NCBI GenBank assembly: GCA_965198225.1
Contig: CBDAOY010000009.1
Coordinates: 128,001-192,000 of the forward strand
Reading direction: 5' to 3'
Source of the DNA: Terriglobia bacterium
GTDB lineage: Bacteria > Acidobacteriota > Terriglobia > 20CM-2-55-15
DNA: 64,000 nucleotides
Under the pieces are notes generated by a model, which saw only the letters and a program-made list of their open reading frames with translations, ran no database searches and had not been told where the DNA came from. Shown here one piece after another: positions 1 through 64,000 of the stretch; position 1 is the first letter of the stretch; each line of letters opens with the position of its first letter. A program made the translations under genes and the position numbers.

Positions 1-205
<205 letters not shown>

Positions 206-330
206 CGTTGCGCTTCCTTTTCCTTGTCTGCTTCTCTATCCTCGTTCGCCTATCCCCGGTTCCGGCCTTCTCGAAAACGTTGGCCGGTGCCCGTTATCCG
301 TTGGCGGTGGCGCTGGTCCGATACTCTTCG

Positions 331-356
331 CTGGCCACTGATCACTCACCACTACA
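331..356. repeat. Heptamer tandem repeat (CTGRYCA-like)
   Basis: ctggcca ctgatca ctcacca ctacac. Confidence 0.6.
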
Positions 357-359
357 CAG

Positions 360-432
360 AGCGGGAGACGGGATTCGAACCCGCGACCAACGGCTTGGAA
401 GGCCGTGACTCTAGCCTCTGAGTTACTCCCGC
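360..432 (-). tRNA. tRNA-Gly (TCC)
   Basis: GCGGGAGTAACTCAG...CCTTCCAAGCC...GGTTCGAATCCCGTCTCCCGCT cloverleaf. Confidence 0.95.
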
Positions 433-435
433 CGA

Positions 436-511
<76 letters not shown>

Positions 512-560
512 CACGTAGCTTGCAGCTATCATCGGTCAGATTTCGGCTCTTGGCTCCTTG

Positions 561-588
561 GCTGACAGCTAACAGCTGATCGCTGATC
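561..588. repeat. Heptamer tandem repeat (GCTGAYM)x4
   Basis: gctgaca gctaaca gctgatc gctgatc. Confidence 0.7.
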
Positions 589-639
589 CACTTCGACGGA
601 GGGTCGCCCCCGCACCTCGCATCGAATCGCTCCCCCGAA

Positions 640-725
640 TGGACAGGGGAGGATTCGAACCTCCGTAGCCCGCAAGGAGCGCCAGATTTACAGTCTGGTG
701 CGTTTAACCACTCCGCCACCTGTCC
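640..725 (-). tRNA. tRNA-Tyr (GTA)
   Basis: GGACAGGTGGCGGAGTGGTTAAACGCACCAGACTGTAAATCTGG, long variable arm, GGTTCGAATCC. Confidence 0.96.
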
Positions 726-731
726 TCTAGG

Positions 732-804
732 AGCTGGCGAAGGGAGTCGAACCCCCGACCTGCTGATTACAAATCAGCTGCTCTACCAACTGAGCTACGC
801 CAGC
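732..804 (-). tRNA. tRNA-Thr (TGT)
   Basis: GCTGGCGTAGCTCAGTTGGTAGAGCAGCTGATTTGTAATCAGC...GGTTCGACTCC. Confidence 0.96.
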
Positions 805-872
805 GTTGACAAACTTAAAAATGTAGCACAGCCGGAGTCGCGTTTCAACGATTTCAAGAGGTTGGGCCCTTT

Positions 873-1619
873 TCAGGGTTGATTTTCGACTTCCCAGGAC
901 CGTCGTTGCCGCACAACTTCGTAGAGGGCCAGTCCGGCGGCCACCGACAGGTTCAGCGATTCGATGCGGCCCAGCATCGGAAAACGGATCAGAGCATCGC
1001 ATGTCTCCCGCACGAGGCGCCTGATTCCACGGTGTTCCGCTCCCAGCACCAGGGCTACCGGAACGGTGAAATCGAACTCCGTCCACGTGATCTCAGCAAC
1101 CGGGTCGACACCGACGACCCAGATTCCGCGCTTCTTGGCGTCCCTAATTGCTGAAACCAGGTTTCGAACGCGGGCGATGGGAAGGTGATCGACGGCTCCC
1201 GCAGACGCCCGGGCAACAGCCGTCGACAGCGGGGCCGTCCGGCGATCGCTGAGGACGAGACCTGACGCTCCGGAGGCCTCGGCGGTCCGGATGACCGCTC
1301 CAAGGTTTTGTGGATCCTGGACTTCATCCAGCATCACCAGGAGCGCATTGGGGGCGGCGACGAGGTCCTCCAGCGACCGGTAGGGCACGACTCCGGTAAT
1401 GGCGACGACCCCCTGGTGGGGTTGTCCTCCCGGAACCAGCCGATCCAGGATGGTCCGCGGCTCGCGGCGAACAGGAATCCCTCGCTCACGCGCAAGTTCG
1501 AAAATCCGTTGGAGTTTTGCCCCCCCGGACTCCCGAGCGACGTAAATGCGATCGAGCGAGCGAGAGCCGGACTGTAGGGCCTCATAGACCGGATGGATGC
1601 CGATAATCTCTTCATCCAT
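873..1619 (-). CDS. rlmB: 23S rRNA (Gm2251) 2'-O-methyltransferase, SPOUT family
   Basis: DEVQDPQNLGAVIRTAEA, LVLGAEHRG and ESLNLSVAAG SPOUT motifs; N-terminal PHQGVVA. Confidence 0.93.
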   Translation of the reverse strand: MDEEIIGIHPVYEALQSGSRSLDRIYVARESGGAKLQRIFELARERGIPVRREPRTILDRLVPGGQPHQGVVAITGVVPYRSLEDLVAAPNALLVMLDEVQDPQNLGAVIRTAEASGASGLVLSDRRTAPLSTAVARASAGAVDHLPIARVRNLVSAIRDAKKRGIWVVGVDPVAEITWTEFDFTVPVALVLGAEHRGIRRLVRETCDALIRFPMLGRIESLNLSVAAGLALYEVVRQRRSWEVENQP

Positions 1620-3096
1620 AACGGGAAACGAACTCCTCCACGCGCTGCCGGCACCCCAAAACGCTGGACACTCCCAGCCGGGAAGCCGTTTCGACGAGGG
1701 GAATCAGCTTATCCAGCTCCGGACCCGACGAGCGACCCGTCAGCGCGACACGAAGCGGACGGAATAACTGGCGGCCTTTCCTCCCCGTCGCCTTCTTGAG
1801 TTTCCCCACGATCTCGCGGAAGTCCTCGAACGTCAGGTGATCGCGCTGTTTCAGCTCCTCGCCGAAGAGACGAATCAGTTCGATGGCGCCGCCATCCGCG
1901 ACGACGTCGGAGAAGTCGCCGGCCTCATCGACGGGAAATGCCAACGCCGAGTCCAGGGCGGCAGGCAACTTGCTGACGACATCGACGCCTCCGATGAGCG
2001 TATCGACAACAACCCGCACCCATTCGTCCTGTTCCGATTCAGGAAGCTTGCCTTCGGCCCCCAGCGCGTCCCGGACCAGCGGAATGGTCTTCGAGCTTTG
2101 TTTCAGGTACTGACGGTTTATGAAGTTCAGCTTGCCGGTGTCGAAGACCGCGGGGTTCTTGTTGACGCGATCCAACCGAAACTCGTCAACCAGCCGCCCT
2201 GGAGGTACGATTTCGCTGCCTTCGGCGCCCGGTGACCAGCCCAGCAGCGCGATGTAGTTCATCAACGCTTCGGGCAGGTAGCCTGCCTCCCGAAACTGGG
2301 CCGCCGAGGTCGCGCCATGCCTCTTGCTTAACCGGGTCTGGTCCGGCCCGAGAATCGTCGACAGGTGAGCAAAATGCGGCGTCGGCCGACCGAGCGCTTC
2401 ATAGATCAACACCTGCTTCGGCGTGTTGGACAGGTGGTCGTCTCCCCTGATGACATGGGAAATCTCCATCAGCGCGTCATCGACGACCACGGCGTAGTTG
2501 TAAGTCGGGCTTCCGTTTGACCGGAGAATTATGGGATCGCTGATGACCTCGCTCGAAAACCGCATGTGGCCATGAACGAGGTCGTCGAACAGGATGGGGC
2601 CCTTTCGGACCTTCAACCGCATCACCGACGGCTCCGAGGCGGCGAGTCGACGCTTCACTTCTTCGAGTGCCAGGTCGTGACAGGTGCCTGGATACGTCCA
2701 CGACATGCCGGCCCGTTTCGCCTCCTCGGCTTGGCGCGTCAGGTCTTCCTCGCGACAGAAGCAGGGAAAAGCCCTCCCCGCGTCCCGAAGCCGGCCGGCA
2801 TGTTCCCGGTAGAGATCGAACCGCTCCGATTGGCGATATGGGCCATACGGACCGCCGACGTCGGGCCCCTCGTCCCAGTCCATTCCGAACCAACGCAGAT
2901 CCCGGTAGATAAGCTCCTCGAACCGGCGTTCGGACCGTTCGGCGTCGGTGTCCTCGATCCGCAGAACAAACCCGCCCCCGGACTGCCGAGCAAACAGCCA
3001 GGCAAAAAGACCCGTCCTGAGGTTGCCGACATGGAGCAGACCGGTTGGACTGGGCGCGTAGCGAACGCGAATGTTCTCTGGATTGGGAGCGCTCAT
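1612..3096 (-). CDS. gltX: Glutamate--tRNA ligase (paralog 1)
   Basis: RYAPSPTGLLHVGN (HIGH), LRIEDTD, IRGDDHLSNTPKQ, RLSKRHG (KMSKS), C-terminal anticodon-binding domain; start moved to ATG 3096. Confidence 0.95.
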   Translation of the reverse strand: MSAPNPENIRVRYAPSPTGLLHVGNLRTGLFAWLFARQSGGGFVLRIEDTDAERSERRFEELIYRDLRWFGMDWDEGPDVGGPYGPYRQSERFDLYREHAGRLRDAGRAFPCFCREEDLTRQAEEAKRAGMSWTYPGTCHDLALEEVKRRLAASEPSVMRLKVRKGPILFDDLVHGHMRFSSEVISDPIILRSNGSPTYNYAVVVDDALMEISHVIRGDDHLSNTPKQVLIYEALGRPTPHFAHLSTILGPDQTRLSKRHGATSAAQFREAGYLPEALMNYIALLGWSPGAEGSEIVPPGRLVDEFRLDRVNKNPAVFDTGKLNFINRQYLKQSSKTIPLVRDALGAEGKLPESEQDEWVRVVVDTLIGGVDVVSKLPAALDSALAFPVDEAGDFSDVVADGGAIELIRLFGEELKQRDHLTFEDFREIVGKLKKATGRKGRQLFRPLRVALTGRSSGPELDKLIPLVETASRLGVSSVLGCRQRVEEFVSRYG

Positions 3097-3103
3097 GCGA
3101 GCA

Positions 3104-3583
3104 TCAATCCATGAACACGAGCGCCACGGCCTGAGCCGCGATTGCCTGTTCGGTGCCAACCTCGCCGAGCCGTTCCATGGTCTTGGCTTTCACGTGAACC
3201 GAGTCTGCGGGTACCTCGAGTACCCCGGCTATCTTTGCCTGCATCGATGGAAAGTAGGGGAGCAGTCTGGGCCGCTCGGCCAGGATGTTGGAATCGATGT
3301 TCCCTATTTCATAGCCCTTGTGCCGGACCAACTCAGCCGTGTCACGCAACAATTCGGTGCTGGCAATGCCCTTGAAACGGGAGTCGGTGTCGGGAAACTT
3401 CTCTCCGATATTACCCAGCCCGCAAGCCCCAAGCAGGGCGTCGGTGATGGCATGCAGAAGCACGTCGCCGTCCGAGTGCCCGACAAGTCCCTTCTCGTGG
3501 GGAATCTCCACTCCACCGAGCATGAGCTTGCCATCGGCTTCGAGACGATGCATGTCGAAACCGATTCCGATGCGGAATTTCAC
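3104..3583 (-). CDS. ispF: 2-C-methyl-D-erythritol 2,4-cyclodiphosphate synthase
   Basis: RIGIGFDMH, GHSDGDVLLHAITDALLGA, VKAKTME. Confidence 0.97.
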   Translation of the reverse strand: MKFRIGIGFDMHRLEADGKLMLGGVEIPHEKGLVGHSDGDVLLHAITDALLGACGLGNIGEKFPDTDSRFKGIASTELLRDTAELVRHKGYEIGNIDSNILAERPRLLPYFPSMQAKIAGVLEVPADSVHVKAKTMERLGEVGTEQAIAAQAVALVFMD

Positions 3584-4275
3584 TCGACCGGTTCCCGCTC
3601 TTCGTCGAGAAGGAATCTTGCCAGGGAGAGATCGGTGGGCCTCGTGATCTTGATGTTGCGGTCTGAGCCGCGCACGACGGACACGGGACGGCCGAGCCGC
3701 TCGACCAGGCTGGCTTCGTCCGTACCGTAGTATCCATCCTTGCGTGCGGCATCGAAAGCTTCACGCAGCACATCTGTTCGGAAGGCCTGCGGCGTCTGCG
3801 CCAGTACGAGGTGCTCGCGCCTCAAGGTTGATTTGACGGAGTCTCGCTGGACCTCCTTGACGGTGTCGGTGATCGGTATGGCAAGAATCGCGGCACCGCT
3901 GCGGTCGGCTTCCGCCACGACCTCCTCGATCTCGTCCAGGCTGACGAACGGTCGGACCCCGTCGTGCACGACGACGATTTCGGTGTCCGAATCGAGCTGC
4001 CGCATCGCCATTCCGACGGAGTCCTGACGGCGCTCACCTCCTTCTATGGCGGTGATGGGTTTCTCGAGACTCGCGCCCGCAACCAACTCACGCACCTCTT
4101 CGACGGCCTCCCGTGGGGCGGCGATAACGATGTGATCGATGCGTCTCGAGGCGTCGAACTTGCGAAGCGTCGACACGAGTATGGGGACGCCGTCCAGGAC
4201 TAGAAACTGTTTGGGCCTGTCGGCTTTCATCCGGCGGCCGGCGCCGGCCGCCGCGATAATGGCACCTGTTTTCAT
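3580..4275 (-). CDS. ispD: 2-C-methyl-D-erythritol 4-phosphate cytidylyltransferase
   Basis: AAGAGRRM..PKQFL, GGERRQDSV, VHDGVRPF, QTPQAF, NIKITRP. Confidence 0.97.
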   Translation of the reverse strand: MKTGAIIAAAGAGRRMKADRPKQFLVLDGVPILVSTLRKFDASRRIDHIVIAAPREAVEEVRELVAGASLEKPITAIEGGERRQDSVGMAMRQLDSDTEIVVVHDGVRPFVSLDEIEEVVAEADRSGAAILAIPITDTVKEVQRDSVKSTLRREHLVLAQTPQAFRTDVLREAFDAARKDGYYGTDEASLVERLGRPVSVVRGSDRNIKITRPTDLSLARFLLDEEREPVE

Positions 4276-4415
4276 ATGATAGCGCTCCTCGGCACGGGTA
4301 TCTCTCCCAACGAGATCTCCTTCATCGAGGATCGAGCGTCTCTGAAGAAGTAGTCAGTAGTCAGTTAGAGGAATATAGCTCTTACTCGTCAGACAACCGG
4401 TCACTCATCACTGAC

Positions 4416-5573
4416 TTATTTCGCGTGGACGCCCGTCTGCTGATGTTTCGCCGATCGGTCAGGCCGGTCCGAACGGTCGCGACCACCGCGGTCGTCGCGA
4501 GGCGGTTGATGGTCTCGCTTCTCTTCGTAGCGGCCAAAGATCATCTTTCCCGCCGTCGTCTGTAGGACACTCGTCACGGAAGAGTCGACCGTCTTGCCGA
4601 TCATCTTGCGCGCATTGTCCACGACGACCATCGTTCCGTCATCCAGGTACGCAATACCCTGGTTGAACTCCTTGCCCTCTTTCAGGATGAAAACCTTCAT
4701 GACTTCGCCAGGCAGATAGACGGGCTTCAAGGCATTCGCCAGTTCGTTGATGTTCAATACTTCGACGCCGCGTAGCTGAGCCACCTTGTTCAGGTTGAAG
4801 TCATTCGTGACGATCTTCGCGTCCATCTCCTTCGCCAGTTCGATCAGTTTCATGTCGACTTCGCGAATCTGGGGATAATCGTTCTCGACAAACTGAACCG
4901 TGATACCCGACATCTTCTGTATTCGCTGCAGGATGTCCAGGCCCCGCCGGCCCCTGTTGCGTTTCAGGCTGTCGGCGGAGTCCGCCACCTGCTGAAGCTC
5001 CCTGAGGACGAAGTGGGGTATAACCAGGACTCCGTCCAGGAACCCGGTCTCGCAAATGTCGGCAATCCGCCCGTCGATGATGACGCTGGTGTCCAGGATC
5101 TTGTAGTCGCGTTTCGGCGGGCGCTCCGCTCCGAAGATGCCCCCCAGTGCGGAGAGGTTGAGTAGGTCCCCTTTGTTGGCACCGACGACCAGACCGACAT
5201 AGACCATGAGGAACAGGACGAAGATTTTTACGAACGATAGCGAACTCTCATCGAATGTGGTCTGGGTCAGTAACTCGCCGATCATGCTTGCGCCGACGAT
5301 TCCCAGAATCGAACCGAAGGCGGCGCCGATGAGGCGTTTGAGCGAGGCACGACGGACGCGATGCTCGAAGTAAATGATCCCGAGCGCGCTGGCAAGCCCT
5401 ATAAGAAGTGTATATGGACCGGAAAGTCCAAAAGGACGAATAAAGTAGGCGGCCACCATCAACGTTGCGGCGAAGATCATCCGGACCACGATGATGTCGA
5501 TCAGGAAGTTCTCTTCCTTGCCGGATACGTTTGGCGCCCCTTCTGGTAACGATGTGTTCTGGTATTGTTCCAT
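4416..5573 (-). CDS. Membrane PIN/TRAM-domain protein (YacL family)
   Basis: N-terminal TM helices, ILDTSVIIDGRI PIN motif, TNDFNLNKVA, TRAM tail LQTTAGKMIF; conserved position between radA and ispD. Confidence 0.92.
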   Translation of the reverse strand: MEQYQNTSLPEGAPNVSGKEENFLIDIIVVRMIFAATLMVAAYFIRPFGLSGPYTLLIGLASALGIIYFEHRVRRASLKRLIGAAFGSILGIVGASMIGELLTQTTFDESSLSFVKIFVLFLMVYVGLVVGANKGDLLNLSALGGIFGAERPPKRDYKILDTSVIIDGRIADICETGFLDGVLVIPHFVLRELQQVADSADSLKRNRGRRGLDILQRIQKMSGITVQFVENDYPQIREVDMKLIELAKEMDAKIVTNDFNLNKVAQLRGVEVLNINELANALKPVYLPGEVMKVFILKEGKEFNQGIAYLDDGTMVVVDNARKMIGKTVDSSVTSVLQTTAGKMIFGRYEEKRDHQPPRDDRGGRDRSDRPDRSAKHQQTGVHAK

Positions 5574-5635
5574 ATGGCACCTAACTTTCTATCTACGAAT
5601 GTACAAAAAAGCTAAAATCCACCGCATGCGATTAT

Positions 5636-5654
5636 AAATTATTGATATCAATAA
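5636..5654. promoter_or_regulatory. AT-rich perfect palindrome TTATTGATATCAATAA overlapping an IHF-consensus match, upstream of the PIN/TRAM-ispDF genes
   Basis: 16-bp palindrome at 5639-5654; TAAATTATTGATA fits YAA-N4-TTGAT-W. Confidence 0.4.
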
Positions 5655-5768
5655 GAATAGCTAATAGTTGTCGGTAGTCAGTTGTCAGCGAAATCGTGGT
5701 GACTCTGGTGTCGGTCGCCTGGTTAAAGCGAGTTTTCCAGGCGGGAGTGGCAGGCGGGTTCGTTGCCT

Positions 5769-7142
5769 CTATTGGCTGCTGGCCACGGACAACTGGTTCT
5801 GCCCGAAAAGGGCCTCGACCGCCTCGTGCAGGTTGTCTACCGGAAGGGGGTCGAAACTGCTCAGACGCTCCGAAACGGTCTGGCGCGGAGTCACACCTTC
5901 ACTAAAACCAAGCGCCTTCGCCTCTTTGAGTCTAATCTCCGGGTACAGGCAGGATCGAACCTCGCCCCCGAGACCGACCTCACCGAAGACGATGGTGGAT
6001 GAAGGGATGGGCCGGTTCAAGTAGCTCGAGACTATCGCCGCCACGATCGCCAGGTCGGCAGCAGGTTCGTCGATCTCCAGACCGCCGACGACGTTCAGGT
6101 AGATGTCCTGGTCCCAGAGGTTGATCCCGAGCCGCTTTTCGATGACGGCCGACAGCAGGGCCAGGCGCTGGGGATCCACTCCCGTCGTCAGCCTCCGGGG
6201 TGTCCCGAAGTGGGTCCGGGACACCAGCGCTTGCAGCTCGACCAAAAGGGGTCTGGACCCCTCTACGCAACAGGCGATGGCTGAACCGGCGTCGGGTCCG
6301 TTTCTCGGCGACAGGAACAGCCCAGATGGGTTCTCGACGGGGCGCAGTCCGTTGGCGCCCATCTCGAAGATGCCGAGTTCGTTTGCCGGACCGAAGCGAT
6401 TCTTGATCGTGCGCACGATGCGGTGCGGGTGCTGGCGGGGACCTTCGAAATAAAGGACCGTATCGACGATGTGCTCCAGTGCCTTGGGTCCGGCGAGAGA
6501 ACCCTCCTTCGTGATGTGCCCGATCAGGAAAACGGGCACATGGCGTTTCTTGGTCCAGAAGAGGAATTGCGAAGCAACCTCCCGCACCTGGCCTATGCTG
6601 CCCGGAGCCATATCCAGCTTCTCGCTGAAGGTCGTCTGGATCGAATCGATCACTACGGCGCCGACGGCGAGTTCCTCGGCCATCGCGAGAATACGCTCGA
6701 CCGACATCTCGGAATAGATGTGCAGATCCCGTGTTTCGACCTGTAGTCGCTCACCCCGCAGCTTGATCTGCCCGGGAGACTCTTCGCCGGACGCGTACAA
6801 CACCGGGTGGACTGCTGCCAGATGCGAGGCTACGTCGAGCATCAGCGTGGACTTCCCCACCCCGGGATCGCCCCCGAGCAGTGTCAGGGCGCCGGCGACC
6901 ACGCCTCCGCCCAGCACTCTGTCGAATTCGACGATTCCCGTCGGAACCCGGGGTGCGTCCTCCACATCGAGCTCGTCAAACCGGACTGGGCTGGAGTCGG
7001 GCGCCGGTCTCGACACGGATGACTGAGGTGTCGCGCGCTCCTCGACCAACGTGTTCCACTCCTGGCAGGCCGGGCACCGGCCGACCCATTTGGGGGAAAC
7101 GTAGCCACACTGCTGGCATGCGAACTGGGTCTTTGACTTCAT
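5769..7142 (-). CDS. radA: DNA repair protein RadA/Sms
   Basis: C4 zinc finger CQQCG...CPAC, GGDPGVGKST Walker A, KNRFG motif, Lon-like C-terminus; start at MKSKTQF. Confidence 0.97.
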   Translation of the reverse strand: MKSKTQFACQQCGYVSPKWVGRCPACQEWNTLVEERATPQSSVSRPAPDSSPVRFDELDVEDAPRVPTGIVEFDRVLGGGVVAGALTLLGGDPGVGKSTLMLDVASHLAAVHPVLYASGEESPGQIKLRGERLQVETRDLHIYSEMSVERILAMAEELAVGAVVIDSIQTTFSEKLDMAPGSIGQVREVASQFLFWTKKRHVPVFLIGHITKEGSLAGPKALEHIVDTVLYFEGPRQHPHRIVRTIKNRFGPANELGIFEMGANGLRPVENPSGLFLSPRNGPDAGSAIACCVEGSRPLLVELQALVSRTHFGTPRRLTTGVDPQRLALLSAVIEKRLGINLWDQDIYLNVVGGLEIDEPAADLAIVAAIVSSYLNRPIPSSTIVFGEVGLGGEVRSCLYPEIRLKEAKALGFSEGVTPRQTVSERLSSFDPLPVDNLHEAVEALFGQNQLSVASSQ

Positions 7143-7257
7143 GCTACGGGAAGTGGCCAGTGGCCAGAAAGGGAAAATGGCCCGCCTTGGCTCTGACCAC
7201 TCGCCACTGACCACCATTATTGCGGACAGGAGGGCCGGGAAGGGTCCGGGCGTCAGA

Positions 7258-8598
7258 CTATCTCTCTTCGAACAGGGTCTGGAACCGCGTGTATTGGTGC
7301 TGGAACACGAGCTTCACGGTGCCGATCGGCCCGTTCCGCTGTTTGGAGATCATCAATTCGGCGAGGCCGGCATTCTCTTCCGACGGCTTGTAGACTTCCT
7401 CGCGGTAGATGAACGCCACCAGATCGGCATCCTGTTCGATCGATCCCGACTCCCGCAGGTCCGACAGCTGAGGTCGGTGATCACTACCGGCGCGTTGTTC
7501 CGGCGCCCGGCTCAACTGCGACAACGCCAGAACAGGGACGTGGAGCTCCTTGGCAAGAGCCTTCAAACCACGCGAAATACTGGAAATCTCCTGGTTGCGG
7601 TTCTCGTACCGACCGTAGCCCGACATCAACTGCATGTAGTCGACGACGAGCAGACCGAGGCCGTGCTCCGCCTTGAGGCGACGCGCCTTCGCGCGCATCT
7701 GCATGATTGTCAGCGCGGATGAATCATCGATGAAGATCGGCGCGCTGGCGATCCGTCCCAGAGAGTCAATCAGCTTCCCGAAATCATCCTTGGAAAGGTA
7801 GCCCGTTCGGACACGGTGGGCGTCCACCGTCGCCTCGGAACACAGAACACGCATCAGCAGTTGCTCTTTCGACATCTCCAGGCTGAAGATTCCGACCGGC
7901 TCACCCTTTTCGAGGGCTACGTGCTCGGCGATATTGAGCGCCATCGCAGTCTTGCCCATCGAGGGACGGGCCGCCAGGATCACCAGATCGGAGGCCTGCA
8001 GGCCGGAGGTCATCCGGTCAAAATCGTTGAAACCGGTTGCCATTCCAGTGATCATCTCCCGTTCGGTGTACAGCTTCTCGAGGAGATGGTGCGCGTCGAC
8101 CTCCAGGTCCTTAACGGCAACCAGCCCAGATTGGATTCGCTTCTCGGACAACTCGAACAGCGCCTGCTCGGCGCGATCGAGTACCTCCTCGGCGGGTTCG
8201 GCTTGTTCGAAACACTCGCTCATAATCCTGTTCGTCGAGTGGATCATCTGTCGGAAGAGCGACTTCTCGCGGATGATCTGCACATAGTGTTCGATGTTGA
8301 CCAGATGCGGTATCCCGTCCAACAGACTGGCCAGATAGGCGATGCCGCCGGAAGCTTCCAGCAGATTGGACCGATTCAATTCATCCTGGAGGGTAATCAG
8401 ATCGACAGCTTTGGAGGCATCCACAATCTCGGTCATCTGCCGGAAAATGACGCGATGAGCCTGAAGATAAAGATCTTCCTGACGGAGGTTCTCGATGACG
8501 GCGTAGTAGTTTTCGTTGTTGACCAGGATGGCCCCAAGGACCGATTTCTCAGCGTCGACGTTGTGAGGTAACGGACGTTCTATCGCTTCTCGGGCCAT
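7258..8598 (-). CDS. dnaB: Replicative DNA helicase
   Basis: AARPSMGKT, VVDYMQLM, LSQLSR, SDLRESGSIEQDAD, KQRNGP; no intein. Confidence 0.98.
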   Translation of the reverse strand: MAREAIERPLPHNVDAEKSVLGAILVNNENYYAVIENLRQEDLYLQAHRVIFRQMTEIVDASKAVDLITLQDELNRSNLLEASGGIAYLASLLDGIPHLVNIEHYVQIIREKSLFRQMIHSTNRIMSECFEQAEPAEEVLDRAEQALFELSEKRIQSGLVAVKDLEVDAHHLLEKLYTEREMITGMATGFNDFDRMTSGLQASDLVILAARPSMGKTAMALNIAEHVALEKGEPVGIFSLEMSKEQLLMRVLCSEATVDAHRVRTGYLSKDDFGKLIDSLGRIASAPIFIDDSSALTIMQMRAKARRLKAEHGLGLLVVDYMQLMSGYGRYENRNQEISSISRGLKALAKELHVPVLALSQLSRAPEQRAGSDHRPQLSDLRESGSIEQDADLVAFIYREEVYKPSEENAGLAELMISKQRNGPIGTVKLVFQHQYTRFQTLFEER

Positions 8599-8635
8599 GG
8601 CGCTGACAAAGGATAATCAGACGAGAAAAAGCGGG

Positions 8636-8679
8636 CAACAACAAAAGCCAGAAGCACCATCGTCAGGGGCTTCTGGCTT
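8636..8679 (-). terminator. Intrinsic terminator of the rpsF-rpsR-rplI transcript
   Basis: Minus strand AAGCCAGAAGC...GCTTCTGGCTT stem followed by TTGTTGTT. Confidence 0.6.
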
Positions 8680-8707
8680 CCGGTCATAAGGTCGCGGACT
8701 GCGGATT

Positions 8708-8984
8708 CTAGTGACCTGTAACAGTGCTATCGGTACCAGCGTTCGGCGGAACGGCGTCGGATTCTAGGAGTGACGCCCGAGCCAATGCTGTTTCATTGCG
8801 AGGGCGTTACGACACCGAAGACGGCGCCGCTCCGCCGAACCCTTCGGGCCGATGGGGGTTGCGGGCGATCTCTTTGTCGGAAGCCGTCACCGATGAAAGA
8901 GCATCGCTTTCCGTCTCCCTCCTCGACCTCGCCCGCAAGACCCATCGGCGATGGTGCCGATAGCACTGTTACAGGCCACTCTAG
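8708..8984. mobile_element. MITE family M, copy A (IS630-like ends)
   Basis: ~29-bp TIRs AGTGACCTGTAACAGTGCTATCGGTACCA / TGGTGCCGATAGCACTGTTACAGGCCACT, CTAG on both sides; homologous to 33714-33987 and 38443-38925 in opposite orientation. Confidence 0.85.
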
Positions 8985-8989
8985 GACTC

Positions 8990-9514
8990 TTATCCGGCGT
9001 CGGCAGGCCCGGACGCTTCCTTTTCGGTTTCGTTCTCGGATTCGGGAGGGGTGTTCTCGGATTCCTGCTCGCCCTCGGCCTCGACGCGCAGTTTGATCTC
9101 GGCGACCACGTCCCGGAACAGCCGGATCGGAATGTCGAACTCACCCAACTTCTTGATGTGTTCGTCAAGAACGATCTTACGTTTGTCGATGCTAAAGCCC
9201 TTCTTCTCCAATTCCTCTGCAACGTCGGAGGTGGTTACGGAGCCGTAAAGCGCATCGTGCTCACCGACCTTGCGAGAGACGGAAACCTCCACGCCGTTGA
9301 TCAACTCCAGCAGCTTCTCCGCCTCGTCCTTGAGTTTCGTCTCGCGGCGTACAGTGTTGCTGCGTTCCTGCTCGATGATCTTTAAATTACTCGGAGTGGC
9401 GACGTAGGCCAGTTTCTTGGGCAGCAGGTAGTTCCGGGCGTAGCCGGCCTTGACCTGGACCACCTCACCGGCCCCACCGAGCTTGTCGATAGACTCTCTC
9501 AGGATAATTTCCAT
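8990..9514 (-). CDS. rplI: 50S ribosomal protein L9
   Basis: MEIILRES..KLGGAGEVVQVKAGYARNYLLP, LYGSVT; start at ATG 9514; acidic C-terminal tail. Confidence 0.97.
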   Translation of the reverse strand: MEIILRESIDKLGGAGEVVQVKAGYARNYLLPKKLAYVATPSNLKIIEQERSNTVRRETKLKDEAEKLLELINGVEVSVSRKVGEHDALYGSVTTSDVAEELEKKGFSIDKRKIVLDEHIKKLGEFDIPIRLFRDVVAEIKLRVEAEGEQESENTPPESENETEKEASGPADAG

Positions 9515-9546
9515 TAGACTTCTCCGGCGCCGTTCAATCGCCCGCC

Positions 9547-9774
9547 CTAATCCATCGTGTAGGGAAGCAGGGCAATACTGCGTGCTTTCTTGATCGCGTC
9601 GTTCAACTGACGCTGGTGGGGAGTACAGACCCCTGAAATCCGGCGCGGCAAAATCTTCGCGCGCTCGGGGATGAACTGGGAAATCAGCTTCACGTCCTTG
9701 TAGTTGATCGAATCGATCTTCTCGACGCAAAACTTACAGACTTTCCGTCGCCGGTAATACTGTTTGTGGGCCAC
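9547..9774 (-). CDS. rpsR: 30S ribosomal protein S18 (Zn-binding form)
   Basis: RRKVCKFC...INYKDV...[14 protein letters not shown]...AIKKAR. Confidence 0.97.
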
Positions 9775-9790
9775 TTAAGTAATCTCTCCT

Positions 9791-10180
9791 TCAATTGGTG
9801 GGCGAGGATTCCGCGGGAGTGGCCGGCCGATTGGTCACGCGGCGGGCAGCCTTCCTCTCGCGTTCGGCACGAACCTTGTCGAGTTTTTTCTGCTCTTCGT
9901 CAATACGCACCGTCAGGTACCGCAAGACCTGGTCCATGACCCGGAATCGCCGCTCGACTTCTTTGATGATGTCCCCGTTTGCTCCCACCGTGAGCAGGAC
10001 GTAGAAGCCCTCTCTCTTCTTGTCGATCTCATAAGCAAGCTTGCGGCGGCCCATCTTCTCGATCTGCTCCACCTCGCCACCACCGTCGGTAACGACGCCT
10101 TCTACCTGAGAAGTGATCTGGTCGACCGCGTCCTCAGGAACGTTCGGGTCGACGATAAACATGATTTCGTACTTTCGCAT
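9791..10180 (-). CDS. rpsF: 30S ribosomal protein S6
   Basis: MRKYEIMFIVDP...GRRKLAYEI.K..EGFY. Confidence 0.97.
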   Translation of the reverse strand: MRKYEIMFIVDPNVPEDAVDQITSQVEGVVTDGGGEVEQIEKMGRRKLAYEIDKKREGFYVLLTVGANGDIIKEVERRFRVMDQVLRYLTVRIDEEQKKLDKVRAERERKAARRVTNRPATPAESSPTN

Positions 10181-10238
10181 TAGATCTACCTAAAGATATT
10201 TGAAGTCTGCTGTAGCCCTCAGCTTGATCCTCAAAGGA

Positions 10239-10868
10239 TCAAGCGTCTGAAACCCTCAGATCCATCCCATTGTACTTCGACATCGTGGGCCGCGTCCCTT
10301 GGGTCAGGATAAACACTACGGAGTCCGCAGCCAGTTCCTCAGAACGTTCGAGCAGCGCACGATCGGAGGGAGCGACCTCCGACAGGACGTAATCTCTCGC
10401 CTCTTCGATCATCCGGCCCGAATCGATTCCGACCCGTACCCTCAGGTAGTCGCCCGAGCCAACGGCCGAACCTATCGATTTTAATCCATTATGGCCGCCC
10501 GCTGAACCTCTTTCGCGGATTCGGATTCTGCCAAGCGGCAACGCCAGATCGTCGCACACAACCAGAATCCTGGAGTCCGGGCCGAATCTGTCGAAGAGAA
10601 TCGGCAGTACCGCGCCACTACGGTTCATGTAAGTCCGCGGCTGAACGAGAACGATTTCGCTCCCGTATACGGCCCTACTCCCCAAGCGGGCAGGCTCGGG
10701 TTTCCCCCGGAGCGTGATTCCAAGACGCCGAGCCAACGAGTCGACGACTCGAAAGCCTACGTTATGGTAAGTGTTCTCGTAATCGGCGCCAGGATTGCCG
10801 AGCCCGATGATGAGCCAGCAACCGGCACCTTCGGATTGTCCTCCGTCTCGGGTTGGGACAACCGCCAC
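10239..10868 (-). CDS. pth: Peptidyl-tRNA hydrolase
   Basis: IIGLGNPG..Y..TYHNVGF, TYMNRSG, GSAGGHNGLKS. Confidence 0.96.
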   Translation of the reverse strand: MAVVPTRDGGQSEGAGCWLIIGLGNPGADYENTYHNVGFRVVDSLARRLGITLRGKPEPARLGSRAVYGSEIVLVQPRTYMNRSGAVLPILFDRFGPDSRILVVCDDLALPLGRIRIRERGSAGGHNGLKSIGSAVGSGDYLRVRVGIDSGRMIEEARDYVLSEVAPSDRALLERSEELAADSVVFILTQGTRPTMSKYNGMDLRVSDA

Positions 10869-10873
10869 AGGGG

Positions 10874-11548
10874 CTATTCGCCCCCTTCTTCCTCTTTCTT
10901 GCCCTTTGTGAGGACTTCCGGCTCGCCCTCGTCTGCACCTTCGACCGGAAGGACTTCGCCTTCCTCGGCCTCAGCGGCTTCTTCCTCTTCGGCCCGGAGG
11001 GCCACCACGTGGGCTACAACGCGATCGGCCTCGGCAAGAATCTCAACATTGTCCGGAAAGGGCAGGTCTCCGATACGGATGTTGTCGTGGAGGCGCAACT
11101 CGGAAACATCACATTCGATTCGTTCCGGGATGTCCCCGGGCAAACACTCCACGTCGACTTCGCGGAGAACCAGATCCAACAGTCCCTCGCCGGCCTTCAC
11201 CCCGATCGCTTCGCCACGAATCGCGATCGGAACCGTCACGCGTAAAACCTTGTCCATCGCGATTCTCTGAAAATCGGCGTGCAGGATCGTCTCCGTCACG
11301 GGGTCGACCTGCCAGTCCTTGAGGATCACGCTGCTCCCTCCGCCTTCGACCTCCAGGCTGAGGATAGTGTTCCGCCCTGCCTCGGATCGGAGCACTCCGT
11401 AGATCTCCTTCGGGTCGACCTTCACGGGAACGTTGTCCTCGGAACCGCCATATACGATCGCGGGTACCATTCCATCGCGACGAATCCGCTTGGAGGCGCT
11501 CTTGCCGAACTCGGCGCGGCTCTGCACGTTTAGTGTCATTTCTGCCAT
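10874..11548 (-). CDS. rplY: 50S ribosomal protein L25/Ctc
   Basis: GKSASKRIRRDGMVPAIVYG, ILHADF, Ctc beta domain. Confidence 0.96.
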   Translation of the reverse strand: MAEMTLNVQSRAEFGKSASKRIRRDGMVPAIVYGGSEDNVPVKVDPKEIYGVLRSEAGRNTILSLEVEGGGSSVILKDWQVDPVTETILHADFQRIAMDKVLRVTVPIAIRGEAIGVKAGEGLLDLVLREVDVECLPGDIPERIECDVSELRLHDNIRIGDLPFPDNVEILAEADRVVAHVVALRAEEEEAAEAEEGEVLPVEGADEGEPEVLTKGKKEEEGGE

Positions 11549-11716
11549 CGTAAAATCCTTATCTCCAACTTCTCAACCCGGCGCGCCCGGGGGGATCCAC
11601 CAGTGCTACCCAAGAATACCTGAATTCTTGGGTAGGCGATCAGCCATCAACTTTCAGCTATCAGCTCGACCCGTGCTCCGCCTGCGGGCAAATTCTCGAA
11701 CCTGAGGATCAAGCGC

Positions 11717-12655
11717 CTAAATAAACAGCACGCTGACCGACGTCTCGTCGTGTATCGACTGGATCGCCCGTGCCAGCAGGTTCGCAACGCTCAGCACCCG
11801 GATCTTCCCGCATTTCTGGATCCGGGGCAGAACCGGCAGGGTGTTGGTCACGACCAGCTCTTCGAGCTCCGAGCCCTCGATACGCTCGACGGCCGGACCA
11901 GACAGCACCCCGTGGGTGCAGCACGCATAGATCTTCCTGGCCCCGTTTTCCCTCAGCGCTTCAACCGTCTTGACGAGCGTGCCGGCCGTATCGACGATGT
12001 CGTCTACGACCAGCGCGTTTCGATCACGCACCTCACCGATTACATTCATGACCTCGGCCACGTTGGCTTCCCGGCGCCTCTTGTCCATTATCGCCAGCTC
12101 GCCGTGTAACCGCTTTGCAAACGCCCGGGCGCGCTCAACGCCGCCCGCGTCGGGCGACACTACCGTCAGGTCCTCGAGGTCCGCCTTCTGAAAGAAGTCG
12201 ACCAGGACCGGTGCCGCAAAGAGATGATCCACCGGGATGTCGAAGAAACCCTGGATCTGCGCGGCATGCAGGTCCATCGTGAGCAGCCTGTCCGCTCCCA
12301 GACCGATCGTGTCGGCCATGACCTTCGACGAGATTGGCACTCGCGGCTTGTCCTTGCGATCCTGTCGGGCATAGCCGAAATACGGAACGACAGCCGTGAT
12401 GCGCCGGGCTGACGAACGCTTGAACGCGTCCATCATCAGCAGAAGCTCCACCAGGTTCGAGTTGACCGGTGGACACGTCGGCTGAACGACGAACACGTCG
12501 GCGCCCCGCACGTTCTCCAGGATCTGAAAGTAGATCTCGCCGTCAGAAAACCGCGTGACGGAACATTCTCCGGACTTGCACCCTAGAGTCTCGCAGAGTT
12601 CTGCCACGAGTTCCGGGTTGGCCGTACCGGCGAAAACCTTGAGCTCGTTGGTCAT
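11717..12655 (-). CDS. prs: Ribose-phosphate pyrophosphokinase
   Basis: FSDGEI, YARQDRK, VSPDAGGVERA, VDDIVDTAGT. Confidence 0.98.
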   Translation of the reverse strand: MTNELKVFAGTANPELVAELCETLGCKSGECSVTRFSDGEIYFQILENVRGADVFVVQPTCPPVNSNLVELLLMMDAFKRSSARRITAVVPYFGYARQDRKDKPRVPISSKVMADTIGLGADRLLTMDLHAAQIQGFFDIPVDHLFAAPVLVDFFQKADLEDLTVVSPDAGGVERARAFAKRLHGELAIMDKRRREANVAEVMNVIGEVRDRNALVVDDIVDTAGTLVKTVEALRENGARKIYACCTHGVLSGPAVERIEGSELEELVVTNTLPVLPRIQKCGKIRVLSVANLLARAIQSIHDETSVSVLFI

Positions 12656-12662
12656 CTGATAG

Positions 12663-12734
12663 CTGGGGCGGGAGGATTCGAACCTCCGTATGCAGGTGCC
12701 AAAGACCTGTGCCTTACCGCTTGGCGACGCCCCA
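12663..12734 (-). tRNA. tRNA-Gln (TTG)
   Basis: TGGGGCGTCGCCAAGCGGTAAGGCACAGGTCTTTGGCACCTG...GGTTCGAATCC; usual position between ispE and prs. Confidence 0.95.
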
Positions 12735-12740
12735 TGGAGA

Positions 12741-12772
12741 AGTAGTCGGTAGTCAGTTGCCAGTAGTCAGTT
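12741..12772. repeat. Heptamer tandem repeat (AGTAGTC-like)
   Basis: agtagtc ggtagtc agttgcc agtagtc agtt. Confidence 0.7.
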
Positions 12773-12808
12773 AAAAGACGCTTGCTGATAATGATTAACT
12801 CAACCGCA

Positions 12809-13699
12809 TCAGTGTGCCCGGTTCGGGCTCTCTTCGAACATCCGGCTGAAATACTCGGACCGGCGGAGTGGTCTTGCCAGTTTCACCTCGAACTCTCGGC
12901 CCAGCTCCGCCGCCGCCTGATCTGCTTCGGCCTGGTTGCGGAAACGCCCGAATATCGTCGCGCCGCTGCCCGTCACCGCGGCGTGATAGGCACCGGCCGC
13001 CGACACCTTTCGTTTGATTTCATCCAGTTCGGGGAATCGGCGAAAGAGCGACGTCTCGAAATCGTTATGCAGGAAACCGCCAAACGGCTCAACCGACCCC
13101 TGTGGCGGCACAAATCGGGCACAGAAACAGAAAATGTTATTGGATTCCCCAGATAGCGTCAACCAAGAATACGCCCGCCGTGTCGGTATAGACAGTCCTG
13201 GATTCACAAGGAGTAGCCAGTAGTCCGCGTCGTCAGGCAGCGGAAACAGCCGCTCGCCACGCCCGATTCCCAGGGCGCGACCACCCACGGCGAAGAACGG
13301 CACGTCCGAGCCCAGTCCGGCCAGCAGTCGATGCAAACGCTCGCCAGGAAGCTGGACTCCATACCAGCGGCACAGGCCCATCAAAGTTGCCGCAGCGTTG
13401 GCGCTACCCCCTCCGAGTCCGCCGCCCGACGGTATGCGCTTGTCCAGCTCGAGCCGCAGCGAAACCGCAATCGAGGTTTCCGCCTCGAACGCCCGAACCG
13501 CCCGGACGACGAGATTGTCCTCATTCCGGGGCCCCTCGCTGGCCGTGAAGCTGAAGCTCTCCGAGGGAGAGACATGGATCTCGTCATGCAGGTCGATCGC
13601 CTGCAGGACCGTCCGGATCTCGTGGTAGTCGTCTGCTCGTTCGCCGACGATCCGAAGGTCCAGGTTTACTTTGGCGAACGCGCGCCACACTATCGACAT
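12809..13699 (-). CDS. ispE: 4-diphosphocytidyl-2-C-methyl-D-erythritol kinase
   Basis: AFAKVNLDL, KRIPSGGGLGGGSANAA GHMP motif, LGSDVPFF, TGSGAT. Confidence 0.95.
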   Translation of the reverse strand: MSIVWRAFAKVNLDLRIVGERADDYHEIRTVLQAIDLHDEIHVSPSESFSFTASEGPRNEDNLVVRAVRAFEAETSIAVSLRLELDKRIPSGGGLGGGSANAAATLMGLCRWYGVQLPGERLHRLLAGLGSDVPFFAVGGRALGIGRGERLFPLPDDADYWLLLVNPGLSIPTRRAYSWLTLSGESNNIFCFCARFVPPQGSVEPFGGFLHNDFETSLFRRFPELDEIKRKVSAAGAYHAAVTGSGATIFGRFRNQAEADQAAAELGREFEVKLARPLRRSEYFSRMFEESPNRAH

Positions 13700-13830
13700 C
13701 GATTGTTTTCCAGAACAGAATCTATCACCGGTCGAGGCGAGAATCCTCAGCCGTAAACCGCCCGAGCGAAAAGATCCACCTGGTCCGGCTCCGTACCGGT
13801 AATTTGTTATTATCGTTCGGCTTGAAGACG

Positions 13831-15348
13831 ATGGAACACCGAATTCTGCTCGCGTTTTCATTTCTGTACCTGACCGTGTCCAACATGATCTGGATCGCGC
13901 GGGACACCCGGCCCCCGTTCTGGGACATGGCTTACCACCAGTCGGGAGCGCTGAGGATCTTCAGCGCCTTCCGGGAAGAAGGTTGGCGGGCGCTTCTGGC
14001 GGTGCCTGAGCTGTCGGGTCTCCATCCTCCCCTCTTTCATTCCGTCGTCGCCGCATTCTATTCCGTCTTCGGTGTGTCATACGACTCCGCCCAAATTGCC
14101 AACCTCCCGGCGACGGCAATCCTGATCGCTGCGACCTACGGAATCGGGAGACGCGTTCTCACGCCCTTCGGGGCCGCCACGGCTGCAGCGATCACCGGCT
14201 TCTGTCCCATGTTGTTGTGGTTGTCCCGAGAATCGGCGATCGACTATTGGCTGGCCGCGATGGTGTCGCTGGCGATCTGGGCTCTAATGGAAAGCGACGG
14301 CCTCAAGAAACCGGGAACGAGTATCCTGTTCGGCGTAATCTGTGGCCTGGGGATGCTGACGAAGGCTACATTTGCGCTGTTTGTCGTGCTGCCGACCCTC
14401 TGGTTCGCCCGTGCCCGCCCGAAGCAGGCCGCCCTCGCTGGAGGGGTCGCCCTCGTGATCGCTTCCTACTGGTACGTGCCGCGAATCGGGGCCCTGCCGG
14501 AGCTCCTCCGGATCAACACCGCGGGTGCCGTCTCCGAGGGCGACCCGGCCCTTCTAAGTTGGCAGGCACTCGTCTTTTATGTGCGGGCTCTCGAGGGGTA
14601 CCAGCTCTTCCTTCCGCTGTTTGTTCTGTTCCTCACGGGTGCTTTTTGGCTGAGCCGCAATTTCAAGCCGGAATGGTGGCCGATTCTCCTGTGGATCGGC
14701 GGCGGCTGGGCGGGGCTGATGCTGTTGGTGAACAAGGACCCACGCTACAGCGTGCCGTTGTTGCCGGCTGTCGCGTTGATCAGCGCCCGCGCCGTAGGGT
14801 CGCGGAAGGCCGTGCTCGGTTTGCTCATGCCCTTCCTGCTGTTCCAGCACTACCTGGTGTCGTTCGGCATTCGCGCACTGCCCGAAACTTTCGTGGTCGC
14901 CCGTGGCGTGGAGGGTCCGCTGTCCTGGGACTGGAACCTGTACACACAACGCCACTTCGGCTTGTGGGGTCCACCCGCCCGTGAGGACTGGAAGATCGAG
15001 TACGTGCTGGGCCGCGTCCGCCCCGCCGCGGGATCAGATCGCGCCGGATTGGGGATCATTCCCGACATTCCGCGGTTCGACTACGAGGCATTCGCATTCT
15101 ATGCGGCGGCCCGCAAAGATCCCGTGATCGTGCGACGCCTCGCCCGGTTTGACGCGGGCTCGATCGGCGGTAACGACTACCTGCTGATGTCGGAGTCGCC
15201 GAGGCAGACGCCGGGCAGGGCTCAACCCGACATCGCTCGTATCAACCAGTATGTCGTCGATCGCCCCGAGCAATTCGAGGTGATGGAGTGGTTTCCGTTG
15301 CCCAACGGTGAGGTGATCCGTCTCTACCGCGTTCGAAAGCCTTCATGA
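13831..15348 (+). CDS. ArnT/PMT-like GT-C membrane glycosyltransferase
   Basis: WD...H motif after first TM, HPPLF, GLGMLTK, about 11 hydrophobic segments, DPRY. Confidence 0.8.
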   Translation: MEHRILLAFSFLYLTVSNMIWIARDTRPPFWDMAYHQSGALRIFSAFREEGWRALLAVPELSGLHPPLFHSVVAAFYSVFGVSYDSAQIANLPATAILIAATYGIGRRVLTPFGAATAAAITGFCPMLLWLSRESAIDYWLAAMVSLAIWALMESDGLKKPGTSILFGVICGLGMLTKATFALFVVLPTLWFARARPKQAALAGGVALVIASYWYVPRIGALPELLRINTAGAVSEGDPALLSWQALVFYVRALEGYQLFLPLFVLFLTGAFWLSRNFKPEWWPILLWIGGGWAGLMLLVNKDPRYSVPLLPAVALISARAVGSRKAVLGLLMPFLLFQHYLVSFGIRALPETFVVARGVEGPLSWDWNLYTQRHFGLWGPPAREDWKIEYVLGRVRPAAGSDRAGLGIIPDIPRFDYEAFAFYAAARKDPVIVRRLARFDAGSIGGNDYLLMSESPRQTPGRAQPDIARINQYVVDRPEQFEVMEWFPLPNGEVIRLYRVRKPS

Positions 15349-17198
15349 GCGTATTCGACTCCAGTTCGACAGCTTCCTGGTGGCCTGCCTGCCTGCTTTT
15401 GGTGCTGGTCGTCCTGTGCGTCGTCATGCCGTTCGCCGACCGTGCCATATACATGGACGAGCATATCTTTCTGCAACTCGCTCGGTCCGCCCAGGACAAC
15501 TGGATGTTCCCATCCGACACGCCTTCCGTCTTCTTCGGCACCCCGACTGATGACTTTGCCGCACACACCCATCCCCCCGTGGGTGAGTACTACCTCGCCA
15601 TCGTCGACCTGCTGTTGGGAGGAGCCGGGGAAATCCCGTTGCGCGTGTCGTTTTCCATCTTCTCGATGATGGCGGCGATCGGTTTCTATGCGCTCGCGCG
15701 CCGCTTCACCGAATCCCCGATTGGGGTCACCCTGCTGCTGGTTGTCAGCCCGGCGTTCTTCGTGATGAGCCACACGATCATGATGGACATGCCGATGCTC
15801 GCTTTCCTGCTGGTTGGTGTGGCCCTCTATCTCCACCATCTGGACGGACGGCCCAATCGGCTCTGGATAGCGGCATTGTGTTTCATCCTGGCAGTGGGAA
15901 CGGGATACACGGCGCTGGTGCCCGTTGGTTGCGTCTTTGTGTGGGCCGTGTACCGGAAGCGGCCCATCAGAGAGCTCGCCGCGATCGCGGCAGCGCCGGC
16001 CGTTCTCTTCGTCTGGTTGATGGCTATGACCGCCCACTTCGGTCGTTTCCCGCTATTGGATACGGTTGGTTTCTTCTTCGATCAGCCCCGCTCGACCTTT
16101 CAGAACTTGCTGGCCACATTCAGCTTCCTCGGTGGCGTCGGGCTGTTTCCGTGGACGTTCCTGTATCTGATCCGGACTCGCGACAAACAGATCTACCGGG
16201 TCAGTCTAGCTGCGGTCGGAATCGCCATTCTGGCCACGTTGCCTCTGGAGTGGAGCTCCCTTACTCAGAGACTCCTGTTCATCGGCCTGACTTCGTCAGG
16301 GATCGCGATGACGGCGACCGCCCTGACATGGCTGAGAACATCGAGCGGTCTGGCACCGATTCTGCTGTGGGTGCCGACAGTACTGACCCTTTTCATCGTC
16401 GTCGGCGACACGATTCAGGCGCGTTACCTTCTGCCGGCCCTTCCGGCTCTCTACCTGGCTCTGTTCCGCAACACGCCGGGCCGACGACTGACGCCCGTCC
16501 TCATCCCTACGCTCATGCTGTCCGTCGGGGTCGCAGTGGCGGACTATCGTTTCGTCAACTCCTACAGGAGTTGGGTCGAAGACACGCTGTTACCGGTACA
16601 GGAACAGGGGTTTCGCGTCTGGGGCGCCTCCGAATCCGGTTTGCGGTTCTACCTGGAACAGAACGGCGTGGAGACGCTGGACAACCGCGACCTGAGTCCC
16701 GAGGGGGGTGACCTTGTCGTCCGCCAGGCTGGACTTTTTCGCTACGGCCTGTCCCCGGAGCTCGAACGCTATCTCATTCCCCTCCAGGGCTGGAACCTGG
16801 AGGACGCGTTTCCCCTGCGGACTTTCAACGAGGAAGCGGGCGCCGGTTTTCACGGCAGCCGTTTCGGGCTCGTGCCTTACAGCTTCTCTACCGCGCCGCA
16901 CGACCGGATCGACTTGGTTCAGTTGAGCCCCCTCCTCCGAAGCGCGCCAGCAGGGCCGGATTACCCAGAAGTTCTCGTCCAGGGCGACGACCGCGGGGTG
17001 TTTCTGGAGCAAACCGAGCCGGTATTGACCTTCAGCGTGCGGATACCCGAGGGAGCGGAGGTTATCTACGATCGGGCAGGCGAGGGGCAGCTCGACGTCG
17101 GCACCCGATCCCTGCGGTTCACCAGGCAGGGCGACGGCGAGACTGTTTGGTGGAACGTTCGGGTCATGCCCTCAAGGCTCCCGGGTTCCGGTTTTTGA
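15345..17198 (+). CDS. Second ArnT/PMT-like GT-C membrane glycosyltransferase
   Basis: DE motif after first TM, HPP, many TM helices, ARYLLPA, periplasmic C-terminus; ATGA overlap with the previous gene. Confidence 0.75.
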   Translation: MSVFDSSSTASWWPACLLLVLVVLCVVMPFADRAIYMDEHIFLQLARSAQDNWMFPSDTPSVFFGTPTDDFAAHTHPPVGEYYLAIVDLLLGGAGEIPLRVSFSIFSMMAAIGFYALARRFTESPIGVTLLLVVSPAFFVMSHTIMMDMPMLAFLLVGVALYLHHLDGRPNRLWIAALCFILAVGTGYTALVPVGCVFVWAVYRKRPIRELAAIAAAPAVLFVWLMAMTAHFGRFPLLDTVGFFFDQPRSTFQNLLATFSFLGGVGLFPWTFLYLIRTRDKQIYRVSLAAVGIAILATLPLEWSSLTQRLLFIGLTSSGIAMTATALTWLRTSSGLAPILLWVPTVLTLFIVVGDTIQARYLLPALPALYLALFRNTPGRRLTPVLIPTLMLSVGVAVADYRFVNSYRSWVEDTLLPVQEQGFRVWGASESGLRFYLEQNGVETLDNRDLSPEGGDLVVRQAGLFRYGLSPELERYLIPLQGWNLEDAFPLRTFNEEAGAGFHGSRFGLVPYSFSTAPHDRIDLVQLSPLLRSAPAGPDYPEVLVQGDDRGVFLEQTEPVLTFSVRIPEGAEVIYDRAGEGQLDVGTRSLRFTRQGDGETVWWNVRVMPSRLPGSGF

Positions 17199-17241
17199 AC
17201 AGCACTGATACGATGGTTTCCGGGCAACTGCCTGAGCAGCA

Positions 17242-20200
17242 ATGAACGAGGAGCTCCACTCGCATCCTGCGGCCGACGAGGGGCGGCGCCACATGGCTTC
17301 GATGTCCTCCGTCGGTCTCCACACGTTTTTTGCGTCTGGATCCAGACTGAAGGTCCCGTCTTCGAAGAAACCCGATCTTTCGGTCGTCGTCGTTCTCTTC
17401 AACCGGGCCGAGTTGACGCTCGCCTGCCTGCGCTCGCTGTCGGAAGACTACAAACAACAGCTCGAAATCATCATCGTCGACAACGCTTCGACGGATGAAA
17501 CCTCGAGGCTGCTGGACCGCCTCGAAGGCGCCAAGATCATCCGAAACGCCGGCAACGAGAACTTCCTGTTCGCGGCCAACCAGGCTGCGGCAAAGGCTCG
17601 TGGCCGGTATCTGCTGTTCCTCAACAACGACACAGAAGTGTTCCCCGGCACGATCACCTCCGCGCTTCACACGATCGAGGGAAGCAGCGACATCGGAGCC
17701 GTCGGGGGAAAACTGATACTGCCCGACGGAACGCTGCAGGAAGCCGGGGGGATCCTTTGGAGAGATGGATCCTCCCTCGGGTACGGGCGTGGGGATGACC
17801 CTTTCGCCCCACAATACATGTTTCGGAGGGACATCGACTACTGCTCGGGCGCGTTCCTGCTGACGCGACGGAAGCTATTCGAAGAGATGGGCGGTTTTGA
17901 CGAAGCCTTCCGTCCGGCCTACTACGAAGACACAGACTACTGCTTGCGGCTCTGGGAAGGAGGACACCGCGTGGTCTACGATCCCGACGCGATCGTCCTC
18001 CACCATGAATTCGCGAGCGCGCCTTCGGCGAAGGACGCGATCGATCTTCAGGCGGCGCACCGCCAGGTGTTTGTCGGAAAGCATGCGGAGCGACTCGAGG
18101 GTCATCTCACACGCTCGAACGCGGGCATTATCAAAGCCCGCACCTGCCATCGCGACCAGCCGAGGGTTCTCTACATCGACGACAGGGTGCCGCACCCGGC
18201 TCTCGGTTCCGGCTACCCCAGGTCACACACGATCCTCGAGAGGCTCAGTGCCAGGGGATACTTCATCACGCTCTATCCCCTCGCGGTGCTGGACGAGGAG
18301 TGGAACAGCGTGTACGCCGACATACCCAGGGACATGGAAGTCGTGTCGGGGGCTGGAGCGGCCGGCCTGGAGGCGTTCCTGGAGGAACGTCGGGGTTACT
18401 ACGAAACCGTCGTGGTCAGTCGGCCGCACAACATGCGTGTCATGAATCTCGTCATCCGCGCGCATCCCGACTGGTTCCGCAGAACGGTTGTCCTTTACGA
18501 CGCCGAAGCGCTATCGACGGAGAGAGAAGTTCAGAGACGGCAACTCCGCGGCGAAAAGGTCTCCGAAGCCGAACATCGGACGATGCTGGAGAATGAGCTC
18601 GAGCTGGCCTCGTTCGCCGACTCTGTGATCTCGGTTTCCGAAGCCGAACGGACCGCCTTTCTCGGTCACGGTGTAGAACGAGTATTCGAGCTGGGCCACG
18701 TCCTTTCCGGCTCGCCGTCACCGCCTGGCTTTGATGATCGGTCGGGTCTTCTCTTCGTCGGGGCGATGTATGGCGACTTGACCTCCAATGCCGATGCTGT
18801 GGCATGGTTCGTGGAGGATATCTTCCCCCGGATACGCGAGGCTCTCGGTACCGACGTGGTCTTGTCTGTGGCGGGTCACAACGAATCGGAGAAAATCCGC
18901 CGCCTGGCTTCCGAGCATGTTCGGATTCTGGGCGCGGTCGAGGATCTATCCGACCTCTACGAACAGAATCGCGTCTTCATTGCATCCGCGCGCTTCGCCG
19001 CCGGAATCCCGCACAAGATACACGAGGCCGCGGCCCGAGGAATCCCGGTCGTGGCAACCTCGATACTGGCCGAGCAACTCGCCTGGAAGGCGGGCGAACA
19101 CCTGGCCGTCGCCGACGATGCAGAGGCCTTTGCTTCCTGCTGCGCCGAGCTGTACCAGAACTCCGACAAGTGGTCCGCCATCCGGGCAGCGGCCCTGGAG
19201 CGCATCCAGGCGGATTGCTCGGCTCAGGCCTTTGAAGCACGGCTCGACGAGATTCTCGCTTCGAAAGAAAAGCGACAACTCGTCGCGGAACCGATGCTGG
19301 AGTGGACCGGGGAACGGTTCCTGCCATGGATTGATGAGCCCACTATCGCCTACGAGCACCTGCACCGGTACGCACACGCAGCCCAGTTTGTCGCCGGCAA
19401 GCGGGTGCTGGACCTGGGAAGCGGGGAAGGGTATGGATCGAACACGCTCGCCGCCACCGCGTCCTCGGTCGTTGGCGTCGACCTGGACGAGGCCGCGATC
19501 CGGCATGCGAACACCAAGTACGGTGCCCTGAACCTGAGTTTTATGCTCGGCTCGATCACCGACGTACCGATCCCTGAAGAACACACGTTCGACGTCATCG
19601 TCTGCTTCGAAGCCATAGAATATGTCGAGGATCACGAAGCACTTCTGACGGGAATCGAGAAGCTACTCGCCGATGATGGCCTACTGATCATCTCGACGCC
19701 CAACTCCGAGGCGTACCCTGCGAACACTGGAGAAGGAAACCCTTTCCACGAAAAGGAACTCTCCCTGGGGGAGTTCCGAGAGCTCTTGGACCGCCGCTTC
19801 ACCCACACTCATTACCTCGGTCAACGGGCATTGCCTGCTTCAAGCAGCTGGCCGGTAGCAGGACAAAGTGCCCAGCCTCCATCGGAATTCTTTGTCGAAC
19901 GCAACTCGTCCGGGTTCGCGCTAACCGAACTGGATACCAGAAGGCCCGTGTACTTGCTGGCTATCGCCTCCAACGTCGGGCCGGAAGCCGGCGTCCAGGA
20001 AAGCGTTCTGATCGACAGCTCGGACGCCCTGGCCGCACACACGACGAAAAGGCTGCAGGAGTTGCGGGACCGGATCGACGACATCAACGCAGAAAGCGAA
20101 GGGGCTCTGGCTGAACGAGACCAACGAGTCGATAAACTCGACGAAGAGTTGCGCTCCGCGACCGAGACACTCCAACTGCGGCAAGAGGACCTCGTCGTCG

Positions 20201-20478
20201 CCCTCGACCGGATCGGGCAGCACGAGCGGGCTCTTGCCGCTCAGGAAGATCGGTTCCAGAGGGTCGAAACCGAGATTCGTGCCGCCGTGGAAGACAACAA
20301 ACTGCAGAATGCCTACTTGAGGGAAGAGCGGGACGCGCTGAACGGCGAGTTGTTCGTAATCAAGAGCAGTCGTGGCTGGAGGATGGTCCAGAAGTGGCGG
20401 GCGCTGGTGGAGACGCTTTTCCCGCCCGATTCCCACCGTAGGAACTTCCTCGAATACTGGCGGAAACACGTACGGTAG
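17242..20478 (+). CDS. Multidomain GT2 + GT4-like + SAM methyltransferase + coiled-coil polysaccharide synthesis protein
   Basis: IVDNASTD/FLNND/YYEDTD (GT2); GIPHKIHEAAARGIPVVAT (GT-B); WTGERF..EHLHRY..VLDLGSGEGYG (MTase); heptad region ending in SRGWR. Confidence 0.85.
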   Translation: MNEELHSHPAADEGRRHMASMSSVGLHTFFASGSRLKVPSSKKPDLSVVVVLFNRAELTLACLRSLSEDYKQQLEIIIVDNASTDETSRLLDRLEGAKIIRNAGNENFLFAANQAAAKARGRYLLFLNNDTEVFPGTITSALHTIEGSSDIGAVGGKLILPDGTLQEAGGILWRDGSSLGYGRGDDPFAPQYMFRRDIDYCSGAFLLTRRKLFEEMGGFDEAFRPAYYEDTDYCLRLWEGGHRVVYDPDAIVLHHEFASAPSAKDAIDLQAAHRQVFVGKHAERLEGHLTRSNAGIIKARTCHRDQPRVLYIDDRVPHPALGSGYPRSHTILERLSARGYFITLYPLAVLDEEWNSVYADIPRDMEVVSGAGAAGLEAFLEERRGYYETVVVSRPHNMRVMNLVIRAHPDWFRRTVVLYDAEALSTEREVQRRQLRGEKVSEAEHRTMLENELELASFADSVISVSEAERTAFLGHGVERVFELGHVLSGSPSPPGFDDRSGLLFVGAMYGDLTSNADAVAWFVEDIFPRIREALGTDVVLSVAGHNESEKIRRLASEHVRILGAVEDLSDLYEQNRVFIASARFAAGIPHKIHEAAARGIPVVATSILAEQLAWKAGEHLAVADDAEAFASCCAELYQNSDKWSAIRAAALERIQADCSAQAFEARLDEILASKEKRQLVAEPMLEWTGERFLPWIDEPTIAYEHLHRYAHAAQFVAGKRVLDLGSGEGYGSNTLAATASSVVGVDLDEAAIRHANTKYGALNLSFMLGSITDVPIPEEHTFDVIVCFEAIEYVEDHEALLTGIEKLLADDGLLIISTPNSEAYPANTGEGNPFHEKELSLGEFRELLDRRFTHTHYLGQRALPASSSWPVAGQSAQPPSEFFVERNSSGFALTELDTRRPVYLLAIASNVGPEAGVQESVLIDSSDALAAHTTKRLQELRDRIDDINAESEGALAERDQRVDKLDEELRSATETLQLRQEDLVVALDRIGQHERALAAQEDRFQRVETEIRAAVEDNKLQNAYLREERDALNGELFVIKSSRGWRMVQKWRALVETLFPPDSHRRNFLEYWRKHVR

Positions 20479-20626
20479 CGCGGGCCATTGGAGATTGGAA
20501 ATTGCTTTGGCTGTCACTGATCGAAACTTCGAGCGTTTTCCGTCGAATGGACGAGAGCGCTGATGATCCGTCACTCTCTGGAGGCTGGTTCTCGAAGATC
20601 CAAAATTAAGCAATCTGCAATAGGGA

Positions 20627-21955
20627 TTAGTCTTTCTCCACGCTGACCGAACCCCCTGAAACGAACCGCCCCCTCGCTTTTACGGGAATCCGCATGTGCC
20701 CGTAGGTCGTACTGCGCTCCACGACCTCCAGTGCGTATGCGTTGTCCACCCAGTCGCACATCTCATACTGGTCGAGCGTTCCGTCTGCAACCGCGGGCGA
20801 GAGATAGTAGAACCCGGCCTGGAGAAAGGGGATGTCCATCACGAAATCGACAGTCAATCGGCTTCCCATCCCGGCCGGAGGCAGCGGCTCTCCTTCAAAG
20901 AGCGTGTTCGTGCCGGTCACGTCCTCACCGAGGCGGTTTCGGAGCATAAACCCGACATTGGGTCGTTCGACCTGCTCGAGAAACTCCGCAGAGATTCGGA
21001 TACAGACGCGATCGCCCTGGGTGGCACTGACCACGGGGGCCCCATGGTCGGAGAAAGCGCCGATTCCCCGGACCATCGCCTTCCGGTTTCCGAAACGCTG
21101 ATCGATGTTGGGCATCGTCTCGACGAACTCCGGCATCCGATCCAGGGCGGCGGCAGGCAACTCGAGCCCACCCGCTGAAGGCAGAGGTTGCCCTAAAGGC
21201 CGATCTTCCGTCGACTCGTTCCGGCCCTTCATGATCATCGCCGCCAGGTAGGCGGAAACAACTTCATCGGTAGAGCCGTCGGACCGGATCTCGCCGTGCT
21301 CCATCCAGATCGTCCGGTCGGCCAGGCTGCGAACCGCTTCCAGGTCGTGGGAGACAAACAGAATCGTCACGCCACGCCCCTTCAATTCATGGATCTTCCG
21401 CATGCATCGCTGCTGAAAAAAGTAGTCCCCGACCGAGAGGGCTTCGTCGATGATCAGGATGTCGGGATCCATGTGGATCGCGACCGCGAATGCCAAGCGG
21501 ACGAACATCCCGGTGGAATAGGTCTTCACAGGACGGTCGATGAACTCTCCGATCTCGGCGAAAGCCTCGATGCTCGGAATCCGGTGACGGGTCTCGGTGT
21601 CGCTGAAACCGAGAATCGACGCATTCAGGAGAACATTGTCGCGGCCGGTGAATTCCGGGTTGAACCCGGCCCCGAGCTCCAGCAGCGCGGACACCCTACC
21701 CGAAACCCGAACATCGCCCGATGTCGGGCGGATGACACCGGCAACAATCCGGAGCAGCGTACTCTTTCCGGAACCGTTCTCACCGATAATGCCAAGGCAG
21801 CCACCCGATTCGACCTCGAAACCAACATCCCTAACGGCCCAGAACGGAGTGTGGTAGTGCAGACAGCCCAAGCTGAGGATCTCCTTGAGGTGATCGGAGG
21901 GTTTCGCGTAAACGCGAAAGCACTTCGACAGGCCTACCGCCTCTACCGCTGTCAT
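20627..21955 (-). CDS. wzt: Polysaccharide ABC exporter ATPase with Wzt C-terminal domain
   Basis: GENGSGKST, YSTGMFVRLAFAVA, DEALSVGD, VSHD; C-terminal beta domain. Confidence 0.92.
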   Translation of the reverse strand: MTAVEAVGLSKCFRVYAKPSDHLKEILSLGCLHYHTPFWAVRDVGFEVESGGCLGIIGENGSGKSTLLRIVAGVIRPTSGDVRVSGRVSALLELGAGFNPEFTGRDNVLLNASILGFSDTETRHRIPSIEAFAEIGEFIDRPVKTYSTGMFVRLAFAVAIHMDPDILIIDEALSVGDYFFQQRCMRKIHELKGRGVTILFVSHDLEAVRSLADRTIWMEHGEIRSDGSTDEVVSAYLAAMIMKGRNESTEDRPLGQPLPSAGGLELPAAALDRMPEFVETMPNIDQRFGNRKAMVRGIGAFSDHGAPVVSATQGDRVCIRISAEFLEQVERPNVGFMLRNRLGEDVTGTNTLFEGEPLPPAGMGSRLTVDFVMDIPFLQAGFYYLSPAVADGTLDQYEMCDWVDNAYALEVVERSTTYGHMRIPVKARGRFVSGGSVSVEKD

Positions 21956-21964
21956 GTCCGCTGC

Positions 21965-22774
21965 CTACAGAACATCAGCAAACGCCGCCTTGGATTGCCT
22001 GAAGAAGAGGGCTCCGACCAGAAATGCCGCCGTCGTCCAGGCCAGCAGGATTAGGACGTGCTGTGGGGATGGCGCCGAAAGCTGGAGAAACGCATTACGA
22101 TATCCGATGACGAGAGTCGACATCGGGTTCAGAGCAACGATGGCGCGGAATCGGTCGGGAACCAGTTCGGGAACGTACAGGATCGGCGTAAACCAGAACC
22201 AGAAGATCATCAGAACGTTCACGATCTGGCTCGTGTCCCGGAAAAAGACGTTCAGACCCGACACGAGCCACCCCAATCCCTGGGCCAGAAGGATGAGGAT
22301 CGGAAGGTAGACGACAACCCACAGAGCCGACAGCTCTACCGTTTCGAACATGGCCAGAACGCCCAGCAGGATCGCCAGGCCGATGACGTGATGGATCAGG
22401 TTGGAGACCATGATCGCGATCGGGAGGATCTCTGAGGGAATCACGGTCTTGGTGATCAGGTTGGCGTTGTCGGTCATCGCCGTGCAGCTCCGCATCACGG
22501 TGTCGGAGAACATCAGCCACGGCAGGAATCCTGAAAAGACATAGATCGCAAAGTTCTCGGTACCAAACCGCTCGGAATCGATGCCGATCCTGAAAATCAA
22601 CGTGAACACGAAGTAATAGCTGACGAGCAGGACGATCGGGTGCACGATCGACCAGACAAATCCCCCGACCGAACCCACGTAGCGTTGCTTGAGGTCTCGT
22701 AGTATCAGGTTCTTCAGTAGATTGCGGTTCGCCGTCAGTCGGCGTAGGAAGAACCACAGATCGCGCAACGTCAT
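21965..22774 (-). CDS. wzm: Polysaccharide ABC exporter permease
   Basis: RDLKQRYVGSVGG..W, FFRDT, TPILY, LNPM, FADVL. Confidence 0.92.
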   Translation of the reverse strand: MTLRDLWFFLRRLTANRNLLKNLILRDLKQRYVGSVGGFVWSIVHPIVLLVSYYFVFTLIFRIGIDSERFGTENFAIYVFSGFLPWLMFSDTVMRSCTAMTDNANLITKTVIPSEILPIAIMVSNLIHHVIGLAILLGVLAMFETVELSALWVVVYLPILILLAQGLGWLVSGLNVFFRDTSQIVNVLMIFWFWFTPILYVPELVPDRFRAIVALNPMSTLVIGYRNAFLQLSAPSPQHVLILLAWTTAAFLVGALFFRQSKAAFADVL

Positions 22775-22793
22775 CCGTTCAGCTCCCCGATCA

Positions 22794-22890
22794 ATCAGTA
22801 TCAGTAGTCAGTAGTCAGTTACTAAGATGATGTCACAACTTTCCTACTTGTCGCTCGTCACTTGTCACTCGTCACTGGCTCCAGTCACTC
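22794..22890. repeat. Heptamer tandem repeats (CAGTAGT and GTCACTC types)
   Basis: cagtagt cagtagt cagtt ... gtcgctc gtcactt gtcactc gtcactg. Confidence 0.7.
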
Positions 22891-22919
22891 GTACCCGTAT
22901 CGGTCGTCAGCTCGTTCCA

Positions 22920-23942
22920 TCACGAACCTAGCGTCAGAGCTCGGATCGTGATCCGATGCTGCCATAGCAGGCGTGTAAACTCGGGACTGCCCACACGGGT
23001 AAAACGTCGAATCTGGCGCCTTGAACGCCACATCACGCCAAACTGCTTCAGGCCGGACCAGTAGGCTTTCAGGATCATCAGCACCAGCGTGCGCCGCGAA
23101 CACTCCGCAGCAAATTGGCCGGACGAGCCCGAAGAAAAGATCGCACCGTAGGCGTGAAAAACGAACCGGAGCGCGGTAAAGATGGGCGAGACAAAGAGCA
23201 GCGGTAGAGGAAACACCTTCAGCGCTACCCAGATCCGGTTCCTCTCGATCAGGAACGCCTTGAGCGCGGAGAACTCACCGGCCGTCGCGGAATGGATGTG
23301 ATAGACGACCGCGCTCGGGACATATATACATGTCCAACCGGCAAGACGGCCGCGGAGACCGAGGTCTGCATCATCGCCATAGGCGAAGAACTGCTCATCG
23401 AACAGGCCGACCTCGTCGAGCATGTCGCGACGGTAGAGCGCGGCCGCTGCGTCGGGGAACAGAACCTCCTCGACGCGGTCAAACTGTCCCGTATCCATCT
23501 CCCCGGACCCACGACCGTGGTTGAGCCCGTCCAGGTAGATCAGATGTCCCGCTTTGTCGATGCGGCGGCGGTCTCCGGCGAACAGGATCTTGCTGGCGCA
23601 CATCCCACGGGAGGGCTCCGCCTCCATCGCATCCACGAGCGCGCCGAGCCACCCCGGGTGCGCTTCGGCGTCGTTGTTGAGCGTCGCGATGCAGGCGCCG
23701 CGGGCGACCCGGATGCCTTCGTTCGATCCACCCGCAAAACCGCGGTTATCCGGCAGAGCCACTATACGAAGTCGCTCTTCGGCCATGGAGCGCAGATAGT
23801 CCACCGATCCGTCCGTGGAGCCGTTGTCGACAACGATGACCTCGAAGTCCTCATAGACCTGACTCCAGAGCGAGTTCAGACAACTCTCGAGCATCATCCG
23901 TCCGTTCAGGTTGACGACGACGACGGAAACCCGCGGGCTCAC
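22920..23942 (-). CDS. GT2 glycosyltransferase (rhamnosyltransferase-like)
   Basis: VVDNGSTDGS, NRGFAGGSNEG, LNNDA, FFAYGDDADL. Confidence 0.88.
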   Translation of the reverse strand: MSPRVSVVVVNLNGRMMLESCLNSLWSQVYEDFEVIVVDNGSTDGSVDYLRSMAEERLRIVALPDNRGFAGGSNEGIRVARGACIATLNNDAEAHPGWLGALVDAMEAEPSRGMCASKILFAGDRRRIDKAGHLIYLDGLNHGRGSGEMDTGQFDRVEEVLFPDAAAALYRRDMLDEVGLFDEQFFAYGDDADLGLRGRLAGWTCIYVPSAVVYHIHSATAGEFSALKAFLIERNRIWVALKVFPLPLLFVSPIFTALRFVFHAYGAIFSSGSSGQFAAECSRRTLVLMILKAYWSGLKQFGVMWRSRRQIRRFTRVGSPEFTRLLWQHRITIRALTLGS

Positions 23943-24913
23943 GCTCCCCTCCCCTCGGACTTCTCCGCTTCGACCACCAAGGTGGCGCCCCGGCCCAGAG
24001 CCGCCTCCAGCGCCGCCAGGGGGTAAGACAGAAGGACGATCTTCAGGTACACGAAGCGGCGGAACCAGCCGCCGATGACCGTTTCACGGGAGCCGCGTTG
24101 ACGCAGTCGCACCGCCCGACTGACAGGATCCAGCCCGGGAAACAGACTCGACGCGAGGGCGGGAGCGTTGTCACGCAGGTTGAAGTGACGCACGCGTCTG
24201 ACGTCGAAGCCAGACTCGGAGAGCAGCCTCAGGAGCGAGGATCGGGAATAGTCGATCACGTGGCGGGGCACGTCGAGGCCGTACCACCGGGCTCCGAAAA
24301 ACTGGAATTGTACGCTGTCGATGTTGGGAACCTGGACGACGACGCGACCTCGAGGCTTCAGGACTCGGATGACTTCCGCTAGCACTTCTCTGGGGTTAGG
24401 CACATGCTCGAGGGTATGGAGCAACACCACGACGTCGAAACCCTCGGCGGGAAGAGACAGTTTCTCGAGCGAGCCGAGGGCCACATCGATGCCGTGTTCT
24501 TTCCGGGTAATCTCTACGGCGCGGAGGGAAAGGTCCACCCCGGCGACATCGAACCCCCTTTTCTTTAGAAGACTCAGAAGGGTGCCGGGTCCACAACCCA
24601 CATCCAGAATTCGTGCCCTCGACCCGGATGGCGTCGCATGCGCCGCGGCAGCGATGAATCGGACATGATCGATGAGGGCGAAACGACGGTAGAGTCCTTC
24701 GAGCTTCGGCAACAGGCCTCGCCGCTCATCCCACCAGTACTGCTCGGGGTAGAAGGCGGCGATTCGGTCCATCCCCGGCATCGGGTCGAGAAACAGGCAA
24801 CGACAATCGCGACAGGAATGAAGTGTGAAGTCCTCATCTGTCGTTTCGAACAGAAAGTCGCTGCCCCGGCCGAAAAAGGCGGTTTCACTCGCCAGACAGA
24901 CTGGACAGTTCAT
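23939..24913 (-). CDS. Class I SAM methyltransferase with N-terminal zinc ribbon
   Basis: CPVC...CRDC, ILDVGCGPG, HTLEHVPNP, DVPRH. Confidence 0.85.
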   Translation of the reverse strand: MNCPVCLASETAFFGRGSDFLFETTDEDFTLHSCRDCRCLFLDPMPGMDRIAAFYPEQYWWDERRGLLPKLEGLYRRFALIDHVRFIAAAAHATPSGSRARILDVGCGPGTLLSLLKKRGFDVAGVDLSLRAVEITRKEHGIDVALGSLEKLSLPAEGFDVVVLLHTLEHVPNPREVLAEVIRVLKPRGRVVVQVPNIDSVQFQFFGARWYGLDVPRHVIDYSRSSLLRLLSESGFDVRRVRHFNLRDNAPALASSLFPGLDPVSRAVRLRQRGSRETVIGGWFRRFVYLKIVLLSYPLAALEAALGRGATLVVEAEKSEGRGA

Positions 24914-24953
24914 GGTCAGGAAAGGGATTCTGGCATCTAGGTCTCAGAGCGGT

Positions 24954-26765
24954 TCACTCCAGATAAAACCGGAGGGTCAGCCGGAAAGAAAAGGAAATCG
25001 ACTCGTTCCGGCGCCGGGCCGGCTGGAACACCCATTCCCGAACCGCCGCAACGGACGCGTCGTTGAGCTCCCGAATGTCGGAGCGCAGGACCCGGACGTC
25101 TTCGGTCCGACCTCTTCTGTCCAGGTCGATTTCGAGGACAATCCGTCCTTCGACACCCCTTCTGCGGAGATCGGCAGGGTAGTCGGGCAGCATCGATGAA
25201 ACCAGCTTCGGAGACGTTATGTCCCGGGGTCTGCCCGAAGTCACCGCGATGCTTATCCGGCCGATCGGCGCCGGCTCGGGGGGGGCGGCGACCGGTCGCG
25301 GGTCAACCTCTCTCGCCAATTCCTCAACCTCCCGGCGCAACTCCTCCACGCGTTCCGCTTCGGCGGCGCGACGGTGCAACTCCATCCGGCGGTAGAAGGT
25401 GCGGACGAGAAGCAAAAAGCGTTCCCGCGACGCCGGATCGTGGTGCGGAAGCTCGGCGGCGATCGCCGCAGCCTCGCCGGCCCTTGTGTAATCGCCAAGA
25501 AGCATCTCCGCCTCGGCGAGGACCTCGTAAGAACGATCCGCTGATTCGGGCTCCAGCTCGATTGCACGGTCGAGGAGCGGAAGCGCCTCCTGGGGCCGTC
25601 CGTCCACGGCGTGGAGGAAGGCCAGTTCTGCGAGTGCTCGCCCCATTCGAGGCATTAGATCGACCGCACGCTCGAGCGCAGCAATCTGCGTCTTCCGCTG
25701 TTCATCGGTCTCGGCCCGCATCGTGCCGAGATGGTAATGCAGCAGACCAGCTTCGGGGAACTCTCGAGCGAGCACCTCCAGCGACCGTCGCGAAGCGGCC
25801 GATTCACGTTGGAGCCTGGACAGGATCGCTAGACCGACACGCGCCTCGTCGGCGGAACTCTGTTCGTAGAGGTACGTCGCCGCGCGGTGACGGCCCGACG
25901 CAACGAGCAGGTCCCCCCTCCTCCTGACGGACTCTGCGGCCGACATCTCCCGGGCCGGTGCCGAGACGTCGACAGGCATCAGTGAAAGCGCCGTGTCGGT
26001 ATACGAGCTCATCTTCTCCGCGACGTCCGATTCATCAAGCTCGGGTGTTGCCCCAGATCCGTCCTCTTCGCCCAACGCCCGAAGGTAGGCGCGGAATTGA
26101 TCGCTATGGTTCTCCATCAGGACCCGCAGCAGATGGTAGGACTGCTGGCGGAACGTCCCGCCGTCCTCCAAGTCGTTGTAGTCTTCGCGCGGTACGATCG
26201 TCAGCAGATCCTCGACCGAGTATGCGTCTTCCGAAGACACCGCGTCGTCCGCTCTGCCACGGCCCAGCAGCCTCATGTACTCTCCCACTCCCTCCTGCAG
26301 CCAGAATGGCTGCCATAGGGTCGATCGTGCGAGAAGCAGGTGGCCCAGGGAGTGGGCGACATCATCGGCGATGTCGGATGGATCGTGATCCCGGCCGAGG
26401 ATGAAAGTTCCAGTCGGCGAATAGACGAGATACCCGGACCGATCCGCAATCAGGCGCGGATCCCCCAACATTTCGCCGACCCTCTTGAGGACCGACTCGG
26501 GCACCGAATCCCGAAGCTCATCCCTGTTGTCCATCAGGAAAACCTGTATCGGGACCTGACGCGGATCGAGAGGAAGGAAAGCAGCGGAAAAAGCAGCGTA
26601 GCGCGCCTCGAGATCCTGGAGCAGTCGAGTCGCTTTGCGCGCGTCGGTGTCGGTGTAGAGAACAAAGTTCTCCGAGGCGACCTCAATCCAGTCGGCGGCA
26701 ATGGCCGGCACCGGGAACGCCAGGAGAGAGACAGTCAGAGTGAGCGTGAGATGGAGGAGACTCAT
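24954..26765 (-). CDS. Secreted protein: degenerate zincin-like domain + TPR + C-terminal TonB domain
   Basis: Signal peptide, WIEVASENF, HSLGH..WLQEG, TPR repeats, Pro-rich linker, PDYP..RRRGVEGRIVL..W.FQPA TonB_C. Confidence 0.7.
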   Translation of the reverse strand: MSLLHLTLTLTVSLLAFPVPAIAADWIEVASENFVLYTDTDARKATRLLQDLEARYAAFSAAFLPLDPRQVPIQVFLMDNRDELRDSVPESVLKRVGEMLGDPRLIADRSGYLVYSPTGTFILGRDHDPSDIADDVAHSLGHLLLARSTLWQPFWLQEGVGEYMRLLGRGRADDAVSSEDAYSVEDLLTIVPREDYNDLEDGGTFRQQSYHLLRVLMENHSDQFRAYLRALGEEDGSGATPELDESDVAEKMSSYTDTALSLMPVDVSAPAREMSAAESVRRRGDLLVASGRHRAATYLYEQSSADEARVGLAILSRLQRESAASRRSLEVLAREFPEAGLLHYHLGTMRAETDEQRKTQIAALERAVDLMPRMGRALAELAFLHAVDGRPQEALPLLDRAIELEPESADRSYEVLAEAEMLLGDYTRAGEAAAIAAELPHHDPASRERFLLLVRTFYRRMELHRRAAEAERVEELRREVEELAREVDPRPVAAPPEPAPIGRISIAVTSGRPRDITSPKLVSSMLPDYPADLRRRGVEGRIVLEIDLDRRGRTEDVRVLRSDIRELNDASVAAVREWVFQPARRRNESISFSFRLTLRFYLE

Positions 26766-26963
26766 CCTAATAGCCTAATCGATTGAGGTCTTCCCGAAAC
26801 TTACTGAGGCCAAATTGCAAATCGCGATATTTAAACAATCCACATTGCAGGTTGCTCATTGCAAGTTGTTTCATCTCATATTTCCGGCAAATGACAAATC
26901 GAGCAATTTCCGATCTGCAACTTCCAATGCGGATTCATCCGATGACCAACCTTCAATATTCGC

Positions 26964-28880
26964 CTATAGAGGAGGCCCCTCCACAAACTCCACTTTGACG
27001 GGTACGCCGAGAAACTCGCTACCTTCCGGCGCTTCGCGATAGGTCACGACGACGGGCATGGGCGGATCGACGGGCCCGCAACTCAGCTCCGTTCCGATTG
27101 CCGAGGTCGAAGTGGCGAACTCCACCCGGTCCGGGGATCGAGTGTGGAAACTGAACGTGTCGTCCTGGGTCAGTATCGTCAGCGTCAAACCGTCGCGGCA
27201 GTCGATCAGGCTCAGCCAGCCCCGCACCTGCTCTCCTGAAACAACTCGGCTCAGCTGCACCCGATCATCCGCAATACCGACAGGAGGGGACTCCACCGCC
27301 CGCGTGGATGTTTCGATACTGGGGGCCATCGTGGTCGCCTCAACCGGGGCCGACGTGATCTCAGTGAATCCTTCACCGGCCAATCCTCGGCCCTCTCGCC
27401 TTCCGGCAATCGACGCCAGAATCGATTCTGCCTGCTGCCGGACGGCCTGATCCCGGATCACATCCAGCAATGGGAGCAGTACGTTCCTTGCAGAACCGTA
27501 GCTTCCCTGCGCGATCAGAATCCGGCTGAGGGTGACCACGTATTCGTGATCTCCGGGCCGCAGGTTCAGAGCGGCGTCAACCAGCTGAAAGGCCGCCTGG
27601 AGCTCCTCACGACGATTCAAGTATGTCAGCGCGAGCTCGTGGTAGGCATCGGGATAGCTCGGTCCCAGGCGGATCGCCTCCCTCAGTTCTTTCCGAGCAT
27701 CCGACAACTGGTCGCCCGACAGGTCCGGATTCTCCCTCAAGAAGGACAACGCGTAATAGAAGTGGCTCAGATGAGTGGCTCGGGTGCTTCGGACGCTGCG
27801 CTCCAGGTACTCCCTCGCCTCGGCGAAACTCCCCTGGCGGAGCCTGAGCGCTCCCAGTGAGTCATAGGCGTCGGCCAGGTTCTCATCCTCGGCGATCGCA
27901 CGCTGGAAGTAGGCCTCCGCGGTGTCGGTGAGGTTGGCACGGACGAGTACTTCGCCCAGGTACGTCTGCGCTTGGGCGCGAGAGAGGCTCTCTCCGCCGA
28001 CGGTGACCGACTCCCCGTTTCCACCCGCCAGCGGCATCGTCAGATAGGGATAGGTCCCCCGCTGATCGAGGTGATTGTCGAACTCGGCCAGGAGATTCCT
28101 GAAGTTGACGCTAAACGCCTCGTCAACCGCCTCTTCGAAAGGTCTGCCGGAAGCCAGCAGCCGCACGAACCGTCCGGTCTCCGGTTCTCCCTGTCCTTGT
28201 TTACGGGTCATCAGAAAGTGCACAAGGGCCCAGGACTGGGCGTAGAAGATACGATCCCGGTCCGCCTCGTCGTACAGATCCGAGTCGCGTGTGACGGCGA
28301 CCAGCTCTTCGAGACTCAGCCGATCATCTTCATCCCGTACGAGGCGAATATGCGAGTTTATCGGACGGCCGATCAGAATCTGGGTGCGGTCTTCAGACCA
28401 CTGCACCGTCGAATAGTATTCGGCGAGACCTTCCAGCAGCCAGAGCGGCGCATTCGGGAGGTTCTCGCCGGCAATCGCATGGAAGTAGTCGTGGAAGATC
28501 GGTACGAACGGCTGATTGCGTCTCGTTTCCGTGCTCAGAAGGACAAAATTGTCGGTCTCACCGCGGAGGAAATAGCCGTCCAGGTCGTTGCCGACTTCCA
28601 ACTGCCGCACCTCCCTGGGGTCGTCGAGTACCAGCACCGTCGTCGGGGGCAGCGACCGATAGCGGGCGCCCTGGAAAATTCTCAGGACGGCGGTTCGGAA
28701 GGCTTCCAATCGCGCGGCGGTCAGCTGGAGATCTCGGGCGTCGGCGCTGCCGGCAAGCGTATATCGCTCCGACCGGGCGCCGAGCCAGCCGTCCTGTGCC
28801 AGGAGTGGCGGAGTCAGGAAGCCCAACGCGACGGCTGCAAGGGCGCTGATGGACAATGCTCGGATCATTGCCGGTATCAT
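26964..28880 (-). CDS. Secreted TPR protein with degenerate zincin/DUF1570-like domain
   Basis: Signal peptide, HDYFH..PLWLLEGLAEYYS, FYAQSWALVHFL, TPRs, C-terminal domain with a Cys pair. Confidence 0.7.
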   Translation of the reverse strand: MIPAMIRALSISALAAVALGFLTPPLLAQDGWLGARSERYTLAGSADARDLQLTAARLEAFRTAVLRIFQGARYRSLPPTTVLVLDDPREVRQLEVGNDLDGYFLRGETDNFVLLSTETRRNQPFVPIFHDYFHAIAGENLPNAPLWLLEGLAEYYSTVQWSEDRTQILIGRPINSHIRLVRDEDDRLSLEELVAVTRDSDLYDEADRDRIFYAQSWALVHFLMTRKQGQGEPETGRFVRLLASGRPFEEAVDEAFSVNFRNLLAEFDNHLDQRGTYPYLTMPLAGGNGESVTVGGESLSRAQAQTYLGEVLVRANLTDTAEAYFQRAIAEDENLADAYDSLGALRLRQGSFAEAREYLERSVRSTRATHLSHFYYALSFLRENPDLSGDQLSDARKELREAIRLGPSYPDAYHELALTYLNRREELQAAFQLVDAALNLRPGDHEYVVTLSRILIAQGSYGSARNVLLPLLDVIRDQAVRQQAESILASIAGRREGRGLAGEGFTEITSAPVEATTMAPSIETSTRAVESPPVGIADDRVQLSRVVSGEQVRGWLSLIDCRDGLTLTILTQDDTFSFHTRSPDRVEFATSTSAIGTELSCGPVDPPMPVVVTYREAPEGSEFLGVPVKVEFVEGPPL

Positions 28881-28887
28881 CTCGGGT

Positions 28888-30453
28888 TCAAAGCGGGATG
28901 TTGCCGTGTTTCTTGGGCGGCGTCGCATCCCTCTTGGTGTCCAGCATACGCAAAGCGTGGATCAACTTGGGCCGAGTGTTGCTGGGCTCGATAATCTCGT
29001 CGATAAAACCGCGCTCGGCGGCGATGTAGGGGGTAGCGAACTTCTCTCGAAACTCGTCTACCTTCTCGACCCGGATTTCGTCGACACCGTCGCCCGCTGC
29101 CGCCAGCTCGCGTCGATAGATGATGTTGACCGCCCCTTCTGGTCCCATCACGGCGATCTCGGCGGTCGGGAACGCGAAATTCACATCCGTTCTGATGTGT
29201 TTGCTAGCCATAACGCAGTAGGCCCCGCCATAAGCCTTGCGGGTGATTACGGTGATTTTCGGTACTGTCGCTTCGGCAAAAGCGTAGAGCAGTTTCGCGC
29301 CGTGTTTGATAATCCCGCCGAACTCCTGATTGGTGCCCGGCAGAAACCCCGGAACATCCTCGAAGGTGATCAGCGGGATGTTGAAAGCATCACAGAATCG
29401 GACGAACCGCGCCCCCTTGATCGAACAATCGATGTCGAGGCACCCGGCAAGGAACGCGGGCTGATTCGCGACAATCCCGACCGGCCGTCCTTCAAGCCTG
29501 GCAAAACCGATGACCAGGTTCTTCGCGTAATGCTCCTGTACCTCAAAGAAGTAGTTGTCATCGACCACGGCGTGGATGACATCCTTGATGTCATACGGAA
29601 GGTTGGAGTCATCGGGAACGATTTCGTTGAGGCTTTCCTCGGCCCGGTCCCACGGATCGGCTGTCGGACGGACCGGCGGGTCCTCCAGGTTGTTGGCCGG
29701 CAGGAAAGACATCAGCTCTCGGATCAGGAGCAGACATTCCTCGTCGTCGGCGGCCGCGAAGTGTGCCACACCGCTCGTACTGTTGTGGGTTGTCGCTCCG
29801 CCGAGCTCCTCCTTGGTCACTTCTTCGTGGGTCACCGTCTTGATCACGTCGGGACCCGTTACGAACATGTAGCTGGTCTGGTCGACCATGAAGATAAAGT
29901 CGGTAATCGCGGGGGAATACACCGCCCCGCCGGCGCACGGGCCCATGATCGCCGAGATCTGTGGTATGACGCCTGAGGCCAGGGTGTTGCGGAGGAAGAT
30001 ATCGGCATAGCCGCCGAGCGACATCACGCCTTCCTGGATGCGTGCACCACCGGAGTCGTTTAGCCCGATGAGGGGAGCCCCCATCTTCATCGCCAGGTCC
30101 ATGATCTTGCAGATCTTCAGCGCGTTGGATTCGCTCAGCGATCCGCCGAAGACGGTAAAGTCCTGGGCAAACACGTAGACGAGGCGGCCGTCGATGCGGC
30201 CATAACCGGTGATGAAGCCGTCGCCGGGATACTGCTGGGACTCCATACCGAAGTCCGTGCTGCGATGCTTGACGAACTTGTCGAGTTCCTGGAACGATCC
30301 CTGGTCCAGCAGCAGATCAATCCGCTCGCGTGCGGTCTTCTTGCCTTCCGATCTTTGACGTTCGAGTCGCTTCTCGCCGCCACCCAGCTCGGCCTGATCG
30401 TTTAACCGCCGTAGTTGCTCGAGCTTGTCGCTTGCCGTGATCTTCGTCGTCAT
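28888..30453 (-). CDS. pccB: Acyl-CoA carboxylase carboxyltransferase (propionyl-CoA carboxylase beta family)
   Basis: [46 protein letters not shown]. Confidence 0.92.
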
Positions 30454-30475
30454 AGGTGGAAGCCCGCCGGTCCGC

Positions 30476-31132
30476 TCACTTCTCGATCGGAGTTGCCATG
30501 CTCTCCCAATCTTTCAGAAAACGCTCGATCCCGATGTCAGTCAGGGGATGCTTCATCAGCTGGATAAACACCTTGTAGGGAAGCGTGCAGATGTCGGCCC
30601 CGACTCGGCCCGCCTCGACTAGGTGCATCGGGCTTCTGATGGATGCCACCAGGACCTCGGTACTGAAGTCGTAGTTGTCGAATATTGTCACGATGTCCCC
30701 GATCAGGGACATGCCGTCCTGGGAGATGTCGTCCAGCCGGCCTACGAAGGGACTCACGAAATAGGCGCCCGCTTTGGCGGCCATGATGGCCTGGGGCGCG
30801 GAGAAAATGAGTGTGACATTGACGCGAATGTTGTCATCGCTGAGCGCTTTCGTCGCTTTCAGACCCTCCAACGTGAAGGGACACTTCACGACGATGTTGG
30901 GATGGATGGTCGCTAGACTGCGCCCTTCCTGCACCATTCCCTCCGCGTCGCGACTGACGGCCTCCGCGCTCACCGGGCCTTCGACGATGGAGCAAATCTT
31001 GAGCAGTTGGTCTTCGAAACTGTTCCCTTCCTTGGCGATCAGCGAGGGATTGGTCGTAATTCCGTCCAGGATTCCAGTGCTGGCTGCCTCGCTGATCTCG
31101 TCTAGATTTGCAGTGTCGAGGAAGAATTTCAT
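30476..31132 (-). CDS. fsa: Transaldolase / fructose-6-phosphate aldolase family
   Basis: [35 protein letters not shown]. Confidence 0.92.
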
Positions 31133-31244
31133 GCCGGGTCATTCTCCTGTTTGTTTGGTGTGATCGAAGGCCTATTCTACCGGATTTTCGACGCCACGCA
31201 CATTGTTGCGGCCCTCCCCGGCCTCGCGTCGGAAATCCTCCGAT

Positions 31245-32180
31245 TCAACGCGCAGTCGGCTCGGATTGAGGACTCTCGTTGCCCGCTTCGTCGATCGCTG
31301 AGACGACGTACTGATAACCCGGACCGAACTCGGCGTCGAAGAAAGCGTTCGTGAGCTGGGGTTCGCCCACTGCCGCAAACTCGTCCGACGTGCTCGGCCT
31401 TCGAAAAACCCGGTAGCGGACCACATCGGTTTCCGGGCTGGACTGCCAGTTCAGGAACGCGCCCGTGGCCGCCGGAGTGAGCACGAGGCCCCTGGGTGCA
31501 CTGGGGGGAGTGCGGTCTGTCGCCGTCACGCGCAAGGGCTCGGAAGGAAACCCCTCCACCCAGTTCCGGCCATCCCGTCGAACGGCCACCACGGTGTAGG
31601 CGTAGGTTTCTCCAGCCTGAAAAGTCGTGTCTCGGAACCCGGTGCCGTTCGTCGGCGGATCCGTCAGCAGGGTGCCGGAGCGGTAGATCCGGTATGCCTC
31701 GGCAAACTCACCTCGGATCGGAGGGCGGCGCCATCGCAGTGACACCGCACCCTGGTCGACGAGGGCGTCGATCGCGACGCTCGGCCCGGCGACTTCGACA
31801 ACCGCGATCGACACGAGGTTGGACGGCCCCGAGACACGGCCCCTGCCGGTCTCGATGCGAAGCGTGAACTCCGGAGTCGAACCGACCATGTCCAATCCCT
31901 TCAGGGTCAGACGCTGGCGTAGTCCCGGCTCGGTGGCTGAAACGCTTGCCACCGTCTCCCCCCCCGTAGACAGCACGGCTTCGGCCAGATCGTCCGGGCG
32001 GGATTGATCGACGTTTAGAGCAGGGTTGGTCCAAACGAAGTGCAGGTCGTAGCCGCGCTGCTCGACCGACAGATCCTGAACAGCCTCGGGAATCCTTACG
32101 AAAGGAGGGAGCGGATCACCGACCTTCCCGCAACCGAGCGTGGCGAGAACTATCCCGATCGTAAGCAGACGCATACCCAA
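31245..32180 (-). CDS. Lipoprotein with fibronectin type III domains
   Basis: Lipobox LGC followed by GKVGDPLPP; FN3 patterns Y.Y.V.A and GNES. Confidence 0.75.
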   Translation of the reverse strand: MGMRLLTIGIVLATLGCGKVGDPLPPFVRIPEAVQDLSVEQRGYDLHFVWTNPALNVDQSRPDDLAEAVLSTGGETVASVSATEPGLRQRLTLKGLDMVGSTPEFTLRIETGRGRVSGPSNLVSIAVVEVAGPSVAIDALVDQGAVSLRWRRPPIRGEFAEAYRIYRSGTLLTDPPTNGTGFRDTTFQAGETYAYTVVAVRRDGRNWVEGFPSEPLRVTATDRTPPSAPRGLVLTPAATGAFLNWQSSPETDVVRYRVFRRPSTSDEFAAVGEPQLTNAFFDAEFGPGYQYVVSAIDEAGNESPQSEPTAR

Positions 32181-32272
32181 AGATTTCTGAAATTTTGCAG
32201 AGACAATCAGCCATCAGCTCCCAGCCTTTTGTTTCGTGGCTGAAACCTGAATGCCGATCGCTGACAGCACGC

Positions 32273-33658
32273 CTACAGGATGTAGCGACTCAGGTCCTGA
32301 TCCTTGACGATGTCCTTGAGCATCTTTTCCACGTAGGTTGCATCGATCTCCACCCTCTTTTTGTCCAGGTCGGGCCCTTCGAAAGAGATCTCGTCCAGAA
32401 GCTTCTCCATTATCGTGTGCAGACGGCGGGCGCCGATATTCTCGGTGGTCTCGTTGACCATGGCAGCGAAACGTGCGATCTCGAATACCGCATCCTCGGT
32501 GAAGGACAGCTTGATTCCTTCCGTGTCCATCAGCGCAACATACTGTTTGATGAGGGCGTTCTGGGGCTCCGTCAGTATCCGAACGAAATCCTCCATTGTC
32601 AGCGATTCCAACTCGACACGAATGGGGAACCGGCCCTGGAGTTCGGGAATCAGGTCCGATGGCTTGCTGACGTGGAAGGCGCCGGCTGCAAAGAACAGGA
32701 CGTGGTCGGTCCGGATCATGCCGTAACGGGTGTTGATCGTCGTGCCTTCGACGATCGGAAGGATATCGCGCTGGACCCCTTCCCTGCTCACGTCCGGCCC
32801 GTGGCCCGATTCCCGACCGGCAATCTTGTCGATCTCGTCGAGAAAGATGATGCCGTTGTTCTCGGTACGCTCGACTGCAATTCTCGTGACCTGCTCCATG
32901 TCGACAAGCTTCTGTTCCTCCTCCTGGATCGTGTACTCGATAGCTTCAGCCACTTTCATCTTGCGCTTCTTCGTACGCTGACCCAGGAATCCGGGGAGTA
33001 TATCCTTGATGTTGATATCCATCTCCTCGACGCCGCTGTTGCTGATGACCTCGAAAGCCGGGAAGCTGCGCTCCTTGACCTCGACTTCCACGGTTCGATC
33101 GTCCAGTTTTCCCTCGCGAAGCTGCACCCTCAATTTCTCACGCGTCCGCTCCCATTGTTCCGCCGCACGCGCCCGTTCCTCGGCATCTGCGTCCCGGTTG
33201 GCGCTTATCGGAGGCAGCAGCAGGTCGAGAATTCGCTCTTCGGCGTTGATTTCCGCCTTCTCGGCGACTTCCTCGAGCTTTTCGTTACGGACCATGTCGA
33301 TCGAAATCTCGACCAGATCACGGATCATCGACTCGACATCGCGCCCTACATAGCCCACCTCGGTGAACTTCGAGGCTTCGACCTTCAGGAACGGGGAGTT
33401 CGCCAACCTTGCCAGGCGGCGAGCGACCTCGGTCTTTCCGACACCGGTCGGGCCGATCATGATGATGTTCTTCGGCATCACCTCTTCGGCCATGTCCGGC
33501 GCCAGTTTCTGACGTCGGACACGGTTGCGCAGCGCGATGGCAACGGCGCGCTTTGCGGCGGCCTGTCCGATGACGTACTTGTCCAGTTCGCGGACGGTTT
33601 CTCTCGGGGTCAATTCGTCGAGATGAGGTGTGGGATTCGGGGCTTCGTATGCAAACAT
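32273..33658 (-). CDS. hslU: ATP-dependent protease ATPase subunit HslU
   Basis: [39 protein letters not shown]. Confidence 0.98.
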
Positions 33659-33713
33659 TTCCAAAACCAAGAAGACTAGCACCGACAAGTCTGGTCGTCG
33701 GGGCCGGGAGACC

Positions 33714-33987
33714 TAGTGGCCTGCAACGGACAGCGTGACAGCGTCGCCGATGGGTCTTGCGGGCATTCTCACGAATCGTTGCCGGTCGAAGAACATCGGC
33801 CTTCTTCTAGACGGCTCATACGCCGCGGCTCGCAAGATCCATCGTCCCTTCGGGTGGCGGCGGAACAGCACCGTCTTCGTTGTCGCGCCTTCTCGCAATG
33901 AAACAGCATTACCTCGGGCGACGCTCCTAGAATCCGGTGCCGTTGCGCTCGCAACGCCACTATCAATCTCTCTGTTACAGGCCACTA
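33714..33987. mobile_element. MITE family M, copy B, inside the hslVU operon
   Basis: TA-GTGGCCTGCAAC...GTTACAGGCCAC-TA; the right TA is part of the hslV TAG stop codon. Confidence 0.85.
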
Positions 33988-34521
33988 CAATTCTTCCACT
34001 GTGATGTTGCTGTTGGTGTAAATGCAGATGTCGGCGGCGATCTTCAGCGACTGCTCGGCGATCTCCCGCGCGCTCATGTCGGAACACGACGAGAAGGCGC
34101 GTGCGGCCGCCAGGGCATAGGATCCTCCCGATCCGATGCCGAGAATGCCGTCATCCGGCTCGATCAGATCGCCGGTTCCAGAAATCAGGAACGTCGTCTT
34201 GCCGTCTGCGACGATCATAACGGCCTCGAGTTGACGCAGGCTCTTGTCGGTACGCCAATCTTTTGCCAATTCGACGGCCGCCCGGCCCAGGTTTCCATTG
34301 AACTGCTCCAGCTTGGACTCGAACCTCGAAAAGAGCGCAAAGCTGTCCGCCGAGGACCCTGCGAAGGCCGCCAGGATGCGGTCGTTGTAAAGGCGTCGAA
34401 TCTTCCTGGCACCCTGCTTGACCACGGTGTCGCCCAGGGTAACCTGGCCGTCGCCGGCAAGAGCCACCTGCTCGCCCTTCCGGACGCAGATGACGGTCGT
34501 GGAGTGGGCGTGAGCGGGCAT
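33985..34521 (-). CDS. hslV: ATP-dependent protease peptidase subunit HslV
   Basis: [30 protein letters not shown]. Confidence 0.97.
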
Positions 34522-34525
34522 CGGG

Positions 34526-35278
34526 TCAGTTCTTCGTGTACCTGAGGACAGCGGGAGTGAAGACACGGTCGGCGATGCCGGAGTTGTAGGCAACTTCGTC
34601 GAAGCGGATCTCCATCGTTTTCATGCCGTTCGTGTACCGGTTGATCAGCAGGGGCGTCAGCACGTTCTGGATCTCGTGATAGTTGCTGTACACCTCTTCG
34701 TGAACGGCCGGATCGTCCAGACGCCGCATCGTCTTCTTTACCAGGAGACCGCTCTCGCGATCGATGAACAGGTTGATGCGCGTCCGGTCTTGGTCCCGTA
34801 TCTCCAGGATGTCCACTCTCTTGAAGTCGATGATTTCGCGACCGACGTACTGCAGCGTAGTTCTCTCTTCTCCGATCACGAAGCGCATGAGGAAGTCGAG
34901 GCTGACCTTGAACTCCTCCCAGAAAACCTCAATCTGTTCCCCTATCTGGTCATCGACTTCTTTGTCGCTGATGTTCCATCCTTCGTCACCATTGTTGACC
35001 CGAGCCGACTTGCGGTCTTCGCCGAATTCGGTCCGCTCTTTGTCGGGAAACTTGATGTAGTCGGAAAAGAACTCTCCGCCGATCAGTTCTCCCCGCTGGA
35101 ATTGAAAGAACCGACCGTGGGCCGCGATATCTTTGACATCCATATAGGCCGCGCCGCCCAGCCTCAGCACCGCTTTGTCCAGGATGTCCTGCGGATCGAT
35201 CTGCGCACGGGCATCGGTAGGAGCCCACAACGCCGCCAGGGCACACAAGAAACCGGCGAAAAAGCATTTCCCTGTCAT
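34526..35278 (-). CDS. Secreted protein, LolA-like / outer-membrane lipoprotein-sorting fold
   Basis: Signal peptide; beta-rich pattern (YSNYHEI, N.GI.D.VF) typical of the family. Confidence 0.55.
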
Positions 35279-35319
35279 GAAGCGTAGATTATAGCCAATT
35301 TGCGTCATTTCGCCTCTTC

Positions 35320-36036
35320 TCACCGAACATCGCGTGCAGCATCCACGAATGCCGTGAAGATGGAGCGGGCGAACCGATCCGTGCTCCATCCGGTTTCGGG
35401 ATGCCATTGCACACCGATCGCGAACGTCCCGGTGGTGTCCTCGACGGCTTCGACGACGCCGTCGGGAGCGAGGGCCACAGACCGCAGGTTTCTTCCGGGC
35501 ACGTCGATCGACTGGTGGTGATAGCTGTTCACTTGTGCTTCCGGATCCGGGTGCAATCGCCTCATCCAAGTACCTTCGAGCCTTACGCTGTGGGACTTGA
35601 TCTCCTTCGGCTCGCCCTCCCGGTCGTGCTCGAGGGCCTCGGGTATCTCGGACGGAATGTCCTGGATCAGCGTGCCTCCGCGGTACACGTTCAGGCTCTG
35701 CGCGCCGTAGCAGATGCCGAGCACCGGCAGTCCGGCGCTCGCGGCCGCTGCGAGCAGGATGAAGTCGGTATTGTCCCTTTCGGCGAACACCCGACCGAGC
35801 TTCTCGTGCGGTTCGCGCCCGTAATGGGCCGGATCGATATCGTTCGGGCTTCCGGGAAGCAGAATCCCGTCGAGGCGCCGTGCGTATTCGTCGATCAGAT
35901 CCTGCTCGCTGCCGACAGGAATCAAAACCGGAACCCCACCCGCCGATCGGACGGCATCCAGGTAGAACCGGTCCTGACTGAAACGGTGTTTCTCGTCATC
36001 GTATCGGGTCGGCATGCCGATCCAGGGGGTTCTCAC
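35320..36036 (-). CDS. Gamma-glutamyl-gamma-aminobutyrate hydrolase family (peptidase C26)
   Basis: LGICYGAQ, VNSYHHQ, GVQWHPE. Confidence 0.9.
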   Translation of the reverse strand: MRTPWIGMPTRYDDEKHRFSQDRFYLDAVRSAGGVPVLIPVGSEQDLIDEYARRLDGILLPGSPNDIDPAHYGREPHEKLGRVFAERDNTDFILLAAAASAGLPVLGICYGAQSLNVYRGGTLIQDIPSEIPEALEHDREGEPKEIKSHSVRLEGTWMRRLHPDPEAQVNSYHHQSIDVPGRNLRSVALAPDGVVEAVEDTTGTFAIGVQWHPETGWSTDRFARSIFTAFVDAARDVR

Positions 36037-36851
36037 GACTGATTCCTCGTGGCCGGGCTTGGGGAAGCAGCGGGGCCATGGAACACCGAGACGATGGTCT
36101 CCCGCACTGCACCGGCAATCTCATCCAGCGTCATAGTGTTGGACGGGAACCGCTCACCGATTGTCACCGTCACATCCCCTCCGCGGACCCGGCCCGACCC
36201 CGGCGCGAATACCCAACGGGTGCCTTGGATCGTCGCGGGAACGATCTCCGCCCCTGATCTTTCGGCGACCGCGAACGCGCCGCCTTTGAAAGATCCGATC
36301 TCACCGTTCCGGCTCGTTCGGCCCTCCGGAAAGATGATGACCGGTGTGCCACCGCGACTACCTTCCACCGAGCGCTCCAAGGCCCGCACGGCCGCAAGCG
36401 GGTTTCCGCGATCGACAGGGACATGGCCGGCGCGGCGGAGATGCCACCCGAGGAACGGGACACCAAAGAGCTCCTTTTTCGCGGCAAAGCGAACCGGGTC
36501 TGGAATGGACGCCAGCAGCACCGGAATGTCCATGTAGCTCTGATGGTTGACGCAAAGCAGATACTGGCCGCCGCGCGGGAGATGCCCGAGGCCATCCACC
36601 CGAACCCGGACGCGCGAGACGAACAGGACGAACCGCGACCAGATTCGAGCACACGCGTGCTGAAACCGACCTTGCGGGTCCGCGAGCGAACCGACCAGCG
36701 ATGTGGACGCCATCAAGACGGTCGCGGCGATGATCAACGGCGCGGTCCAGAGCAACGTCCTGGGATAGATCAACCGGTCAGAGACTACGGCCCAGACGGT
36801 CCCCGTGGGGCCTTTGCAGGAACGGGGATCTGCTCTGTCCGGAAAACTCAT
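36033..36851 (-). CDS. plsC: 1-acyl-sn-glycerol-3-phosphate acyltransferase
   Basis: NHQSYMD, FPEGRTS; start at ATG 36851 overlapping the folC stop. Confidence 0.88.
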   Translation of the reverse strand: MSFPDRADPRSCKGPTGTVWAVVSDRLIYPRTLLWTAPLIIAATVLMASTSLVGSLADPQGRFQHACARIWSRFVLFVSRVRVRVDGLGHLPRGGQYLLCVNHQSYMDIPVLLASIPDPVRFAAKKELFGVPFLGWHLRRAGHVPVDRGNPLAAVRALERSVEGSRGGTPVIIFPEGRTSRNGEIGSFKGGAFAVAERSGAEIVPATIQGTRWVFAPGSGRVRGGDVTVTIGERFPSNTMTLDEIAGAVRETIVSVFHGPAASPSPATRNQS

Positions 36852-38098
36852 TCGTCGATTCCAAGCGCCTCTCTGGCCTCTCCGACCAGGTAGAGGGAGC
36901 CGGCTACCAGAACGGTTGCGTCGCCCGGAGCGTTGTGTCTGACGTATTCGATCGCTTCCCTGACCGAGGCGGTAACCATGGATCCCGGTGATAGCTCGAC
37001 GAGATCGACGGGATCGACCGAACGGGCATTCGCAGTTCGGGTGAAGACGATCTGCCGGGCGTGCGGGCGTATATGACCCAGTATGCCGGCGTGATCCTTC
37101 TCGCGCATGCTCGCAAACACCAGCCATACGCCTTCGGGATAGTACTCCGCCAGAAAACGTGCCAACGCCGCCGCCGCGGGCACGTTGTGCCCACCGTCGA
37201 GGAGAAACGCGGGTGTACCGTCGAGCTTTTCCAACCTGCCCGGCCAGGTAGCGCGGTTCACACCGCTGGCGATTCTGTCCGCATCGATCGGCCACCCTTG
37301 GGCCTCGAGACACTCGGCAGTACGAACGGCGACGACGAGGTTGTCCACCTGGTGACGACCGGGAATGCGCGGACGCAGAGAGAAGTAGTCCCGGACTGGC
37401 GTCTGAAGATCGACGTCGAGAAACCCTTCCCCAAGGTTCCGCACTTCGGTTGCGACCCCCGACGCGTCGACCAGCCGTCCCCCCGCCCGCCCGGCAACAC
37501 AGTCAAAGTCCGCACCGGCGCCGATGATGACCGGTTCGGCGTGTTTGATGATCCCTGCCTTCTCAGCCGCGATCTGGGAGAGTCGCTCGCCGAGGTATTC
37601 GGTGTGATCCAGACCGATGTTCGTGATCACGGAAGCGTCCTGGTGCACCAGGTTCGTCGCGTCGAGCCTACCCCCGAGCCCGACTTCGAGTACGGCCTTC
37701 TCCACCCGCGTACTGAAGTAGGTAAAGGCCACAGCGGTCACCAGTTCGAAGTAGGTCGGGGGGTAGAGCAGGCGGGGTGCGGCGCGGCGAGCCGCCGCCG
37801 CCACGATGTCGAAGGCCTCGTCGAGGTCATCCTCACTGATGGGGCAGCTTCCTATGGATACGCGCTCGTTCAGGCGAACAAGGTGGGGCGAAGTGAAGAG
37901 ACCGGCCTCGGGAACCATCGCTGAGAGCCACCTGGCGACGGAGCCTTTCCCGTTGGTTCCCGCGATGAGCACCGAACGGAAGTTCCGATGCGGGTTGCCG
38001 AGGGCATCCGAGAGGGCCTCGATATTGCGAAGGTCGTACCGGAGAGAACGGTACTCATTCCGGAGGGAGAAAAGACGCTGGATGTCGTCGCTCTTCAT
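36848..38098 (-). CDS. folC: Folylpolyglutamate synthase / dihydrofolate synthase
   Basis: IAGTNGKGS, FTSPHL..NER, EVGLGGRLDATN, WPGRLE, LDGGHN. Confidence 0.95.
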   Translation of the reverse strand: MKSDDIQRLFSLRNEYRSLRYDLRNIEALSDALGNPHRNFRSVLIAGTNGKGSVARWLSAMVPEAGLFTSPHLVRLNERVSIGSCPISEDDLDEAFDIVAAAARRAAPRLLYPPTYFELVTAVAFTYFSTRVEKAVLEVGLGGRLDATNLVHQDASVITNIGLDHTEYLGERLSQIAAEKAGIIKHAEPVIIGAGADFDCVAGRAGGRLVDASGVATEVRNLGEGFLDVDLQTPVRDYFSLRPRIPGRHQVDNLVVAVRTAECLEAQGWPIDADRIASGVNRATWPGRLEKLDGTPAFLLDGGHNVPAAAALARFLAEYYPEGVWLVFASMREKDHAGILGHIRPHARQIVFTRTANARSVDPVDLVELSPGSMVTASVREAIEYVRHNAPGDATVLVAGSLYLVGEAREALGIDE

Positions 38099-38163
38099 CG
38101 GATGGCGCTCTGGCAACCCGTGGCCAGAAGTCTGCTGGCTCGCGCTACGGCGGGCGCCAGGTG

Positions 38164-38333
38164 CTAGCCCGGATTATTCATGAATTGTCTACTGCACCGG
38201 CGGATACACTCGCAGATACGGCGTTGCGCTAACGGGCCGGCCTCCGCATTTGATCCAGACACGCCGCCCTCGCGGCCTTGTCTCGCGGCGTCTCCACCGC
38301 TTCGCGACGACAACCACGAATAATCCGGGCTAG
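38164..38333. mobile_element. MITE X (162 bp plus CTAG flanks)
   Basis: CTAG-CCCGGATTATTCATG...CACGAATAATCCGGG-CTAG; 14/15 TIR match, no ORF. Confidence 0.85.
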
Positions 38334-38445
38334 GAGTCTGCGCGGCAGAAGAAACCCGGTACTACATGTCGATGCTAAGTGCTGCGCACACACACTATGC
38401 TGTGGTCACAATGACCCAAAATCGTTCTACCGCGCAGACTCCTAG
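38330..38445. mobile_element. MITE Y (108 bp plus CTAG flanks)
   Basis: CTAG-GAGTCTGCGCGGCAGAA...TTCTACCGCGCAGACTC-CTAG; 16/17 TIR match; shares each CTAG with a neighbouring element. Confidence 0.82.
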
Positions 38446-38925
38446 TAGCCTGTAACAGAGATAGTGACAGCGTCGCCGATGGGCCTTGCGGGTCCTCCCC
38501 CGAGTCGTTGCGGCACGAAAAACGCCGTTTTCCTGGCTCCTCTGCGTGGCCGGCAAGACCCATCGTCCCTTCGGGTTGCGGCGGAACAGCACCGTCCTTC
38601 GTTGTCGCGCCTTCTCGCAATGAAGCAGCATTTCCTCGGGCGGCGCTCCTTGTACCCGGTCCCATAGATAGGGAGCGTAACGCCGATGGGTCTTGGCGGC
38701 GAGGTCGCGGAGCGAGGCGCGAAGTGATGCTCTTTCATCCTGAGCGGCGAGCGACAAAGAGATCGCCGCAACCCCCATCGGCCCGAAGGGTTCGGGCGGA
38801 ACGGTCGAGTCTTCGTTGCCGCGACCTTTCTTGGTAAGACCCTCTTCCCATCGGTCCTCGTCGCTCCTAGAATCCGATGTCGTTGCGCTCGCAACGCCAC
38901 TATCACTCTCTCTGTTGCAGGCGCC
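38443..38925. mobile_element. MITE family M, copy C (two tandem internal modules)
   Basis: Left end TAGTAGCCTGTAACAGAGA, degenerate right end TCTCTGTTGCAGGCG; modules begin at 38474 and 38681. Confidence 0.8.
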
Positions 38926-38950
38926 GCAATCCATGGATAAGCGGGTCTAC

Positions 38951-39790
38951 TCAACCGATGAAAAACTTCAGAGAGCGGACCAGATAGGGCTTCAAGTCGC
39001 GACGCTCGACGATCGCATCGAGCATACCGTGCTCAAGAAGAAACTCGCTCCGCTGAAAACCCTCCGGCAGCGTCTGTCGGATCGTCTGCTCGATGACGCG
39101 GGGACCGGCAAAGCCGATCAAAGCCTTCGGTTCGGCAATGTTGATATCGCCCAACATCGCATAGCTTGCCGAAACACCGCCAGTGGTCGGGTCGGTCAGG
39201 ACGGAAACGTACGGCAGGCGCGCTTCGGCCAGTCGCGCGAGCGCGCCAGAGATCTTGGCCATCTGCATCAGGCTCAGCGCTCCCTCCTGCATGCGGGCGC
39301 CGCCGGAGCATGAAACGATGACCAGGGCCGCGCGGTTCGTCAGGGCGTGTTCGATGGCGCGCGTAATCTTCTCTCCCACCACCGACCCCATTGACCCTCC
39401 GATGAACTCGTACGCCATCGCCGCGATCACCGCGGGGTGCCCTCCGAGAGTTCCGACTCCTGTAACGACGGCCTCCCTGGTCCCGGACCTGCCGGCCAGG
39501 GCGGCCAGCGTCTTGTCGTATTCCTTGGCGGCCTTGAACTCAAGCGGATCGGTGGCATAGAGCCCCGCGTCCATCTCTCTCCATTCGCCGTCGAAAAGTA
39601 GGTGCAGTCGATCGAAGGCGCCGATCTTGTAGTGGTGGTGGCACTTCGGACAGACCTGAAGGTTGGCGTCGATGTCCTTCTTCCAGACCGGCTCCTTGCA
39701 ACTGACGCACTTCTGCCAGAGGCCTTCCGGGATGACCTTCCGCTCCTGGTCGACTTCCATCGACTTCTTTTCCCGCTTGAACCAAGCCAT
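38951..39790 (-). CDS. accD: Acetyl-CoA carboxylase carboxyltransferase beta subunit
   Basis: LWQKCVSC..VCPKC zinc finger, GGSMGSVVGEK, SGGARMQEG, GFAGPRVI. Confidence 0.97.
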   Translation of the reverse strand: MAWFKREKKSMEVDQERKVIPEGLWQKCVSCKEPVWKKDIDANLQVCPKCHHHYKIGAFDRLHLLFDGEWREMDAGLYATDPLEFKAAKEYDKTLAALAGRSGTREAVVTGVGTLGGHPAVIAAMAYEFIGGSMGSVVGEKITRAIEHALTNRAALVIVSCSGGARMQEGALSLMQMAKISGALARLAEARLPYVSVLTDPTTGGVSASYAMLGDINIAEPKALIGFAGPRVIEQTIRQTLPEGFQRSEFLLEHGMLDAIVERRDLKPYLVRSLKFFIG

Positions 39791-40027
39791 AGATTATTGA
39801 TTATACAAAGGATACTTGAAATCTTGAAGAAGCTATCAGCTGTTCAGCCTTCGGCGGTCAGCCCTCAGCGGTTCAGCTGCCGGAGGAAGTTCCTGAGAGT
39901 GCCTTTGATTTCGGTCATCTCTGCCAAACATACTATCGTGAAGGCCGGGCGGTGAGGAGAAGCGGAGACCTTCGAAACGCAATGTGATTTCTCTGCTGAA
40001 AGCGGACAGCCGAGGACTGAAAGCTCG

Positions 40028-41464
40028 CTACGGGCCGAAGACTTCCTCCGCTGCGCGACGCAAGCGGAGGGCCGTCTTATCGCGTCCAAGGACGACCATG
40101 ACGTCGAATATGCCTGGGGCGACCGCCTTGCCAGTGAGCGATACACGGGAGGCGTTGATCAACAAGCCTGCTTTGACGCCCAGCTCGCCGGCCAGCGAGC
40201 GCAGTGCCGTCTCGGTGGTTTCCAGATCGAATGGTTCCAGCGCCTCGAGCCGGCGCGCCAGCGCCGGCAAATACTCCGCGAGTTTCGAATCCTTCATGAA
40301 CCGCTCCACAGCCGGGGGCTCGTACTCCACGCGCTCGCCCGTGTACGTCGTTGCTGCCGCCGCCACATCGTTCAACGACCGAAACCGTGGACGGATCAGG
40401 CCAATCATCGCGGAAAACCAGTCAGCATCCGTGCCCGCGAACCGGTCCTCCCAGAGCCCGAGATCGTCCATCATCGGGCGGAGGCGTTTGACGAGGTCGT
40501 CGAGCGGGAGCGCTTTGATGTATCGACCGTTGAACCAGGACAGCTTCTCGGCATCGAACACAGCGTTCGCCTTGGAGATGCCCCCGAGCGAGAACGCCTC
40601 GATAAGTTCTTCACGGTTGAAGACCTCCTGATCGGTCCCCGATGACCAACCAAGCAGGACGAGAAAATTACGGAAGGCTTCGGGAAGGATGCCCTGATCG
40701 CGGTATGCGAGTACCGACGTCGCTCCGTGCCGCTTGCTGAGCCTGCTCTTGTCCGGACCCAGGATCAGAGGAACATGGACGAACTCCGGCGACGACACCT
40801 CGAAAGCGTCGTAGAGCAGGAGTTGCTTCGGTGTGTTGGAAATATGGTCTGCACCACGCAGGACATGAGTGATCTTCATGTCGATGTCGTCTGCGACGAC
40901 ACTCAGGTGGTAGGTCGGATGACCGTCGGAGCGAAGAAGGATGAAGTCCTCGATTTCGTCGAATCCCCGCTCGATGGGGCCGAACACCGCGTCGTCGAAC
41001 CGAACCGGCTGGTCGGGCACCTTGAGGCGGACCGCGGCCGGCTCCCCTTTTTCCAGTCTGCTGCGAATTTCCCCTTCTCCCAGCGAGAGACACGCTCGAT
41101 CGTACTTCCACTCCACTTTCGTCGAAGAGTCCCGGGCGCGTTTGGCGGCGAGCGAAGCGGGCGAACAGAAGCAGTAGTAAGCCTGTTGCTGGCGGATCAA
41201 CCGCATCGCCCTGTCCCGGTAGCCGGCGACGCGGGTGGACTGCAGGTAGGGGCCTTCGTCCCAGTCCAGCCCCATCCACTTCATGGCCTCGAATATCCCC
41301 TCGACCATGTCTGCGCTGGATCGCTCGACATCGGTATCTTCGATGCGCAAAACGAAGACGCCCCCCATCTTCTGCGCAAAAAGCCAGTTGAAGAGCGCTG
41401 TTCGAGCGCCGCCGACGTGCAGATAGCCGGTAGGAGACGGGGCAAAGCGGACGCGAACAGTCAT
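40028..41464 (-). CDS. gltX: Glutamate--tRNA ligase (paralog 2)
   Basis: RFAPSPTGYLHVGG, LRGADHISNTPKQ, RLSKRHG, anticodon-binding domain. Confidence 0.95.
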   Translation of the reverse strand: MTVRVRFAPSPTGYLHVGGARTALFNWLFAQKMGGVFVLRIEDTDVERSSADMVEGIFEAMKWMGLDWDEGPYLQSTRVAGYRDRAMRLIRQQQAYYCFCSPASLAAKRARDSSTKVEWKYDRACLSLGEGEIRSRLEKGEPAAVRLKVPDQPVRFDDAVFGPIERGFDEIEDFILLRSDGHPTYHLSVVADDIDMKITHVLRGADHISNTPKQLLLYDAFEVSSPEFVHVPLILGPDKSRLSKRHGATSVLAYRDQGILPEAFRNFLVLLGWSSGTDQEVFNREELIEAFSLGGISKANAVFDAEKLSWFNGRYIKALPLDDLVKRLRPMMDDLGLWEDRFAGTDADWFSAMIGLIRPRFRSLNDVAAAATTYTGERVEYEPPAVERFMKDSKLAEYLPALARRLEALEPFDLETTETALRSLAGELGVKAGLLINASRVSLTGKAVAPGIFDVMVVLGRDKTALRLRRAAEEVFGP

Positions 41465-41766
41465 CTATGTACTTCGACGGGTTTCTTGAGAAGGTGGGGG
41501 ACCCGCGCCAGGACATCGACAAGTTGCTCTTCGGTCAGATGTTGTCCGGCGATGTGCTCCTGATACTCGGGGAAATGGGTATTCGGGGTCACCATCGCGG
41601 GCGCCCCTCCCGGTATCGATCGGGCGAATACGCCCAGCGCTTCCCGGGAAGGAGGTTCCTCCAGAAGCAGTCGCGCTTCGAAGGGGATCTCCTGTTGCGA
41701 AAGCCACGCTTTCGTATCGTCGCACGGCCCTCAGCCCGGCTTGGTGTAAAGAATCAGGTTCGCCAT
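41461..41766 (-). CDS. ArsC/Spx-family thioredoxin-fold protein, probable selenoprotein (UxxC)
   Basis: MANLILYTKPG-[TGA 41731-41733]-GPCDDTKAWLSQQEIPFEARLLLEEPPSREAL...LTEEQLVDVLARVPHLLKKPVEVHR; RBS GAGGA; stop overlaps the gltX ATG. Confidence 0.85.
41698..41730 (-). promoter_or_regulatory. Candidate bacterial SECIS hairpin
   Basis: After the UGA: GGGCCG-UGCGA-CGAU-AC-GAAAGC-GU-GGCUU-UCGCA; UGCGA/UCGCA outer stem and apical loop starting with G at about +18. Confidence 0.55.
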
Positions 41767-41827
41767 AGTCCTCGCCTTTGGGGTTGGATGATTCATGAAG
41801 AAAACCGATGCCTTCCTCAGCGTCTTC

Positions 41828-42445
41828 CTATTGAGCGGCAAAACAATAGAACAAGCCGTCACCGCCCGAAGCCCGCAACTGTTCCTGGCTGCATCCACGG
41901 CTGTCATGGGCCGAGTTCCAGGCCGCGCGGTCATGATGACCGATCCTGGCTTTTCCGTCACCGCTGCTCGTCCAGTTGCCGCAGGTCATGTCCTCGCCAG
42001 CCGAGAAGGCCGTTCCGTCCGGCTGCGAGCCGGTCAGGACATCGTGCCGGTTCGGAACGTATCCGCTACCGGGGATCCTTCTGCCTCTCTCGTCGATCAC
42101 GGTCATGACGGTAAACCGATGTCCCATCCCGTGGAGCTCCTCGACGTTATTACCGATAAGGGCGCCCAGAGCGTTGTGCCATGGGCCTGAGCCGATACGG
42201 TCGCGAGCATTCACCGCGTTCGGGCCCTGCGTGCTGAGGTAGGCATGCCATGTGCGGTCGCCCGCACCCGCTCCGGCGGCCAGGCTCTGACAGAGCGCGT
42301 CGGCTCCGTCCAGACCACCCAGATCGGCTCCTTCGCCGGAGCCTGCACTTGTGACGAAAAAGGTCATCGAATTTTGGGCCAGGGCCGGCGCGGAAACCAG
42401 CAGGCTGAGGCAAATCACACCGAAAATAGGCAGCGCTCTACTCAT
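41828..42445 (-). CDS. Secreted C-type-lectin/endostatin-like fold protein
   Basis: Signal peptide, FFVTS..G.GADLGGL.GADALCQ.LA, CGNWTS, GLFYCFA. Confidence 0.7.
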   Translation of the reverse strand: MSRALPIFGVICLSLLVSAPALAQNSMTFFVTSAGSGEGADLGGLDGADALCQSLAAGAGAGDRTWHAYLSTQGPNAVNARDRIGSGPWHNALGALIGNNVEELHGMGHRFTVMTVIDERGRRIPGSGYVPNRHDVLTGSQPDGTAFSAGEDMTCGNWTSSGDGKARIGHHDRAAWNSAHDSRGCSQEQLRASGGDGLFYCFAAQ

Positions 42446-42861
42446 GTCGGTTCTCCTTCTCGTGACAATCTTGGTGATCCAAAGACTTCCAGATTAACGG
42501 AGGTTTTTCATCAGACCACTATCGCAGTTCGGGTGTCAATCGAAAGCGGGTCTGGTGAAAGAGTCGGCCGAGGGTGCAATGAAGAAGGTCGTTTGTTAAC
42601 GCCGCGCAACCCAGGTCGTCATTTAATTAGAGTAGCTGGAGGGGGCTGAAGTGACGTTTTGGGGCAAAAGATCCAAGCACTATGATGACAACTCAGACTG
42701 CAAGTCATGCCATCAATCTTGAGAGCCCCGGAACGCTTCTGAACGGTATGGACGCGCCGTTCGAGAGTGCCGCCGCGCCCGCCGCGATACTTCTTGACCG
42801 TAGGTTCTCCAGCATGGGAACGTGAAGGGCACTCAATCAGGCAAACCTGCAGGAGAACACC

Positions 42862-45054
42862 ATGCGACGAAGAGTTGGATTGCTGACCCTCGGTTGTCTG
42901 CTGACCCTGGGCGTGGCGTGGACGGTGGGGAGCGCCCAGGACGTCGATACCGAGACCATCACTGGTGTCGTCACCAGCAGCGATAGTCCCGAGGCAGGCG
43001 TCTGGGTCATCGCCGAAACCGACGACCTCGACACCAAGTTCCGCAAGATCGTGGTGACCAACGACAATGGTCGGTTCTTATTGCCGGAGCTGCCTCAAGC
43101 GAACTACTCGGTCTGGGTGCGGGGGTACGGGCTGGTCGACTCGAGGCCCGTGACGGCCACGCCGGGTCAGGACCTCAGTCTGTCGGCAGTTGTCGCGAAG
43201 ACTCCACAGGAAGCCGCCGCGGTCTATCCTGCCAACTACTGGTTGTCGCTGATGGAGGCGCCTGAGACGAGCGAATTCCCGGGAACCGGTCCTGATGGCA
43301 ATGGCATCAGCCCGCAGCTCGAGACGCGCCACGAATACCTCTACAACATGAAGCTCTGCCTGCGCTGTCATCAGGTCGGGAACAGGTTCACGCGCGAGAT
43401 TCCGAACGCGGAAGAATACGACTCCACCGCCGAGGCGTGGGATGACCGCGTCCAGATGGGTCAGCGTGGAGCCGAGATGTCCTCCTTGATGACGCGGTTC
43501 GGGCGCGAGCACGGGTTGGGGATGTTCGCCGACTGGAGCGACCGGCTTGCGGCCGGTGAGGTGCCGCCGGCGCCGCCGCGCCCGAGTGGGTCGGAGCGGA
43601 ATGTCGTCCTCACCCAGTGGGAGTGGACGGATACGATGGGCAAGATCCACGACGAGGCGTCTACCGACAAGCGCAACCCGCGCGTGAACGCCAATGGGCC
43701 GATCTACGGCGTCGACATTGCGAACGACAACCTGGCCATCCTCGATCCGATTACCAACACGGCGACGATGCTGCGGATCCCGACCCTCGCGGATCGTTCG
43801 ACCATGCGGGCGTCCTACGCGCAGTCGGGCTATCCCGCGTCCCGATTGGCGAACCTGGCCCGCTTCAATCCGACCAGCATCCACAACCCCATGTTGGACA
43901 GCGAGGGCCGGGTCTGGTACACGGCGACGCTGCGCCCTCCGGCGGACCAGCCCTATTGGTGCACAGAAGAGTCGGAGAACAAGTACGCGCAGTATTTTCC
44001 CCTGGAGCGGTCGGGCCGCAACGTGAGCTACTTCGACCCGAGGACCCAGCAGTTCACGATGATCGACACTTGTTTCGGCAGCCACCATCTACAGTTCGCG
44101 CATGACGAGAACGAGACCCTGTTCCTGAGTCGGCCGAATGCCGCAGTGTTCGGCTGGGTCGACACGAGGCAGTTCGATCAGACCGGCGACGGACAGCGTT
44201 CGCAGGGCTGGTGCCCGACCGTGGTCGACACCAACGGCGACGGCAGGATCACGAAGCCCTGGAACGAGCCGGGCACAAGCGCGTCCGACTTCGACCCGAT
44301 GCTCGATACCCGTGTCGCCATAGGGGCGTACGGGATCATCGTGAATCCCGTTGACGGGTCGGTCTGGGGTGCGCAGCAATCATATCCGGGGAAGATCATC
44401 CGGGTGTCGCTGGGTGACAATCCGCCGGAAAGCTGCATCGCAGAAGTCTTTGAAGTGCCGTCGGAGCGCTGGGACGTGGAGGCGAATGGCGAGAGGGGCT
44501 TCATGCCGCGCGGCATCGATGTGGACCGCAACGGCCTTATCTGGACGGCGCTCTCGGGGACGAACCACCTCGCCAGCTTCGACCGAAGCAAGTGCGGGTC
44601 CCTGACCGGGCCGACGGCGCACGAGGGGCGGCACTGCGGGGAAGGGTGGACGCTTCATCCGCTGCCCGGTCCAAAGTTGAGGGGCACGGACGTCCGGGCC
44701 GACTACAACTATTACAACTGGGTCGACCAGTTCAACACGCTGGGCCTCGGGGAGAACGTTCCGATCGCCACTGGGACGGGCTCCGACTCGCTGATCGCAT
44801 TGTTGCCGGACACGGGTGAGGCGGTCGTGATGCGCGTGCCCTATCCGCTGGCCGGCTTCCACCCGCGGGGCCTGGACGGTCGGATCGACGATCCAACCGC
44901 CGGATGGAAGGGTCGTGGCGTCTACTCGTCAACCGGTGCGGACACGGTGTGGCATGCGGAGGGCGGTCTCGCCGTGGAAAACGGCGAGTACACGTCAATC
45001 TCGCAACCGATCTTGGTGAAGTTCCAGATCCGCCCGCATCCGCTGGCGAACTGA
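42862..45054 (+). CDS. Secreted protein: carboxypeptidase-regulatory-like domain + CxxCH heme site + beta-propeller
   Basis: RBS AGGAG, signal peptide, YSVWVRGYGL, CLRCH, propeller repeats (D.EGRVWY, GIDVDRNGLIW). Confidence 0.75.
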   Translation: MRRRVGLLTLGCLLTLGVAWTVGSAQDVDTETITGVVTSSDSPEAGVWVIAETDDLDTKFRKIVVTNDNGRFLLPELPQANYSVWVRGYGLVDSRPVTATPGQDLSLSAVVAKTPQEAAAVYPANYWLSLMEAPETSEFPGTGPDGNGISPQLETRHEYLYNMKLCLRCHQVGNRFTREIPNAEEYDSTAEAWDDRVQMGQRGAEMSSLMTRFGREHGLGMFADWSDRLAAGEVPPAPPRPSGSERNVVLTQWEWTDTMGKIHDEASTDKRNPRVNANGPIYGVDIANDNLAILDPITNTATMLRIPTLADRSTMRASYAQSGYPASRLANLARFNPTSIHNPMLDSEGRVWYTATLRPPADQPYWCTEESENKYAQYFPLERSGRNVSYFDPRTQQFTMIDTCFGSHHLQFAHDENETLFLSRPNAAVFGWVDTRQFDQTGDGQRSQGWCPTVVDTNGDGRITKPWNEPGTSASDFDPMLDTRVAIGAYGIIVNPVDGSVWGAQQSYPGKIIRVSLGDNPPESCIAEVFEVPSERWDVEANGERGFMPRGIDVDRNGLIWTALSGTNHLASFDRSKCGSLTGPTAHEGRHCGEGWTLHPLPGPKLRGTDVRADYNYYNWVDQFNTLGLGENVPIATGTGSDSLIALLPDTGEAVVMRVPYPLAGFHPRGLDGRIDDPTAGWKGRGVYSSTGADTVWHAEGGLAVENGEYTSISQPILVKFQIRPHPLAN

Positions 45055-45257
45055 CACGAGGTGGTGCCGGGCCGAAGAGACATGTCGATGCGCCGGCACC
45101 GAATCCTCCCTATTGCCTCCTCGGCGGCCCTCTTCTGCGCGCGGGACTTAGCGAGGATCCCCAGCAGCCCATAGTTCCCCTCGTGACACGCAGACCTTTT
45201 CCGTTCGTGTAACTTACCGCGCCGGTTCCTTCATACTCGTACAGGAGGTTGGAGCGA

Positions 45258-48200
45258 ATGGCCGAGACCCGCACATGTCTCGAGTGCGGATCGCCACTGC
45301 AGGATGAGCTCGCCGGAGGACTGTGCCCGCGATGCCTGATGGGTTTAGGGGTAGCAGCCGCCGACGCCGAAACCCTGACGGCGTCCGAGCCGGAGCCGGT
45401 GTCGCGAGGTTCTCGCCGGAGCCCTCGATTCAGCGACGGCGATGATCTCGGCCACTTTCGCATCGTCCGTCCGCTTGGACAGGGTGGCATGGGGGAAGTC
45501 TACGAGGCTGAGGATTTGGACAGCGGCCGCCGCGTTGCAATAAAAGTGATGGCGCACACGCTGGTCTCGGACGAGCACCGGGAGCGGTTTCTGCGTGAAG
45601 GCCGCCTTGCTGCTTCGATCAACCATCCGAACAGCGTCTATGTGTTCGGCACCGAAGAAATCGACGGCATTCCGGTGATCTCGATGGAACTGAGCCCTGG
45701 AGGGACGCTCCAGGACAGCGTCCAGGACGGGAGACGGATGGTCCCGGTAGCCGCCGTCGATGCGGCCCTGGACCTGATCGAGGGGCTTCAAGCCGCGCTC
45801 GACAAGGGCATCCTGCACCGGGACATCAAGCCATCCAATTGTTTCGTCGAAGCCGACGGGCGGGTCAAGGTCGGCGACTACGGTCTGTCGATCTCGACAA
45901 GGTCGGACGAAACCGTCCTGACCGCTGCCGGAACGATGCTCGGGACGCCCGGCTACGCTTCACCCGAGCAACTCCAGGCCGGCGATCTGGACGTCCGGTC
46001 GGACATCTACTCCCTGGGTGCGACACTGTACTGCCTTCTGACCGCGCGGCCGCCGTTCGAAGAGACGCGCGTCGCCAACCTGATGGCCGCGATTCTGGAG
46101 CGTACACCTGACCCACCGCACAAGCTTCGGCCCTTAGTTCCCAAGGCCCTGTCGGGCCTCGTCCTGCGATGCCTGTCACGCGACCCGGCGAACCGATTCG
46201 ATAGTTACCGGGAGTTGAGAGAAGCGCTCCTGCCTTTCAGCTCCGCGCGATCCGAGTCGGCATCGCTCGGGGTGCGCTTCCTGGCTCACGCGCTGGACTA
46301 CGGTCTGCTGATGACAGTCCTCTTTCTGCTTTTGTTCCTGCGTGAAGCGACCCAGATTCAGGCGGCGTTCCCGGCGCTGACTGGGGCGGGGTTGGGGATC
46401 CTGGGCCCTGCGGTATCGCTGCTCTATTTCCCGCTGCTTGAAGGCCTTGTGGGGCAGACTGCGGGGAAGTGGGTTTGCGGCATCCAGGTCGTAGGGAAGG
46501 CCGGCCCACCGGGTGTTGCGCTTGCCGCTTTGCGCTGGGCAGTCTTTTACTGGTTGCCCGGGTTGCTGTTAATGGCTCTCGGAATGCTGGTCGGGCCCGT
46601 GTCACTCCCTGCCCAGATCGGGATCTTCCCCCTGCTGCGACTCCTTCTCTTGTTAGCGCTTTTCGCTACGGCGCGGCGGCACAACGGGTTTGCCGGCCTG
46701 CATGACATTTTATCCGGCACTCGTGTGGTACGTCGGGACGGCCGCCAGACGCGAGCGTCCGTGGACCCCGATCGGACCCTACGACATCAGGTGGAATCGC
46801 TCGCTCCGGTCGGTCCCTATACGGTCCGAGGCTTCCTTGTTCGCTCGGGGTCGGAACAAGTTCTCGAAGGGTATGATCCGACGCTCGGGCGACGCGTGTG
46901 GATCCGGAGTTTGCCGGACGGCACGCCGCCGCTATCGTCCGGCCGGCGTGATCTGGCCAGACCGGGACGGCTTCGATGGCTGAACGGACGCCGCAGATCA
47001 GGCGAGAACTGGGACGCCTACGCCGCCGTGGATGGACTCCCGCTCAAGACAGCCGTCCGCACCAAACCGCCCTGGTCCGCCTTGCGACTCTGGCTCCTGG
47101 ATCTGGCCGCCGAAGTAGCGGAAGGTTGCTCGGATCACACCGAACCCGAGAAACTGGCATTGGGCCGGATCTGGATCGGAGCTGATGGAAGGGCGCGCTG
47201 GCTGGACTTTCCAGTTTCCGATGATCCTCCCCGCGCCGCTGGGGATCGCGGTGGTCATAATGTGCTTGCCGATCTCCAGGCCGTTTTGTCCCAAGTCACT
47301 TCAGCTGCGAGGCCGCACGGTGACGGAGCACACGGCAAGATCCTTCCGCTTCCAGTGGCGGCATCTGGATTCCTGCGACGCCTGAAACAAACCGGCTTCG
47401 ACAGCCTGTCGGAGCTGTTGGGCGCCCTCCGTTCGCTGTCCGGAACGGATGCAGCTGTGGGGAGGCAAAGCCGGTTTGCTCAAATATTGATCTGTGCGGC
47501 CTTTCCCCTGTTGAGTACGATCGCCATCGGCACCGCCGGCTACATGGTGCAACGTATCCCTCGAGACTACCCGGAGTGGGGCCGCCTGGACGAACTCCTC
47601 ACTCAGGTGGCGATCATGCGGCCGCGGATCGAGCGAGGCAACAACGAAGAAACGATCCGTGCGCTCGAAGTCGTTATCGCCTCTCAACACCGAACGCTCA
47701 TCGAAGACCCCGAGCTCTGGCCTCCTGGCTTGTCTGAACGACAACGCGAACGGATCGAGGATGCCCAGGACATCATCGACCGCCACCCCAGCGTGACGGT
47801 TTCCGAGCTGCGCGATGCGGAGTCGCAGCTTCAGCCGGTCTTTGCCCGGATCGAAGCCCTTCAGCAGGGCAGGGATGCAGTGGCCGCCCGCTCGGTTTCT
47901 GTTTCGATGACGTTGCTCGGCGTGTTCGGACTCATCTCCACCGCCCTGGTCCGGGGGGGACTGTTGTTGCGTCTGTTCGGCATGGCAGTGGTCGACGCCA
48001 GTGGACAGCCGGCCGCGTTCTGGCGAGTCTTTCTGAGAGGAACCCTGATCTGGGGAACTGTCATCGTCCTGTTCCCAGGTTACTGGGGTAACTCATTCCT
48101 GCTGAGCCGGCTTGTCCCTTTCGACGCGCTACGTGAGATGTCGGTGTCTGTTGGAGAATACGGATGGCTGGGCGTCGCTCCATCCGCTCTGTTGATCACT

Positions 48201-48281
48201 GCGGCCGCCGCCTGGGCCGTGCTCCATCCGTCCCGAGGCCTACAGGACCGGCTTGCCGGAACGTACCTGGTGCCGAGGTAA
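45258..48281 (+). CDS. Hanks-type Ser/Thr protein kinase with zinc ribbon and two RDD membrane domains
   Basis: CLECG/CPRC, LGQGGMGEVY, VAIK, HRDIKPSN, DYGL, GTPGYASPE; RDD motifs RFLAHALD..GLHDILSGT and RGLQDRLAGT. Confidence 0.88.
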   Translation: MAETRTCLECGSPLQDELAGGLCPRCLMGLGVAAADAETLTASEPEPVSRGSRRSPRFSDGDDLGHFRIVRPLGQGGMGEVYEAEDLDSGRRVAIKVMAHTLVSDEHRERFLREGRLAASINHPNSVYVFGTEEIDGIPVISMELSPGGTLQDSVQDGRRMVPVAAVDAALDLIEGLQAALDKGILHRDIKPSNCFVEADGRVKVGDYGLSISTRSDETVLTAAGTMLGTPGYASPEQLQAGDLDVRSDIYSLGATLYCLLTARPPFEETRVANLMAAILERTPDPPHKLRPLVPKALSGLVLRCLSRDPANRFDSYRELREALLPFSSARSESASLGVRFLAHALDYGLLMTVLFLLLFLREATQIQAAFPALTGAGLGILGPAVSLLYFPLLEGLVGQTAGKWVCGIQVVGKAGPPGVALAALRWAVFYWLPGLLLMALGMLVGPVSLPAQIGIFPLLRLLLLLALFATARRHNGFAGLHDILSGTRVVRRDGRQTRASVDPDRTLRHQVESLAPVGPYTVRGFLVRSGSEQVLEGYDPTLGRRVWIRSLPDGTPPLSSGRRDLARPGRLRWLNGRRRSGENWDAYAAVDGLPLKTAVRTKPPWSALRLWLLDLAAEVAEGCSDHTEPEKLALGRIWIGADGRARWLDFPVSDDPPRAAGDRGGHNVLADLQAVLSQVTSAARPHGDGAHGKILPLPVAASGFLRRLKQTGFDSLSELLGALRSLSGTDAAVGRQSRFAQILICAAFPLLSTIAIGTAGYMVQRIPRDYPEWGRLDELLTQVAIMRPRIERGNNEETIRALEVVIASQHRTLIEDPELWPPGLSERQRERIEDAQDIIDRHPSVTVSELRDAESQLQPVFARIEALQQGRDAVAARSVSVSMTLLGVFGLISTALVRGGLLLRLFGMAVVDASGQPAAFWRVFLRGTLIWGTVIVLFPGYWGNSFLLSRLVPFDALREMSVSVGEYGWLGVAPSALLITAAAAWAVLHPSRGLQDRLAGTYLVPR

Positions 48282-48345
48282 CGACTGTGTCGAGAGTGGA
48301 GCTATGTACCCGTCCGACCGGGACCGGACGACCAAGGAGGCAGAG

Positions 48346-49989
48346 ATGAGCAAGCGAACATGTGTCGACCGCCGACGGTTTTTGGCCGGGACCGCCGGCG
48401 CGCTGGGTAGTGCGTTTTTTGGACGGCTTCCTCTCGAGGCCATGGTCGAGCAGGGGGCGCCGCCGGCTGCTCAAAACTGGGATGCGGGTCTCGTCCGTCA
48501 TCTTCTGCCGACGGTCAGCGATTCCCGCATTCTCTTGAAGGTGTCGTTCGACCGGCCACTGTCAGCGGCGCCGACGCTGGGCGTCGGGAGCACGAAGGTC
48601 GTCGGAAGCCAGAACGACACGGCCGGCGAGCACTGGCAGTTCCACGCCACCGACCTTGCGCCTGGCCGTCGCTACGAGTTGACGCTCCGGCGGGCAGGCG
48701 GCGGGTCGTTGTGCGAGCCCTGGTCGCTGTCGACTTTTCCACCGCCAGGAGCGACCCCCGAGCGGTTCAGGATGCTCTTCTTTACTTGTGCCGGCGGGAC
48801 GGGCGGCTCGTACGAGGGAATCGGAGAGCGGCAGGGCTCCTTGCCGACGCTGATTCGCAATCGGCTTCTGCGCCGGGCGCTGTCCTTCTCGCCGGATGCG
48901 GCGGTGGCGAACGGCGACCACATCTACTGGGATCTGCACACCTGGCAGGGTGAGAACGCCGGGCAGCTGAGCGAGCGCGGGCGGCAGTCGAACTTCGACT
49001 TCTCGGCCTCGGTGTTTGGAGCGAGCAACGAGACGGCGATGAAAGCGGCGGCGGGGCCCCAGATCGTGCCGGTCTATGGCAGCGACTTTCGGTCGGTCCC
49101 GGTGTTCTTCCTGCAGGACGACCACGACCACTGGGAGAACGACGCGGTAACCGACGACATCGCAAGCTATCCGGTACCCTGGTTCCAACTCCAGCTCGCA
49201 CGCGCCACCCAGCAGCTGTACTACCCCGAGTTCCTCCCCGACGGAGGACGACCGGCTGGCCTGCCCTGGTCCGGCACCAGTGGCCGGGGGGATCTCTCCG
49301 AGAGCTTCGGCACCGTCCGCTACGGCGATCTGGCGGAGGTCCTGCTCTACGACGTGCGGCGAACGATGTCGCTGGGTGGGCCCAATGCCGTCTTCGTTGA
49401 CACGCAGGCGGAACGGTGGCTGGTCGAGCGCACCCGTGCGACCGGCGTTCGGCATCTGGTGCATGCCCCATCGAACCCCTTCGGCTGGAGCGCCGGAAAA
49501 TGGGGCGAGTGGTACCCGGACGTTCTCGACCGCGAGAGCGGGGAGCTGACGACGGCCAGCGAGAAGCCGTACTGGCAGGAAGGATGGTTGCGGCAGCACG
49601 ACCGCCTGGTGCAGGCGATCGGGGGACAGGCGGAGCGTGTTCCGCTGATCATCAGTGGGGATCTCCACGCGATCGGAGTCGGGCGGATCCATCGGGCCGG
49701 CGAAATCAATTTGGGCGCCCAACCGATCACCGCTATCCTGAGCGGCCCGATCGGCACCTCCGTTCGCGGATTCCCTTCCGTGGTGCGGGGGATCGGCGCG
49801 ACACCACCCGAGCACCTCGACCTCGAGGAATCCGTCGCGCCGATCGAGGACCACGGCTTCACTCTGGTGGATTTCCTGCCGGATCGGATGGTATTGCGCC
49901 AGTTCAAGTGGGACGTCGACGTGCAGCCGCTCGCCGCGATCGACCGGCTGGAGCCGTTCTACACGACGGAGCTGCCCAGGCCGGCGTAG
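48346..49989 (+). CDS. Tat-exported PhoD-like metallophosphoesterase
   Basis: DRRRFL Tat motif, FTC, NGDHIYWD, DDHD..END, SGDLH; RBS AAGGAGG. Confidence 0.75.
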   Translation: MSKRTCVDRRRFLAGTAGALGSAFFGRLPLEAMVEQGAPPAAQNWDAGLVRHLLPTVSDSRILLKVSFDRPLSAAPTLGVGSTKVVGSQNDTAGEHWQFHATDLAPGRRYELTLRRAGGGSLCEPWSLSTFPPPGATPERFRMLFFTCAGGTGGSYEGIGERQGSLPTLIRNRLLRRALSFSPDAAVANGDHIYWDLHTWQGENAGQLSERGRQSNFDFSASVFGASNETAMKAAAGPQIVPVYGSDFRSVPVFFLQDDHDHWENDAVTDDIASYPVPWFQLQLARATQQLYYPEFLPDGGRPAGLPWSGTSGRGDLSESFGTVRYGDLAEVLLYDVRRTMSLGGPNAVFVDTQAERWLVERTRATGVRHLVHAPSNPFGWSAGKWGEWYPDVLDRESGELTTASEKPYWQEGWLRQHDRLVQAIGGQAERVPLIISGDLHAIGVGRIHRAGEINLGAQPITAILSGPIGTSVRGFPSVVRGIGATPPEHLDLEESVAPIEDHGFTLVDFLPDRMVLRQFKWDVDVQPLAAIDRLEPFYTTELPRPA

Positions 49990-50075
49990 ATCTGACCTGA
50001 TGACAGTACAAGGAAGCGTGCCTCACAAGGCGATCACGCCGACACCTCTTGGCGGTGTGGCTTGACTCAATATGT

Positions 50076-51774
50076 TCACTGGCCGATCTTGTCGTAAGAA
50101 ACCTTCCGGACCCGCTGCGTGCTGATAGTGAAACCGGCGATGTCTCCGTGTTCGTTCCTGAGAAAAGTGAAGTAGGCCCCGGGACCGGTGGCGAAGACGA
50201 AGCCGTCCTTAAAGGTGGGCTGGAGCGGAACGTCATCACTCTTGCGGGCTTTCAAAATGAGCTTGCCGTCCCGGATCACAAACTCCACTTCCCGAACCAA
50301 CTCATCGCTGTAGTACCTTCCCACGTATGCTGCCAACTCATCCGCGGTAGGCTGGGCTAGTGGTGCCCAGTCGTAAGATTCGTCGCCGGCGGGGTTGTCA
50401 GGCTGCAGGCGCGGCGAGCCCGTGGACTCCGAGGACTCAATCGACAAGACATTATCCGAGGTCCCGACCCGGAATCGGCCTTCACCCAGAGCAGTCAGCA
50501 CTTGCCCATCTTCTATCGTGGGCCCGATGATGAGCTTGTCGTCTGCCATCCTCAGCACCACCACCACATCAGTCAGCCCTCGACGGTAGGCTCCAGCAAA
50601 CCGATTCATATCGGATTCCGGAACTTCTGGAGCCTCATCTGCATCGAGTTCCGTTTCAGCCGGTTCAGTAAACGCACCAGCCAGGTACACGTCCGCCACT
50701 TCCTGTGCCTTTCGTCCGGGGTTGCTCGAAGGGAAGTTGCACAGTACGGCAACGCTGAAACGCTGGCCCGGAAATCGAAGGAACGATGACCGGTACCCGG
50801 CATCCGCACCGCCGTGACCGACGGTCCGCAATCCTCGATACTCTCCATGGACCAGGGCGTAGGCATATTTCCTGACCGCTGTTCAGGACACCTCGCGTGT
50901 GCATCTGGTCGATCACCCGACGGCCTCCAACGCGGGCAGTGTAGAAATTACGGTCCCAACGAGCGAGATCTTCGACGGTTGTAAACAGGCTCGTCGCGCC
51001 AACGACGTCGAAATCGGGAATCCTGATTTTCAGTGTGTCATCCCCGCCGGTTGGACCGTATGCATAGGCCCGGTTCTTGACGATCATCCGATGATCGTCG
51101 TGAAAATGAGTGTCGTCCATTCCGAGAGGCTCAAAGATTCGTTCCTCGGTGAAATCGCGGAGTGACTGTCCGCTGATCCTCTCGACGATAACCCCGAGCA
51201 GCGTGTAGCCGGTGTTGCTGTAAAGGTACTCGTCTCCCGGATTGAAGTTGAGGGACGTCTGACGCGAGGTGATGTCCAGGACGTCTCCCTGTGTTATCAC
51301 GTCGGCTTCAAAACGCCAACCGGCAAGCCTCAGCAGGCTCCATTGGTCGCGGAGGCCACTCGTGTGATGAATGAGTTGCCGGATTGTCAGAGTCGTTCCA
51401 AAGTCGGGAACTTCCTCGACGTACTCCCGCACGTCGTCGTCGAGTGAGAGTTTTCCTTCCTCGGCCAGCAACAAGACAGCAAAGACCGTGAACTGCTTGG
51501 ATACCGACGCGACGTGGAAAATCGAAGACGGCGTGATAGGCACGCCGTACTCCAGGTTCGCCATCCCGTAGCCCCTCTTATAGACAATCGCCCCATCTTC
51601 CATGACGGAGACCGCGCATCCAGGTGAATCGGGAGAGTCCCGATCGACGAAGATTTCATCCACCTGTCCCTGGAGGTTGGTTTCCTGAGCTCGCAGGACA
51701 TGGGACTGAGTTCCGGTCGAGGCCAGCAGTATTGCTACGGAAGTTAGGGCGTGCTGTGTCAGCTTGTTTGTCAA
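50076..51774 (-). pseudogene. Secreted serine hydrolase (beta-lactamase/AmpC family), frameshifted
   Basis: SVSK and YSN motifs are in ORF 50665-51831; HGG motif and C-terminal domains are in ORF 50076-50831; frame change near 50865; TTG start with AGGAGG. Confidence 0.8.
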
Positions 51775-52095
51775 ATCAACCTCCTGGCCAAGGTTCTGTT
51801 CAGCCCACCTAGGGTTGGAAGTGAAATCCACCGGGAACCAACGGGTTCATCGACAAGGTGATCTGAGCACTATCCTCACTGAATCCGGCCATCTATGTCC
51901 ATCAAATCGGCCTCATTTGATGAATGCGGCGCCACATGGATGTGCCCTCCGCGATCCGGATCACTAACCGGGCGGGCCTTCAGATCTCCGACAAGACAAT
52001 GTCCTTTAACGCAATGAACACCATCTGGAAGGGTATGATTCAGATTGAGGTGAACCTATGGCCACAACCCATCTCTTCGACAGCCTAGACACGCT

Positions 52096-53142
52096 GTGAA
52101 CAAGAGCAAGCGAGCCCTCACGTGTAGTTTTCTCCTCCTTGTAATCGCGGCCGCAGAAGGCTGCGCTAGGGGATCAACGCCCGGGGCGACCTCGGCGCAA
52201 GCGGAGCATGGTGAAGCGAAAGCCCGATGGGAGCTGGCATCTATCGTGCCACCGGGCAACTATATTGCCGATCTGACCGACACGTTCGCCGAGCGGGTCG
52301 CGCAGGTAACGGACGGCGACGTGACGATCTCCGTCCACCTCTCAGGCGTCCTGGGTCTGAAGGGACCGGAAATGCTGAATGCGGTACGCGATGGCCTCGT
52401 TCACATGGCCGACATTCAGATGAATCAGCAGGTCGGCGAAGACGCGCTCTTCGGCATCGAATCGACTGCTTGCCTGGCAACAGACTTTGACCAGCTCTGG
52501 GAGTTGCAGAAACTGACACGGCCGGTCTTTGAAGCACTGACTGCCGACTACAACCAGAAGCTCCTTTATGTCTACCCTCTACCCCGACAGGTTCTTTTTG
52601 CAAACAGGGCGACCGATACTTCCCTCAGCCAGTATGCGGGCCTGAGTGTGCGCACGATTGATCGCAACGGAGTCGATTTCTTCCGGCGGCTCGGCGCCGT
52701 GCCGCGGCAGATGCCCTGGCCGGACGTTGTGGCGGCGCTGTCGACTCACGCGCTCGATGCGGTCTCCACATCGCCAACGTCGGCCGTCGACGGAAGCTTC
52801 TGGGAATTCCTCGGACATGCGACGCTTCTACACTGGCAGATGAACTCCTTTATGCTCACGGTCAACCTGGATGCCTGGCATCGAATATCGGATGAGCATC
52901 GAATCGCCATCGAGGCCGTGGCGGGCGACCTGGAGGTTCGGCTCTGGGAGGCCAGTCGCCAGTCTGAGTCGGACACCCTTGCGATCCTACGCCAGAACGG
53001 TATGACCGTCGTCGAACCCGACCGGGCACTGCGCGCAGAGATACAGGCTGTTTGCGAGGACGTCTGGCAGGAGAAGCTCGCCACCGAGGACGCTGTAGCG
53101 GTCGATCTCCTTCGACGATACCGGTCCACGACGGGCCAATGA
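52096..53142 (+). CDS. dctP: TRAP transporter substrate-binding lipoprotein
   Basis: Signal peptide with Cys, LNAVRDG, GLSVRT, MPWPDVVAAL. Confidence 0.88.
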   Translation: MNKSKRALTCSFLLLVIAAAEGCARGSTPGATSAQAEHGEAKARWELASIVPPGNYIADLTDTFAERVAQVTDGDVTISVHLSGVLGLKGPEMLNAVRDGLVHMADIQMNQQVGEDALFGIESTACLATDFDQLWELQKLTRPVFEALTADYNQKLLYVYPLPRQVLFANRATDTSLSQYAGLSVRTIDRNGVDFFRRLGAVPRQMPWPDVVAALSTHALDAVSTSPTSAVDGSFWEFLGHATLLHWQMNSFMLTVNLDAWHRISDEHRIAIEAVAGDLEVRLWEASRQSESDTLAILRQNGMTVVEPDRALRAEIQAVCEDVWQEKLATEDAVAVDLLRRYRSTTGQ

Positions 53143-53696
53143 GGGCCGACATCGCGTTGACCGGGCTGAGGCCAATCGCTGACGGCTTTTGCAGGGTCGT
53201 GGATCATACCTCGCGGCTGGCGGCCGGCGTTGCGGCCTTTTGCCTCGGGCTCATCCCCGCGCTGATCATTTCCGACCTCCTTCTGCGAGTCATGTCCCTC
53301 GGCTCGCTCGAATCTGTCTGGGAATACAGCACCTATCTAATGGCCACTGCCACCTTTCTGGGCAGTGCTCATACCTTGCGCACAGGCGGGCACATCCGAG
53401 TTGGATTGCTGTCGCTGAGGGGACACCCGTCGGCGCAAAAGGCGGCTGAAATCGGCGTCACCCTCGTTGCGCTCCTGATCAGCCTGTTCATCGCCTGGGC
53501 TATGGCGGAACTCGCCTGGCGCTCGGGCATCAGGGGATCCTTATCAGCGACCGCGGCCGCAACACCGCTGGTCGTCCCGCAGGTGTTTTGCGTTCTTGGT
53601 TCCTTTCTACTGTGCCTGCAGTTGATGGCCCGCCTCGCAAACATCGTGCGGGGTCGGCCACTGGAAACCTCGCCCACCGCAGGGACCGCTCAGTGA
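53139..53696 (+). CDS. dctQ: TRAP transporter small permease
   Basis: 4 TM helices, EYSTYLM, GGHIRV. Confidence 0.88.
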   Translation: MRADIALTGLRPIADGFCRVVDHTSRLAAGVAAFCLGLIPALIISDLLLRVMSLGSLESVWEYSTYLMATATFLGSAHTLRTGGHIRVGLLSLRGHPSAQKAAEIGVTLVALLISLFIAWAMAELAWRSGIRGSLSATAAATPLVVPQVFCVLGSFLLCLQLMARLANIVRGRPLETSPTAGTAQ

Positions 53697-54979
53697 ACGG
53701 CGCACTCCTCACAATGACCGGTCTCCTCGCAGCACTTCTAGCCGGACGCTTGTGGGTGGCCCTGGCGCTATTCGGCACCGGCATGACCCTCCTGTTCATG
53801 TTCCGCGAGTTGCCGGTCGATCGTATCCTGGCGCAGAGCTACTGGAACATCACGACATCCCCCGACCTGCTGGCTCTGCCTCTTTTCATCCTGATGGCCG
53901 AAGTCCTCCATAGATCGCGCGTATCGGACGGATTGTTCAAGGGCCTGACGCCCTGGGTGTCAGGTCTTCGAGGCGGCCTTCTCCACGTCAACGTGGTGGG
54001 ATGCACGCTCTTTGCGGCGGTCAGCGGATCATCGGCAGCGACGGTGCTGACGATCGGTCGTGTCACCGTGGATGAGTTGCTCTCGAGGGGCTATGACCGC
54101 CGCCTTGCGCTCGGCTCGCTGGCAGGCGCCGGCACCCTGGGCTTTCTGATCCCACCCAGCCTGATCATGATCATTTACGGCGTTCTTTCGGGAGCATCGA
54201 TAACCAGACTATTCATCGCCGGCATTCTGCCGGGTCTGGTGCTCGCGCTCGGCTACGCCGTCGTGATCATCCTGTCGCCTGGTTCTCTCCGGGGCCCGGA
54301 CGAAAAGCGGCGCCCGAGCTGGCGGGAGCGTGTCGCTGGTCTCGGTGACATCATGCCGACGATGCTGCTCATCCTTGCCGTGATCGGTTCGCTGTATGGC
54401 GGTATTGCCAGCCCGACAGAAGCGGCCGCGGTTGGCGTGCTTGGGGCCGCCCTCACAAGCGCTTTTCAGGGAAGCCTGACGAGGGAGAACGTGACGCTCG
54501 CCTTGACCGGCGCCGTGCGAACGATGTGCATGGGCATTTTCATCGTCGCTGGCGGGTTCTTCTTCTCGGTCGTCCTTGCCTATCTGCAGATACCGCAATC
54601 GCTGCTGGCGAGTGTTGCCGCATGGAATCTGGCCCCGTTACAGCTGATTCTGCTGTTGATGCTTTTCTACCTGGCACTCGGGCTGATCCTTGACGGTACA
54701 TCCACCATCATCATGACGCTGCCCGTCGTGTTGCCTCTCGTCACCGGCGCCGGTTTCGATCTGATCTGGTTCGGGGTCTTTCTGATCCTGGTTGTCGAGA
54801 TGGCACAGATCACGCCGCCGGTCGGATTCAACCTGTTCGTTATCCGGTCCCTGACCGATGAACCCGTCGGCAGGATCGCGCGTTACGCCTTTCCCTTTTT
54901 CCTCGTGACGCTGGCGATGACGCTGCTCATCATCTTCTTTCCGGGGTTAGTGACATTTCTTCCCAACAGGATGTCCTAG
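53693..54979 (+). CDS. dctM: TRAP transporter large permease
   Basis: ALPLFILM, SGSSAAT, GTLGFLIPPS, SPTEAAA, ITPPVGFNLFV. Confidence 0.92.
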   Translation: MNGALLTMTGLLAALLAGRLWVALALFGTGMTLLFMFRELPVDRILAQSYWNITTSPDLLALPLFILMAEVLHRSRVSDGLFKGLTPWVSGLRGGLLHVNVVGCTLFAAVSGSSAATVLTIGRVTVDELLSRGYDRRLALGSLAGAGTLGFLIPPSLIMIIYGVLSGASITRLFIAGILPGLVLALGYAVVIILSPGSLRGPDEKRRPSWRERVAGLGDIMPTMLLILAVIGSLYGGIASPTEAAAVGVLGAALTSAFQGSLTRENVTLALTGAVRTMCMGIFIVAGGFFFSVVLAYLQIPQSLLASVAAWNLAPLQLILLLMLFYLALGLILDGTSTIIMTLPVVLPLVTGAGFDLIWFGVFLILVVEMAQITPPVGFNLFVIRSLTDEPVGRIARYAFPFFLVTLAMTLLIIFFPGLVTFLPNRMS

Positions 54980-55018
54980 CTAGCAGCCCGCGCGTGAGAG
55001 GGCGGGACTTCCGGTCCA

Positions 55019-55209
55019 GGTGTAGGTGCGGTCTGTGACCGCACAAATGCCCCCGGAACCATGAGTTGTGCGCTCATAGAGCGCACCTACACCCGCGCGA
55101 AGATGTGTAGTCGGCAGGCAGAGACGCGATGTCAGACCGGTGTAGGTGCGGTCTATGACCGCACACTCTGCAGACCGAAACAATGTGCGCTGATAGAGCG
55201 CACCTACAC
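55019..55209. repeat. Two tandem GTAG-type REP doublets (REPIN-like)
   Basis: GTAGGTGCGGTCT(G/A)TGACCGCAC paired with inverted GTGCGCT(C/G)ATAGAGCGCACCTAC at 55019-55093 and 55139-55209, between convergent genes. Confidence 0.85.
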
Positions 55210-55210
55210 G

Positions 55211-56488
55211 TTAGGAGCAAATGCGATAGGCAGCCAAGGCGATGGCTTTGGCGGCGGTGACAATATCGGAAAGCAAGACCCGTTCGTCGGGTGCCGGCCA
55301 TTCATCGTAAATACGGATGTCGCCCGGACCGTACTGCAAAGACGGAATGCCCGCAGCGTCCAGAAGATTGCCGTCGCCCACGTTGCCGAGCCGAAGTCCC
55401 CCGCCCAGATGCGGCGCGTCGCCGGACGCAACGCGGTGCCCTTCGGCCAGAGCTGTCACGAGCGGATTGTCCTTTTCGATATACATCGGATCCATGCCCG
55501 CTGCCTCGGGACCATCGGCCGGGATGAAGATCCTGGCATCGAAGGCCGGGAAGTCGGTCTTGATCTCCTCCAGCAGCCGCTCGACATCCCGGCGCACGCT
55601 GTCTTCGGTCTGGCCGGGAACCGTTCGGATCTGAAACGTCATGTCGCACTCCCGGATCGGGGCGTCGCTGACTCTCCGGTAGAGATAGTGTTCCCGGTGG
55701 ACGGTGTCGATGGAAATCTGTGGAAAGCCGGGCAAATCGTCATGGGGCTCGAAAGTAAGCCAGCCGCCAGGCACCAGCGCATTAAAACTGCCGCCCAACC
55801 GCCGAATGATCTCGACCTGTTGTTCGATCGGATTGAAGTAGGCGGCTCGTGCTTCCTCATTGTGTCGGAAGAAGAGTTCCGGCGACTGCGTCCTGACGCG
55901 GATGAAAACGATGCCGACGCAGGTGGTCGCGATGGTGTTGGCCGAGTGTTCCATATTGATGCAACAATCGGCCCGCACGCCATGTTCTATGAGCGCCCTT
56001 GTCCCTGCTCCCAGGAGTTTGTGCCCGGCAACCGGGCAGACCAGGATGTCGCCTTCGAGGCGGACGCCGCTTCGAACAATCGCTTCAACTGCCGCCAGCG
56101 CGGCCGCCAGCCCGCCTTTGTCGTCATGGGCTCCAATTCCCCAAACCCAGCCCTCCTCGTAAATCCCGGCGTAAGGATCCACAGTCCAGCCGCTCATTTC
56201 AACACCGGGATCCATATGGCCGTTCAGCATCAAAACCCTGCCGCCGCCGGTGCCTTTGAGCCGACCTACAGGTTGTCGGGTGCTGCCTTTGTCGGCATCC
56301 CAGGGATGCGGCACGGCCATCATTTCGACTGAAAGCCCCATGTCCGACATCTGCTCGGCTAGATAATCGGCAAGCCTCTGCTCCTCGAAACTCGAGCTCG
56401 GAATCCGGATCATGGCCTGTTCGAGAGCCAGGACGCGATCTTCCTGGATCAAACCGACTACGTCAGAATTAGTTTCGCTATTTGACAT
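55211..56488 (-). CDS. M20 family metallopeptidase/deacylase (ArgE/DapE-like), atypical active site
   Basis: LNGHMD, GAHDDKGG, YGPG; usual EE position reads HK. Confidence 0.8.
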   Translation of the reverse strand: MSNSETNSDVVGLIQEDRVLALEQAMIRIPSSSFEEQRLADYLAEQMSDMGLSVEMMAVPHPWDADKGSTRQPVGRLKGTGGGRVLMLNGHMDPGVEMSGWTVDPYAGIYEEGWVWGIGAHDDKGGLAAALAAVEAIVRSGVRLEGDILVCPVAGHKLLGAGTRALIEHGVRADCCINMEHSANTIATTCVGIVFIRVRTQSPELFFRHNEEARAAYFNPIEQQVEIIRRLGGSFNALVPGGWLTFEPHDDLPGFPQISIDTVHREHYLYRRVSDAPIRECDMTFQIRTVPGQTEDSVRRDVERLLEEIKTDFPAFDARIFIPADGPEAAGMDPMYIEKDNPLVTALAEGHRVASGDAPHLGGGLRLGNVGDGNLLDAAGIPSLQYGPGDIRIYDEWPAPDERVLLSDIVTAAKAIALAAYRICS

Positions 56489-56592
56489 GGCGCGACTGAG
56501 GCTGCCTTTTTCTCATCAGGCAGCGAAGGTCCCTCCCCTGATAGGATCGGCACTCTTGTCATAAATTGTGCATCACGGACGCGTCTTGCAAG

Positions 56593-58815
56593 CTAGAACC
56601 GGCGTGTGAAGGCAAGCTTGCTGGAAACCTGGCGGTTGAGTGTCTGGATTCCGTCCGGCCTGAGTAGGTCGTCGATCCAATTCTGGTTGAGCACCAGGAA
56701 GATGTCGTTGCCGGGTTTCAGGATCCAGCGGAAACGCGCCTGCCAGCCGAGGATCCGGCTGACGGTGTCGTACTGGAAACGGTTGGCCAAAGAGACCCAG
56801 GGTCCGAACTGCGTGTTGAGCTCCGATCGCAAAAGGCTCGTCGAAAAGCCGCCTTCAGCGAGTTCCACCCGGTTGAACTCGCCGCTCACGCTGGCGAAGA
56901 AGCCGGGACGGGGACGGATCCTGAGTTCGAGAGAAAACTCCCGGCGCGTTCCGGAGAAAAAGTTTCCCCACTCCAGTTCGGCAGAAGCCGCGAGCTTTCG
57001 ACGGTCGGCGGTGTTGATCTCGACGCTGTACCTGGTGAAGTCGTACTCGGTGCCCTCGGGCAGAACGATGCCCGGGTTGATTTCAAAATCCTTTTCAAGC
57101 CGCTCGAAGCTGGGTACGGCCTTGAACAGAAAAGTATCCTGTGAATGCAGCTCCATCTCGAACACGGTCACGTCAAAAATGCGCGTGATCAGATTGTTTT
57201 TGGTGTCCATCCAGAACTGGGCGTCGGAACCGAACCGGAACCGCCGGATCCAGGGATGGTCGGCCGGACGGGGCGCGAAGAACAGCTCCGGATTCACCCG
57301 CCGGAAACCGCGACGCGGCGTGAATCCCACGGCCGGATTGAAATTCTCTTGAAGCTCGCGGACCGACAGGTTCGACTGCCAGGTGTCGTTCGGGTAGTGA
57401 AGCCGGAAACCGCGCGCCGCGCCACGACCACGTCGCTCGGGCGTGTTATTCCAAAAGTAGAATCCGGTGAAAGACAGGTTGCGGTCGCCGCGGAAGCGGC
57501 TGGTCGAGAGCTGAATCTCCGCGCCCGCCGTCTGCAGAACGGCGGCGCCCGTCCCTTGCGCGCCGCGTCGCGTATAGATCGTCGCCACGTGAGACTCCGA
57601 GAGAAAGCGGCGTTTCAAGCGAACCACTGAAAAGTCTTCACCTGGAATGTTGCCGGAATCGGCGGTTCGGACCTGCAACACACCGATGTCGTGGGCGCCA
57701 GCCTGACCCGTGAGCTTCACTCCGTAGACGATCCGCTGCGGGTTACCTTCGGCGTCAAGGCCGATTCGGCGGCTGAAGAACGGGGTGACGCCGGCCGTCG
57801 AAAGATCGAAGAAGTTCGACCCGTCCAGGAAAAAGTCACGCTTTTCGGGAAAGCGGAGCGGAAACCGCGTCAGGTTGACCTGGCGATCGTCGACTTCGGT
57901 CTCTGCGAAATCAGTGTTCAGTGTGAAGTTTGCCCGAAGCTCAGGCGTCACGCTGTAGAAGAGATCGAAACCCGCGTCACCCCGGTAGGTCCGGTCAGCG
58001 TCCGAGATCGGTCTGTCTGTAATCTTGCCCGCCAGGTAGGGCTTCACGTCCAGTCCCAACCCCTGGTCGATTTCATCCAGCCCGACCACGAGCCCCGCGG
58101 TGCTCATCTGCATCAAGCCCTGGTTCCGTGAGTACCCGTTCCAGCGGCTTTCTTCATTCTTCCGCCGCACGGTCCGCTGGAAGTTCACGCCCCAGGCGGG
58201 GGCGTTCGGATCGAAGTTCACCGTGGCGAACGGGATCTCGATCTCGGCCTGCCACCCGATGTCGGTGCGTCGGACCCTGGCGGTCCAGATGCCGTCCCAC
58301 GCCTTGTTGGCTCGGAAACCTCCCCCGGCGGATGGGTTGATCAGACCGTCTCCCATTGCTCCCGATGGATTGATCTCGAAGTAATATCCAGTTCGCTCGT
58401 CGAGGAACGGATCCAAAGCCCACATGAATCGATCGTCTGCTTCAAAAGGCTGGTCACGCTGCATCTGATTGCCCAGGAGGGCTTCCGCATCCGAGTCGAG
58501 ACAAAGGATTCCCAGATACAAACTCGTTCTGCCGTATACAACGCGTACTTCTGTCGCTTCGGTCGCCGGCTTGCCGTTGTCGGGATCCTGCTGCAGGAAG
58601 TCCCGCGCCGGCATGGCCCGCTCCCAGACGGCTTCGTCCAGCCGGCCGTCCAGGTCGATGGATTCGCTCGCTTCCATGGGAATCGCTTCAACGACTCGGC
58701 GGTCTTCGTACCCGCGCAGCAGGTCGACCTGGCCGTGCGCTGTTAAGGCCAGCGCCGAACCAAGAAGAAGGAGAACCGCTCCGAGGAAGCGGGCTTCGCG
58801 TGGGGTCCCGTCCAT
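56593..58815 (-). CDS. CBM9-like + DUF5916 outer-membrane beta-barrel protein
   Basis: LDGRLDEAVW, AEIEIPF, NTDFAETEVD, FPEKRDFFLDG, FFSRRIG, C-terminal F. Confidence 0.8.
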   Translation of the reverse strand: MDGTPREARFLGAVLLLLGSALALTAHGQVDLLRGYEDRRVVEAIPMEASESIDLDGRLDEAVWERAMPARDFLQQDPDNGKPATEATEVRVVYGRTSLYLGILCLDSDAEALLGNQMQRDQPFEADDRFMWALDPFLDERTGYYFEINPSGAMGDGLINPSAGGGFRANKAWDGIWTARVRRTDIGWQAEIEIPFATVNFDPNAPAWGVNFQRTVRRKNEESRWNGYSRNQGLMQMSTAGLVVGLDEIDQGLGLDVKPYLAGKITDRPISDADRTYRGDAGFDLFYSVTPELRANFTLNTDFAETEVDDRQVNLTRFPLRFPEKRDFFLDGSNFFDLSTAGVTPFFSRRIGLDAEGNPQRIVYGVKLTGQAGAHDIGVLQVRTADSGNIPGEDFSVVRLKRRFLSESHVATIYTRRGAQGTGAAVLQTAGAEIQLSTSRFRGDRNLSFTGFYFWNNTPERRGRGAARGFRLHYPNDTWQSNLSVRELQENFNPAVGFTPRRGFRRVNPELFFAPRPADHPWIRRFRFGSDAQFWMDTKNNLITRIFDVTVFEMELHSQDTFLFKAVPSFERLEKDFEINPGIVLPEGTEYDFTRYSVEINTADRRKLAASAELEWGNFFSGTRREFSLELRIRPRPGFFASVSGEFNRVELAEGGFSTSLLRSELNTQFGPWVSLANRFQYDTVSRILGWQARFRWILKPGNDIFLVLNQNWIDDLLRPDGIQTLNRQVSSKLAFTRRF

Positions 58816-59169
58816 GGCGCACGATTATAGACCTATAACAGCATGTGAAGATTGTGGCAAACGCATCGATCCCACCCCCCGCAGATGCACTGATTGCAGG
58901 TTTGCGCCAGGCGACAGTTTGATTGCTTCAAACTCCGTTCGGATGTTGAATAGGGGGCTACTGAAAAATCACAATCTCTCAGCGTCCTGTTCTCGTTCGG
59001 TCCTCGCCCTGATATCGGCCGAACAGTGGGGGTCCCCATGGGCTGGCAGTCAACATTCGACTTTCACGGTCTAATCCACAACGTCGTGGCTCGAGCCACT
59101 CACACATACGGTAGTTTCCGCCGGAAGGGCTTACCCGGGTTCTCCGGTCGATCCAAGGAGTCCAACACC

Positions 59170-62100
59170 ATGCGTAGAACCTTCCAGCGGTGGTTTGTCG
59201 CCGCGATTCCCGTCGGCGCCACTTTGCTCCTTCATGCTGGCATGCTCTCCGCCCGGCAGTCCGCGGACTGGGACGTTACACTCCCAAGGGGCGAGACACG
59301 GGAGATCGACTTCACAACGACCGAAGGCACCTGGACGTCGGTCGACGTTTCCCCGGATGGATCGTGGATCGTCTTCGACCTGCTCGGCCACGTCTACCGC
59401 ATGGACGCGCAAGGCGGGACCGCCGAGCCACTCACCGGGAACAGCGGCATCGCTCTGAACTACCAGCCCCGAATCTCGCCAGACGGCCGGACCGTCGCCT
59501 TCATATCGGACCGGGGTGGCCAGGACAACCTGTGGATCATGAACGCAGATGGTTCGGAGCCCCGACCCGTGTTCCACGACCTGAACTCCCGGGCTTTGAC
59601 CCCGGCCTGGACGCCGGATGGCGAGTACATCGTCGTCCGACGCGACGTCATCGCCCGTGGCGGTGTCGGCGAAGACGGCCTCGGGATCTGGATGCACCAC
59701 CGGGACGGCGGCGACGGCGTACGGCTGGTGGAGGATGGCGCCGCACACTGGCCGTCCGTCTCGCCTGACGGCGCTTACGTGTACTACCACGCCATCGAGG
59801 GCGGCCGAGACCGTGACGCCCTCCGCGGTGACTACCAGCTTCGCCGCGTGGACATCAGGAGCGGACACATCATCGATATCACCAGCGGGACCGCGCACAG
59901 CACGGCCTCCGGACGCCGGTCGAGCGGCGGCGCGTTCGCGCCCGAGATCTCTCCCGATGGACGCTGGCTCGCCTTTGGACGTCACATACCCGACGGCACC
60001 GTTTCGTTCAAGGGCCACCGCTTCGGGCCGCGCACCGCGCTGTGGTTGCTCGATCTCGAGACGGGAGTGGAGCGGATCGCTCTGGACCCGATCAATATCG
60101 CCATCGAGAGCGGTGACAAGAACATGCGCGTTCTGCCGGGCTATGCGTGGTCCCGGGACGGGCGCTCGATTCTCATCTCCGGAGGTGGCGGCATCGGTCG
60201 TCTCGATGTCGCCTCCGGCGGCGTGACCTCAATCCCTTTCGAGGCAAGGGTGCAGCGGACCATCTCGGAACGGGTTCATCATCCGTTCCGGATCGACGAC
60301 GGCCCGTTCGAAGCAAAGTTCCTGCGCTGGCATACCGGCTCGCCTGACGGCGAGACGCTGGCTTTCCAGGGTGTCGGTCGGGTCTGGCTCTCCGATCTGC
60401 CGGGGGGTACGCCCCGTCGTCTGACGCCGGAGTCATTTGAACCCGTACAGGAGTTTGGTCCGGCGTGGTCCCCCGACGGACAGTGGATCGCGTTCACGAC
60501 CCTGGACAATAGCGGTGGCGGGCACCTCTGGAAGGCGCCGGCCCGCGGCGGTACCCCCATCCGCCTTACGACAGAACCCGGGGAATACGTGCATCCCGCC
60601 TGGAGCGCCGACGGTCGTGAGCTCACCGTTGCCCGGGGTTCGGGCGCCACGTTCAGAGGACGCACCGTCACCCACAACCCGTGGTGGGATGTCGTCCGGG
60701 TCCCTGCTGACGGCGGCGACCCGACCCATGTCGTCCGGGTGGCACTTCCGACAGGCAGCGGTCCGGAGAGGGTCCAGCGCCGGGCGATAGTCGCTCCTTC
60801 CTGGGGACCTGAAGATCGAATCTTCTTCCCGGAAATCATCGACGGCGGGACCGCCGTCGTTTCGATGCGGCCCGACGGCGAGGATCGCCGGACCCACCTG
60901 ATCCTTCCGTCCGCCGACGAGGTCGCCGCCTCGCCCGACGGACGCTGGATCGCTTTCCAGGAAGCCAACGACGTGTACGTCGTGCCGATGCCCCGGACGA
61001 CAGGCGGCGACGCGCCTCTCAGGCTCGACCGCCGGAGCGGCGGACTGCCGGTTCGCCAGCTCAGCCGCACCGGGGGCCTGTTCGTTCGCTGGCGCGACTC
61101 AAACTCGGTGGAGTTCGGCAGCGGGAGCCGGTACTACCGTCACGACCTGACTACCGAGCAGACCGAGACGTTCGACGTAGATCTGGTCGTGCCTCGCCGC
61201 ACCGTCGAGAGCACGGTGGCCCTCACCAATGCGCGGATCGTCACCTTCGCCGGCGCGGGCAACGACGAGGTGATCGAGAGCGGGACCATAGTGATAACCG
61301 GGTCGCGCATCGCCTGTGTCGGCAGCTGCGACACCAGCGCGGCCGATCGGGTGATCGATGCTTCGGGCCGCACGATCATCCCCGGGTTCATCGACATGCA
61401 CTCGCACCACCACCGCGAGCATCGCGGCTACCGGCCCCTGCGGGACTACGAGGTCGGCATCTACGTTGCCTACGGGGTGACGACCAGCCTGGACAATTCG
61501 ATGTGGGCGCAGAACATCTTCCCGAGTGCAGAGCTGATCGAAAGCGGCCGCATGATCGGTCCCCGCACCTTCAGCACGGGCGACCCGCTTCCGTTCGGCG
61601 AGCTGGCCAGCCGGGAGGCGACGGCCAACCACATCGACCGGCTCCAGTCCTGGGGCGCCGTTTCGCTGAAGCAGCACTCGCACCCCCGGCGTGACCGGCG
61701 GCAGTGGATTGCCGACGTCGCACGCGAGAAGGGGATCATGTTGACAGCCGAGGGCTACGATCTCGAATACAACCTCGGGCAGGCCATGGACGGCTACTCC
61801 GGGTGGGAGCATCCCCTCAGCGTCATTCCGATCTACTCCGACGTTGCGAAGTTCTTCGGACAGGCAAAGACCGTCTATTCGAACCCCTTCATGTTCGATA
61901 GCCCTACGGCGGCCAACATCGAGTACTGGTACGCTGAATCCGACGTCTGGAAACAGGAGAAGCAGCGCCGCTGGATGCCCTGGCGGATGACCACGTTCTT
62001 GCGCCGGCGCATGCTGCGGCCGGAAACGGATTACAGCTTCCCGCTGATCGCACAGGGGCTCGCCGATATCCTCGCCGAGGGCGGGCGCGGCGCCCTGGGC

Positions 62101-62466
62101 GGGCACGGCGAACACCACGGCACCAGCATCCACTGGGAGATCTGGATGGCTTCGTCCGCGCTGGGCCCGATGGGTGCCCTGCGGACCGCGACGCTCGGCA
62201 GCGCTTCCTTCCTGGGAGCGGACAAGGACCTCGGGACACTGGAAGTCGGCAAGCTCGCCGACCTGGTCGTACTCAACCAGAACCCGCTGGAGAACATCCG
62301 CAACACGACGGACATTCAATACGTGATGAAAGGGGGAGTTCTATACGAGGCCGATACGCTGGACGAGATCTGGCCCGAACAGCGCCCTTTCGGACCCTAT
62401 TACTGGGTCGACGAAGACGCCACGCGGACCGACGACCGGCCCGTCGGCTCCTGGCCGCCGCGCTAG
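59170..62466 (+). CDS. Secreted TolB/PD40 beta-propeller + amidohydrolase
   Basis: Many SPDG repeats, PGFIDMHSH, GKLADLVVL..NPL. Confidence 0.88.
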   Translation: MRRTFQRWFVAAIPVGATLLLHAGMLSARQSADWDVTLPRGETREIDFTTTEGTWTSVDVSPDGSWIVFDLLGHVYRMDAQGGTAEPLTGNSGIALNYQPRISPDGRTVAFISDRGGQDNLWIMNADGSEPRPVFHDLNSRALTPAWTPDGEYIVVRRDVIARGGVGEDGLGIWMHHRDGGDGVRLVEDGAAHWPSVSPDGAYVYYHAIEGGRDRDALRGDYQLRRVDIRSGHIIDITSGTAHSTASGRRSSGGAFAPEISPDGRWLAFGRHIPDGTVSFKGHRFGPRTALWLLDLETGVERIALDPINIAIESGDKNMRVLPGYAWSRDGRSILISGGGGIGRLDVASGGVTSIPFEARVQRTISERVHHPFRIDDGPFEAKFLRWHTGSPDGETLAFQGVGRVWLSDLPGGTPRRLTPESFEPVQEFGPAWSPDGQWIAFTTLDNSGGGHLWKAPARGGTPIRLTTEPGEYVHPAWSADGRELTVARGSGATFRGRTVTHNPWWDVVRVPADGGDPTHVVRVALPTGSGPERVQRRAIVAPSWGPEDRIFFPEIIDGGTAVVSMRPDGEDRRTHLILPSADEVAASPDGRWIAFQEANDVYVVPMPRTTGGDAPLRLDRRSGGLPVRQLSRTGGLFVRWRDSNSVEFGSGSRYYRHDLTTEQTETFDVDLVVPRRTVESTVALTNARIVTFAGAGNDEVIESGTIVITGSRIACVGSCDTSAADRVIDASGRTIIPGFIDMHSHHHREHRGYRPLRDYEVGIYVAYGVTTSLDNSMWAQNIFPSAELIESGRMIGPRTFSTGDPLPFGELASREATANHIDRLQSWGAVSLKQHSHPRRDRRQWIADVAREKGIMLTAEGYDLEYNLGQAMDGYSGWEHPLSVIPIYSDVAKFFGQAKTVYSNPFMFDSPTAANIEYWYAESDVWKQEKQRRWMPWRMTTFLRRRMLRPETDYSFPLIAQGLADILAEGGRGALGGHGEHHGTSIHWEIWMASSALGPMGALRTATLGSASFLGADKDLGTLEVGKLADLVVLNQNPLENIRNTTDIQYVMKGGVLYEADTLDEIWPEQRPFGPYYWVDEDATRTDDRPVGSWPPR

Positions 62467-62487
62467 AGAAGCGAAACTTCAGGAGCG

Positions 62488-62559
62488 GGTGTAGGTGCGC
62501 TCTATGAGCGCACAGCGTTTCGGTTCGGAGAATGTGCGGTCATAGACCGCACCTACACC
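62488..62559. repeat. GTAG-type REP doublet
   Basis: GTAGGTGCGCTCTATGAGCGCAC ... GTGCGGTCATAGACCGCACCTAC between convergent genes. Confidence 0.85.
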
Positions 62560-62582
62560 TCACTTACCCTACACCGACAATC

Positions 62583-63398
62583 TCACCGATGCTGACTGCC
62601 CGGAACCTTGCCGCGAATGTAGTCGACAGCGATCTTGACTTTTTGCTCGTTCAAGACCCGACCCAGTTCTGGAGAAACGAACTTGGCGATTGCCGGCGAG
62701 ATCTTGTCTGTTCGCACGTTCTCCTTCCGGAGGAACAGGACTTCAGACGCGTCGGTCGTGGCGCTGATGCACCCGCCGATCCCGTTGTCGAGGCACTCCA
62801 CCGGGAAGCCCTCTACCTTTCGCAGGTGCTCGGCGGTCACTCCGTTGGCATCGCTATACACGGGAAAGAAGAAGACACGGGTACCCTTGGAAGACCACTC
62901 CCGGTCCAGATCTTCGGACACTGTCCGCAGTACGGCCTGACCGCCGCCGTCCTCACCCATCACGATGATGTGCTTAAAACCCGAGACGACCGCGCTGTTC
63001 GTCATGTCGCGCAGAACGGCTTCGAATGTCGAGTCGCTGAGAGCAATCGTCCCTCCAGCGGTCCCCGGCTTCAGGTGTGAACCGGCCGGCGTGTATGGCA
63101 ACGGATGGTAGGCCAGCGCGTTCCCAAGTTCTTCGGCGATACGACGAGCCTGATACAGCGCCACAAGGTTGTGTTTGTTGATCGCTACGGCGTCCACGTG
63201 CGGTCCGACATACACCGTGTTCTCCGCTTGATAGGTGTTCTCGTGCAGGCCTCCGACGTATAGAATAGCCGTCGTCTTACCCCCCGCGATTGCCTCCATG
63301 ACCTCAGTCCCCGTCATGTCGTCGATCATCACGGTTTGCTGTGCAAACGCCAAACCGCTGATCAGAACGAACACGAGCCCAAACATCGTCGTTCTCAT
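62583..63398 (-). CDS. Secreted creatininase-family protein, divergent active site
   Basis: Signal peptide, DMT..EV..AI..GKTT, GP...KHN, GTIAL, GFKHII.MG. Confidence 0.7.
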   Translation of the reverse strand: MRTTMFGLVFVLISGLAFAQQTVMIDDMTGTEVMEAIAGGKTTAILYVGGLHENTYQAENTVYVGPHVDAVAINKHNLVALYQARRIAEELGNALAYHPLPYTPAGSHLKPGTAGGTIALSDSTFEAVLRDMTNSAVVSGFKHIIVMGEDGGGQAVLRTVSEDLDREWSSKGTRVFFFPVYSDANGVTAEHLRKVEGFPVECLDNGIGGCISATTDASEVLFLRKENVRTDKISPAIAKFVSPELGRVLNEQKVKIAVDYIRGKVPGSQHR

Positions 63399-63534
63399 AT
63401 CTCACCTCCTCTTCCGCTGCGGACTGCAAAATGTTGCGCCCTACGCGCTACTCTGTCCGCGGCAATATATCATCGTGCCCGTCAGCACAGCAAAAGCCGC
63501 GAAAGACCCTCGAACTCGCCCGTTCGCGACGATC

Positions 63535-64000
63535 TCAAAACCGCACTTTCGTCTGTACTGTGAACTGTCGGCCGGTGCCGAGGGCAGTCCCTGAAAACAC
63601 GCCGTTGAAGTTGATCACGTTCAAATGGTCGGTCACGTTACGGACGTCGAACTGAACGGACACAGACCGCTCCTGTTCCTCCCACAACCGCAGGCCGACA
63701 GAAAAATCGAGGCTGAGAACCGACCGCAGGCGGCCCCGCTCAAAGTTCACACGCTCGAGGATCGCCGGTGAGATCGACCCTGCCTCGTCATCATCGCCTA
63801 TTGAGTCCATGGCGCGGCCACCGTCATCACCATCATCGTCCTCGAGCTCGACCGGCAGCCCACTACCGTATCGAAAGCCACTCGAGAACCAGACCCGCTC
63901 GTCCGGCTCGAAACGGACTACCGTATCGAAAGCCACTCGAGAACCAGACCCGCTCGTCCGGCTCGAAACGGAATAATGCCGACAAGGTGTTGCGTTGATC
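63535..64000 (-). pseudogene. TonB-dependent receptor C-terminus disrupted by a 55-bp tandem duplication (gene runs off the window)
   Basis: DQRNT...YGSGLP, NVTD..N..NF.GVFSGT, terminal F; exact repeat 63862-63916 / 63917-63971 shifts the frame. Confidence 0.75.

Follow-up and report, generated by a model that had tools for sequence, protein, structure and literature searches.

A probable ArsC/Spx-type selenoprotein gene truncated at a rearrangement junction immediately upstream of gltX

Selenocysteine (Sec)-containing ArsC-like proteins are a kind already known, as in the families of Zhang and Gladyshev. Published work lists ArsC-like Sec families (PMC1794560), describes an arsenate reductase with a UxxS motif (PMC1088965) and reports an arsenate reductase-like protein with a UxxC motif, which corresponds to the family NF041106 (PMC13188914). 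The catalytic motif of ArsC is given as HX3CX3R and its fold as a β4-β3-β1-β2 sheet (PMC3169414). In bacteria, the SECIS element is characterized in PMC1088965 as a stem-loop located shortly 3′ of the UGA, whose apical loop is small and includes a G.

The window analysed here, a stretch of 64,000 nucleotides from a Terriglobia bacterium, carries on its minus strand an ORF of the selenoprotein type. It starts at the ATG 41766-41764, preceded at a distance of 2 nt by a Shine-Dalgarno-like GAGGA (41769..41773), and reads MANLILYTKPG (11 codons), an in-frame TGA (41733-41731), then 89 sense codons (GPCDD...LLKKPVEVHR). Two bases of its stop codon (TGA 41463-41461) also belong to the gltX ATG (41464-41462), the two forming a four-base ATGA; gltX itself (40028..41464, minus strand) encodes an intact glutamate--tRNA ligase of 478 aa. 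Upstream of the ORF, on the same strand, lies a gene encoding 205 aa with an N-terminal signal-peptide-like segment (ORF205, 41828..42445). A previous sequence-only reading of this DNA had proposed the reading frame, its ribosome binding site and its overlap with gltX, and re-reading of the minus strand confirmed all three. The same reading considered a global recoding of TGA unlikely, and the fact that TGA terminates 23 of the 41 non-overlapping ORFs of at least 200 aa in the window excludes it. A scan for promoters and terminators found no promoter-like and two terminator-like sites, without excess over shuffled sequences. To that reading, the layout had suggested a UxxC selenoprotein whose translation is coupled to that of gltX, so that ribosomes would arrive at the gltX start only once Sec has been inserted. 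The explanation that we favour, with a probability of about 0.84 for the whole of it, is that the ORF represents the front four-fifths of the gene of a genuine Sec-containing redox protein of the ArsC/Spx type, whose end was removed by a rearrangement and which is now likely a pseudogene.

The TGA at 41731..41733 (minus strand) very probably corresponds to a selenocysteine codon, specifying residue 12. It occurs in the same column in 12 of the 13 loci of one set of relatives, as well as in the loci L051-L058 and L064-L072, and is kept in every DNA homolog retrieved at 38% identity or more, across two phyla. A cysteine occupies this column only in relatives at most 36% identical: P0019 and L059 (both CTSC), P0023 (CGSC), P0024 (CVTC) and P0025 (CGVC). 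Coding conservation is detected on both sides of the TGA, with dN/dS ratios of 0.10-0.30 in the 20 pairs that yielded a value among the 21 pairs tested. The source genome encodes the complete Sec machinery, with profile scores of 387 bits for selB, 537 bits for selA and 373 bits for selD, which has a TGA of its own; the tRNA-Sec scores 72.9 bits and is called by ARAGORN as tRNA-SeC with the anticodon tca. One could argue that the TGA arose by simple nonsense mutation or by read error in a gene of the Cys type, with no role for Sec, and the database protein P0002, 98% identical to the closest intact relative, L022, indeed has an Arg at this column; gene callers also begin most of the relatives 3′ of the TGA. 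A casual loss of this sort would nevertheless hardly be shared by all the closer homologs of two phyla, with constrained codons on either side, a conserved hairpin downstream and all the Sec genes in the same genome, and we consider it scarcely credible. The recurrence of both the TGA column and the hairpin in all close homologs goes beyond a chance match. The proposal of a UxxC selenoprotein, here with the active site U-G-P-C, is therefore well founded as regards the gene family, the actual insertion of Sec being what we infer from these sequence comparisons.

The hairpin (41698..41714, minus strand) is formed by the pairing of 41714-41708 with 41704-41698, giving a 7-bp stem closed by a GUG loop (41707-41705). 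The G-initiated loop noted in the sequence-only reading is there; the stem begins 16 nt past the TGA instead of about 18 nt. These features agree with the stem-loop described in PMC1088965. The columns of the stem are paired in 77 of 77 cells of an alignment of 11 sequences, two pairs showing compensatory changes, and 15 of 500 shuffles scored as high. RNAalifold independently yielded the same 7-bp helix, and hairpins of the same shape are present in two other Sec genes of the genome, selD and a gene of the NF041106 family. The folding energy of the 63 nt located 3′ of the TGA is unremarkable (z = -0.48), and an Rfam search produced no SECIS match, its single hit being a chance lncRNA match (E 3.3).

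Within the ArsC/Spx thioredoxin-like superfamily, the proteins with the U-G-P-C motif form a small subfamily, most of which lacks annotation. Among solved structures, Spx proteins match their profile best (E-values from 2e-21 to 4e-20), with ArsC and YffB coming next. The intact relatives score 34.3-43.6 bits with the Pfam ArsC model PF03960 (cut-off 24 bits); at 17.9 bits, the window copy falls short of this value because its C-terminal part is missing. The ancestral gene was thus a member of this family, of which the window fragment is an incomplete representative. Residues 5-45 of the window copy match the Pfam Glutaredoxin model with 33.6 bits (cut-off 22.9). The TIGR01617 model of Spx/MgsR (cut-off 75.05) gives 40.5 bits for the window copy, 50.7 for L022 and 59.6 for both L028 and L055, all below the cut-off; among the relatives scored, it is passed only by the distant L032 type (79 bits), and it is also passed by the nearest full-length Cys homologs, P0017 and P0019. 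The scores remain below the cut-offs of TIGR00014 (106 bits; 23.8 for the window copy and 31.4-39.2 for the relatives) and NF041106 (85 bits; 12-19.5 for the subfamily), and the latter model has no match to the window copy at E-values up to 0.01. No curated NCBIfam model accommodates the U-G-P-C subfamily. Elsewhere in the genome (C5:693070-693387) there is a true NF041106 Sec gene, with 112 bits. Such proteins of the U-G-P-C kind are frequent in this bacterial class: a profile match was obtained in 98 of 300 genomes, and an in-frame TGA is present in 74 of the 102 matches; most members are stored in databases as fragments of 65-106 residues that start after the TGA. We found no paper on a Sec-containing Spx, and supplementary selenoproteome lists and BSepDB may already include the subfamily.

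Comparison with the relatives shows that the gene in the window has lost its end. The product of the ORF has 101 residues, 22 fewer than the six close relatives, which are all 123 aa long and end with KKP[VI][LI]TDG.R[IV]L.G plus a final helix. Homologs that continue past codon 97 reach at least 114 residues among those retrieved, except for two that are seemingly frameshifted. In blastn comparisons, homology to the six relatives stops at 41476-41480, and the last homologous position of the window is 41477, after codon 97. The 5′ fragment of the selenoprotein gene (codons 1-97) thus spans 41477..41766 on the minus strand; the closest intact relative is L022, with 92.6% identity over 1132 nt. 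The lost 3′ end was located on another contig of the same genome (G000:C6:437272-437361), where it is preceded by two stop codons and differs from L022 at 6 positions in 87 nt. This remnant sits inside a contig of 1.06 Mb, between two unrelated genes. With the query used, no intact copy was detected in the source genome, which is 97% complete.

What follows codon 97 in the window comes from another place. The alignment switches at this point from the gene of L022 to the sequence that precedes gltX in the same-genus relative G002. The start of gltX is GGAGTATAG-ATGA or GGAGTATCG-ATGA in two relatives of the same genus and GAGGTATCG-ATGA in a third; it is GAAGTACATAG-ATGA in the window. The junction-derived tail of the ORF (41461..41476, minus strand) is made up of the last base of codon 97 followed by GAA GTA CAT AGA TGA (EVHR-stop). 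It corresponds to what used to be the leader of gltX, plus the bases with which gltX opens, and the last four codons and the stop are not ancestral.

Such a junction could in principle be an assembly chimera, the selenoprotein gene being intact and gltX located elsewhere in the real genome: the source genome is a 9-contig assembly, and variant contigs covering 41512-41716 reveal related strains of about 8% divergence in the same samples, whose coexistence can cause chimeric joins. The region 40900-41572 is spanned, however, by contigs from two studies other than that of the source assembly (run X2, record 9, 1932 nt with 0 differences; run X3, record 17, 2624 nt with 1 difference), and the region 41324-41524 by a contig from an RNA library, which may stem from contaminating DNA (X10, record 1, 201 nt with 0 differences). 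None of the listed contig pieces of run X7 bridges the junction. The agreement between independent contigs indicates that the junction is not an assembly error, and the complementary remnant itself lies inside a long contig; we give almost no weight to a chimera.

The gltX gene at 40028..41464 scores 508.6 bits with TIGR00464 (cut-off 289.95). It has a paralog in the window (1612-3159), also above this cut-off, the two sharing 38% identity; GlnRS and gatB are encoded in the genome as well. No GltX homolog was found at any of 34 related loci of the selenoprotein gene, and in all five relatives compared (G001, G002, G003, G012 and G020) gltX is found on a different contig or at a great distance, and what lies upstream of it is other DNA. 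For the three relatives of the same genus, this upstream DNA encodes the end of a conserved gene: the genes preceding gltX in G002 read as trkH/trkA-like, and the same upstream gene end is conserved in G001 and G003. The ATGA at the start of gltX is also present in same-genus relatives, in the absence of any upstream ORF ending there. The overlap thus owes its existence solely to the rearrangement, which truncated the gene at codon 97 and brought it to within 11-12 nt of the gltX start, on its upstream side; the adjacency is a junction specific to this lineage. The overlap looks like an accident, not a regulatory device, and nothing suggests that selection built it.

The sequence-only reading had raised the possibility that selenium supply controls a synthetase paralog, which would make the arrangement an evolved device. 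The overlap, the Sec codon, the hairpin and the machinery on which such a device would rely are all real, contigs from the runs of several studies retain the junction, and the Shine-Dalgarno sequence of gltX is GAAG in the window, weaker than the GGAG of two same-genus relatives (GAGG in the third). Against this stand the lack of the adjacency in every relative compared, the truncation of the gene at the very junction with its 3′ end left on contig C6, the use for the overlap of a TGA that belongs to the gltX ATGA in same-genus relatives as well, and the presence of a second gltX, GlnRS and gatB; we regard a device of this kind as very improbable. We found no paper describing a Sec-dependent coupling to a synthetase.

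In tblastn searches, ORF205 is 95.6% identical to the L022 locus and matches no other locus; it is the sole neighbour common to the window and an intact copy of the selenoprotein gene, and its only Pfam match is a weak one to DUF1554. An attempt to reconstruct the junction by a simple reciprocal inversion failed: the two trkH/trkA-like genes of G002 were both absent from the source genome by tblastn, and in G002 and G003 the ortholog of a neighbour of 730 aa is distant from either locus. These observations point to more than one event. Pfam analysis of 36 neighbour ORFs from 10 loci revealed no conserved functional neighbourhood. Glyoxalase, SnoaL/DUF4440, transposases, a UGSC-family gene and others were encountered around these loci.

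The truncated product itself is probably non-functional, the gene being a young pseudogene. The ORF stops immediately past a conserved proline situated before β3, and alignment to the solved structures of Spx and YffB, together with the fold description in PMC3169414, predicts that the 101-residue product lacks β3 and β4, two of the four core strands, and the terminal helix; the truncated protein is presumably unstable. It might be objected that it still works as a small glutaredoxin-like redox protein, merely shortened. The Glutaredoxin match of residues 5-45 is above its cut-off, RNA-library contigs cover the ORF, which is still open with its TGA and hairpin intact, and the dN/dS between the window copy and L022 (0.195) is no higher than among intact copies. 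The predicted loss of half of the sheet strands, the fall of the Pfam ArsC score from 34.3 to 17.9 bits and the length of the homologs that continue beyond codon 97 argue against such a function, which we find quite unlikely. The window copy has three private changes at columns otherwise invariant among close relatives (D76H, L83V and N91H); one intact relative likewise has three, so that they are only a weak hint of relaxed selection.

These data are best explained by the following history. In intact copies, SelB would decode UGA-12 as Sec, guided by the hairpin located within the gene. In the lineage of this genome, an illegitimate recombination most likely broke the gene after codon 97; its 5′ part, together with ORF205, was joined to the leader of gltX, and the last 26 codons stayed behind on contig C6 as a dead remnant. 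In its new form, the frame runs through four codons of the old gltX leader and stops at the TGA within the ATGA. Transcription of gltX would now presumably start at upstream promoters and its translation mainly depend on its own weakened Shine-Dalgarno sequence, and the pseudogene would still be transcribed, since the gltX message now includes it in its 5′ region. Alternatively, most ribosomes may stop at UGA-12, leaving an untranslated leader of about 270 nt before gltX, whose expression could then depend on Sec insertion, by termination-reinitiation at the ATGA or by relief of polarity. The halting of most ribosomes at UGA-12, combined with the weakened Shine-Dalgarno sequence, could make gltX output dependent on Sec insertion; it is nonetheless unlikely that gltX expression in this lineage is physically sensitive to Sec decoding. 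The joint proposition that gltX is Sec-dependent in this lineage and, separately, that the intact U-G-P-C subfamily is an RNA-polymerase-binding, Spx-like regulator appears unlikely, if somewhat less so than a working short protein. If true, selenium status would tune an aminoacyl-tRNA synthetase here, and the accidental junction would amount to a natural experiment. The junction offers in any case a possible natural test of the effect of a recoded stop on a downstream gene of the essential type. It also calls for caution in genome scanning, where what resembles an ATGA coupling out of a textbook can prove to be the scar of a fresh rearrangement; comparing it with the relatives and with the remainder of its own genome decides between the two.

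Among described systems, the subfamily resembles the Sec-containing ArsC-like families and NF041106 in its superfamily fold, in the position of Sec as the first residue of an N-terminal UxxC motif and in the SECIS hairpin within the gene, but it lies far below the cut-off of the NF041106 'ArsC family (seleno)protein' model, and the window copy is in addition truncated. It shares with the glutaredoxin-coupled ArsC (TIGR00014, E. coli R773 type) the fold and the placing of an N-terminal nucleophile where Cys12 stands; most members also have a His at position 8. At position 16, where the HX3CX3R motif has its Arg, the residue varies between Asp, Glu, Gln and Arg, being Asp or Glu in the window copy and the close group. 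As in ATGA-coupled gene pairs, the ORF and gltX display a four-base stop/start overlap; unlike in these pairs, the overlap was made by a rearrangement junction and is conserved in no relative. The known Sec-containing ArsC-like proteins thus gain a small and almost wholly mis-annotated U-G-P-C subfamily, whose nearest solved structures are those of Spx. The alignment to Spx/MgsR, a family of redox regulators that bind RNA polymerase at the alpha C-terminal domain (PDB 1z3e, 3l78 and 6ghb), covers residues 4-116 and brings the CxxC to the same position, but in the subfamily Sec replaces the first Cys, the two redox residues enclose a thioredoxin-type G-P, and the scores stay below TIGR01617 (50.7-59.6 versus 75.05 bits). 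The intact members of the U-G-P-C subfamily could, though this seems unlikely, bind RNA polymerase as selenium-containing Spx-like regulators.

The feature is a small open reading frame on the minus strand that opens with an ATG at 41766, preceded by GAGGA at 41773-41769, and reads MANLILYTKPG, an in-frame TGA (41733-41731) and then 89 sense codons down to LLKKPVEVHR. Its terminal TGA (41463-41461) has two bases in common with the ATG (41464-41462) of the downstream gltX gene, whose 478-residue product, a glutamate--tRNA ligase, scores 508.6 bits on TIGR00464 (cut-off 289.95). The sequence-only reading had described this layout, from the GAGGA to the overlapping stop, and direct reading of the sequence found it accurate. 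It had also held global recoding to be unlikely, which is borne out: 23 of 41 long non-overlapping ORFs in the window terminate with TGA and the genetic code is therefore not globally changed.

The window's own genome (G000; 6.4 Mb in 9 contigs, the window being C9:128001-192000) contains all the selenocysteine (Sec) genes that the same reading had proposed to look for: selA (537 bits), selB (387 bits), selD (373 bits) and a tRNA-Sec (72.9 bits; called by ARAGORN as tRNA-SeC, anticodon tca). A full-length homolog used as query against 40 related genomes gave matches in 12, and TGA was kept in the same column at 12 of the 13 loci read from this search. These 12 comprise six close loci with motif U-G-P-C, which are 78-98% identical to the query, together with the copy in the window, three loci with motif U-G-S-C at about 40% identity and two thioredoxin-fold forms that are more distant. 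Collection scans extended the set by nine metagenome contigs and one Planctomycetota genome (51% identity). The TGA is present in every one of them, and two of the contigs look frameshifted further downstream of it. Homologs with Cys aligned to the TGA were also found, only among relatives at or below 36% identity (CTSC, CGSC, CVTC and CGVC forms), including a Paenibacillaceae Spx-like CTSC protein. One exception is the metagenome protein record P0002 (123 aa, 98% identical to L022, the closest intact relative), which has Arg at the TGA position and may represent a TGA-to-CGA variant or an error. Over 97 shared codons spanning the TGA, pairwise dN/dS could be computed for 20 of 21 pairs and was 0.10-0.30 in these 20. 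The conserved TGA column, the Sec machinery and the low dN/dS support the reading of the internal TGA, on this comparative evidence, as very probably a selenocysteine codon.

The hairpin noticed earlier behind the TGA is present: a perfect 7-bp stem with loop GUG (41714-41708 paired with 41704-41698, minus strand) opens 16 nt downstream of the in-frame TGA. When 11 sequences are aligned, each of the 77 cells at its seven base-pair positions contains a standard pair. Two of these positions have changed in both arms of the stem with pairing retained, a covariation signal that is limited because the stem falls in conserved codons (T-K-A-W-L-S). Pairing falls to 22-56% when the partner is slid by 1-3 columns, the observed values were reached in 15 of 500 column shuffles, and RNAalifold predicts the same helix unprompted. 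In the distant loci L032 and L033, of unrelated sequence in this region, a 7-bp stem still forms at the same distance, capped by a loop of 3-4 nt that contains G. Two other genes of G000 carry hairpins of this shape. One is selD, which also encodes a selenoprotein (C9:419380-420303, locus L010; one in-frame TGA, loop GGA). The other is a further selenoprotein gene of the ArsC family; it lies at C5:693070-693387 (L063 1501-1818), some 4.4 kb upstream of selB (C5:697743), scores 112 bits on NF041106 (cut-off 85) and has one in-frame TGA with a 7-bp hairpin, loop GUU, starting 16 nt after it. A small apical loop with a guanosine is described as a feature of bacterial SECIS elements (PMC1088965). 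The 63 nt after the TGA have an unexceptional folding energy (z = -0.48), and no Rfam model matches the region. The hairpin is read as a SECIS-like element of the bacterial type.

The gene is truncated in the window. In each of the six close relatives the protein is 123 residues long and continues after KKP with [VI][LI]TDG.R[IV]L.G and about 15 more residues; DNA similarity of the window to them stops at 41476-41480. In a four-way alignment, the window tracks the intact L022 gene to AGAAACCCGT and then the sequence preceding gltX in a same-genus genome. The gltX gene is preceded by GGAGTATAG-ATGA or GGAGTATCG-ATGA in two of three same-genus relatives, by GAGGTATCG-ATGA in the third and by GAAGTACATAG-ATGA in the window. 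It is therefore the former gltX leader that supplies the EVHR tail, and the stop of the ORF is the TGA within an ATGA that these relatives also have. The missing gene end lies elsewhere in the same genome, at C6:437272-437361 (locus L035 1501-1590), as PVLTDGDRILLGPSAPEVIAEFVGYEVG-stop with two stop codons ahead; it differs from L022 at 6 positions in 87 nt, a level close to that of the 5' part (92.6% identical). It is intergenic, flanked on one side by a gene for a secreted protein and on the other by what looks like a multidrug efflux transporter gene (labelled by eye from its translation), and an inverted repeat lies just downstream. About five bases, CCYGT, are present at both ends of the break, and this query found no intact copy in G000 (97% complete).

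The ArsC/YffB/Spx fold is described as an alpha/beta domain with a beta4-beta3-beta1-beta2 sheet, a cis-proline ahead of beta3 and a last helix packed behind beta4-beta3 (PMC3169414). By alignment to Spx, the conserved KKP proline is that cis-proline; the window protein ends one residue later and therefore lacks two of the four strands and the terminal helix. It reaches only 17.9 bits on Pfam ArsC (cut-off 24). We infer that the truncated product would be unstable and the fragment a young pseudogene. Evidence for decay is thin: dN/dS of the window copy is not raised (0.195 against L022), and its own changes at otherwise invariant columns number three (D76H, L83V, N91H), as many as in one intact relative.

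An assembly artefact at the junction (41477) was rejected. Contigs from four sequencing runs (X2, X3, X7 and X10) were aligned over 40900-42500; a further run, X1, contains every sampled word and may be the source sample. X2 and X3, which carry two different study codes, each have a contig spanning 40900-41572, of 1932 nt in X2 (0 differences) and of 2624 nt in X3 (1 difference). In the RNA library X10, 41324-41524 is spanned by a contig of 201 nt (0 differences), RNA-library contigs being no proof of transcription. No piece among those listed for run X7 bridges the junction. Variant contigs of similar depth, about 8% different over 41512-41789 (the gene fragment), suggest a related strain coexisting in the same samples.

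The sequence-only reading had further proposed a coupling by which Sec insertion gates gltX; conservation of this arrangement failed to appear. The window GltX had no tblastn match in 34 loci (every family locus retrieved, with several Cys-form or unrelated loci added). In G002 the selenoprotein gene maps to 6.21 Mb, gltX to 5.73 Mb, and in G001, G003, G012 and G020 the two are on different contigs or far apart. In G002, gltX is preceded by trkH- and trkA-like genes (labelled by eye from translations), neither of which tblastn found in G000; G001 and G003 keep the end of that same upstream gene ahead of gltX. The sole neighbour in common is the upstream ORF205 (41828-42445, minus strand), shared only with L022 (95.6% identity); its product begins with a segment resembling a signal peptide and is only weakly similar to DUF1554 and to endostatin-like outer membrane proteins of the LenA/LenB kind. 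Neighbours vary between genomes and include transposase and integrase genes; the selenoprotein gene therefore sits in rearrangement-prone places. Transcription of gltX would now probably start upstream of the gene fragment, and initiation would use its own weakened SD; we consider it quite unlikely that gltX depends on Sec decoding via reinitiation or polarity. A second gltX lies in the window at 1612-3159 (38% identical to the copy at 40028-41464), and GlnRS and gatB are also in the genome; "gltX2" was the earlier reading's own name for the junction copy, which scores higher of the two on TIGR00464. The paralogs are about 38 kb apart, with equal spacing in G002. A repeat of about 150 nt, beside gltX in a relative (L040 2928-3077), occurs at more than 15 places in G000 (e.g., C9:1276535-1276683 and C6:1024077-1024226).

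The family profile matched 98 of 300 genomes of this bacterial class (including two flagged unpublished, G116 and G089); by row count, its 102 matches divide into 74 with an in-frame TGA, 27 without a stop and one with only TAA. The U-G-P-C subfamily proper (above 180 bits) is found, besides G000, in 10 genomes of three genera. In one relative (locus L056), a UGSC-family gene (PF24696, another selenoprotein family; 3690-3971) lies about 330 nt from an ArsC/Spx-like Sec gene, with a Mutator-family transposase near the pair. Among 1.84 billion representative proteins, 208 match at E <= 0.001 and nine at E <= 1e-10, seven of the latter being N-terminally cut calls starting past the TGA; 12 of 13 hits of a word-index search are likewise fragments (65-118 residues) cut after the TGA.

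Against solved structures, the profile matches Spx best (3l78, 6ghb, 1z3e; E 2e-21 to 4e-20; residues 4-116), followed by ArsC-family and YffB structures and then glutaredoxins (N-terminal 45 residues only). Intact members exceed the Pfam ArsC cut-off (34.3-43.6 bits vs 24) and reach no cut-off of the curated NCBIfam models, falling below those of Spx/MgsR TIGR01617 (50.7-59.6 bits; 75.05), arsenate reductase TIGR00014 (31-39; 106) and the ArsC-family selenoprotein NF041106 (12-19.5; 85); they are therefore members of the ArsC/Spx superfamily outside any named family. Sec-containing ArsC-like proteins have been described since 2005-2006 (PMC1088965, PMC1794560), and NCBIfam has a model for a family of UxxC arsenate reductase-like proteins (PMC13188914). 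A literature search, with supplementary family lists outside its scope, found no paper on Sec-containing Spx or on Sec-gated synthetase expression. The Sec ArsC-like kind is already known, the U-G-P-C subfamily has no existing family model, and the window copy is a rearrangement scar. Compared with the HX3CX3R motif of arsenate reductases (PMC3169414), the close group has Asp or Glu in place of the Arg. Of the full-length relatives with Cys, the nearest belong to the TIGR01617 type. The U-G-P-C centre is similar to thioredoxin's C-G-P-C motif, and Sec at the attacking position suggests that the protein may be a thiol/selenol-disulfide oxidoreductase or a redox switch.
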